NCBI GenBank assembly: GCA_024763355.1 | Contig: JANTFR010000003.1 | Location: 1 to 40,928, forward strand | Direction of reading: 5' to 3' | DNA length: 40,928 nt | From: Anaerolineales bacterium | GTDB lineage: Bacteria > Chloroflexota > Anaerolineae > Anaerolineales > DRKV01 | Shown here: positions 1 through 40,928 of the stretch, in pieces | How positions within the stretch are numbered: the first letter of the stretch is position 1 | How the letters are laid out: the number at the start of each line of letters is the position of its first letter | The notes under the pieces: generated by a model | Seen by the model: only the letters and a program-made list of their open reading frames with translations | Database searches by the model: none | What the model was told of the DNA's origin: nothing | Position numbers and translations under genes: made by a program

Positions 1-644
1 GGCCCGTGAGAGAGATGCCGCATGTCCTCCCGAAAGACCTGCCACTCGGAAGTCTCCTCCGCAGCGGACTCCCTTTGGGCGGCTTGCTGTGCCCCTAGAA
101 TTCCCCACCCCCGGATGTGCAGCCCGGCCTGCCGCAGCAAACCAGGCAATTTGCGTCCCATCCGGATGTCGGCTCCCTGTGCCCGCAGGGAACGCGCCTG
201 CCAGTCGGCGGCCTCCGCCAGGGCGGGAGGGTAGTCAATCCGCCCGCCGTAATCCGGCTCGGCCAGAGCCAGGACGCACCCGCCGGGACGGGTGACGCGG
301 CGCATCTCGCGCAGGGCATCCAGGGGGTCGGGCAGCCACAGCAGGAGGAAGTGGCAGAAGACGATGTCGAAAGCGCCGGAGGGGTAGGGCAGGCGGAGGG
401 CATCCCCCTGGACGCAGGCTGCTTGCGGGGCGTTGCGCGCAGCCAATCGGAGGGCGGGGCGGGCGGCATCCACCCCAAAGAGGCGTAACCCGTCGGTTGG
501 CGGGGTATCCGCCAGAACCGCGCCCGTTCCGCAGCCGACCTCCAAAACGCGGCTGCCCGGCGGAGGGCTGCATTCCTTTAGCAGGTGGAAACGTATCTCC
601 CGCGTCCAGGCGGCCTGTTCCGTGTAGCGGGCGTGCCAGTCCAT
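1..644 (-). CDS. Class I SAM-dependent methyltransferase (partial, runs off the window start)
   Basis: Manual translation from ATG 644: MDWHARYTEQAAWTR...RVLEVGCGTG (motif I)...QGDALRLPYPSGAFDIVFCHFLLLW...RVTRPGG. Not in the ORF track because it has no stop in the window. The start overlaps the upstream stop (TGATG). Confidence 0.88.
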   Translation of the reverse strand, partial: MDWHARYTEQAAWTREIRFHLLKECSPPPGSRVLEVGCGTGAVLADTPPTDGLRLFGVDAARPALRLAARNAPQAACVQGDALRLPYPSGAFDIVFCHFLLLWLPDPLDALREMRRVTRPGGCVLALAEPDYGGRIDYPPALAEAADWQARSLRAQGADIRMGRKLPGLLRQAGLHIRGWGILGAQQAAQRESAAEETSEWQVFREDMRHLSHG

Positions 645-1192
645 CAGCGTCCGGAGAGAAGTTCGGCCAGGGAGGGAGTGTCGGCATGTTCGCGGCGCTC
701 GGCGCGCAGTCTGCGGGCCTCCTCCAGCCGCTGCTCGCGCAGGCGGTAGATGCCGCTGACCAGGGCTACCAGCAGCCCGCCCAGAATAACCAGTTCTAGC
801 ATCAACATCAGGAAATGGGCGTCGCGCTGGGTGCCGATGTAACGCGTCCCCTCGGCGGTGATGATGAGCACCCGGCGCACGACCGAGATGAGGCCGACAA
901 TCAGGAAGGGTTCGCTGAACAGGCGGCGCTGGGTGAGGGAAATTTTGACCATCTGCAAAATTTCGGCCAGCATGGAGACCAGCAGAAGGCGGTCGAGCAC
1001 TTCCAGGGCATCCAGCGGGGTCATTCCCTGTATCCAGGGGATGAGAAAGTCCGTCCACACTTCCAGCAGGGCGCCGATGGCGGTCAGCAGGAGAGTCAGC
1101 CCCAGGATGGTGTAAACCAGCAAGTCGGCGTTGTTCCAGATGGTAAGCAGCCGCTGCTGGTAGGAAGGCGGGGTGGGTTCGGAAGGGTTCAT
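644..1192 (-). CDS. PsiE (phosphate-starvation-inducible E) family membrane protein
   Basis: From MNPSEP: about 4 TM segments, LDRLLLVSMLAEIL...EPFLIVGLISVVRRVLII pattern. ATG 1192 overlaps the upstream stop (ATGA). Confidence 0.8.
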   Translation of the reverse strand: MNPSEPTPPSYQQRLLTIWNNADLLVYTILGLTLLLTAIGALLEVWTDFLIPWIQGMTPLDALEVLDRLLLVSMLAEILQMVKISLTQRRLFSEPFLIVGLISVVRRVLIITAEGTRYIGTQRDAHFLMLMLELVILGGLLVALVSGIYRLREQRLEEARRLRAERREHADTPSLAELLSGR

Positions 1193-2364
1193 GGGGTGGG
1201 GGAGGAGGCGGGGACGAGGCGCTGCCGGATGGTTTCCCAATCTTCGCGCAGGAAGTTCCCCAGGACGCGGTTGACGCCTTGCGCGGGGAGCACGTCGCCG
1301 TCCGGCTCCAGATATAGGCAGGCGCAGGCCGGGGCGGAGGCCGCATCTCCCGCGGCGCGTTCCTCCAGCGTGACGGGATTGGCCTCGCCGTAGGGCACGG
1401 GCAGCCCCCATTTGAGTTCCAGCCCCAGGTCGGCGCTCAGGTCTTGCAAGGGGGCGAGCGCGGGATAGAGAGCGGGGTCGGCGGCGCTCAGGGAGAGGGC
1501 ATTGGCGCCAAGTTCGGCCAGGCGGCGCAGGGTCGCCTCGGCTTGCGGAGTGTTCTCCGGCGTGAGGGTCAGGTGCACGGTGGTAAAGATGTCTTCAGGC
1601 AGGATGGCTTCCAGCGCCTCCCAGGATGCGGGGTCGGCGGGGCGCAGGAGGAAGAGGAGGTGGTCGAGGCCGGTTTGCAGGAGAGCGCGGCGGTAGGCCG
1701 GGTCGCGCAGGCGCAGGCCGAGGCTGCACAGCCCGGTGACCTGTCCGTTGGCCTCGCCGCGAGCGATGAGGGCGGGCAAGTCCTCCCGCAGGGTGGGTTC
1801 GCCGCCGGTGAAGACGACGTGGGGGATGCCGGCCTGCCAACTTTTGTCGAGAATGGTCTCCCACTCCCCGGTGGAGAGTTCGCGGTCTACGCGTTTGGCG
1901 GGGGCGTATTCCGCGGGAATCCCCTCCGGCAGGCGGTAGGTGAGGGCGCAGTCCAGGCGCAGAGGGGCGCTCAGGCTGGCGAGCGTTTCCGCTTCGGCGC
2001 TTTCCAGATAGAGGTCGGGGGCCAGGTCGGGCGTTTCCAGCAGGGTGCGAATGCGCTCCTGGAACTGCGTGTAGTCATCAAGCGCCTGCTGCCGGGAGAT
2101 GTGGTAGCGGCGGGTCATATCGGCGGCGGTCTCTTCGGCGTGGTGCCCCTGGACGAAGTGGTAAGCGTACTCGGCGGCGGTGGGGTTGAGGTACAGCACG
2201 GTGGCGGCGTCCAGGATGAGCAGGCCGCTCCCGTCGGCCTCCAGGCGCAGGTGAAGACGGTAGGGGCGGCCATCCTGCGTCTCGGCGGCGGTGGTGTACA
2301 CCCCTGGGGCGGGGGGCGGCGGGGGGGCGAGCAGGCGGGCAATCGCTTCTCGGATGCTGGTCAT
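1189..2364 (-). CDS. Radical SAM/SPASM-like protein with N-terminal PqqD-like domain; cluster-binding cysteines absent
   Basis: LNPTAA...MTRRYHIS...ALDD (PqqD-like), ELSTGEW, VVFTGGEPTLREDL and LEPDGDVLP...LGN..W motifs. No CxxxCxxC after LTYR. Confidence 0.75.
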   Translation of the reverse strand: MTSIREAIARLLAPPPPPAPGVYTTAAETQDGRPYRLHLRLEADGSGLLILDAATVLYLNPTAAEYAYHFVQGHHAEETAADMTRRYHISRQQALDDYTQFQERIRTLLETPDLAPDLYLESAEAETLASLSAPLRLDCALTYRLPEGIPAEYAPAKRVDRELSTGEWETILDKSWQAGIPHVVFTGGEPTLREDLPALIARGEANGQVTGLCSLGLRLRDPAYRRALLQTGLDHLLFLLRPADPASWEALEAILPEDIFTTVHLTLTPENTPQAEATLRRLAELGANALSLSAADPALYPALAPLQDLSADLGLELKWGLPVPYGEANPVTLEERAAGDAASAPACACLYLEPDGDVLPAQGVNRVLGNFLREDWETIRQRLVPASSPTP

Positions 2365-2422
2365 ATCGGTCTTCTCCGGTGGATGTTTTTGAAATTATAC
2401 CTGAATGCGGGAAATTTAACGC

Positions 2423-2453
2423 AAAAAGCCGCAGGTCGGGGAGACCGCGGCTT
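2423..2453 (-). terminator. Intrinsic terminator after tRNA-Glu
   Basis: Minus strand AAGCCGCGGTCTCCCCGACCTGCGGCTTTTT: hairpin plus U tract. Confidence 0.7.
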
Positions 2454-2455
2454 GG

Positions 2456-2531
2456 TGGTGCCCCCAACGAGGTTCGAACTCGTGTTTCGGCCTTGAGAGG
2501 GCCGCGTCCTGGGCCACTAGACGATGGGGGC
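2456..2531 (-). tRNA. tRNA-Glu (CTC), CCA encoded
   Basis: GCCCCCA acceptor stem, CGGCC-CT-CTC-AA-GGCCG anticodon arm, GTTCGAA T-loop, ends ACCA. Confidence 0.97.
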
Positions 2532-2543
2532 GGAGCGGGCAGG

Positions 2544-2572
2544 ATTTTACCACAAGGGGGCGGCGCAGTCAA
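2544..2572 (-). promoter_or_regulatory. Sigma70-type promoter of tRNA-Glu
   Basis: TTGACT-17 bp-TAAAAT with an upstream TG. Confidence 0.7.
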
Positions 2573-2595
2573 CGGAAATTTTGGCCGAAAAAACG

Positions 2596-2628
2596 AGGTG
2601 ACAGTCACTTCGCAAGTGACTGTCACCT
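2596..2628. repeat. Perfect inverted repeat of self-palindromic arms (REP/REPIN-like)
   Basis: AGGTGACAGTCACTT-CGC-AAGTGACTGTCACCT; each arm contains GTGAC-n-GTCAC. Confidence 0.85.
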
Positions 2629-2647
2629 GACGCCCTGCCCCAACCAA

Positions 2648-2656
2648 TGCTATAAT
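2648..2656 (+). promoter_or_regulatory. Extended -10 promoter, probably leaderless transcript
   Basis: TGcTATAAT, 7 nt before ATG 2664, no Shine-Dalgarno. Confidence 0.65.
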
Positions 2657-2663
2657 GCCTTCC

Positions 2664-3005
2664 ATGAAAACCCCAGACGGAAGAGAATGCAAATACTTCT
2701 ACGGAGACTACTACCGCGGGCGGGAACACGAGGAATGCCGCCTTCTGAAAGCCCACGACATCCCCTGGACGCCCGACCTGTGCGCTGCCTGTCCCGTCCC
2801 CGACATCCTGCGCGCCAACGCCTGCACCTACATGGAACTGCGCCCCGTATTGCAGCGCAGTCTCCTGCCCCCCTGGAAGCGGCAGGTGCGCGTCACGGCA
2901 TTTTGCCGCAAGACCAGCCGCCCGGTAGCCGAGCCGGAGGTCGGCTGCGGAGAATGCCATACCCTCCCCGAAGCCTTTCTCCACATCGGAGACGACCATC
3001 CATGA
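2664..3005 (+). CDS. Small Cys-rich hypothetical protein (probable metal binding)
   Basis: MKTPDGRECKYFYGDYYRGR...; 8 Cys including CAAC and CGECH. Stop overlaps the next ATG (ATGA). Confidence 0.75.
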   Translation: MKTPDGRECKYFYGDYYRGREHEECRLLKAHDIPWTPDLCAACPVPDILRANACTYMELRPVLQRSLLPPWKRQVRVTAFCRKTSRPVAEPEVGCGECHTLPEAFLHIGDDHP

Positions 3006-4222
3006 CCTTTACCCTGCTCCTCGACCTCGACGACACTCTCCTCGACAACGACATGGATGCCTTCGTCCCGGCGTACCTTCAGGCGCTCTCCGGGCACATG
3101 GCGCGGCACAGCCCTCCGCAGCGCTTTGCCCAGACCCTCATGGCGGCCACCGAGGCGATGATGGCAAACCGCCGTCCCGACCGCACCCTCGAAGAGACCT
3201 TCGCCGAGGCCTTCTATCCCGCCCTGGGCCTCTCTCCCGAAGCCCTCCGCCCGGACATCGAAACCTTTTACCGGGAAGTCTTTCCCGCCCTGCGGCAGGT
3301 GACACGTCCCCGCCCGGCTGCTCCCGCCCTGGTGGAGGCCGCCCTGGAGCGCGGATGGCGTCTCGCGATTGCTACCAATCCCCTTTTCCCCCGCACGGCT
3401 GTGGAGCAGCGTCTTGCCTGGGCCGGTCTCCCGGTGGAAGAATACCCCTACGCCCTGGTGACCTCTTTCGAGACCTTTCACTTCACCAAATCCACCCCCG
3501 CCTACTACGCCGAAGTGCTGGGAAGATTGGGATGGCCGCAAGGCCCCCTCCTGATGGCGGGGAATGACCTTGATTTGGATGTGCGACCCGCCCAAAAAGC
3601 GGGATTGCCCGTATTTTGGGTGACCGCCTTCCCCGAAGGCGGTACGAACCCCCTTTTGGTGGATGGCCGCGGCCCCCTCGATTCCCTGCTTTCCTGGCTG
3701 GGTGCCCGTCCCCCTGCTTCTCTCGCGGGGCGTTTTGAAACCCTGGATGCCGCCCTCGCCGCCCTGCGCGTTACCCCCGCCGTGCTGGATACCTGGACAC
3801 GCCGCCTTTCCCCCGAGGTCTGGAGCGTCTCTCCCGCTGAAGGCTGGAGCCTTGTCGAAACCATCTGCCACCTGCGCGACGCCGATTTGGAAGTCAACCT
3901 GCCGCGCCTGCAAACCACCCTGCGGGAGGACAACCCCTTCCTGCCCGCCGTGGACGCGGATTCCTGGGTGGAGGCGCGCAAGTACCGCTGCGAAAACGGC
4001 CCCGATGCAGCGCGCCGCTTTATCGAAGTTCGCATGGGCTTGCTGGCTTTGCTGGATGCGCTTTCCCCGCAAGATTTTCGACGTCCCGTGCGGCACGGCA
4101 TTTTTGGCCCCACCACCTTGGGGGAACTGGTAATTTTCATGGCCGGGCACGACCGGATGCACCTGCGGTCGCTCCACGCGCTCATCTCACCGCGGATTGC
4201 AGCGCGCCAGGGCGCATCCTGA
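3002..4222 (+). CDS. HAD-family hydrolase fused to a C-terminal DinB-like domain
   Basis: LLLDLDDTL, IATNP, K, MAGNDLDLD HAD motifs; WSLVETICHLRD...GHDRMHL DinB pattern. Confidence 0.85.
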   Translation: MTFTLLLDLDDTLLDNDMDAFVPAYLQALSGHMARHSPPQRFAQTLMAATEAMMANRRPDRTLEETFAEAFYPALGLSPEALRPDIETFYREVFPALRQVTRPRPAAPALVEAALERGWRLAIATNPLFPRTAVEQRLAWAGLPVEEYPYALVTSFETFHFTKSTPAYYAEVLGRLGWPQGPLLMAGNDLDLDVRPAQKAGLPVFWVTAFPEGGTNPLLVDGRGPLDSLLSWLGARPPASLAGRFETLDAALAALRVTPAVLDTWTRRLSPEVWSVSPAEGWSLVETICHLRDADLEVNLPRLQTTLREDNPFLPAVDADSWVEARKYRCENGPDAARRFIEVRMGLLALLDALSPQDFRRPVRHGIFGPTTLGELVIFMAGHDRMHLRSLHALISPRIAARQGAS

Positions 4223-4298
4223 GCGGGGGAAAAGTGTTGTACTCCCCGCAGACCGCCCTTGTTTCCCCGGAAAAGCATCTTCGCAAGGAGATTTTTGG

Positions 4299-5414
4299 AT
4301 GACCAGATACGCACACATTACCGGCTGGGGGGCCGCCGTGCCGGAAAAAATCCTGACCAATGACGACCTGGCCCAAATCGTGGAGACCAGCGACGAGTGG
4401 ATTCGTTCCCGCACCGGCATTCGCGAACGGCGCATCGCTGCTCCTGAGGAGAGCACCGCTACCCTGGCGAGCGAGGCGGCCTTGAAGGCGCTGGAAGTAG
4501 CCAGCATCTCTCCCTCCCAGGTGGATTTGATAATCGTGGCGAGTTCTTCGCCGGAATATCTTTTCCCCGCCACCGCCTGTCTGGTGCAAGACCACATCGG
4601 GGCAGACAAAGCCGGCGCTTTCGACCTTTCCGCCGCCTGCACCGGCTTCATCTACGCCCTGAACATGGCCGCCTCCCAGATTCGCACCGGGGCGATTGAC
4701 ACTGCCGTGGTCATCGGGGCTGAGACTCTCTCCCGCCTGGTGAACTGGGAAGACCGCAACACCTGCATCCTCTTCGGGGATGGGGCGGGGGCCTTCGTCT
4801 TGCAGGCCTGCGAGGAGCCTGGCGGGGTGATGAGCGCCGTGATGCGTTCCGACGGCTCCGGGGCCAAATTGCTCATGTTGCCCGCCGGCGGGAGCCGCTA
4901 TCCCGCTACGACGGAGACGGTCCGCAAGGGGATGCACTACATCCAGATGAGCGGGCGGGAGGTCTTCCGCTTTGCGACCCGCGTCATGGCGCAGGCCACC
5001 CGCGAGGTCGTCGAGAAGGCCGGGCTGACCCTGGAAGATGTGAATCTGATTGTGCCGCACCAGGCCAATCAGCGGATTATCGATGCCGCTGCCCGCGGCC
5101 TGAAACTGCCCGCCGACCGCTTTATGGTCAACCTGGAGCGTTACGGGAACACCTCTACGGCCTCCATCCCCATCGCCGCCGTGGAAGCGGTCGAGAAGGG
5201 CCGCCTGCGCCCCGGCGACCACGTGGTATTCGTCGGCTTTGGGGGGGGATTGACGTGGGGCGCGTTGCTGGCGCAATGGAGCGGCCCCCTGGCCGAGCGG
5301 CCTGCCCGCCGCGTGCCGGAGATACCGCGTCTCCATCGGGCGCGTGGCCTGATGCGCCGGGCGCGCCGCTTTGTGGAAGGCCTCATCTGGGGGCGTTATC
5401 CTGACGAGAAGTGA
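4299..5414 (+). CDS. fabH: Beta-ketoacyl-ACP synthase III
   Basis: ETSDEWIRSRTGIRERR, AACTG (Cys), PHQAN (His), YGNTS (Asn), GFGGGLTWG. Confidence 0.96.
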   Translation: MTRYAHITGWGAAVPEKILTNDDLAQIVETSDEWIRSRTGIRERRIAAPEESTATLASEAALKALEVASISPSQVDLIIVASSSPEYLFPATACLVQDHIGADKAGAFDLSAACTGFIYALNMAASQIRTGAIDTAVVIGAETLSRLVNWEDRNTCILFGDGAGAFVLQACEEPGGVMSAVMRSDGSGAKLLMLPAGGSRYPATTETVRKGMHYIQMSGREVFRFATRVMAQATREVVEKAGLTLEDVNLIVPHQANQRIIDAAARGLKLPADRFMVNLERYGNTSTASIPIAAVEAVEKGRLRPGDHVVFVGFGGGLTWGALLAQWSGPLAERPARRVPEIPRLHRARGLMRRARRFVEGLIWGRYPDEK

Positions 5415-5428
5415 TGAGCGCTCCTGAG

Positions 5429-5489
5429 GTGGGGTAAGACTTCGCCGGGAGTTTTGGGAAATCTGTCTGTTCCCGAAACTCCCCGGAAT
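5429..5489. repeat. Imperfect inverted repeat, partly related to the ~110-bp element family
   Basis: Begins GTGGGGTAAGACTTC like the copies at 12958/28270, then CCGGGAGTTTTGGGAA...TTCCCGAAACTCCCCGG. Confidence 0.55.
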
Positions 5490-5570
5490 AGATGCGTTTT
5501 ACGAACGCCAAGAGGGGGAAAGGTTGGCTATCAGTCGCCGCGTTTCTAACAAAATTGTCCGTCTCGGTAC

Positions 5571-5599
5571 TTGAATATGGTGCGATTTGTGAGTAGAAT
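5571..5599 (+). promoter_or_regulatory. Sigma70-type promoter
   Basis: TTGAAT-17 bp-TAGAAT; SD AAGGAGG at 5653-5659. Confidence 0.6.
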
Positions 5600-5666
5600 A
5601 AAGTTGCGTTGTCTGTGGTAACGCCTTGACGGGATGAATGGCTGGTCAATTTAAGGAGGCGGTGTG

Positions 5667-7454
5667 ATGAAAGCAGGTATTTTGCGATTTGTGTTTGTGT
5701 TGTTTCTGGCGGGAGGCATTCTGTGGGGAGGCTATTTTGTCCTCTCCGCACATGCCGCCACGTACGGGGATGTGGTCATCAGTGAAATCATGTACGACCC
5801 GATTGGCGCAGAGCCGGATACTGAGTGGGTGGAACTCTACAACCCCGGCAGCGCTTCCGTGGACGTGGGCGGCTGGGTGTTGAGTGATACGGAGGGGACT
5901 TGCACCATTCCCTCCGGGACGAGCATCGCGGCGGGGGGCTTTTTGGTGGTTTCTCAGGCGGCGTTGAGCGATACCGATTTCATCACTATCACTAAAGTCG
6001 TCTGCACGCCCAGCGGGACGTTTGAACTGGGAGACGGCACCGGCTTCGGCACCGCTGCGGACGAATTGGCCTTGTTCAACGCCTCGGGCGAGCGCGTTTT
6101 CGGCAGTTTGGCGCTGCCTTATCCCGATATGGATGCCGGTTCTAATCAGGGCAATTCCATTGGGCTGGTTTACCCCCTGGCTGGCTGGAGCAGCGATACC
6201 GCCGACTGGGCTGTGGAAACCACAGTTGTATCCAGTACCAACTATGCTCACCACACCGCAGGCGCGCCTAACGACGGCTGGAGCGGCTACATGACCACAA
6301 ACCACACCATCACTGCCGACGGCACGGTCAACGTGGGAACCGAGTGGCAGGCCAACGGCGAGCAACTCGGCAGCGCCGATTCGGTGGATTTCTACGTTAC
6401 CTGGGACGCAGACTACATCTACGTGGGCATGGTGGGTGGGAATACAGGCTCCGACAAGTACAACGTGTTGATTGACACCGACCCCCTGGACGAGGGCGCG
6501 GACAACAGCGGAAATACCACCCCGAATTATTGCGGGGCGACCTTCGCGGAGGACGGCAAGCCCGATTATGCCATCCAACTGTACCCCGGAAACATGGCGC
6601 GTGCCCAGGCCACCGGGTCCTCCTGGATTAACTGGACGCCTAGCGACAGTGGCGGGAACATGGGAACCAATCAGGTGGAGTTTTACATTCAGAAAAGCGA
6701 CCTGGGACTGACCAGCAGCGACCCGGTGGGCTTTTACCTGTATGCCTGCAACAGCGGCGACCGCGTCTGGGCTGCCTGGCCGCCGGAAAACGAGGTAGAT
6801 ACCACCAACGTGGTCACCCAAACCACCCGTGTGGTCTTCGAGAATACCCTGGCTAACCGTTCTCCGCGCTACGAAGGTTCCATGCGCGGTGCACAGACGG
6901 TTGCCGCCGACACCACAGGTGAAAAATTGTTCTTTGACGATGCCAGCGGCGCTGTGGATTACTACGCCCGCTTGTATGTGACCACTGCCGGCGGGGGTTC
7001 CTGCACCGTGAAAGTTACTACTCGAGGCAATGCGTTGGCAACTCGGCTGGATGGCGGTTTGCGGCGTTTGTACACCATTACTCCCCAAAATTGTACTGGC
7101 TTGGCAGCAAGGATTAACCTTAAATTCAACGATGGTGCAATGAACGGCGCGCCGGATGAGTACCGGGGTGCACATCCAGATACTACCCAGTTGTACCGCT
7201 GGGACGGAACGGCTTGGACGGTAATTACATCAACTTATGATATAAACAACAAGGTCATATACACTAACGACGCGCAAAGTTCTTTCTCCCCTTGGACGGC
7301 GGGCGACCCCACTAATGCCAGCGCCCCTACCGCCATCACGCTGCAAACCTTCCGGGCTGAGGGCGGGCTTCCCCTTGCCCTTTCCCTGGGGCTGCTCTTC
7401 GGGCTGGCGGTGATTCTGGTGGGACTGCGCCTGTACCGGCGGCGCACCGTTTGA
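5667..7454 (+). CDS. Secreted lamin tail domain (LTD) protein with C-terminal membrane anchor
   Basis: Signal peptide ending AHA; DVVISEIMYDP...EWVELYNPG..VDVGGWVLSD (LTD); DOMON/carbohydrate-binding-like FYVTWDADYIYVG module; PTAITL + TM + RRR tail. Confidence 0.85.
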   Translation: MKAGILRFVFVLFLAGGILWGGYFVLSAHAATYGDVVISEIMYDPIGAEPDTEWVELYNPGSASVDVGGWVLSDTEGTCTIPSGTSIAAGGFLVVSQAALSDTDFITITKVVCTPSGTFELGDGTGFGTAADELALFNASGERVFGSLALPYPDMDAGSNQGNSIGLVYPLAGWSSDTADWAVETTVVSSTNYAHHTAGAPNDGWSGYMTTNHTITADGTVNVGTEWQANGEQLGSADSVDFYVTWDADYIYVGMVGGNTGSDKYNVLIDTDPLDEGADNSGNTTPNYCGATFAEDGKPDYAIQLYPGNMARAQATGSSWINWTPSDSGGNMGTNQVEFYIQKSDLGLTSSDPVGFYLYACNSGDRVWAAWPPENEVDTTNVVTQTTRVVFENTLANRSPRYEGSMRGAQTVAADTTGEKLFFDDASGAVDYYARLYVTTAGGGSCTVKVTTRGNALATRLDGGLRRLYTITPQNCTGLAARINLKFNDGAMNGAPDEYRGAHPDTTQLYRWDGTAWTVITSTYDINNKVIYTNDAQSSFSPWTAGDPTNASAPTAITLQTFRAEGGLPLALSLGLLFGLAVILVGLRLYRRRTV

Positions 7455-7477
7455 GTTGCCTGTTCCCCCGTGTTATG

Positions 7478-7507
7478 CAGGCGGCGGCCTCTTCTGGCCG
7501 CCGCCTG
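7478..7507. terminator. GC-rich hairpin between convergent genes
   Basis: CAGGCGGCGGCC-TCTTCT-GGCCGCCGCCTG; no strong U tract. Confidence 0.55.
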
Positions 7508-7512
7508 TCGCG

Positions 7513-8610
7513 TTACGGGATGCTGTTTAGCGCCTGGCGCATTACTGCCAGCACGGCCTCCCGCACGGGAAGGAGCACCTGCGCCCCGCTGGTCGGCACG
7601 GTGTAAGGAATGACCTGCTGCGGCCCGATGTAATACGATTGGATGTTTCCGCTCTGCCCCACCGCCTTTGCCAGCGGGAGCAAGGGCTGGATGTCGGCCA
7701 GGGTCAGGTCGGTGAACACATTTTGCTGATACATGGCAAACAGTTCCGGGGCGCGCTGGATGGCATTCAAACTCAGCAAGCGGTAGAACACGGCCTCCAG
7801 CACCTCCTGCTGGCGGCGGGTGCGGTCGAAATCGCTGGTCGTGTAGCGCGAGCGCACGTACCACAGGGCGGTTTCTCCGTCCATGTGCACCACCCCGGCA
7901 GGGACGCTGTACATGCCGTACCCGTCTCGGTGGTCACTGAGCGGAACAGCCACCTGCACGTCAATCCCGCCCAAACTGTCCACCACGTTCTGGAAGGTGA
8001 ACAGGTTGATGCGCACGTAATGGTCGGGACGCACGCCGAAGTTGTACTCAAAGGTCTGCGCCAGGGCATCGAAGCCCCCCCAGGCCATCGCCGTATTGAT
8101 GCGCTGCACCGTCCAGCCGGGGATGTACACGTAGAGGTCGCGGGGGAAGGAGGTGAGATGCACGCTCTGGCGGGCGGGGTCAATCGTCAACAGGATGATG
8201 GTGTCGGTGCGAAAGCCCCCTTCGTACGGGCGTTGGTCGGAACCGAGCAAAACGATGTTGATTTGCCCCTCCGGTTGGGGCAACAAGCCCGCTGGCGGGG
8301 AAATTTCCACGGCGGGCCAGACGATGGGGCCGGGGTAGTCTCCCCAGGCCTTCCCGCTGCCGGGGGAGAGAGTCACCTCAGGGGTGGGTGTGGGCAGTGC
8401 GGTGGGGAGCAGGGTAGCCGTCAGCGCCTGGGGGCGGAAGGGGGTCGCCGTGGCGGTGGCATCCGGCGGAACGGTGACCAGCGGGCCGTGAGCGGCCACC
8501 ACGCGGGCTGCCGGCGCCTTGCCTGCCAGCGGGACGAACAGGAGCGGCAGATTGCAGGCCAGCATTGTCAGGAGCACTGCCCCTGTCAGCCAGGCCAACC
8601 CGCTTTTCAG
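7513..8610 (-). CDS. LCP (LytR-CpsA-Psr) family protein, probable lipoprotein; start codon uncertain
   Basis: INIVLLGSDQR, RTDTII, SFPRDLYV, RINTA, ALWYVRSR..SDFDRTRRQQ; lipobox MLAC. The ORF-track start at 9153 lies inside the LysM gene. Confidence 0.9.
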   Translation of the reverse strand: MKSGLAWLTGAVLLTMLACNLPLLFVPLAGKAPAARVVAAHGPLVTVPPDATATATPFRPQALTATLLPTALPTPTPEVTLSPGSGKAWGDYPGPIVWPAVEISPPAGLLPQPEGQINIVLLGSDQRPYEGGFRTDTIILLTIDPARQSVHLTSFPRDLYVYIPGWTVQRINTAMAWGGFDALAQTFEYNFGVRPDHYVRINLFTFQNVVDSLGGIDVQVAVPLSDHRDGYGMYSVPAGVVHMDGETALWYVRSRYTTSDFDRTRRQQEVLEAVFYRLLSLNAIQRAPELFAMYQQNVFTDLTLADIQPLLPLAKAVGQSGNIQSYYIGPQQVIPYTVPTSGAQVLLPVREAVLAVMRQALNSIP

Positions 8611-9584
8611 GGCGTAGGTGTCGGCAGGAGGACGAGCGTTGGGCTGGGGGTGGGTGTCCATGTGCTGGTAGACGTTGGCGTGGGCGTGTCGGTTCCCGGT
8701 ATTGGCGTTGAGGTGGCCGTGCTGGTTGGCGTAGGCGTGGCGCTGGGAGGGAGCGTCGTGCCAGCCGTGGGGGTGGGCGAAGGGGGCCCCGCCGTGGGGG
8801 AGGCTGTCTCGGAGGGCGTCGGCGTGATGGTTGGGGTGGGCGTCCCCGGGGATGGGGAGGCCGAGGGGGTGAAAGATGGCGTCCAGGTAGGGGTGAAGGT
8901 TGGCGGGATGGCCGTGAAGGTAGGCGTTTTGGTGGGAGCGGGAACCGCCGTAAAGGTGGCCGTCACCGGCAGCGGGGTGCGGGTCGGCACGTTGGGGACG
9001 TAAAGCCGCTGTCCGGAGCGGATGTAGGTGCTGTTCCCCAGGCAATTTGCCCATTGGAGGGTGGTCACTTCCACCCCGAAAGCCAGGCCGATGCGGAACA
9101 AATTCTCTCCGGGCTGCACCGTATAGAAAATCCAGCCGGGGGGCGGTCCGCATTGCGCCGCCGCGGGCGGAGTGGGGGAGGCGTTCGGCGCGGGTGGTAC
9201 GTAGAGCAGCGCGCCCGCCGGTACGCTCTTGCCGTGCAGACAGTTGCCGTTCTTGATGGCCTGCACGCTGACGCCGTACTCCTGCGCCAGAGACTCCAGC
9301 GTTTCACCGCTCTGGACGGTGACCGCTACCCAGCCGGCCGGCGGCGGGCAGGAGGCGGGCGGTGCAATTGTCTCTGTGGGACGAGGGGCTGGCGGGGAGA
9401 CAGCGGCCGCGCCCGGCGTGAGCAGGACGGGGGAGGGGAAAACAAGCAGCGGCGGAGTGGGGCTGGCGGAAGGAGAAAGCACAGCGCGGTTCTCGTGGAG
9501 CGCGGTGAACGCGCCGCCCAGCACCAGGATGATGGAGAGCAACGAGAACAAAGGCCCGGAGAGATGAGAAAAGCGCTTGGACAT
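8607..9584 (-). CDS. Membrane-anchored protein with two LysM domains and a Pro/Thr-rich tail
   Basis: N-terminal TM; VTVQSGETLESLAQEYGVSVQAIKNGNCL and YTVQPGENLFRIGLAFGVEVTTLQWANCL; PT repeats. Confidence 0.9.
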   Translation of the reverse strand: MSKRFSHLSGPLFSLLSIILVLGGAFTALHENRAVLSPSASPTPPLLVFPSPVLLTPGAAAVSPPAPRPTETIAPPASCPPPAGWVAVTVQSGETLESLAQEYGVSVQAIKNGNCLHGKSVPAGALLYVPPAPNASPTPPAAAQCGPPPGWIFYTVQPGENLFRIGLAFGVEVTTLQWANCLGNSTYIRSGQRLYVPNVPTRTPLPVTATFTAVPAPTKTPTFTAIPPTFTPTWTPSFTPSASPSPGTPTPTITPTPSETASPTAGPPSPTPTAGTTLPPSATPTPTSTATSTPIPGTDTPTPTSTSTWTPTPSPTLVLLPTPTP

Positions 9585-9591
9585 GTCCTGG

Positions 9592-11910
9592 TCAGGTGTT
9601 GGCCGGTTCCTTCTCTCCCGCCAAAGGTAGCAGCACGCTGAAGGTGGCCCCGATACCTTCCTGGCTGTCCACCCAGACGCGCCCGTCCTGGTTTTCGATG
9701 AGGGTTTTGGCAATCGTCAACCCCGTGCCGTTGTCGCCCAGCCCCTCTATGGGTGTGTTCTCCGAGCGATACAGGCGGGAGAAGACCCGCGGCAAATCGT
9801 CGGGGTGAATGCCGCCGCCCTGGTCGCTAACTTGCAGGAGGACAAAGCCCGGCTCGTTCTCCGTGTCATGTTCCAGGCGGATGCGGAAGGTGACCTCCCC
9901 CTCCGGAGGGGTTGCCAGCGTGGCATTTTGCAGCAGGTGGAAGAGGGCTTGCTGCAACGATTCCTGGTCTGCGGTGAGGGTGGGTAAATCCCGAGGCAGG
10001 TCCAGGCGGAGGGCGATATTTTTCTCCCGCATTAGAGGCCCGGCCGCTGCCAGGGCTTTATCTACCACGCGATTGAGGGGGACGTTAGACTGGATGAGGG
10101 CCTGTGGCGGCTTTCCGACGGTCACGATTTGTATCAAATCTTCAATCAGCGTCCCCATGCGCTCGATGGAAGCGCGAATCCGTTCCAGGAATTTTCGCTG
10201 CAAGGCTCCTAAAATGCCGACGGATTCTCCCAGCAGCAAGTCGGTGTACCCCAGGATGGAAGACATGGGCTGCCGCAACTCTTGCGCCAGGTTCGTGAGG
10301 GCCTGCCGTTGTTCGTCCGTCACCGGTTCGCTCTTCTGCGCCAGCAAGGCGCGGCGGTCGGCCTCCGAAAGAAGTTGCTGTAAGCGGGCGACTTCGCTGA
10401 GCGCCGTGCGCAGTTCTCTTTCCAGTTGAGAGACCTGCCCGTTACCGGATGTCTGTTTACTCAGGTCGCTCAGTTGTTCCTGAAGCGCCCGATTTTCTTC
10501 CTGTAATTTGTGGATGACCTCCTGGGCGGTTTCCTGCGCTTCCAGAAGCGCTTCCAGACTCCCTTCAGGTGGCTCCCGTTGTTGTTGGGCGGTTGCTGCT
10601 TTGAAAGCGGCTATTTCCTCCTCCAGGCGCTGACGGGCGGCCTCCGCTTCCTGCTGTTTTTGTTGTGCGGCCTCCAGTTCTGTGCGGACCGTTTGCAGGT
10701 TTTCTTCCAGCGTTTGCAGGCGACTTTCCTGCACCTTCTGCTCCCCCAGGGCCTGCCCCGCCCGCAAAAGCGAGGTCTGGGCTGTCTGGCTCCAACTTTG
10801 CTCGCCAGAAAGGAGCACCAGCCCCATTTCCACGGCATCTTCCGGGGAAATCACGGGGGCAGCGAGCAGGTGGCCTTCCGGAACGTTCAAACGTTCCCAT
10901 AGCGTGTGCAGGTCTATCGATGTGCTGCTGGCCGGCAGGCGGAGAGGCCGCTTGCGGCGCAGGGCATTGTTCAGGATGGGGATGTCTCCCACGGAGAACG
11001 TCCCCTCCGGCCCGTAGGCATCCTCTTTCCGTTGGTAACTGCACGCAATTTGCCAGGCCCGTTCTCCCGCGGGGAGTAGAATCCCTACCGCGTCGGCCTC
11101 GAAAAAACCAGCCAAAGCGCGGGCCAGCAGGCGGTAGCGTTTTTCATCCGGCAGGTTGCTTTGCTGTAGTCCCAGCCAGTCTTCCCAGGCGGCGGTTATC
11201 CCTTCCCGGATTTGCGATGCTGTGCGAGGCGCGGCGGGAATTTCGGGGAGGAAACGTTGGGAAAGGGCAATCAGGAGGGGATATGCGGCCATCTGGGCTG
11301 CCCGCACTGCGCCGGGTAAGTCGCTGTTGGGCAAGGGAGTGATAAAGTGTGCCAGGTGTCCTGCCATGCTTATCCCCAGCATTGCCAGTCCGGTTTCCCA
11401 TTGATTGGGACGCCGTACAATCAAGAGGAAACTGCCAAAAACCAGTATCGCCAAGGCCATGATTTCCCAGGCCAGGTCGAAGCCGCTTTCGTTGTAGGCC
11501 CCGGCAGGCTCTCCCCAGGTCAGGTTGAGCAGAAAGACCACCCCCACAAACAGACCGAAGAATCCGGCGGCGGCATCCGCGCCTCGCTCCGGCTCGGGAT
11601 AGGCCCATAACCAGGCAATAAGCAGCACCCCCAGGGTGGTAACCAGCCTGTCCAGGGTGGGCAACAAGATGGGAAAATCCACCCATCCCTGGGCGGCGAC
11701 GATTGCCCCTCCGAAGAGCAACAGGCGCAACCCCAGCAGGGCGCTCAAGCCTGTCACCATGCGGCGCGCCGGGGGAGAGGGGCGCGTGCGCCACAAGGTC
11801 AACGCGCTTTGCAAAGCCCAGGCAACCGAAAAAGCCACAACCAGATGGTAGGCCATGTTTCCGGGCTGCGTAGTGAGGATAGTCAAAATTTGTTGGAAGA
11901 AAGAAGCCAT
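9592..11910 (-). CDS. Membrane sensor histidine kinase-like protein (multi-TM, GAF-like, coiled coil, HisKA/HATPase) with Gln in place of the phospho-His
   Basis: About 7 TM segments; AQELRQPMSSILGY H-box; LLQNA, VSDQGGGI, VFSRLYR, GTGLTIAK, SQEGIGATF. Confidence 0.88.
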   Translation of the reverse strand: MASFFQQILTILTTQPGNMAYHLVVAFSVAWALQSALTLWRTRPSPPARRMVTGLSALLGLRLLLFGGAIVAAQGWVDFPILLPTLDRLVTTLGVLLIAWLWAYPEPERGADAAAGFFGLFVGVVFLLNLTWGEPAGAYNESGFDLAWEIMALAILVFGSFLLIVRRPNQWETGLAMLGISMAGHLAHFITPLPNSDLPGAVRAAQMAAYPLLIALSQRFLPEIPAAPRTASQIREGITAAWEDWLGLQQSNLPDEKRYRLLARALAGFFEADAVGILLPAGERAWQIACSYQRKEDAYGPEGTFSVGDIPILNNALRRKRPLRLPASSTSIDLHTLWERLNVPEGHLLAAPVISPEDAVEMGLVLLSGEQSWSQTAQTSLLRAGQALGEQKVQESRLQTLEENLQTVRTELEAAQQKQQEAEAARQRLEEEIAAFKAATAQQQREPPEGSLEALLEAQETAQEVIHKLQEENRALQEQLSDLSKQTSGNGQVSQLERELRTALSEVARLQQLLSEADRRALLAQKSEPVTDEQRQALTNLAQELRQPMSSILGYTDLLLGESVGILGALQRKFLERIRASIERMGTLIEDLIQIVTVGKPPQALIQSNVPLNRVVDKALAAAGPLMREKNIALRLDLPRDLPTLTADQESLQQALFHLLQNATLATPPEGEVTFRIRLEHDTENEPGFVLLQVSDQGGGIHPDDLPRVFSRLYRSENTPIEGLGDNGTGLTIAKTLIENQDGRVWVDSQEGIGATFSVLLPLAGEKEPANT

Positions 11911-11932
11911 AGCAGATTTCCCTTCACGCCAA

Positions 11933-11941
11933 ATTATAGCA
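11933..11941 (-). promoter_or_regulatory. Extended -10 promoter of the kinase-LysM-LCP operon
   Basis: TGcTATAAT about 22 nt upstream of ATG 11910. Confidence 0.55.
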
Positions 11942-12085
11942 TGTTCATATCTGTGCAAGATGGCGGAAGGATGACACCTCCGTGATGACGTTGACCGCCC
12001 TTTCCCCGTTGCAAGTGCCGCGCCAGTTTTTCGTCCCGAAATTCCCGCCGTCAGGTGACAGCCTTGTTTGTCCGCGTGGTATGTA

Positions 12086-12144
12086 TCCGCAGATTACGCC
12101 GATTGCACGGATTTTTTGCTTCCTCCATCTGCGCCATCTGCGGA
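12086..12144. repeat. Imperfect palindrome of 9-mer units (REP-like)
   Basis: ATCCGCAGATTACGCCGATT...ATCTGCGCCATCTGCGGAT; terminal ATCCGCAGAT/ATCTGCGGAT are complementary. Confidence 0.6.
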
Positions 12145-12188
12145 TGAATCTGTCCACCTTTGGAATTCCTGAATTTCTGCGAAGAAGG

Positions 12189-12216
12189 TTGACAAATCGA
12201 AAATTCCGAGTACAAT
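12189..12216 (+). promoter_or_regulatory. Promoter of tRNA-Leu
   Basis: TTGACA-16 bp-TACAAT. Confidence 0.7.
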
Positions 12217-12227
12217 ACCCTGCGCAT

Positions 12228-12312
12228 GCCGAAGTGGCGGAACAGGCAGACGCGCTGCGTTCAGGGCGCAGTTCCCATTACGGGAGTGTGGGTTCGACTC
12301 CCACCTTCGGCA
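12228..12312 (+). tRNA. tRNA-Leu (CAG), CCA not encoded
   Basis: GCCGAAG/CTTCGGC acceptor, CTGCG-TT-CAG-GG-CGCAG anticodon arm, long variable arm, GTTCGAC T-loop. Confidence 0.97.
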
Positions 12313-12315
12313 CAG

Positions 12316-12343
12316 AAAAAGCCCCCTTCCGAGGGCTTTTTTT
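12316..12343 (+). terminator. Intrinsic terminator after tRNA-Leu
   Basis: AAAAAGCCC...GGGCTTTTTTT. Confidence 0.8.
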
Positions 12344-12345
12344 GT

Positions 12346-12374
12346 TTGCCAGAGTGGGATAGATGCGGTATCAT
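12346..12374 (+). promoter_or_regulatory. Promoter, probably leaderless
   Basis: TTGCCA-17 bp-TATCAT, 6 nt before ATG 12381. Confidence 0.65.
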
Positions 12375-12380
12375 CAGAGC

Positions 12381-12758
12381 ATGAAGAGCAAAGTCAAGTA
12401 TGTCTTGATTGCGGTGGGACTGGCCGTATTGGTCATGCTGCTCAGCGACTTCAACGCCCGCATTGCCGAGTTGAACCGTCTGCGCCGCGAACACGAACAG
12501 GTGGCCACCCAACTGGCCGGCATGCAGGGCACGCAGGCGGCCCTGCAAACGCAAATTGTGTATGCCACCTCGGATGCCGCCGTGCTGGAAAATGCGTATG
12601 AGGAAAACCGTATGGTGCGGCCGGGTGATGTTCTGGTTGTGCCCCTGGGTGGGGTAACCGCTACTCCTACGCCGGTTTTACCTGTTTCCCCTCAGGCAGC
12701 GGAGGAACATGCTCCCTGGGAATACTGGTTTGCGCTTTTCTTTGAAGAAACCCCTTGA
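12381..12758 (+). CDS. Septum formation initiator (FtsB/DivIC-like) protein
   Basis: One N-terminal TM, coiled coil, SDAAVLENAYEENRMVRPGD pattern. Confidence 0.75.
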   Translation: MKSKVKYVLIAVGLAVLVMLLSDFNARIAELNRLRREHEQVATQLAGMQGTQAALQTQIVYATSDAAVLENAYEENRMVRPGDVLVVPLGGVTATPTPVLPVSPQAAEEHAPWEYWFALFFEETP

Positions 12759-12783
12759 CGGGAGCGGCGCGGCGTGCTAGAAT
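12755..12783 (+). promoter_or_regulatory. Promoter of initiator tRNA-Met
   Basis: TTGACG-17 bp-TAGAAT with TG; the -35 overlaps the upstream TGA stop. Confidence 0.7.
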
Positions 12784-12807
12784 TGCGCCCGCTCAATAAG
12801 ATAGCGT

Positions 12808-12879
12808 TGCGGGGTGGAGCAGTGGCAGCTCGTCGGGCTCATAACCCGAAGGTCGCAGGTTCGAGTCCTGCCCCCGCTA
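12808..12879 (+). tRNA. tRNA-Met (CAT), initiator type
   Basis: TCGGG-CT-CAT-AA-CCCGA with three consecutive G-C pairs; unpaired 1:72 position; CCA not fully encoded. Confidence 0.96.
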
Positions 12880-12883
12880 CCTG

Positions 12884-12912
12884 AAAAAAACGCCTGATTT
12901 CAGGCGTTTTTT
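12884..12912. terminator. Bidirectional intrinsic terminator
   Basis: AAAAAAACGCCTGATTTCAGGCGTTTTTT. Confidence 0.85.
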
Positions 12913-12957
12913 GCTTTAAGGGTCACGGCAGTTAACCGTGGAAGCGTAAAAAACTGA

Positions 12958-13070
12958 GGCAACGTGGAATTGCGGGGTAAGAGGGGCAGACTTCCGAGAT
13001 TTCTTCGGAGGAACGTTCGGCTGGAGCGGCCCTCGTCAAAATCTCGGAAGTCTTAACCGAAAACGCTTGT
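12958..13070 (+). mobile_element. ~110-bp MITE/REP-like element, copy 1
   Basis: AACGTGGAATTGCGGGGTAAGAGGGGCAGACTTCCGAGATTT...AAATCTCGGAAGTCTT; homologous to 17167 and 28270. Confidence 0.75.
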
Positions 13071-13098
13071 GTCTTCGTTGGCGCTAACGCTCTCTTAC

Positions 13099-16000
13099 CT
13101 ACGGCGCGGATTGCGCTTGATGCCATTGGCGCATGACCACCATTTCAGATGCCCACCGCTCGGTTTTTCCGGCAGGCAACCCATTTTCGGCTGCCTTCAG
13201 GCTTGCGAGGCTTGGCCCTTTGGAAATGTGTTTGGCGCTCGCGGATGTCTGGCGCATTACCAGAGGCAAGTAGATATGATACCCCTCCACCGTGACTACC
13301 ACTTCATCCGGCGTCGGGTCGGGCAGCCCCAGACTGTCAGTAACGGTCAGGGTGAAAGTCAGCACCGCCGGGCTGCTCGGCGCGGTAAAGGTGGGACTGA
13401 CCACTGTTGCGTCGGACAGCGTCACCGCCGGGCCGCCGGTCTGGGTCCAGCGGTAGGTCAGCGGGTCGCCGTCCGGGTCGCTACTGGCCGAACCGTCCAG
13501 AGTGACCACCGCGCCGGGGGCCACCGTCTGGTCTGAACCGGCGTCAGCCACAGGTGGGTTGTTGACTATGCTAGTAACGGTCAGGACGCCGGTCTGGCCT
13601 ACATCAAACGGGTTGCCGGGCCACACCCCCTTGAGGTCGCCATATTCCCAGGCGGCATTGGGGTTGCCCGCGCCGTGATTGCCGTCAAAGCGCACGGTGT
13701 AGGAATAAACGCCGGCAGCCAGAGGGGTGAGAGTGGCAGTGTAGATGTCGTTGTTGCCGTTCTGATTGCCGGTAAAGGTCATTGGCGTCCAGGTCCACGA
13801 GGCGGGGTCGGCGCTCGTGCCGTAGCCAAGTTCAGCCCACACACCTCGGCCCTCGCCGGCCGGGTTGGTCACATTTTGGATATAGACTTCGCCGCTGATG
13901 GGTTCGGTTGTGTTGCCCAGGCTGATGGTAATGGTTGACGGTTGCATCAGGTGGGCGTAGCCAACGGTGACGTTACGATAGTCGTCCACTGTCGCCGTGG
14001 TGGTCACCGTTACTACGCGGTTGTCGGTGTTGAGCCAGTCCCATTGGTCCCCACCGCTCTTGACGACGTATTTGTACTCGTAGGTACCGGTATCGCTCAG
14101 AATGACGGTGACGGAAAAGACGCTGGCATCGGCGTTGGCGGTCATGTAGGTGGCAGTGGTGCTCCAACCGTTAAAGTCACCGCTCAGGTAGAGGTCCTCG
14201 CCGTTCTGCACCACATCTTCTGCATCGTGGTAAACAAAGGTAAGGGGGTAGTCCAGGTCTATGTCGGCATCGTAGCGAGGAACCAGTTTGTAATTGCCGT
14301 AACTATAGTTGCCGATGCCCCGGATAAAGCCGTACAGGTCGCCGTTGGTGGGAGTGTAGGTCAGGTACTGGCTCCAGTCGTCGGCGTGGGCCTCGCCCGA
14401 ACCGTCATCGAAAGCCCATTCACCGTAGCCCAGGTTGTCATTCGTCACCGTTGCACCCTGGAACTCGATGAGCACGCTTTCGTAGGCTTCGGCAGTAGCG
14501 GCAGCGGTGGGAGCAAAGACGCCGGTGGTCAGGACCTCAGGGGCCGGCAGTGGGTTGCCGTTGCTGATGACCTGCTGGACGCCGCCCACGCTGTCGCGGA
14601 TGCTCAACTGGGTGACGCCGTTGTATTCCAGCACCTGCCCGTAGAGGAGCACCCTGTCGCCTTCCTGCACTGCCGGTTTATCGCCGCCGTTGTAGATGTA
14701 GAGGCCGCTCCACGGACCGCCGGCCGGGTCTTCGATAAAGTAGCGGTTGTTGGCCGTCGGATAAACATCGCTGGCGGCAATGACCACTCCCTCGACCCAA
14801 ACATGCTGACCGGCGTAAGGTGAGGCGTCGTCGTTGGCCGGCTCGGGCACGTATTGTATCTCGCGGATGGGCATGACCAGCACGTGAGCATATTCGGCAT
14901 AGTTGTTGCCCGTGACCGTATCGTTGCTGGCCGTGATTTCGACCGTATTGGTCAGCACGTACATCGTTGGCGAGGTCGCCACCGTGCCGGTGACCACCAG
15001 CCAGCCGGACTGGGTGAGGGTCGGTGTGGCGCAAACCAGCGTGGTCAACGTGGGCGTGCAGTTCATCGTGGGGGAGATGGCGTGGTTGGTGTAGGTGAAA
15101 TCGGCGGGGAAGGTGTCGGTCAGAATCACGCCCAGGGCCGGGTCGGTGCCGATGAAATCAAAGTCAACGGTGTAGGTGATGTCGTCGCCGGGCCACACCG
15201 GGCCGGTGGGGCCGGTCTTGGTCACCGAGAGGTCCATGCCGGTGATGGTGGTGGTCAGAACGGCGGTGTTATTGGTGGGCGAGATGTCGCCGCCGGCGTC
15301 AATGGTCACTTCGTTGGTGATGACCGTGCCGGGCAAAACCGAAGTCGTTATCTGAGCGGTGACGGTCACCACACCCGAGGGGAAACCGCAGTCCAGCGTG
15401 CCAGACCAGGAGACCGCGTGGGCCACCGGGTCGTAGGTGCCCGGCGGGTCGGTGGAGATATAGTCCACTTCCGCGGGCAGGGTATCGGTCAGGGTATAGG
15501 TGGTGGCCGGTGCCGGGTTGAGCGACGAGAAGGTCACGGTGTAAGTGATGGTGTCGCCGAGCGAAGCTGATGCCGGGCCGGACTTCGTCACGGTCATATC
15601 CACAGGGCCGGGGGTGTTGGTCGTGCCGTAGGTGGTCGGCAACTCAAAGAGAGTGCTCCATCCACCAGATGTGCTCCAGTTGTAGCCATCGTTGGGGCCT
15701 TGCCCGTCGCAGACGCGCTGAATGGAGCCGCTCTCGTTGCCCGGCGCGTCGGATGTGATCTGATCCACTCGGATGCCCTCGTCGGTCCAGAGGTAGAGTC
15801 CGTCGTTGTAGCCGATGGCCAGAGTACCCGAATAGACGATCCAGCCGCCGGCCGGGATGGTGTCGGTGAACACTTGCAAGCCATCGCCGCCATCGGTGAC
15901 GTACCAGCCGGTCATCACCACGGTGGCGGTGAGGGGGTTGTACAGCTCATAGTAGTCGAAGTCAACTTCATCGTCGGCGTCCAAATAGGCGTTGACCTCG

Positions 16001-17115
16001 TTGATGACCACCGAGTTGCCCAAAAGAACCGCCGCGGCGTTGTTAGGGCCGCCAAAGGTCGTGCCCCCGTCGATGCGGCTCATGTTGAAATCGCGGGCGT
16101 CGTCGTCGGTGTCGGTGCCGTTGGGTACGCGCTGGATGGAGTAATTGCCCAGCCCTTCAGTGTCGGCGACCTCGATGGGGGCCGCGCCGTTAAAGCCGTA
16201 GGCTACCTCGTCCACCAGCACATCGCCGGCATCGTAGAGCATAATCTCGTCGCCTGCATTGCTGAGACCAAGCGTGGTGGCGACGTCCAGGTACGCGCCG
16301 GCGGCGAGCGAGCCACTCAGGTTCTCGGTGCCTTCCCCATCGCTCAGGTACCAGCCGGTCAGGTCCACATCGCTCCCGGTGGGGTTGTACAGTTCAACGT
16401 GTTCCGTGTCCTTGGCCTTGAACTCGTTGATGACGACGTGATCGGCCAGCACCGAAGCGTCCAGCGAGATGCCCTCCACCAGCGAGGGAAAGTGGTAGGC
16501 GTGGGTAAAGGTCTCGCTGCCGGAATTGCCGGCCGGGTTGGGCGTGGGCCAGGAGGCGGTGACGCCGTTGTCGGTCTGGTTCTGGAAAAAGGCCATGACG
16601 TACAGGTTGCCCGTGGGCGAACCCATACTGCTCCAGGGGACGCTCAACTCGGTGGTGGGGTTGCCGCTCCAGCCGACATACTTGCTGCCGGGCCAGGTGG
16701 ACCAATCCCAACTGCTGGTTCCGCTGTTCCAGGAAAGCCAGCCGATGTTCCCATCCGAGTCAACGGCCACGCCATAGTCGGCGGCGAAGGGCAGGGTGTG
16801 GGTGCCGTTCCAGTTCATACTCGTGGTGCTGCCGCCGACGGCGGTGTCCAGGTAGACGAAAAAGACGCCGTCGTCGTCCACGTTGACATTGCCCAGACCG
16901 ATGTAGAGATTGTTTTCGTCCCAGGTGAGGTAGAAGTCGCCACCGTTGTCGGTTTCCATCAGTTCGTCGGTGGCCCATTCGCTTGTGTTGCCGTCTACAG
17001 CAATGGTGTGATAGGCCATTGCACTGACCGTCGTCGCCGTCAGCGCCAGGAGTACCAGGGCTGCCAGCATTGATGCGAGCATTGATGCGAGCATTGATAA
17101 AAGTTTGTGTTTCAT
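13099..17115 (-). CDS. Large secreted multidomain surface protein (DOMON-like, 2x LTD, 2x DUF11-like, OB-fold, CBM48-like, PKD-like)
   Basis: Signal peptide; VVINEF..HVELYNP..VDLTGWYLSD; DMTVTKSGP/DLSVTKTGP; IREIQ..SPYAGQHVWVEGVV; LSGDFNGWS..GTYEYKYVV; PPVADAGSDQTV; YHIYLPLVMR. SD GGAGGT upstream. Confidence 0.88.
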   Translation of the reverse strand: MKHKLLSMLASMLASMLAALVLLALTATTVSAMAYHTIAVDGNTSEWATDELMETDNGGDFYLTWDENNLYIGLGNVNVDDDGVFFVYLDTAVGGSTTSMNWNGTHTLPFAADYGVAVDSDGNIGWLSWNSGTSSWDWSTWPGSKYVGWSGNPTTELSVPWSSMGSPTGNLYVMAFFQNQTDNGVTASWPTPNPAGNSGSETFTHAYHFPSLVEGISLDASVLADHVVINEFKAKDTEHVELYNPTGSDVDLTGWYLSDGEGTENLSGSLAAGAYLDVATTLGLSNAGDEIMLYDAGDVLVDEVAYGFNGAAPIEVADTEGLGNYSIQRVPNGTDTDDDARDFNMSRIDGGTTFGGPNNAAAVLLGNSVVINEVNAYLDADDEVDFDYYELYNPLTATVVMTGWYVTDGGDGLQVFTDTIPAGGWIVYSGTLAIGYNDGLYLWTDEGIRVDQITSDAPGNESGSIQRVCDGQGPNDGYNWSTSGGWSTLFELPTTYGTTNTPGPVDMTVTKSGPASASLGDTITYTVTFSSLNPAPATTYTLTDTLPAEVDYISTDPPGTYDPVAHAVSWSGTLDCGFPSGVVTVTAQITTSVLPGTVITNEVTIDAGGDISPTNNTAVLTTTITGMDLSVTKTGPTGPVWPGDDITYTVDFDFIGTDPALGVILTDTFPADFTYTNHAISPTMNCTPTLTTLVCATPTLTQSGWLVVTGTVATSPTMYVLTNTVEITASNDTVTGNNYAEYAHVLVMPIREIQYVPEPANDDASPYAGQHVWVEGVVIAASDVYPTANNRYFIEDPAGGPWSGLYIYNGGDKPAVQEGDRVLLYGQVLEYNGVTQLSIRDSVGGVQQVISNGNPLPAPEVLTTGVFAPTAAATAEAYESVLIEFQGATVTNDNLGYGEWAFDDGSGEAHADDWSQYLTYTPTNGDLYGFIRGIGNYSYGNYKLVPRYDADIDLDYPLTFVYHDAEDVVQNGEDLYLSGDFNGWSTTATYMTANADASVFSVTVILSDTGTYEYKYVVKSGGDQWDWLNTDNRVVTVTTTATVDDYRNVTVGYAHLMQPSTITISLGNTTEPISGEVYIQNVTNPAGEGRGVWAELGYGTSADPASWTWTPMTFTGNQNGNNDIYTATLTPLAAGVYSYTVRFDGNHGAGNPNAAWEYGDLKGVWPGNPFDVGQTGVLTVTSIVNNPPVADAGSDQTVAPGAVVTLDGSASSDPDGDPLTYRWTQTGGPAVTLSDATVVSPTFTAPSSPAVLTFTLTVTDSLGLPDPTPDEVVVTVEGYHIYLPLVMRQTSASAKHISKGPSLASLKAAENGLPAGKTERWASEMVVMRQWHQAQSAP

Positions 17116-17166
17116 TCGGTCACCTCCTTGTGGGATTGTGGGATGTAAGTGCGGAGATTTGATAGG

Positions 17167-17273
17167 GGCAACGCGGAATTGCGGGGTAAGAGGGGCAGGG
17201 AGATTTTCCCGGGGGGATGTTCATCCGGGGCGGCTCTCGTCGAAATCTCCCTTTACCCCATAAATCTGTGTAG
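17167..17273 (+). mobile_element. ~110-bp MITE/REP-like element, copy 2
   Basis: GGCAACGCGGAATTGCGGGGTAAGAGGGGCAGGGAGATTT...AAATCTCCCTTTACCCCATAAATCTGTGTAG. Confidence 0.75.
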
Positions 17274-17558
17274 AGCCTGTTGTTCTTGGCGTCTTCGCAC
17301 CCCTGCGTTGCTATCCGCAGAATGATGCCGGGGAAGGTGTCCCCTTAATTTTGAACCATGCCGGATATTTTACTCCAAAACCTGAAAGATGGGTCAACGC
17401 GGAAGGCACGCAGAGCGGCAGGGTGGCGTGTTGCCCTCCAATACATCTCTAGTGCTCCCCACGGTGCGAAGAACAAACTTGATAACGACTCTCCCCGATT
17501 GCGGTACAATTCCATTCGTACAGCCATCCAACCATTGCACATTCGGGGAGCGTGTCCC

Positions 17559-18092
17559 ATGAACAAAGGAAATCTCAGTGGAGTCATCTTTCTGGTTGCC
17601 GGTATCGCCATCTTCGTATTGGCCCTCCTGTTTCTCGGCGCGGGCTACGCCACCGGCAAAGTGGAGTTGACCGGCGCCGTCCTGGGCGTCGGCCTGTGCG
17701 GGTTGATGCCGCTCCTCATTCTGGGGGGCGTGGGCGCTTACCTGATGGTCAGCGGCAAACAGGAGGCGGTGCAGTTGCAGGCCGCCCAAAAGCGCGAGCG
17801 CATCCTGGGGATGATTGAAGCCCAGGGGCGCGTCCCCATTGACCGCATCATGGCCGAGATGGGCATGACCCAGGCCGAAGTCAAGACCGCTATCTACGAT
17901 TTGGTCAATCAGGGCCTTTTTACCGGCTACATCAACTGGGACGACATGACCTTCTACTCGGCGGAAGCCTCCAAAGTGGGCAGTACCACCTGTCCCAACT
18001 GCGGCGGCGTCCGGGAGTTCGTCGGCAAAGGCGTAGTCAAGTGCCCCTATTGCGGGGTGGAACTCTACCTGCCTCCCGATGCGGGGAAATGA
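17559..18092 (+). CDS. Hypothetical membrane protein with winged-helix (PCI-like) segment and C-terminal zinc ribbon
   Basis: SD GGGGAG; two TM helices; IYDLVNQGLFTGYINW; CPNCGG...CPYCG. Confidence 0.78.
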   Translation: MNKGNLSGVIFLVAGIAIFVLALLFLGAGYATGKVELTGAVLGVGLCGLMPLLILGGVGAYLMVSGKQEAVQLQAAQKRERILGMIEAQGRVPIDRIMAEMGMTQAEVKTAIYDLVNQGLFTGYINWDDMTFYSAEASKVGSTTCPNCGGVREFVGKGVVKCPYCGVELYLPPDAGK

Positions 18093-18227
18093 AAGTTCGC
18101 AAGTGGGAAGTGTGAAAAGGAGCAGGTTTGCAGATGACCTCGTGTGGGTCAGGGGCGGGAACCGGTCGTAAGATTGTCCTCCGGCATCCCGTCTGACGTA
18201 TTGCGCCAGCCTCCGCTCCAGACTCCC

Positions 18228-18324
18228 CAACCACCCGACCGGGTGACCAGGCGACTACCCGACCACCTGACCACCTGACCACCCGACTACCCGACTATCC
18301 GACTACTTGACCAGGCGACTACCT
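18228..18324 (+). repeat. Degenerate 8-mer tandem repeat (C[C/T]GAC[C/T]A[C/T])
   Basis: cccgacca cctgacca cctgacca cccgacta cccgacta tccgacta cttgacca ggcgacta, ending just before the tal ATG. Confidence 0.85.
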
Positions 18325-18325
18325 C

Positions 18326-21181
18326 ATGAACCCTATTGCCACCCTTACCTCCCTCGGACAATCCATCTGGTACGACAACATCCAGCGCCGCCTGCTGGAA
18401 AACGGCGAATTGGCTGCCATGATACAGCGCGGCGACATCCGCGGCCTGACCTCCAACCCCAGCATCTTCCACAAAGCGATTGCCAACTCCCGCGATTACG
18501 ACCCTGCCCTCGTCCCCATGGCCTGGGCCGGATACGACGCCGCCCGCATCTTCGAGCGCCTGGCCGTGGAAGACATCCGTGCCGCCGCCGACCTCCTGCG
18601 TCCCCTTTACGACGAAACGGAGGGGGCCGACGGCTACGTCAGTTTGGAAGTCAGCCCCGACCTGGCCTACGATACCGCCGGGACGCTGGCCGACGCCCGC
18701 CGTTTGTGGCAACTGGTGGACCGTCCCAACCTGATGATAAAAATCCCTGCCACCGAAGCCGGCCTGCCCGCCATCCGCGACGCCATTGCGGAGGGCATCA
18801 ACGTCAACGTCACCCTCATCTTCTCCGTCGAACGCTACGAAGCCGTCATAGACGCCTACCTCACCGGCCTCGAATCCCTCCTTAAAATCACCCCTCCCCT
18901 CTCGGGGGAGGGGCCGGGGGTGGGGGCATCCCCCTCTCCCTTTGGGGGAGGGGCCAGGGGTGAGGGCAAAACCATCCAATCCATCGCCTCCGTAGCCTCC
19001 TTCTTCGTCTCCCGCCTGGATACCAAAGCCGACGCCCGTTTGGAAGAAATCATCGCTGCGGGCGGCCCTCAGGCCGAAATTGCCCGCGCTCTTCTCGGAA
19101 AAATCGCCATAGCCAACGCCAAAGAAGCCTACGCCCGCTTCAAGCGCGTCTTCAGCAGTGAGCGCTTCCGCCGCTTGGAGGCGCTTGGGGCGCGTCCCCA
19201 GCGGCCTTTGTGGGCTTCCACCAGCACCAAGAACCCTGCCTACCCCGACACCATCTACGTGGATTCTCTCATCGGCCCGCACACCGTCAACACCGTTCCG
19301 CCCAAGACCCTGGCGGCCTTCAAAGACCACGGCAAGGCCGCTCCCACCCTGGAGGCCGACCTTGACGAAGCCCGCCGTCACCTGGCCGCTCTCGACTCCC
19401 TGGGCATCTCCCTGGCAGAACTCACCCGCGAACTGGAAGAAGAAGGCGTCGCCGCCTTTGCCAAAGCCTTCCGGGAGATGATGAAAACGATTGAAGAACG
19501 GCGGCAAGCCGCCCGGAACCAACTCGGCCCCCTGGCTGCTTCCGTTGCCCGCAGAGTGGCGGCCCTTGAAGAGATTGCCCTCCCCTCCCGCCTTTGGAAG
19601 CACGACCCCTCCCTGTGGACGGATGAGCGCCAGGGCGCCGCCGAAATCCGCATCCGCCTCGGCTGGCTGGATGCCCCCCAAAAGAGCCGTCCCCTTTTAG
19701 AATCTCTCGCCGCCCTGCGCCAATCCATCCGGAAAGACGGCATCCGCCGCATCCTTCTCCTCGGCATGGGCGGCTCCTCCCTGGCCCCTGAAGTGATTGC
19801 CTCTATCCTTCTCCCCTCCCCCCTCGGGGGAGGGGCCGGGGGTGGGGGTCTCTCCTTCGCCATCCTCGATTCCACCCACCCCGACCAGGTGCGCGCCGCC
19901 GCTCGCGCTTTCCCGCCGAACGAGAGCCTCTACATCGTTGCCAGCAAATCGGGAACTACCGCCGAGCCGCTGGCTTTCCTCGACTACTTCTGGGAACTGA
20001 CCGGCGGGGATGGCAGCCGTTTCGTGGCCATCACCGACCCCGGTTCGCACCTGGAGGCCCTCGGGCGGGAGCGGGGATTCCGCGCCGTCATCCTGGCCGA
20101 CTCCAATGTGGGCGGGCGCTACTCCGCCCTGACCGCCTTCGGCCTGACCCCGGCTGCCCTGATGGGGGCCGACCCCGCCGCTCTGCTGGACCGCGCTGCC
20201 CGGATGCGGGCGCAATGCCTCCCCGAAGTCCCTGCCGGACGCAATCCCGGCCTGGTGCTGGGGGCCGTGCTGGGGCAGGCCGCCCTGCGCGGCCGTGACA
20301 AATTGACCGTCTTTGCGGACGACTCCCTGCGCGCCTTTGGCGCCTGGCTGGAACAACTCATCGCCGAAAGCAGCGGCAAGCGCGGCCTCGGCATCGTGCC
20401 GGTGGATGGTGAACCCCCCGCCGACCCCGCCCTCTACGGCGAAGACCGCCTCTTCGTCTATCTGCGCCGCGACGGCTCGCACGACGTTGCCCTGGATGCC
20501 CTGCGCGCCGCTGGACACCCTACTCTCGTGCTGGATTTCCCGGATGCCTATCACCTGGGCGCCGAGTTCTACCGCTGGGAGGTCGCCACCGCCGTGGCCT
20601 GCGCCATCCTGGGCGTGAATGCCTTTGACCAGCCCGATGTGCAGGACGCCAAAACGCGCGCCAAAAATGCCATCGCCGCTTACCGGCAGCGGGGCGCGTT
20701 CGACGAGGGCGCGCCCGTCTGGGAAAACGAATCCGCTGCCGTGTACGGCGAAATCCCTGCCAGGGCGGGTTCCCTGGGTGAAATCGTGGATGCCTTCCTG
20801 GCGCAGGGGAAGGCGGGCGACTACGTGGCGCTGAACGCCTTCCTGCCGCGCACCCCGGAGTGGCAGGCGCGCCTCACCGAAGTGCGCATAGCCATTTGGG
20901 AGCGCACTCGCCTTGCCACCACCCTGGGCTTCGGGCCGCGCTTCCTGCACTCCACCGGGCAACTGCACAAAGGCGGTGCGAACAACGGCCTTTTCCTGGT
21001 CTTCACCGATGACCCGCAGGAGGACGTCGAAATCCCCGGTCAGGGATTGACCTTTGGAGCCTTACTGCGCGGCCAGGCTTTGGGCGATATCGAAGCCCTC
21101 CGCTCCCGCGTCCGCCGCGTCCTGCGTATCCACCTCCGCATCCCCGATGCCTTGCGAGAGATAGCGGCAGACGATGGATGA
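18326..21181 (+). CDS. tal-pgi: Bifunctional transaldolase / glucose-6-phosphate isomerase
   Basis: GQSIWYDNI, GLTSNPSIF, IKIPAT, NVTLIFS, ASFFVSRLD, QRPLWASTSTKNP; LGMGGSSL, ASKSGTT, VGGRYSALT, EQLIAESSGK, FDQPDV, HSTGQLHKGG. Confidence 0.96.
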   Translation: MNPIATLTSLGQSIWYDNIQRRLLENGELAAMIQRGDIRGLTSNPSIFHKAIANSRDYDPALVPMAWAGYDAARIFERLAVEDIRAAADLLRPLYDETEGADGYVSLEVSPDLAYDTAGTLADARRLWQLVDRPNLMIKIPATEAGLPAIRDAIAEGINVNVTLIFSVERYEAVIDAYLTGLESLLKITPPLSGEGPGVGASPSPFGGGARGEGKTIQSIASVASFFVSRLDTKADARLEEIIAAGGPQAEIARALLGKIAIANAKEAYARFKRVFSSERFRRLEALGARPQRPLWASTSTKNPAYPDTIYVDSLIGPHTVNTVPPKTLAAFKDHGKAAPTLEADLDEARRHLAALDSLGISLAELTRELEEEGVAAFAKAFREMMKTIEERRQAARNQLGPLAASVARRVAALEEIALPSRLWKHDPSLWTDERQGAAEIRIRLGWLDAPQKSRPLLESLAALRQSIRKDGIRRILLLGMGGSSLAPEVIASILLPSPLGGGAGGGGLSFAILDSTHPDQVRAAARAFPPNESLYIVASKSGTTAEPLAFLDYFWELTGGDGSRFVAITDPGSHLEALGRERGFRAVILADSNVGGRYSALTAFGLTPAALMGADPAALLDRAARMRAQCLPEVPAGRNPGLVLGAVLGQAALRGRDKLTVFADDSLRAFGAWLEQLIAESSGKRGLGIVPVDGEPPADPALYGEDRLFVYLRRDGSHDVALDALRAAGHPTLVLDFPDAYHLGAEFYRWEVATAVACAILGVNAFDQPDVQDAKTRAKNAIAAYRQRGAFDEGAPVWENESAAVYGEIPARAGSLGEIVDAFLAQGKAGDYVALNAFLPRTPEWQARLTEVRIAIWERTRLATTLGFGPRFLHSTGQLHKGGANNGLFLVFTDDPQEDVEIPGQGLTFGALLRGQALGDIEALRSRVRRVLRIHLRIPDALREIAADDG
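18891..18966 (+). repeat. Two tandem GC-rich palindromic units translated in frame within tal
   Basis: CCCCTCCCCTCTCGGGGGAGGGGCCGGGGGTGGGGG followed by CCCCCTCTCCCTTTGGGGGAGGGGCCAGGGGTGAGGG. Confidence 0.85.
19811..19848 (+). repeat. Third copy of the GC-rich palindromic unit, in frame within the pgi domain
   Basis: CTCCCCTCCCCCCTCGGGGGAGGGGCCGGGGGTGGGGG encoding LPSPLGGGAGGGG. Confidence 0.85.
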
Positions 21182-21280
21182 TAGACCGTGGACAGTGGGT
21201 CGTAGACCGTGCGGCGTGCGGATAGCAGACCACAGACGACAGACCACGGACGACAGACCGCAGACCGCAGACCGCAGACT
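21182..21280 (+). repeat. Degenerate 7-mer tandem repeat (CAGACCG-like)
   Basis: cagacca cagacga cagacca cggacga cagaccg cagaccg cagaccg cagacta. Confidence 0.85.
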
Positions 21281-21300
21281 ACCCGACTAACTAACCGACC

Positions 21301-21408
21301 AGACCAATTTGACCAATCAGACCAATTTGACCAACCAGACCAATTTGACCAATCAGACCAATTTGACCAACCAGACTAATTTGACCAATCAGACTAATCA
21401 GACCAACG
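21301..21408 (+). repeat. 9-mer tandem array ([A/T]GAC[C/T]AAnn x12) with 18/36-bp higher-order period
   Basis: AGACCAATTTGACCAATCAGACCAATTTGACCAACC occurs twice exactly (21301-21372), followed by degenerate units. Confidence 0.92.
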
Positions 21409-21414
21409 CAACCA

Positions 21415-22281
21415 ATGAACCGACCAACCAATGAATCAAAAATTGCCTTCATCGGCCCCGGCGTGATGGCCGAGGCGATGATAAAGGGCCTTCTGGCGCA
21501 GCAAGTCTTCCCCCCCGAAGCCATACTTGCCGCCGGGCCGCGGCGCGAGCGCCTGGAGAAATTGCAGCAGCGCTACCAGATTGCCGGATACACGGATAAC
21601 GCCCTGGCGGCCCGCCTCGCCGATGCGGTTATCCTGTCCATCAAACCGCAGCGCCTGGACGAGGTGCTGCACGACCTGCGCGGTGTGCTGCGCCCCTCGG
21701 CGCTGGTGCTTTCCATCGTGGCCGGGGCGCGCATCGAGAAAATTGCCTCCGGGCTGGGACACGACATCATCGTGCGCGCCATGCCCAATACGCCGGCCCA
21801 AATCGGCGAGGGCATCACCGTATGGACGGATTCCCCCGCGGTGGACGAATCGCAACGCGAAGCGGCGGCCCGCATCCTGGGGGCCTTTGGCGAGCAGATT
21901 TACATGGAAGACGAGGACTACCTCGATATGGCGACGGCGCTCTCCGGCACCGGGCCGGCCTACGTCTTCCTGTTCATGGAGGCTCTCGTGGATGCCGGGG
22001 TGCACATGGGTTTTCCCCGCCGGGTGGCCGAAAAACTGGTTGCCCAAACCCTGCGCGGCTCGGTAGATTACTACCTCCGGCACATGGATAACGGCAGCAC
22101 CTTGCACCTGGCGCACCTGCGTAACCAGGTTACCTCACCGGCGGGCACTTCGGCGGCTGCGCTCTACTACCTGGAGAAAGCCGGTTTCCGCACCGCCCTC
22201 TCGCGGGCCGTGTGGGCGGCCTACGAACGCTCGCGGGATTTGGGCCGCGGCCGCAAAACCCACGACCCGGAAGCATCATAG
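21415..22281 (+). CDS. proC: Pyrroline-5-carboxylate reductase
   Basis: IAFIGPGVMAEA, SIKPQ, VRAMPNTP, TALSGTGPAY, VTSPAGTS. Confidence 0.95.
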   Translation: MNRPTNESKIAFIGPGVMAEAMIKGLLAQQVFPPEAILAAGPRRERLEKLQQRYQIAGYTDNALAARLADAVILSIKPQRLDEVLHDLRGVLRPSALVLSIVAGARIEKIASGLGHDIIVRAMPNTPAQIGEGITVWTDSPAVDESQREAAARILGAFGEQIYMEDEDYLDMATALSGTGPAYVFLFMEALVDAGVHMGFPRRVAEKLVAQTLRGSVDYYLRHMDNGSTLHLAHLRNQVTSPAGTSAAALYYLEKAGFRTALSRAVWAAYERSRDLGRGRKTHDPEAS

Positions 22282-22319
22282 CAAACAGGTGACTGCAAGT
22301 CCCTCGCCCGCCGGCGGCT

Positions 22320-22337
22320 TTGTGAATAACTGGACAA
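22320..22337 (+). promoter_or_regulatory. Putative Rex operator
   Basis: TTGTGAA-TAAC-TGGACAA versus consensus TTGTGAA-n4-TTCACAA (2 mismatches); overlaps the -35. Confidence 0.6.
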
Positions 22338-22359
22338 TTAAGCCTCTTTCAGGTATCAT
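22331..22359 (+). promoter_or_regulatory. Promoter upstream of atpA
   Basis: TGGACA-17 bp-TATCAT. Confidence 0.6.
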
Positions 22360-22397
22360 TTGGCTTGGCTTGTGGACAGCGGCCCCGAAGGTATGGC

Positions 22398-22514
22398 ATG
22401 AATGTAGAGATACTACTGAAGACCCTCACCGAAACACATAGCATTTCCGGTAGTGAGGCGCCCGTTCGGGCGCTTATGCGCGCTTATCACCAAAACATGG
22501 GGGAATTCGCTTGA
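22398..22514 (+). pseudogene. 38-aa ORF resembling the N-terminus of an M42/M20-type aminopeptidase
   Basis: MNVEILLKTLTETHSISGSEAPVRALMRAYHQNMGEFA*; resembles the LKxLTExxGxSGxExxVR start of M42 peptidases. Confidence 0.55.
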
Positions 22515-22559
22515 GGCCTCAACTTATTACGCAAAGACACAAGGATACGCGGAGGAACG

Positions 22560-24221
22560 ATGTCTGATTTCATCCAACAACTTACCAACGATTTGCAGCA
22601 GCAGATTGAGCAGTTCCAGCCGGAGACCAAAGTGCGGGATGTCGGCACGGTCACCGAGGCGGGCGACGGGATTGCCCGCGCGCGCGGCCTAGCCGATGTG
22701 CGCGCCCAGGAACTGGTGGAATTCGCCAACGGGGTGCAAGGGATTGCCTTCAACCTGGAAGCGGAAAGCGTCGGCATCATCGTGCTGGGCGATTATGCCG
22801 GCATCGAAGAGGGGATGCAGGTGCGTTCCACCGGACGTATCGCCTCCGTCCCCGTGGGCGACGGCATGATTGGGCGCGTCGTCAATGCCCTGGGTGAGCC
22901 GATTGACGGCAAAGGCCCCATCAAATTCGACCGCTACCGCCCCATCGAGCGCATCGCCCCCGGCGTGGTGGCCCGCCAGGACGTGGATACCCCCGTCCAG
23001 ACCGGTATCAAGGCCATCGATGCCATGATTCCGATTGGCCGCGGCCAGCGCGAGTTGATTATCGGCGACCGCCAGACCGGCAAAACCGCCCTGGCGATTG
23101 ATACCATCATCAACCAGAAGGGGAAAGACCTGCTCTGCATTTACGTTGCCATCGGCCAGAAGAAGGCCGCCGTAGCCCGCACGGTCGCCATTCTGGAGAA
23201 ATTCGGGGCGATGGATTACACCACCGTGGTGTTGGCCTCCGCTGACGACCCCGCCGCCATGCAGTACATCGCTCCCTATGCCGGGTGCGCCATCGGCGAA
23301 GAATTCATGGAGAGCGGACGCGACGCCCTGGTGGTTTACGATGACCTTTCCAAGCACGCCTGGGCGTACCGCCAGGTATCCCTCCTCCTGCGCCGCCCTC
23401 CCGGACGCGAGGCCTACCCTGGTGACCTGTTCTACCTGCACTCCCGCTTGCTGGAGCGCGCCGCCCGCCTGGCCGACCAGTACGTCATCGTGCCTGCTGA
23501 TTACGCCGGCGATTTGGCGGAAGCCTCCGAGGGGGTGGACGGCAAAGTCTATGGCGGGCCCCTCTCCAAACACGATGCGGAACAGGCTCTCAAAGGCATG
23601 GAAAACCCCGAAGGGTATAAAATCCTGAAGGTGCGCGGTTCCGGCGGTTCCCTTACCGCGTTGCCCATTATCGAAACCCTTCTGGGCGATGTCTCCGCTT
23701 ACGTCCCCACCAATGTGATTTCCATCACCGACGGGCAGATTTATCTGGAAACCAACCTGTTCTACGCCGGTATTCGCCCGGCTATCAACGCCGGTCTCTC
23801 CGTCTCCCGCGTCGGCGGTGACGCCCAGACCAAAGCCATGAAGCAGGTGGCCGGACGTCTGCGCCTGGAAATGGCCGCCTTCCGCGAACTGGCCGCTTTC
23901 GCCCAGTTCGGCTCCGACCTGGACAAGGCGACCCAGGCGCAATTGAACCGCGGTTTGCGGCTGCGCGAAATCCTCAAGCAGCCCCAGTACTCCCCCGTGC
24001 CGTTGGAGCATCAGGTGGAGGTTATCTTTGCCGCCATCAACGGCTTTGCTGATGACGTGCCCGTGGAGCGCATTTCCGAGTGGGAGGCTGCCCTGACCCG
24101 CTATCTGGATACCGCCCACCCCGAAATTGGCAAGCAAATCGTGGAAAAGAAGCGCCTCTCGGACGAGTTGCAAGAGGCGATGCGGAAGGCGATTGCGGAA
24201 TTCAACGCCGCCTGGCAGTAG
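22560..24221 (+). CDS. atpA: F1 ATP synthase subunit alpha
   Basis: [40 protein letters not shown]; SD GGAGG. Confidence 0.98.
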
Positions 24222-24273
24222 GCATTCCCGCTGTGCCTGAGGCGCAGCGTTTACCACAAGGCAGGCAGGAAGT

Positions 24274-26596
<2,323 letters not shown>

Positions 26597-26611
26597 AGGA
26601 AAGGGAACGGC

Positions 26612-27055
26612 ATGACCATTCGTGTAGAAATCGTCTCTCAAGACCGCATGGTGTACGAGGGAGAGGCCGATATTGTGGTAGTGCCGGGCGTGAGCGGCGA
26701 GATGGGCATCCTGCCCAACCACTCCCCGCTGATTTCCACCTTGCAATACGGTATTCTCAAAGTGCGCCGCGGCATGGATGAGCAGGTCTTCACCGTGGCA
26801 GGCGGCGTTGTGGAAGTCCAGCCGGACATCGTTACCGTGCTGGCCGACGCGGCGGAGAACGTGGCCGAGATTGACGTGGCCCGCGCCGAAGCGGCCCGTC
26901 AGCGGGCGGAGAAGTTCCTGCAGGAAGGCCCGCCCCCCGATACGGATACTTACCTGCGCATGGAGGCGGCTCTGCGCCGCTCCAACTTGCGTTTGGAGGC
27001 CGTGCGCCGCTACGGGCGCGCTATCCGCCGCCGCCAGGAAGAAGAGAACGTCTAG
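26612..27055 (+). CDS. atpC: F1 ATP synthase subunit epsilon
   Basis: IRVEIVSQD, GEMGILPNHSP, VAGGVVEVQPDIVTVLADAAE. Confidence 0.96.
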   Translation: MTIRVEIVSQDRMVYEGEADIVVVPGVSGEMGILPNHSPLISTLQYGILKVRRGMDEQVFTVAGGVVEVQPDIVTVLADAAENVAEIDVARAEAARQRAEKFLQEGPPPDTDTYLRMEAALRRSNLRLEAVRRYGRAIRRRQEEENV

Positions 27056-27057
27056 TC

Positions 27058-28071
27058 ATGGCTCTGTTCTCGCGGGACCTGGGCATTGACCTGGGAACTA
27101 AGTTCACGCGGATTGCCTCGGGAGATGCCGTCATCGTCGAGGAGCCCACCGTCGTGGCGATTGCCATCGAGGAGGCCAAGGCCGTGGAAATCGGCCAGGC
27201 CGCCGACGATATGGACGGCCGCGTCCCGGAATCTATCGAGGTGGTGCGCCCCCTGCAAAATGGGGTGATTGCCGATTACGAGGTGACCACCATCCTGCTG
27301 GATGCTTTGCTGCGCCGCACGCGTTCGGGATTCTCCTTCGTTGGGCCGCGGGTGGCAATCTCGGTTCCCGAAGGAATCACCAGCGTGGAGCGCCGCGCCG
27401 TCCACGAGGCTGCCCTGGAAGCCGGTTCGCGGGAAGCCGTCCTGGTGCAGCAGCCCCTCGCGGCGGCCCTGGGGGCCGATTTGCCCATTGGGACGCCCTC
27501 CGGCAACATGCTCCTGAGCATCGGGGCCGGTTCCACCCAGGCGGCGGTGCTGGCGATGTACGGCATCGTCACTTCCGAGACGATGCGGGCCGGCGGCTAT
27601 GCTATGGACGAGGCTATCGTTTCCTATGCCCGCCGCAAGTACGGCGTCATCATCGGGCCGCGCGTTGCCGAGCAAATCAAAATCCGCATCGGGGCTGCCG
27701 TTCCCCAGGAGACCGGCGACAGCGTGGAAGTGCAGGGGCAGGACCAGGTCTCCGGCCTGCCGCGCCCCCTCAGTCTGACCACCGATGAAGTGGTGGAGGC
27801 CTTGCAGGAGCCGTTAGCGCAGATTGCCGAGACGGCCCGCCGCGTTCTGGAAAAAACCCCCCCGGAATTGGTCTCGGACATCATTGACCACGGCCTTGCT
27901 CTGTGCGGCGGCGGCGCTCTCCTGCGCGGGATTGACAAACTGCTCACCAAGGAACTGGGCATCCCCGCTTACCTTGTGGAGCAGCCCCGCCACGTGGTGG
28001 CCCTGGGAGCTGCCCAGGTGCTCACCCCCAGCGTCTACGCCGTCGTGCGACGCAACCTGCCGCCCTCGTAA
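27058..28071 (+). CDS. mreB: Rod shape-determining protein MreB-like actin homologue
   Basis: LGIDLGT, EPTVVA, RPLQNGVIAD, TSVERRAV, AEQIKIRIG, LEKTPPELVSDI, GGGALLRG. Confidence 0.92.
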   Translation: MALFSRDLGIDLGTKFTRIASGDAVIVEEPTVVAIAIEEAKAVEIGQAADDMDGRVPESIEVVRPLQNGVIADYEVTTILLDALLRRTRSGFSFVGPRVAISVPEGITSVERRAVHEAALEAGSREAVLVQQPLAAALGADLPIGTPSGNMLLSIGAGSTQAAVLAMYGIVTSETMRAGGYAMDEAIVSYARRKYGVIIGPRVAEQIKIRIGAAVPQETGDSVEVQGQDQVSGLPRPLSLTTDEVVEALQEPLAQIAETARRVLEKTPPELVSDIIDHGLALCGGGALLRGIDKLLTKELGIPAYLVEQPRHVVALGAAQVLTPSVYAVVRRNLPPS

Positions 28072-28072
28072 A

Positions 28073-28125
28073 GGAATGGCAGAATGGGGAATGCGGAGTG
28101 CAGAATGTAGAATGCGGAATGTAGA
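28073..28125 (+). repeat. Degenerate 7-mer tandem repeat (GAATG[C/T][G/A])
   Basis: gaatgcg gagtgca gaatgta gaatgcg gaatgta. Confidence 0.8.
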
Positions 28126-28157
28126 AAGCCCGCCTCGTGTTGAGGTCGGGCTTTTTT
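28124..28157 (+). terminator. Intrinsic terminator of the atp-mreB unit
   Basis: AAAGCCCGCCTC-GTGTT-GAGGTCGGGCTTTTTT. Confidence 0.8.
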
Positions 28158-28269
28158 GTTGCGGCGTTTGCCAGAATTGCTCTTTGGCCACATCCCCGAT
28201 GTATTCTGCTATGCGTACCGTGGCATCGTGATATGCCGCAGGTACATCATGTTGTCATGGTATTTCAGG

Positions 28270-28385
28270 GTTAACACGGAATTGTGGGGTAGGATGAGCA
28301 GACTTCCGAGATTTTCCCGGCCTGATGTTCATCCAGAGCGGCTCTCGTCGAAATCTCGGAAGTCTTTACCCCACAAATCTGAGGA
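28270..28385 (+). mobile_element. ~110-bp MITE/REP-like element, copy 3
   Basis: TAACACGGAATTGTGGGGTAG...AGACTTCCGAGATTT...AAATCTCGGAAGTCTTTACCCCACAAATCTG; nested inverted repeats. Confidence 0.78.
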
Positions 28386-28394
28386 GAGCCATAT

Positions 28395-28490
28395 TTCATA
28401 AATCCCCTGGGCACTGGACAATACCGCTTCGCGGATGTAAGGGCTGATGGCCTGCTCAGTGACCAGGTCCACTTTGCGCCCAGCCAAGGC
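28395..28490 (-). pseudogene. C-terminal remnant of an MNT (minimal nucleotidyltransferase) antitoxin-like gene
   Basis: Manual translation ALAGRKVDLVTEQAISPYIREAVLSSAQGIYE; no N-terminal GS..R/SDxD part between it and the rex stop. Confidence 0.65.
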
Positions 28491-28516
28491 ACCTGTGCCC
28501 TCTTGCCTGCTCCCTC

Positions 28517-29143
28517 CTAGCGCGGTGCCAGATAGTACGTCATGTGCTGCAAATGGATGACGGGGTCAATGTGCTCCACGCGTATCCCCTCGCGCACGGC
28601 CAGATTGACCGGGGCGTAATTCAGGATGGCGCGTACGCCGACGGCAATCAGTTTGTCGGCGGTCTCCTGTGCCACCTCCGCCGGAACGGCCAGCATTGCC
28701 ACCTGGATGCTTCCCTCCGCGATGAGGCGCTCCATATCGGCCACATCCCGTACTTCAATACCGTTGATGACCTTGCCGATTTTGGCGGGGTCGCTGTCGA
28801 ACAGCATGGCGACGCGAAAGCCGTGCTCCTGAAAACCTTGGTAGCGCGCCAGGGCGCTGCCTACGTCTCCCGCTCCAATGACGGCCACATCCCAAACGCG
28901 GTCCACTTTCAGGATGCGGATGAGTTGCTTCTTCAAAAAGGGAATGTGATAGCCGGTGCCTTGTTTGCCGAATTCGCCGAACTGGGATAAATCCTTGCGA
29001 ATCTGCGCCGCGGAGATGCCCAATCGGGCGCCCAGTTCGTGGGAAGAAACGTATTCCAGGCCCTCTTCCTCCATGCGGCTGATGGCGCGCAAGTAGAGGG
29101 GCAGGCGGCTGACAACGATATCCGGGATGATGGGGCGTGTCAT
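28517..29143 (-). CDS. rex: Redox-sensing transcriptional repressor Rex
   Basis: IPDIVVSRLPLYLR, AAQIRKDLSQFGEFGKQGTGY, VIGAGDVGSAL, AILNYAP. Confidence 0.97.
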   Translation of the reverse strand: MTRPIIPDIVVSRLPLYLRAISRMEEEGLEYVSSHELGARLGISAAQIRKDLSQFGEFGKQGTGYHIPFLKKQLIRILKVDRVWDVAVIGAGDVGSALARYQGFQEHGFRVAMLFDSDPAKIGKVINGIEVRDVADMERLIAEGSIQVAMLAVPAEVAQETADKLIAVGVRAILNYAPVNLAVREGIRVEHIDPVIHLQHMTYYLAPR

Positions 29144-29258
29144 GCGGTCTCCTTGGCAATCCCGATGAACAAGAACCTGTCCGAAAACTTATGAAATGGC
29201 CTTTCCAGGCTGGTTGGAAAGGCCGCCTAACAACATGTTTCGGATAGACTCTGATAAT

Positions 29259-29293
29259 ATGAGAAATTTACCACAAAGTCCCCTTTTCCGCAA
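29259..29293 (-). promoter_or_regulatory. rex promoter with overlapping degenerate Rex-like box
   Basis: TTGCGG-17 bp-TAAATT; TTGTGGT-AAAT-TTCTCAT (4 mismatches to consensus) covers the -10. Confidence 0.5.
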
Positions 29294-29320
29294 ATCAGGC
29301 AAACGTACGCGGACGGCTGC

Positions 29321-30100
29321 TCACAGGTTGAGCAGGATGACGTTCTGCCCGTTCACCCGGCCGACATCCAGTTCCGTGCCGTATGTGGCGCTCAGATTGG
29401 CAGCGTTGAAGACTTCCTCCAATCTGCCATGTTTCAGGACACGCCCGCCGCGCATCAGAATTACGTTGTCAGCGATAACCGCTGCGGATTCTGGGTCGTG
29501 GGTCGTATAAATTACGGTTATCTTCCGGTTCGCGAGGGCGCGCATGATTTGGAGGACGCGTTTTTTGTTGGCAAGGTCGAGATGGGCGGTTGGTTCGTCG
29601 AACAAGAGAATTTGGGGAGATTGAGCAAGGGTACGGGCAATCAAGGCCAATTGATGCTCGCCACCGCTCAAGGTGGTAACTGCCCGGTGAGAGAGTGCAT
29701 CCAGGCCTAAATCGTGGAGCGCCGTTCTGGCGGCCTGGATGTCTTCCGGTTGGGGGGTGGAGAAAAAGCCCAAATGCGGGGTGCGCCCCAAAAGGACGTA
29801 TTCCAGCACACGGTAATCGAAAGGGGTATGCTCGCGTTGAGGCACCAGCCCCAGGGTGCGGCTCAATTCCCGATGTGAGTAATCTCCCAGAGGGGTGCCG
29901 CGCAACAGAATTGTGCCGTCCTTCGGCGTGTATCTTCCCAGAAGAAGATACAGCAAGGTAGATTTTCCTGCCCCGTTGGGGCCAAGGATGGCATTGACCG
30001 TTCCTGAGAAGATGTCAAAAGATACGGAGTGCAGCGCCTCGGTGGCCGCCTCAGGGTAGGAGAAGAGCACGTTTTGCAGGCTGAGCAATGGCGTAGTCAT
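29321..30100 (-). CDS. ABC transporter ATP-binding subunit (FecE/BtuD type)
   Basis: GPNGAGKST, LSGGEHQ, LLFDEPTAHLD, TTHDP; ATG 30100 overlaps the permease stop. Confidence 0.93.
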   Translation of the reverse strand: MTTPLLSLQNVLFSYPEAATEALHSVSFDIFSGTVNAILGPNGAGKSTLLYLLLGRYTPKDGTILLRGTPLGDYSHRELSRTLGLVPQREHTPFDYRVLEYVLLGRTPHLGFFSTPQPEDIQAARTALHDLGLDALSHRAVTTLSGGEHQLALIARTLAQSPQILLFDEPTAHLDLANKKRVLQIMRALANRKITVIYTTHDPESAAVIADNVILMRGGRVLKHGRLEEVFNAANLSATYGTELDVGRVNGQNVILLNL

Positions 30101-31089
30101 CGGTTGATTTTCAGTTGCTGAGTGGTCATCAAGAAAGCAAAGACCAGGGCGCCAATCAGTGAGGTGATGATGCCCAAAGGGATTTCGCCGGCGAGGAGAG
30201 TGCGAGCAAGGTTGTCGCACAGCAAGGTGAAGATGCCTCCTATCAGCATAGCCGCCGGCAAAGCGTACTGTGTGTTCGCACCAAAGAAACGCCGCGCCAG
30301 ATGGGGAATAATCAATCCGACCCAGCCAATCATACCGGCTACGGAAATTACGGGGGCAGCAGAGGTGACCGCCAGTACCAACAAGATAGTGCGTTCACGT
30401 GCCGGGGCCGTTCCCAGGGAGAATGCAGTTCCATCCGACAACGAAAGGACGTTGAGCCGCCAGCGGGTCAGGTATAGCACCAGGAGGGAAGGAAGAACCG
30501 CGGGCAGGATGGCAAGCAGACTTTGCCAGCGCGTCCCCCACAGCCCGCCCAGCAGCCAGAAAGTGATTTCGGGAAGTTGGGTGAGAGGGTCGGCCATGTA
30601 TTTGAGCAGGCCGACCCCGGACGCGAAGAGAGCGGAAACCGCAATTCCGGCAAGTACCATGCGCAACACCCAACCACCATAACGCAGATATTTCGCCAGT
30701 AAGTAGGAGAAGAGAAGACCCAGCAAAGCGAAAAACGCGGCGCTGAGTTGTATCCACAGGGGGGAGGCGTTGAGAGTCAGAATAGCCAACGCCGCTCCGA
30801 ATGCCGCCCCCTGGGATACCCCCAGAAATCCCGGCTCGACCAGCGGGTTGCGGAACAGTGTTTGCATGACCATGCCGCTTGCTGACAAAGCCGCTCCCAG
30901 GATAAAGGCCGTCAAAATCCTGGGGAGGCGGAGGCTGAAGACGAGACGATATGCTAACGGTTCTGTCTGAAGGGACAGAGAGAACGGCGAGACAGGGTAT
31001 CTGCCTACAAAGAGAGATGCTCCTAATCCCAGTATGGAGGCCAGAATCAGGAGCGTGAAAGCGAATAAGGAGGAGCGATTGGAGCGCAC
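30097..31089 (-). CDS. ABC transporter permease (FecCD/BtuC type II)
   Basis: LRLPRI, QTLFRNPLVEPGFLGVSQGA, FWLLG, GWVGLIIPHLAR, EIPLGIITSLIG. Confidence 0.94.
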   Translation of the reverse strand: MRSNRSSLFAFTLLILASILGLGASLFVGRYPVSPFSLSLQTEPLAYRLVFSLRLPRILTAFILGAALSASGMVMQTLFRNPLVEPGFLGVSQGAAFGAALAILTLNASPLWIQLSAAFFALLGLLFSYLLAKYLRYGGWVLRMVLAGIAVSALFASGVGLLKYMADPLTQLPEITFWLLGGLWGTRWQSLLAILPAVLPSLLVLYLTRWRLNVLSLSDGTAFSLGTAPARERTILLVLAVTSAAPVISVAGMIGWVGLIIPHLARRFFGANTQYALPAAMLIGGIFTLLCDNLARTLLAGEIPLGIITSLIGALVFAFLMTTQQLKINR

Positions 31090-31093
31090 AGGG

Positions 31094-32212
31094 TTAGCGA
31101 AGCGGAGTGGCGGGCAGAGTTATCAGAGGCAGGATTTGTTCGCTGACAACCGATTTATCCAGATTGTAGAGGCTGCCGTAGAAATCGTAGACCTCGTTCT
31201 CCATCTCCAGGTCTGTAAACAGGTCAGGATGGGTTTGGGTTGCCATCCAGGTGAGGCACAAAATCCAGCGCGGGTCTGGCTGGTCCCAACTGTAGAAATC
31301 TCTGGGGACTGCAAAAATCTGGCTGTTCTGCACGGCTTGCAGACTTTGGGTGAGGGGATTTCCCTGAAGGTCCTTGATGGCCTCGTTGGTGTCGCCGAAG
31401 TAATCTACGATGTAAATCTGTTCCGGATTCCAGACGGCGACTTGCTCCAGCCCGACCACGGTCCAGCGGGAACCGAGTTCTGCATCCAGCCAGACAGGCG
31501 CTCCGCCGGCCAGTTTGAGCATTGTCGTCTGCATCCAGTCTGCTGGCGGCACATTGTAAGATATTTCGCCGCCTTTGGTGGAATACTGGAGGAAAAGGAC
31601 GGATGGCTTGTCGTCGTCTGCCACTTTGCTAACCGCATCCTCGATATGCTGCATCCGCTCCTGATAAAACGAGATGATTTCCTGTGCGCGGGCCTCGTTT
31701 TGGAAAATGACCCCGAAACGCTGGATATCCTGAAAAAATCCTTCGGGTGTTTCGGAACTCAAATAGACTACTGGCACGCCCAGCCCCTCAACGGCCGCCC
31801 CCAGTTTTTTTGCCATCGAGTCTTTGATGATAATCAAGTCTGGATTGACGGTGGCGATTTGCTCTGGCCCGGCATCGCCTTCCAAGACCAACTTTTCATC
31901 GGCCTTTGGCTCGACGAGATATAGAAAATCGTTGCCCTGGCCGGATTTGGCAATCGCGGCGACCTTTGTAAGGGCCTCAGGGAAGAGATAAGCCTCGTCC
32001 ACCAGCATCAGGTTGGCGAAACCCGCGATAACGATACGGGAGGGGGGCGCTTCGAGGGTGACGGTGCGTCCCAGGTCGTCTTCGAGTACGATGGGGGTGG
32101 GTTGGGCTGCCTCCTCTGTGGCGGCAGGCGTCTGTGGAGCGGGAGCGCAGGCGCTGAGCAGCATCGCCGATAGCGAGAACAGGATGAAAGTAAAACGAAG
32201 CAAGGTTTTCAT
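31094..32212 (-). CDS. ABC substrate-binding lipoprotein (helical-backbone class III)
   Basis: Lipobox LSAC; DDLGRTVTL..PPSRIV, EQIATVNPDLII, EQVAVWNPEQI, LQAVQNSQIF. Confidence 0.92.
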   Translation of the reverse strand: MKTLLRFTFILFSLSAMLLSACAPAPQTPAATEEAAQPTPIVLEDDLGRTVTLEAPPSRIVIAGFANLMLVDEAYLFPEALTKVAAIAKSGQGNDFLYLVEPKADEKLVLEGDAGPEQIATVNPDLIIIKDSMAKKLGAAVEGLGVPVVYLSSETPEGFFQDIQRFGVIFQNEARAQEIISFYQERMQHIEDAVSKVADDDKPSVLFLQYSTKGGEISYNVPPADWMQTTMLKLAGGAPVWLDAELGSRWTVVGLEQVAVWNPEQIYIVDYFGDTNEAIKDLQGNPLTQSLQAVQNSQIFAVPRDFYSWDQPDPRWILCLTWMATQTHPDLFTDLEMENEVYDFYGSLYNLDKSVVSEQILPLITLPATPLR

Positions 32213-32754
32213 AGAGACTTGTCCTTATGGGAGATGATGGTGTGGAAGAGTTTGGTGGGAATTGTATCGCGATTCTCTTTGTCCAGAACGATGATGGATG
32301 GCTTCAATCTGCCAAGCCTATTCTTAAGTGACTCCATCAGTGAGGGGCGCATGGTGACGATAGCCAGGCGGTATCCGGCGTTCTCCAGGGCCGGGAGAGC
32401 GCGGGTCAACCCCCGCCCCTGTATGAGTTCCAGGGGGCCGATTTCATCTATCAGGAGAAGGTCTGTCCTGGAGATTGCATCGAGACAGGTGTTTCCCCAG
32501 GCAATCGTATCTTTGTCCATGCGCCAGTAGCCAATATCAGGAGTTTCATGCGGTAACGCTCTTCTGGCAAATGGCCGCTCTTCCCCTGTTGCTACATTCT
32601 GGAGATGGATAGCGGTTTTCTCTCCCGCCTGAAAAATGGGGATAGACAGGATTCCCGCGGCGCTCAGGTTGTTCTGTTGGACAGTGTCTAGCAGCCGAGC
32701 GCACGCGGTTGTTTTTCCGGAGCCGGATGGCGCGGAAAGAAGGACTAGTTTCAT
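32209..32754 (-). CDS. P-loop NTPase (THEP1/NTPase_1 or DUF2478-like)
   Basis: MKLVLLSAPSGSGKTT, LLLIDEIGPLEL, LDKENRD. Confidence 0.85.
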   Translation of the reverse strand: MKLVLLSAPSGSGKTTACARLLDTVQQNNLSAAGILSIPIFQAGEKTAIHLQNVATGEERPFARRALPHETPDIGYWRMDKDTIAWGNTCLDAISRTDLLLIDEIGPLELIQGRGLTRALPALENAGYRLAIVTMRPSLMESLKNRLGRLKPSIIVLDKENRDTIPTKLFHTIISHKDKSL

Positions 32755-32801
32755 GCGAAATCTTTCGTAGAGGGGATAGAAGCGGTCATCCGCCGCGGGG
32801 G

Positions 32802-33122
32802 TCAAATCACCAGCGTTGCCATGTCTGCGCCAAAGAGTGCCAGTCGGTCGCCATCCTTGATGGTGACGCACAAATCCCAGTTGTGACAATCTTCGCAGAA
32901 TTGCTGGTAGCCGAGATAGTCCGCCATGCGATTATGCGTGGTGAGCAATTTACTATTCAGAAAGACGGTGTAAAGCGTGTCACGGGGAATGCCGATGCGC
33001 TGCAACAAATCGTCCAGCGTCTCCATCGGGCGAGCGGGTACTTCGATGATACCCTGCGTACCGATTTCCCGGTCCGTCTTGTATATTTTACGCAGGCGCC
33101 CATACAGAACAATCGTGACCAT
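32802..33122 (-). CDS. MoaD/ThiS-like beta-grasp protein lacking terminal Gly-Gly, with Cys-rich insert
   Basis: MVTIVLYGRLR...TLDDLLQRIGIP...VFLNSKL...CEDCHNWDLC..IKDGDRLALFGADMATLVI. Confidence 0.75.
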   Translation of the reverse strand: MVTIVLYGRLRKIYKTDREIGTQGIIEVPARPMETLDDLLQRIGIPRDTLYTVFLNSKLLTTHNRMADYLGYQQFCEDCHNWDLCVTIKDGDRLALFGADMATLVI

Positions 33123-33159
33123 GATTTGCTTTTTCTTCTCTCCGGCGGGAAGCGGGGGG

Positions 33160-33969
33160 CTATTTGTCCGTCGAAGCGTGGGCTTCCTGAACATATTGGA
33201 TGGCGATATGGGCAGTATCAGCATTCTTGTCGGGGATGATGTGCACGGCTGCACCACGCCCGGCTTTGTGCAGCACCAGGCTGGCATGTTGGATGTACGG
33301 GTCTCTGTTGGGGTAAGGGTAGAAAGCCAGGCTTTCCCAGCCGTGGAAAGGTGCCTCCCGCAAATAGAAAATTTGCAGCGCATCCGCCGGGCCTGAACCT
33401 CGATAGGCTTCCCATGTGGATGAGGCTTCCGCCTGGGGATAAATGGCCTCAATGGGAGCGGCTTGAGACCCTCGCGGCAATGGCATGCCCAGGGGCGATA
33501 CATGGACGCCCTCGACGTGGGCGGAGAAGCGCAAACTGGCAACCATGCGCGAGACGACCGGTTGAAAGGTCTCTTTCTCATCCTTTCGGTGGGTGACCAT
33601 TAAATGCAGGATGATGCCGCCTGCCGAAAGGATGCCCGTCCACAGCCGGCGGTTATCACGCCGCGGCAAGAGCAGTTCGGCCTCGAACCCTCGAGCACTA
33701 CCGACTTCAAAGGGAGCGGAACCGACCTTCTTGGCCGTGTGCATGACGGCGATTTTAGTCAGATGCTGACTCCACAACGGTTCGACAGGCCGTTGATAGG
33801 GGTTGTATTCGGCGCGGACGAGCAGATAGCCCATCCGCGGCCCGTGGTAGGCTGTATCTAGCGCCTCGCGGTGCATCGCAAAGGCTTCTACGTCGCCATG
33901 CGTGGCATGTACCCACTCGTTGGGATAGGTGACCTCGTAGCCCCAAAAATGCTGTTGAAAGACAGCCAT
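33160..33969 (-). CDS. Hypothetical protein
   Basis: 269-aa ORF tightly spaced within the operon; the WGYEVTYPNEW start is weakly PsbP-like. Confidence 0.75.
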   Translation of the reverse strand: MAVFQQHFWGYEVTYPNEWVHATHGDVEAFAMHREALDTAYHGPRMGYLLVRAEYNPYQRPVEPLWSQHLTKIAVMHTAKKVGSAPFEVGSARGFEAELLLPRRDNRRLWTGILSAGGIILHLMVTHRKDEKETFQPVVSRMVASLRFSAHVEGVHVSPLGMPLPRGSQAAPIEAIYPQAEASSTWEAYRGSGPADALQIFYLREAPFHGWESLAFYPYPNRDPYIQHASLVLHKAGRGAAVHIIPDKNADTAHIAIQYVQEAHASTDK

Positions 33970-33971
33970 GC

Positions 33972-34211
33972 TCAGCCTCCACCTACGGCGGGGATGTAAG
34001 CGATGCGGGCGTCAGGCTCCGCCGGTGTATCGAAGTCAACTTGCAGCCCATTTTGCATGACTATTTTGATTTCCTGGCGTGGGATACCCAACTGGTCGCA
34101 GATTCGCCCCAGCGTGGCTCCGTCCTGAACATCCAGACGCAACGCTTCTCCAATGCCTTGTTCGGGCATGTAACGCCGTAAGGTGGCAAAAACGCGGACA
34201 TCCACTTCCAT
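33972..34211 (-). CDS. MoaD/ThiS family sulfur carrier
   Basis: VRVFATLRRY...CDQLGIP...MQNG...IAYIPAVGGG with terminal Gly-Gly. Confidence 0.92.
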   Translation of the reverse strand: MEVDVRVFATLRRYMPEQGIGEALRLDVQDGATLGRICDQLGIPRQEIKIVMQNGLQVDFDTPAEPDARIAYIPAVGGG

Positions 34212-34242
34212 AAGAAATGTTTCCTGAACAGTCTGGATAAAT

Positions 34243-34276
34243 GACAGACGCGAGCAGTTGATAGCCCGCGTCTGTC
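34243..34276 (-). terminator. Intra-operon hairpin after aor (mRNA stabiliser or weak terminator)
   Basis: GACAGACGCG...CGCGTCTGTC 10-bp stem with a poor U tract. Confidence 0.5.
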
Positions 34277-34291
34277 GTCGAAGCGTAAATC

Positions 34292-36046
34292 TTATTCGTG
34301 AACCCAGGCGTATACTTCATCTAGCACTTCGTCGGGGACATCCCAGACGGTATTGTGCGGCGGTAATGGCTCAGTACGCATGAATTCCGGCAGGCGGTCG
34401 TCTTCTTTGGTGAAGCCGGCCCGCTCATTGAACAGGCGCTCCATGCGCAAAATTTCTTTGCCCATCGGCACCACGTCTGCACCGGTGATATCCATTCCCA
34501 TCACGCCCGCCACACTTTCGGCCATCCCTTCCCATCCTTCGGGGATGTCCAGAATGGGGAAAGCGATGAACAGGCAGTAGCCGGTACTGTCAATGAAAGC
34601 GGTCGCGGCTTGGAAGGTCAGGGAAAGTTCTGCCTTGCCTTCAATGCTCATTGGATCCACCTTGCCGCCTACGCCGGCGATTTCGGGGGCGATGGTGTAG
34701 CCGGATGTATGGTCGGCCCCCATGGTGGACGTGGCGTACGTCACGCCAATACCTTTGATGGCGCGCGGCTCGTAGGCCGGCATGGATTGCCCCTTGACGG
34801 TTGGGACGCGGTAGAGACCGAAGGCTTTAGCCGTGGCCTCTACTCCCTGGCCGAGGATACGTCCTAAGGGGGTCCCTTTGGCAATCTCCTCGAAGAGCGC
34901 CAGTGCGCCCTCTTTGTCGCCGAATTCAAGCAGGCCGCCTTCCATGGCTACGGCAATTGTGTTGCCGGCCTCGATGGTATCCATGCCAAGGTCGTTGCAG
35001 TATTTGGTCATCTGGGCCACGAAATCCAAATCGTCAATGCCACAGTTGGAGCCCAAAGCCATGGCCGTTTCGTACTCAACCGGCGAGGCGATAATCTGGC
35101 CGTCAGGGCCGGGGTAAACATTGGAGCATTGAATAATGCAGCCCGGATGGCAGGCGTGACCGGTTTGTCCTGCCTTGCGCTTTTCCACCATTTCCGCAAT
35201 CATCTCACCGGAAATCTTGGCGGCGCCTTCGAACTGTCCGGAACTGAAATTGCGGGTGGGCAGGCCGCCGGCCTCGTTGATGATGTTCATCAGCACGTCC
35301 GTGCCGTAAGCGTTCAATCCGCCGTTCTTCTTGGTCAGGTCGTGGGCCTGAATAGCCTTGGTCAGTTTGCGGCGTCCTTGTTTGAACAACTCGGGGTTGG
35401 CGATATGTACGCCGGGGCCGCCTTTGTCGTCTACTACGATGGCTTTCACGCCACGCGCCCCCATGACAGCGCCCAGGCCGCCGCGTCCGGCATATCGACC
35501 GGGGTTGTTCTCCGGGTCGTTTACGGAAATGCCGGCGTTGGTGAGTTTGCGCTCGCCCACTGGCCCGATGCCGATGACCGCTGGCTTGTGGGGATAACGC
35601 TCCCACATGACTTTGTCCACTTCTTCCATGCCCTTACCGAGCAGGTCACTGGCGTCCTCGAACTTGACGCCGTCTTTGTCAATGAAGATAGAGTACCACT
35701 TGCCGTCTTTGGGCTGGCCTTCCAGAATGATGGCTGCGATGCCCAATTTACCGATTTTCTGGCTGGACAGGCCGCCGGAATTGGACTCCTTGATTGTCCC
35801 GGTCAGCGGGCTTTTCGCACCAAACGAAGTGCGCCCGCTGCTGGGGGCGGCGGGAGTCCCGGAAACCCATCCCGGGGCGATGACCAGTTTGTTGTTTGGC
35901 CCTAGCGGGTGACAGGTTGGCTCGACTTCATCGAAAATGATGGCGGAAGTCAATCCGCGACCGCCCCATTTGGCCCACTTTTCAGGAATATCCTCATAAG
36001 TAGCCGAAAGGTCGGTCATGTTGATACGAAGAATTTTTCTGGCCAT
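34292..36046 (-). CDS. aor: Tungsten-type aldehyde:ferredoxin oxidoreductase
   Basis: WGGRGL, KSPLTGTIKESNSGG, AGRGGLGAVMG..KAI, LPTRNF, CHPGCIIQC, EYET, NDLGMDTI, DSTGYCLF, FNERAG..DDRLP. Confidence 0.96.
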   Translation of the reverse strand: MARKILRINMTDLSATYEDIPEKWAKWGGRGLTSAIIFDEVEPTCHPLGPNNKLVIAPGWVSGTPAAPSSGRTSFGAKSPLTGTIKESNSGGLSSQKIGKLGIAAIILEGQPKDGKWYSIFIDKDGVKFEDASDLLGKGMEEVDKVMWERYPHKPAVIGIGPVGERKLTNAGISVNDPENNPGRYAGRGGLGAVMGARGVKAIVVDDKGGPGVHIANPELFKQGRRKLTKAIQAHDLTKKNGGLNAYGTDVLMNIINEAGGLPTRNFSSGQFEGAAKISGEMIAEMVEKRKAGQTGHACHPGCIIQCSNVYPGPDGQIIASPVEYETAMALGSNCGIDDLDFVAQMTKYCNDLGMDTIEAGNTIAVAMEGGLLEFGDKEGALALFEEIAKGTPLGRILGQGVEATAKAFGLYRVPTVKGQSMPAYEPRAIKGIGVTYATSTMGADHTSGYTIAPEIAGVGGKVDPMSIEGKAELSLTFQAATAFIDSTGYCLFIAFPILDIPEGWEGMAESVAGVMGMDITGADVVPMGKEILRMERLFNERAGFTKEDDRLPEFMRTEPLPPHNTVWDVPDEVLDEVYAWVHE

Positions 36047-36069
36047 GCTTTTCTCCTCTCGTGAAGAAT

Positions 36070-36420
36070 TTACTCTGACCTTGTGTCGTGATGCAGTGCA
36101 TCGCGTTTAGCGAGCGCTGCTTGTAGCCGCTCCGAAAAAACTGACCCGTCGCGATATTGGTAGGGCCAGACGTACCCTTTGGAAAATATACCGATGTGGT
36201 CGCCATCGTGTAAGTCGTCTTCCAATGCCACCGTCATGCCGGGCATATCGGACAGGACAGCATTGACGAAAACGTAGGTTGTTTCTTCTGCCTGAATGCC
36301 AATCGAATCATACAAATCCTTGATTTTGGATGCTTCCGGCAGTGAGATTTTTTTAGTGGCTATAAATTTCCCGCCGAGCAATTTCGATAATTTGCCATAG
36401 ATAGCAACATCTACAATCAT
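36070..36420 (-). CDS. MoaD/ThiS-like beta-grasp protein lacking Gly-Gly, with ~35-aa C-terminal extension
   Basis: MIVDVAIYGKL...KIKDLYDSIGI...YVFVNAVL...LHDGDHIGIFS then KGYVWPYQYRDG...HHDTRSE. Confidence 0.78.
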   Translation of the reverse strand: MIVDVAIYGKLSKLLGGKFIATKKISLPEASKIKDLYDSIGIQAEETTYVFVNAVLSDMPGMTVALEDDLHDGDHIGIFSKGYVWPYQYRDGSVFSERLQAALAKRDALHHDTRSE

Positions 36421-36481
36421 GATGGGGCTCTTAATCCTGGTTCGCGCCGGTTCGCCTTGACCCAATTTTTCATACAATCAC

Positions 36482-36487
36482 ATTATA
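36482..36487 (-). promoter_or_regulatory. -10 box of the aor operon
   Basis: TATAAT about 60 nt upstream of ATG 36420; no clear -35. Confidence 0.45.
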
Positions 36488-36576
36488 GCCTTTTTTCCCT
36501 GTTTTGTGGCAGCGAGTTGATATGCAATCTGTGCTTTGTGCTTCTCAACTGGCCTCGTTTCTCCCCTGCTCGGACT

Positions 36577-36633
36577 CCGACTATCCGACCATCCCACCAT
36601 TCACTTATCGCACTATCCAACTACAACTACCCG
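36577..36633 (+). repeat. Highly degenerate 8-mer repeat related to the 18228 array
   Basis: tccgacta tccgacca tcccacca ... tcgcacta tccaacta. Confidence 0.6.
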
Positions 36634-36658
36634 CGCTCGCGCCCGACCCTATGCCCGA

Positions 36659-36667
36659 TGGTATAAT
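36659..36667 (+). promoter_or_regulatory. Extended -10 promoter of obgE, near-leaderless
   Basis: TGgTATAAT 9 nt before ATG 36677; no SD. Confidence 0.65.
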
Positions 36668-36676
36668 CCTCCCGCT

Positions 36677-37936
36677 ATGTTCATTGACGAAGTTAAAATT
36701 TACGTGCAATCGGGAAAAGGCGGCGACGGGATGGTGCACTTCCGCCGCGAAAAATACATCCCCCGCGGCGGCCCCGACGGGGGCGACGGCGGGCGCGGCG
36801 GAGATGTCACCCTGGTGGTCAATCCCCACCTGAATACCCTGGCCGCTTTCCGCCACAAGCGCCATTTTCGCGCCGCTTCCGGAGGCAAAGGCGGTCCCAA
36901 CAACCGCACCGGCAAGTCGGCGGAGCCTCTCCTGTTGGACGTGCCTCCCGGCACGGTAGTTTACGATGCCGATACGGGAGAAGTCCTGGGCGACCTGGTG
37001 GAGCCGGGACAGCGCCTCGTGGTGTGCCGCGGTGGGCGCGGCGGGCGCGGCAACGCCCGCTTTGCCACCGCCCGCCGGCAGGTTCCCCGCCTTGCGGAGC
37101 GCGGCGAACCGGGGGAGGAACGCTGGCTGCGTCTGGAACTCAAGTTGATTGCGGATGTCGGCATCGTGGGCGTGCCCAACGCGGGCAAATCTACCCTCCT
37201 TTCGACGGTCACCAACGCCAAACCGAAAATTGCGCCCTACCCCTTCACCACCCTGGAACCCAATCTGGGGGTGGCTGAACTTGATGACGAGACCAGTCTC
37301 GTTTTGGCCGACATCCCCGGCCTCATTGAGGGGGCACACCAGGGATTGGGGCTGGGCGACCAGTTCTTGCGCCACATCCAGCGCACCCGCGTCCTCATCC
37401 ACCTGTTGGACGGCACCGCCGAGAACCCGCTCCTGGATTTCCAGCAAATCAATGCCGAACTGGCCCTCTTCGACCCCGGCCTGGGGGAGAAACCTCAAGT
37501 AGTGGCTTTCAACAAGATGGATTTGCCTGAGGCCCAGGCGCGCTGGCCCCAGGTGGAAACCGCCCTGCGAGAACGCGGTTACGACCCCCTTCCCGTTTCA
37601 GCGGCTACCGGCGAGAACCTGCGGGATTTGCTCTACCGCGCCGTCCGCCTCCTGGCCGAAATTCCGCCAGAGGAGAAAACCGTGGCCGTCCCCGTCTATC
37701 GTCCCGAAAGCGACCCGCGGGCCTTCGAAATCCTGCGGGAAGGGGATGCCTGGCGGGTGCAGGGAGCGGCCATCGAGCGCGCCGCTGCCATGACCTACTG
37801 GGAGTATCCCCAGGCAGTGCGGCGTTTCCAGCGCATCCTGGAGACCCTGGGGGTGGATGCCGCCCTGCGTGAGGCGGGCGTGCAAGAGGGCGACACCGTC
37901 CTGATTGGCGATTTCACCCTCACCTGGGAGGCCTGA
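36677..37936 (+). CDS. obgE: GTPase ObgE/CgtA
   Basis: [53 protein letters not shown]-terminal OCT domain. Confidence 0.98.
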
Positions 37937-38563
37937 ATGCTGCGCCTGGGGGTTTTCGGCGGCACTTTCGACCCGCCGCACATCGGGCATCTCATCCTGG
38001 CGGCGGAGGCGCAGCATCAATTGGCGCTGGAACGCGTCCTGTGGGTTTTGGCGGCCAATCCGCCCCACAAGCACGGTTACTCCCCCGTGGAGCGGCGCCT
38101 GGCGATGGTGCAAACTGCTATCGCCAGGGAGCCGCGCTTCGTGCTCTCTCGCGTCGATATCGACCGTCCTCCCCCGCATTACGCCCTCGATACCGTGCGG
38201 ATTTTGCGGGAAGTTTACCCCGCTGCGGAACTCGTCTACCTGATGGGGAGCGACTCCCTGTTGGATTTGCCCACCTGGCATCGCCCGCGGGATTTTGTGG
38301 AGGCCTGCGACGCTTTGGGGGTGGTGCGCCGCCCTGGAGAGACTGCCACCCCGGATGAAGTCTTCCGCTCCCTGCCCGGCCTGCGGGAGAAAGTCCGCTT
38401 TGTGGATGCACCCCTCTTGCAAATTGCCTCCCGCGACATCCGGGCGCGGGCCGCTTCGGGGAGGCCGTTCCGCTACTTTCTGCCGGAGGGGGTTTACGAA
38501 CTGGTGCGCGCCTGGGGGTTGTACGCGAGGCGCACAGACCTCACAGGTCTCCGAGACCTGTGA
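37937..38563 (+). CDS. nadD: Nicotinate-nucleotide adenylyltransferase
   Basis: FGGTFDPPHIGH, PPHK, LMGSDSL..WH, IASRDIR. Confidence 0.96.
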   Translation: MLRLGVFGGTFDPPHIGHLILAAEAQHQLALERVLWVLAANPPHKHGYSPVERRLAMVQTAIAREPRFVLSRVDIDRPPPHYALDTVRILREVYPAAELVYLMGSDSLLDLPTWHRPRDFVEACDALGVVRRPGETATPDEVFRSLPGLREKVRFVDAPLLQIASRDIRARAASGRPFRYFLPEGVYELVRAWGLYARRTDLTGLRDL

Positions 38564-38568
38564 GGTCT
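38536..38568. repeat. Perfect palindrome of self-palindromic arms (REPIN-like) overlapping the nadD stop
   Basis: AGACCTCACAGGTCTC-C-GAGACCTGTGAGGTCT. Confidence 0.88.
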
Positions 38569-38596
38569 TGAGAAGGCCCTCCAAATTGGCTATACT
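38568..38596 (+). promoter_or_regulatory. Internal promoter for archease-rtcB
   Basis: TTGAGA-17 bp-TATACT, 9 nt before ATG 38606; no SD. Confidence 0.6.
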
Positions 38597-38605
38597 CAAG
38601 ATGCC

Positions 38606-39016
38606 ATGAGTTACCGCGAAATCGAACACACCGCCGATTGGGCGCTGGAAGTGACGGCCCCGGACGAGGCCTCCCTGCTGACGGAGGCGGCTCGCGGCAT
38701 GTATGCCCTGGCCGGGACGCGCCTGGCCCCCGTTCCGTCTCTCTCCCGCCGCCTGGAACTCTCCGCTCCCGACCTGGAGGGGCTGCTGGTGCGCTTTCTG
38801 GAGGAGTTGCTTTACCTGAGCGAGAGCGAAGGCGCGGCCTTCGACGCTTTCTCCCTGCGGGTGGAGTTTGCCGGCGATGAATGGCATCTGCACGCCGACC
38901 TGGGCGGCGCGCCCATCGAGGGCATGAACAAGGAAATTAAGGCCGTCACCTGGCACAACCTGCGCGTCCGCCGCACGCCCCGCGGCTTGCACACCGTCCT
39001 GGTTTTCGACGTTTGA
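38606..39016 (+). CDS. Archease
   Basis: [32 protein letters not shown], terminal VFDV. Confidence 0.95.
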
Positions 39017-39030
39017 GTGAGGAGGCAGCC

Positions 39031-40482
39031 ATGATACGCTTGCAAGATTTGGTCCGTATCAGCGATACGGAGTGGGAAATCCCCCGCAGTTACCGCTCCG
39101 ATATGCGCGTCCCGGTGCGGATTTTCGCCACCCGCCGCCTGCTGGAAGAAGTGACCCGCGACAAATCCCTGGAGCAAGCCGTCAACGCGGCTACCCTTCC
39201 GGGACTGGTGGGACGCGTCCTCGTCATGCCGGATATGCACCAGGGGTACGGCTTCCCCATCGGGGGCGTGGCCGCTACCCGCTATCCGGATGGGGTCATC
39301 TCCCCCGGCGCCATCGGGTACGATATCAATTGCGGCGTTCGGCTGCTTGGCTCGCAAATCGAGTACGAAGAGGCCGAACCGTACCTGGATAGCCTGGCAA
39401 GCGCGCTGGATGCCCATTGCCCCAGCGGAGTGGGCGTCAAGGGGGCTGTGCGGGTGGAGGATGCGGAACTGAATCGCATCTGCCGGGAGGGGGCGCAGTG
39501 GGCCTTGAAGAAGGGCTATGCCACCGAAATGGACGTGCGCCGCACCGAGGAGGGGGGCCGCCTGGATGGTGCCGACCCGACGAAAATCAGCCCGCGCGCC
39601 AGAGAGCGCGGCAGGGTGCAGGTCGGTTCCCTGGGGGCGGGCAATCATTTCATCGAGGTTGACATGGTGGACGAAATCTTCGACCCCCATGCCGCCGAGG
39701 TGATGGGGCTGCGCCGGGGCGCTCTGGCGGTGCAAATCCACTGCGGCTCGCGCGGCCTCGGGCATCAGGTTTGCTCCGACTACGTGCGGACGTTTCAGGG
39801 CGCGGTGCGGCGCTACGGCATCCGCCTGCCGGACAGGGAACTGGTCTGCGCCCCGCTGGATTCTCCCGAAGGGCGGGATTATCTGGCGGCGATGCGCGCC
39901 GCGGCCAACTTTGCTTTCGTTAACCGGCAGGTGTTAGCGCACCAGGTGCGGCTGGCTTTCGAGCAGGCCCTGGCGGGCAAAGTGCGGAACTGGCACCTGC
40001 ATCAGGTCTATGATATCGCCCATAACATGGGAAAAATCGAGTGGCACGAAGTGGACGGGAAACGCCTGCGGGTGTGCGTCCACCGCAAGGGCGCGACGCG
40101 CGCCTTTGGGCCGGGGTCGCGGGAACTTCCCCCTGAATACCGCGAAATCGGGCAGCCGGTCATCATCCCCGGCTCGATGGGGACGGCTTCCTGGGTGCTG
40201 GTGGGCACGGCAGAGAGCATGGTGCGCTCTTTCGGCTCCACCTGCCACGGGGCGGGACGGGTGATGAGCCGTCGTCAGGCCAAAAAATCGGTGCGCGGCG
40301 ATGCTCTGCGGGAAAGACTGGAGAGCCGCGGCATCCACGTGCGCGCCGGTTCTATGCCGGGACTGGCGGAGGAAGCCCCGCAGGCTTACAAAGACGTGGA
40401 TGAGGTGGTCGAGACCGTCAGCCGGGCCGGGATTGCCCGCAAAGTGGCGCGGCTGCGCCCCGTCGCGGTGGTGAAAGGGTAA
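39031..40482 (+). CDS. rtcB: RNA ligase RtcB
   Basis: [72 protein letters not shown]; SD GGAGG. Confidence 0.97.
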
Positions 40483-40517
40483 AAAAAAACAGGCAGGAGA
40501 GTCTCTCCTGCCTGTTT
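40482..40517. terminator. Bidirectional terminator between rtcB and the ABC ATPase
   Basis: AAAAAAAACAGGCAGGAGA-G-TCTCTCCTGCCTGTTT. Confidence 0.85.
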
Positions 40518-40532
40518 CGCCAGTCGGGGGGG

Positions 40533-40928
40533 TCAGTGCTGCAAAATCTGGGAAAGGAAAAGTTTTGTGCGGTCTTCTTGGGGGTTGTGGAAGACTTCCT
40601 CGGGAGGCCCGCTTTCCACGATTTGGCCTTCATCGAAGAAGTACATCGTGTCGGCCACGGCGCGAGCGAAGCCCATCTCGTGGGTGACAACCAGCATGGT
40701 CATCCCGCTTTCGGCCAGTTCCACCATTACGTCCAGCACTTCCTTAATCATTTCGGGGTCCAGGGCGGAGGTAGGCTCGTCGAAGAGCATGATTTTGGGC
40801 TTCATTGCCAGGGCGCGGGCGATGGCAACGCGTTGCTGCTGGCCGCCGGAGAGTTGGCCGGGGTATTTGTTGGCCTGTTCCGGGATGCCGACGCGCTTGA
40901 GCAGTTGCATGGCGGTTTCTTCGGCCTC
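40533..40928 (-). CDS. Polar amino acid ABC transporter ATP-binding protein (GlnQ type; partial, starts beyond the window)
   Basis: [41 protein letters not shown]. Confidence 0.95.

Follow-up and report, generated by a model that had tools for sequence, protein, structure and literature searches.

An aldehyde:ferredoxin oxidoreductase operon joined to a candidate importer of preformed pterin cofactor in an Anaerolineales bacterium

What does an importer that would be auto-annotated as an iron or vitamin B12 transporter do next to a predicted tungstoenzyme? The question is raised by nine open reading frames within 40,928 nucleotides of an Anaerolineales genome (the window, i.e., the whole stretch of DNA analysed). 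An ORF check of the window bore out what the first-pass annotation had reported of their coordinates, common orientation and close spacing: all nine lie on the minus strand, separated by 23, 80, −4, 37, 47, −4, 4 and −4 nt in gene order from Ubl1 to the ATPase. The run consists of two separate modules, found joined in this genus alone. Module A (Ubl1, AOR, a MoaD-like protein, Hyp269 and Ubl2) is a conserved operon, recurring as a unit without the transporter in six other Anaerolineae genomes. Module B (NTPase_1 protein, lipoprotein substrate-binding protein or SBP, FecCD permease and ATPase) is likewise a conserved operon, and its orthologous loci stand without AOR in 80/80 cases, with AOR, MoaD or Ubls nearby in none of the 80. 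The order AOR-MoaD-Hyp269-Ubl2-NTPase-SBP recurs in a same-genus genome (G002). The nine genes had been proposed to form a single maturation system, a view that the separate recurrence of the modules does not sustain.

Domains were assigned with Pfam and NCBIfam profiles. AOR (34292 to 36046, 584 aa) has the domain content of the tungsten aldehyde:ferredoxin oxidoreductase family, of which it is a predicted member: AFOR_N matches at 6e-62 (209 bits, cut-off 29.8) and AFOR_C at 1e-92 (311 bits, cut-off 27), and comparison with the PDB gave 9mqx (E 8e-105) and 1aor (2e-85). Its reading frame is intact, as are all five module A genes, its orthologues are 77-86% identical, and it is the sole AFOR_N match in the host genome. 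Cysteines C299, C303, C307 and C491 are invariant in five orthologues and presumably correspond to the [4Fe-4S] cluster ligands of the P. furiosus enzyme. Module A would encode a tungstoenzyme of the AOR family, located in the cytoplasm and accompanied by accessory proteins of its own: one GG-ended and two GG-less MoaD-like proteins and a PsbP/Mog1-fold protein.

The 79-aa MoaD-like protein (33972 to 34211) matches ThiS (26.3 bits, cut-off 22.5) and Ub-Mut7C (36 bits) in Pfam, and its IPAVGGG C-terminus keeps the GGG end in 7/7 orthologues; a beta-grasp match together with a C-terminal Gly-Gly makes it a probable sulfur carrier of the MoaD/ThiS type. Ubl1 (36070 to 36420, earliest possible start 36477), Ubl2 (32802 to 33122) and Hyp269 had zero Pfam or NCBIfam family matches. 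Profile-profile alignment with hhalign nevertheless relates both Ubls, which are MoaD/ThiS-like beta-grasp proteins, to the MoaD-like family (Ubl1, probability 97.6%, E 4e-12; Ubl2, 97%, E 1e-10), and both lack the GG end, so that their earlier description as atypical and GG-less holds. We rejected them as canonical sulfur carriers, since in spite of this homology they offer no C-terminal Gly-Gly for thiocarboxylation. Ubl1, found upstream of AOR in four other genomes, carries a C-terminal extension of ~35 aa with a conserved WPYxYRxG motif. Ubl2 ends in DMATLVI and holds a 22-residue insertion with a CxxC that is invariant in an alignment of six orthologues, one of the six reading CxxxC; in the protein atlas it falls in clusters of hypothetical proteins from Chloroflexota that resemble ThiS weakly. 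Hyp269 (33160 to 33969) is cytosolic, has two domains and belongs to no known family; it has 72 unnamed homologues and adjoins AOR in all six other genomes that hold it. Its AlphaFold2 model (pLDDT 95) matches 2xb3 by Foldseek (E 5e-7), and the N-terminal ~150 aa are predicted to adopt a PsbP/Mog1/EagT-like fold.

A comparable arrangement of an AOR-family gene with MoaD-like genes is the aorABCDE operon of Aromatoleum aromaticum, where the two MoaD-like genes, aorD and aorE, have been proposed as W-cofactor maturation factors (PMC6365974). Module A differs in having no AorA and AorC subunits, in its three beta-grasp genes, two of them GG-less and one with the CxxC insertion, and in the added PsbP/Mog1-fold protein.

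Module B is, judging by its architecture, a type II ABC importer of the BtuCD/FecCD class. It contains a cluster A lipoprotein SBP (31094 to 32212; lipobox LLSAC; Peripla_BP_2, PF01497, 74 bits), a FecCD/BtuC-type permease (30097 to 31089; PF01032, 5e-77, 259 bits) and an ATPase (29321 to 30100; PF00005, 8e-32, 111 bits) whose gene overlaps that of the permease by 4 nt. Permease and ATPase are each present in 73/80 orthologous loci, with gene order kept in 73/80. The module is headed by the NTPase (32209 to 32754), a THEP1-like P-loop protein (PF03266, 71.4 bits, cut-off 23.9) with invariant Walker A (GxGKT) and Walker B (DExGPLE) motifs; its score against the NCBIfam equivalog PRK13695, 66.7 against 156, sets it in a distinct NTPase_1 subfamily. 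It lies on the same strand and <5 kb from the SBP orthologue in 46/80 loci, and is a partner of the transporter, not of AOR. The Ubls, on the other hand, travel with AOR, which speaks against the earlier suggestion that NTPase and atypical Ubls together deliver the cargo to the enzyme.

The best named family matches of the importer are models of Fe-siderophore, heme, B12 and F420-0 transporters, all below their cut-offs. The BtuC equivalogs reach 175 bits against 461 and 173 against 334, BtuD 132 against 281, and FhuB likewise falls short. No cobalamin riboswitch, nor any other riboswitch apart from the Moco class, was found at gathering score in the window and six related loci (137 kb). Identity with the BtuFCD vitamin B12 importer was rejected on these scores and on the missing cobalamin riboswitch.

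A different regulatory element marks relatives of the module. The Moco/Tuco riboswitch RF01055 lies directly upstream of orthologous type II operons in 3/80 loci, with 61 bits in G019, 76 bits in L039 and 58 bits in L103, where it is followed by a terminator-like hairpin. These three loci are without PadR, which is present in 57/80. Among metagenome loci of NTPase homologues, 22/80 have a Moco riboswitch ahead of the NTPase gene (65-104 bits), ending <=125 nt from it in 21 of the 22. These riboswitch-led operons are ECF-type: the NTPase comes first, followed by a double ATPase, an S-component-like protein, an Oxidored_molyb lipoprotein, CbiQ and then FmdE or MobB. Their NTPases share 34-39% identity with that of the window. 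The lipoprotein (PF00174, 32-34 bits, cut-off 24), extracytoplasmic and of the Moco-binding fold, is a candidate for cofactor capture. Because riboswitches head some operons of both sets, module B can probably be placed, on comparative sequence grounds, in the Mo/W-cofactor regulon. The orthologous loci also include DUF364 (10/80) and FmdE (1/80) neighbours, and a MobA-like gene adjoins one SBP orthologue. Together with the riboswitches these neighbours uphold the first-pass proposal that a transporter of iron/B12 appearance is tied to Mo/W-cofactor metabolism. According to that annotation, orthologues unlinked to W/Mo enzymes would speak against its reading; they are indeed unlinked in gene adjacency, but the riboswitch link overrides this.

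The absence of moa/moe and mod/wtp genes, noticed earlier within the window, extends to the whole genome (G000), in an inventory read at 91% completeness, with ThiF/MoeB outside its range and TupA judged only from PF12849 matches. Profile searches of the genome returned 0 matches for MoaC, MoaE, MoeA_N and Mob_synth_C and found neither MoaA nor MogA, the only MoCF_biosynth match being CinA; same-genus MoaC, MoaE and MoeA queries also retrieved nothing (best E 0.44-4). PALP and FtsY, which flank moaE-moaC in the same-genus genome G003, are adjacent on host contig C66, so moaE-moaC has been lost by a clean deletion that left both conserved neighbours in place. The host still carries a MobA-like gene. 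The PF13531/PF12849 matches scanned in the host are thiamine-binding and PstS proteins, with no ModA/WtpA or TupA-like binding protein named among them. MoaA, MoaC and MoaE are missing from 5/8 SBP holders (G000, G002, G006, G030 and G034), of which G030 is assembled in 2 contigs and G034 in 5. G006, G030 and G034 retain MogA-like and MoeA genes, including MoeA forms with a C-terminal SBP_bac_11 piece.

With moaA, moaC, moaE, mogA and moeA not found while AOR and the MobA-like gene are kept, we favour module B as an importer that salvages pterin cofactor in preformed state, a reading to which we give about an even chance of being correct. The first-pass annotation had offered tungstate or a preformed metal-pterin as cargo; the loss of Moco biosynthesis in the host puts the second option in the lead and leaves the first as a rival. 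The cargo would be molybdopterin carrying W or Mo or, where relatives keep mogA and moeA, metal-free molybdopterin. The NTPase would most likely accept or handle the cargo on the cytoplasmic side, and the cargo might then be handed over to AOR. Against salvage stand the presence of MoaC in 42/55 SBP holders of the class sample and an enrichment of MoaC-less genomes that is modest: 13/55 against 21/246 and, among AOR holders, 8/21 for MoaC-less against 40/240 for MoaC-positive genomes, in counts that include related, non-independent genomes and MAGs from which ~10% of genes should be absent. Further points against it are MoaC loss that is not enriched (2/10) in genomes with the ECF-type lipoprotein, the restriction of RF01055 to 3/80 genome loci, and its absence from the window itself and from 14/14 type II metagenome loci. 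The chemical instability of free Moco (PMC9026282) also counts against it.

A tungstate or molybdate importer resembling MolABC is a possible but less probable reading, in which NTPase, DUF364 and FmdE would be metal-handling helpers and the pterin pathway would be supplied otherwise or its loss be unrelated. In H. influenzae, the type II importer MolBC-A carries molybdate and tungstate (bioRxiv 10.64898/2026.10.15.759412; PMC4031551), and MolA (3psa) ranks with the best matches of our SBP in structure as well as in profile comparison, a closeness that also weighs against salvage: the AlphaFold2 model (pLDDT 93) has 4ovk, 4hn9, YiuA and MolA as Foldseek neighbours, MolA at rank 6 with TM 0.68/0.76 and a profile match at E 3e-24. 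The classical targets of Moco riboswitches are molybdate/tungstate transporters (PMC2408646), and 'Molybdenum & tungsten transporters' are entered as their targets in PMC3766115. The majority of SBP holders synthesise pterin themselves, and a strong PF13531 match is absent from 3/5 well-assembled genomes with both SBP and MoaC. ModA/WtpA or TupA-like proteins were not recognised in G000, G006, G030 and G034; the last three keep MoeA and MogA and therefore need tungstate too, so that the absence of ModA/WtpA fits a tungstate importer equally well. However, without MoeA, MogA and the MPT pathway, tungstate by itself would not suffice to mature the host AOR, and G019 already has a true WtpA alongside its riboswitch-controlled importer. 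The oxyanion ligands listed for MolA are K221, R264, Y114 and Y301 (bioRxiv 10.64898/2026.10.15.759412). In a profile alignment at ~18% identity, K221 falls on S/D225 of the SBP family, R264 on a variable position, Y301 on Q311 and Y114 on a consensus Y that is S132 in the window SBP. MolABC identity by conserved ligands was rejected because the SBP family conserves no basic residue opposite K221 and R264; this and the WtpA redundancy of G019 we count for salvage. The sister NTPase operons, with their Moco-binding-domain lipoprotein, are moreover ECF-type. No oxyanion cargo is known for ECF transporters.

Two further explanations do without cofactor import. It is unlikely that the host AOR is an orphan, inactive or cofactor-free, which pathway loss made useless shortly before decay: 'orphan molybdoprotein' organisms have been described, for which new biosynthetic components or Mo-independent forms were suggested (PMC6147048), and the reverse situation (Moco genes, no AFOR_N match) is seen in same-genus G003 and G004, yet the intact frame with its close similarity to orthologues, three of which (G140, G210 and G236) belong to MoaC-positive genomes, the intact module A in an arrangement common to G002 and the retained MobA-like gene argue otherwise. 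That module B is simply an importer of iron chelates, heme or corrinoids, brought next to AOR by the accident of a horizontally acquired island, is very unlikely. The sub-threshold named families, siderophore binders such as YiuA among the structural neighbours, an adjacency limited to one genus and the lower GC of the cluster would suit it; the Moco riboswitches before three orthologous operons and 22/80 NTPase homologues, the lack of other riboswitches in the 137 kb and the MobA-like, DUF364 and FmdE neighbours would not.

Known transporters resemble module B in part. MolBC-A (HI1470/71/72) shares the FecCD-type permease, ABC ATPase, cluster A binding protein and Mo/W link; module B differs in its dedicated NTPase_1 partner, in the PadR or Moco riboswitch control of its family, in occurring in genomes without the pterin pathway and in the replaced MolA ligands. 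BtuCD-F, HmuUV-T and FhuBCD, importers of corrinoid, heme and siderophore, have the same architecture and carry large organic metal chelates, but module B matches them below curated cut-offs and has orthologues regulated by the Moco/Tuco riboswitch. The type I oxyanion importers ModABC, WtpABC and TupABC share the riboswitch regulon and differ in transporter class and binding-protein fold. In corrinoid salvage loci, a BtuFCD type II importer is co-encoded with a P-loop protein handling the imported cofactor precursor. Module B may by analogy work alike, although its NTPase is NTPase_1/THEP1-like, with no CobU model among the matches listed, and the cargo would differ. Moco must otherwise be made de novo, dietary salvage in Caenorhabditis elegans being described as the one exception known (PMC9026282). 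Like the host under the salvage reading, the worm uses Moco made by others; its salvage is eukaryotic, concerns protein-bound Moco and has no transporter identified. An AOR operon beside an importer that is under the Moco/Tuco riboswitch in some relatives, in an organism that lost the cofactor pathway, points to undescribed bacterial cofactor scavenging.

The downstream neighbour of the cluster, at 177 nt (28517 to 29143, minus strand), encodes a Rex redox-sensing repressor (NF003995, 266 bits, cut-off 126); at the other loci examined, neither the AOR module nor the transporter has a Rex homologue nearby. The GC content of the cluster region is 0.556-0.577, below most of the window.

The nine minus-strand open reading frames at 29321–36420 lie as the first-pass annotation had placed them, with gene-order spacings of 23, 80, −4, 37, 47, −4, 4 and −4 nt, and they form two modules joined in one genus. 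Module A consists of an aldehyde:ferredoxin oxidoreductase (AOR) family enzyme, with AFOR_N and AFOR_C family matches, and its accessories: a 79-aa ThiS/MoaD protein with a GGG end, two MoaD/ThiS-like proteins without a GG end (Ubl1 and Ubl2) and a 269-aa protein (Hyp269), the last three without any match in family scans. Module B holds an NTPase_1 protein, a Peripla_BP_2 substrate-binding lipoprotein (SBP), a FecCD permease and an ABC ATPase, all recognised by family scan. We treat them as separate units because each recurs without the other, module B at 80 SBP loci and module A at 6 Hyp269 loci. The 47-nt spacer between the Ubl2 and NTPase genes holds no promoter or terminator site in a scan of 28400–36800, in which the 6 promoter and 10 terminator sites found are near the level of shuffled sequence (4.0±2.2 and 8.9±2.6), a result that speaks neither for nor against separate transcription.

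Orthologues of the SBP (E < 1e-77) occur in 8 of 41 relatives, the host genome G000 counted, and its closest relatives are nearly all from Anaerolineae/Chloroflexota MAGs. The eight loci keep SBP, permease and ATPase together, often with the NTPase too, and AOR adjoins the SBP orthologue only in same-genus G002 among those relatives. For a wider view, features were counted over the best 80 SBP loci, one genome per species, by tblastn because ORF calling mislabels genes in this high-GC DNA. The permease and the ATPase were each found at 73 of the 80 loci, the NTPase, on the same strand and within 5 kb, at 46 (7 upstream, 39 downstream) and an FmdE gene at one; at 15 of the 34 loci without the NTPase, the contig ends less than 3.5 kb downstream. 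A PadR-family regulator gene was counted at 57, directly upstream of the importer operon (e.g., L019, 10460–11002). AOR, MoaD, Ubl1, Ubl2 and Hyp269 were found at none (0/80), so that the first-pass picture of one tungsten-cofactor acquisition and maturation system is wrong, and delivery of cargo to AOR by the NTPase and Ubls finds no support in the form proposed.

Module A has its own distribution. Hyp269 homologues are present in 6 of 300 other members of the class, all embedded in a Ubl1–AOR–MoaD–Hyp269–Ubl2 module with 77–86% AOR identity; all five genes are visible wherever contigs permit, with the exception of genome G317, which has no MoaD, and neither NTPase nor SBP was found near the module at these six loci. 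Ubl1 and Ubl2 are homologous to the MoaD-like protein (profile–profile probability 97–98%; E 4e-12 and 1e-10, respectively) and, at 27% identity to one another, weakly paralogous. Ubl1 carries a conserved WPYxYRxG extension at its C-terminus; in Ubl2, 22 residues are inserted, among them an invariant CxxC, and the chain ends DMATLVI. The predicted structure of Hyp269 (pLDDT 95) shows in its N-terminal half a PsbP/Mog1/EagT-like fold, a group whose members are mostly protein-binding or chaperone proteins. A complex prediction of AOR with Hyp269 scored 0.00, which gives no answer and is counted neither for nor against. As here, the AOR of A. aromaticum is adjoined by MoaD-like genes, two in number, and the part of that report available to us likewise calls them just "putative maturation factors" (PMC6365974). 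A separate question is that of the five-gene AOR operon: with its pair of MoaD paralogues lacking GG and its protein of PsbP fold, it bears on tungstoenzyme maturation.

Regulation links module B to the molybdenum/tungsten cofactor. Rfam models, run over the window and six related loci, gave a Moco/Tuco riboswitch match (RF01055, 61 bits) immediately before NTPase–SBP–permease–ATPase in the relative G019 and no match to any other riboswitch family; in the window itself, a weak-threshold Rfam search of 28000–37000 returned nothing but a chance lncRNA match. A covariance model built from 12 riboswitches of relatives and run over the 80 SBP loci found the aptamer in three: G019 (L108), L039 (riboswitch–NTPase–SBP–permease–ATPase–DUF364; Rfam 76 bits) and L103 (riboswitch–DUF364–SBP–permease–ATPase–NTPase; Rfam 58 bits). 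An optional hairpin of other copies is absent from the G019 and L039 aptamers and present in L103; judging from the Rfam structure line, it is probably P3. In the part of their paper accessible to us, Regulski et al. (PMC2408646) associated P3-less aptamers with tungsten cofactor genes. The importer-plus-NTPase operon is conserved, and its orthologues are under Moco/Tuco riboswitch or PadR control. PadR is missing at all three riboswitch-controlled importer operons, as if both regulators were alternatives. A same-genus genome has two Moco riboswitches about 730 nt apart (G004:C127, 5656–5811 and 6538–6703; L030, L036, L170), and behind the second come genes for an FmdE-like protein and for a MoaD with a GG end and, at a greater distance, moaA and a MobA-like gene.

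Genes of DUF364/DUF4213 ("putative heavy-metal chelation") recur beside the importer at 10 of the 80 SBP loci and, in L103, directly behind the Moco riboswitch, which ties this family of unknown function to Mo/W-cofactor metabolism. One relative has the operon DUF364–SBP–permease–ATPase–MobA-like (L020, G006:C72, 1108–5504).

The NTPase subfamily is also found with a second kind of transporter. An NTPase homologous to that of the window (34–39% identity; E 1e-27 and 1e-26) stands behind a Moco riboswitch in both G005 and G026, and the genes that follow encode a fused double ABC ATPase, a membrane protein weakly resembling PF09819, a small lipoprotein, CbiQ, and FmdE or MobB (L139, G005:C213, 253–4978, minus strand; L140, G026:C12, 1780–6985). 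The small lipoprotein has an Oxidored_molyb domain (PF00174) and a visible lipobox. This riboswitch-led operon looks like an ECF-type transporter for Mo-cofactor species, and we found nothing relevant on an ECF transporter with a Moco riboswitch, nor a description of the operon, in the literature searched. Among the best 80 metagenome loci encoding the NTPase subfamily, 22 bear the riboswitch at 65–104 bits (e.g., L250, L193, L219), the independent cases being fewer since some contigs are near-duplicates; it ends at most 125 nt from the NTPase gene in 21 of the 22, and the context is of ECF type in all with sufficient flanks. A type II context was seen at 14 of the 80 loci, with a riboswitch in 0 of these 14. 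The ECF-type order of NTPase_1, double ABC ATPase, PF09819-like protein, Oxidored_molyb (molybdopterin-binding) lipoprotein, CbiQ, and FmdE and/or MobB is widespread. We considered the lipoprotein as a marker of MoaC-less genomes and rejected it: only 2 of the 10 genomes that have it, among 301, are MoaC-less, and it was not found in G002, G006, G016, G030 or G034.

The host genome (2.76 Mb in 285 contigs, 91% complete, the window being all 40,928 bp of contig C3) has one AFOR_N match and cannot make the cofactor this enzyme family uses. The inventory of Moco and transporter genes that the first-pass annotation had proposed gave no MoaA, MoaC, MoaE or MoeA genome-wide: no match was obtained for MoaC, MoaE, MoeA_N or the MoaA C-terminal domain, each search being positive in 11 of 14 control genomes. 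The sole MoCF_biosynth match is CinA, and the PF00384 matches are one NuoG/HoxU-like frame and one ambiguous, cut Fdh-alpha/NuoG-like frame below cut-offs. MoaC, MoaE and MoeA of same-genus G003, used as queries, found nothing in the host (best E 0.44–4), and a MoaA query gave weak radical-SAM matches only. In G003, moaE–moaC lies between a PALP enzyme gene and ftsY (C165, L167); in the host, these two flanking genes abut, with moaE–moaC cleanly missing (C66, 3016–5137; L172), and the moaA flanks, placed on C51, leave no space for moaA. The absence of Moco genes is therefore not an assembly gap. Yet the AOR is kept, as is a MobA-like gene 53% identical to one adjoining moaA in G004. The named PF13531/PF12849 matches prove to be a thiamine-binding protein and PstS, with neither ModA/WtpA nor anything TupA-like recognised among them. 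Within the genus, the host and G002 combine the AOR module and the importer with 0 of 4 Moco genes in the same domain searches; G003 and G004 carry the Moco genes and lack both an AFOR_N match and an SBP orthologue.

Beyond the genus, MoaA, MoaC and MoaE are jointly missing in 5 of the 8 SBP holders (G000, G002, G006, G030 and G034); of these, G030 is in 2 contigs and G034 in 5. MoeA and a stand-alone MogA/MoaB-like gene persist in G006, G030 and G034, which implies that these three need molybdopterin from outside. The triple loss together with AOR is seen in just one of the 33 non-holders, G016. In a class sample of 301 genomes, MoaC was not found in 13 of 55 SBP holders and 21 of 246 non-holders, and the SBP is carried by 8 of 21 MoaC-less and 40 of 240 MoaC-positive AOR holders; MoaC-less here means missing from the MoaC match list, and MAGs can be expected to miss about 10% of genes. 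The association is genuine though modest (odds ratio about 3), with kin that are not independent and groups set post hoc. A transporter confined to auxotrophs is rejected, with MoaC present in 42 of the 55 holders. Most holders make their own pterin; a salvage route, if this is one, is facultative, like those of other cofactors.

The confident model of the SBP (pLDDT 93) is nearest to 4ovk and 4hn9, structural-genomics binding proteins with no ligand named in their entries, to YiuA and to the oxyanion-binding MolA (3psa, TM 0.68/0.76; family profile E 3e-24). The ligand residues of MolA are K221, R264, Y114 and Y301 according to the part of a 2026 preprint available to us (bioRxiv 10.64898/2026.10.15.759412); the chain numbering offset of 21 was inferred, since it makes all four residues fit. 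When the profiles are aligned, K221 corresponds to S/D225, R264 to a variable position, Y301 to a conserved Gln and Y114 to a consensus Tyr that is Ser in the window, and Trp, Tyr, Asp, Gln and Thr are invariant in the family instead. We thus place the SBP outside the MolA ligand class, though it may bind oxyanions by other means.

The first-pass link between the transporter and the Mo/W cofactor survives the loss of its single maturation system, as independent regulatory and gene-loss evidence supports it, and we consider it likely that module B serves Mo/W-cofactor supply. A pterin as the cargo has, in our judgement, about an even chance, and for the host genome pterin salvage is the more parsimonious reading. 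We hypothesize that the lipoprotein SBP would capture Mo/W-pterin species outside the cell, set free by neighbours in an anoxic habitat, that the FecCD/ATPase core would bring them into the cell, that the NTPase may receive or process them and that AOR could then be loaded with the help of its own accessory set. Tungstate or molybdate as the cargo is less likely. No ModA/WtpA was found in G006, G030 and G034, and 3 of 5 well-assembled SBP-positive, MoaC-positive genomes have no strong PF13531 match; these gaps are as compatible with import of tungstate as with import of the cofactor. G019, on the other hand, has a true WtpA (409 bits, cut-off 355) alongside its riboswitch-controlled importer. 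PstS-family matches were considered as a hidden TupA and rejected for the four genes checked in G034 and G006, each adjoining a true PstC. With tungstate as cargo, the family would be a second, riboswitch-regulated MolABC-like oxyanion importer clade, widespread in Anaerolineae, with its NTPase partner unexplained. We give little weight to a cargo unrelated to the cofactor, for an importer with orthologues behind Moco/Tuco aptamers, and equally little to an AOR that is an inactive orphan of the lost pathway, in a genome that retains the MobA-like gene.

The MoeA paralogues of about 660 aa in relatives carry a C-terminal SBP_bac_11 (ModA/WtpA-like) piece (G019:C71, 10054–11877; G030:C2, 360610–361566; G034:C1, 440001–440963), by which the metal insertase would have an oxyanion-binding domain attached to it in the cytoplasm.

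Returning to pterin salvage, its general form is a tentative proposal, to which we give slightly less than even odds: a dedicated bacterial Mo/W-pterin salvage with two unrelated transporter classes (type II ABC, and ECF-type with a Moco-binding-domain lipoprotein), a common NTPase_1-subfamily partner and Moco/Tuco riboswitch control, by which lineages such as that of the host could drop moaA, moaC, moaE, mogA and moeA and still run tungsten enzymes. The portion of a review available to us holds that Moco cannot be taken up and that de novo synthesis is obligatory, with C. elegans the sole known exception (PMC9026282), a view that bacterial salvage, if true, would overturn. The literature searched contained no bacterial Moco or molybdopterin transporter and mentioned Moco uptake for nematodes only; the supplements of PMC2408646, PMC3766115 and PMC6147048, and RegPrecise, may list such genes. 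The accessible text of a survey by the Rodionov group has uptake categories for B12, thiamin, riboflavin, queuosine and folate and none for Moco (PMC3766115), and that of Peng et al. leaves several hundred "orphan molybdoprotein" organisms unexplained by comparative genomics (PMC6147048). A bacterial salvage route, if true, would account for such "orphan molybdoenzyme" genomes, and a riboswitch-controlled importer and NTPase beside the sole tungstoenzyme of a pathway-less genome would make the question testable.

Finally, the genomic setting suggests horizontal acquisition of the cluster region, because its GC is lower (0.556–0.577 across 28001–36000, against 0.587–0.680 in the remaining 2-kb bins of the window) and its AOR shares 86% identity with the AOR of a genome from another family, a figure equal to or higher than the 75–85% identity of housekeeping flanks between same-genus genomes. 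The DNA runs that contain the stretch, whole or in part (6 runs), are labelled hydrothermal vent metagenome; no RNA run is listed for it. The importer ATPase gene is followed after 177 nt, on the same strand, by a gene for the redox-sensing repressor Rex (28517–29143, minus strand); a search for the Rex operator pattern gave 2 matches where 0.83 were expected, neither of them upstream of the AOR operon. The cluster is flanked at 26612–28071 and 36536–38563 by housekeeping frames, named by eye from translations as ATP synthase epsilon-like, MreB-like, Obg-like GTPase and NadD-like.
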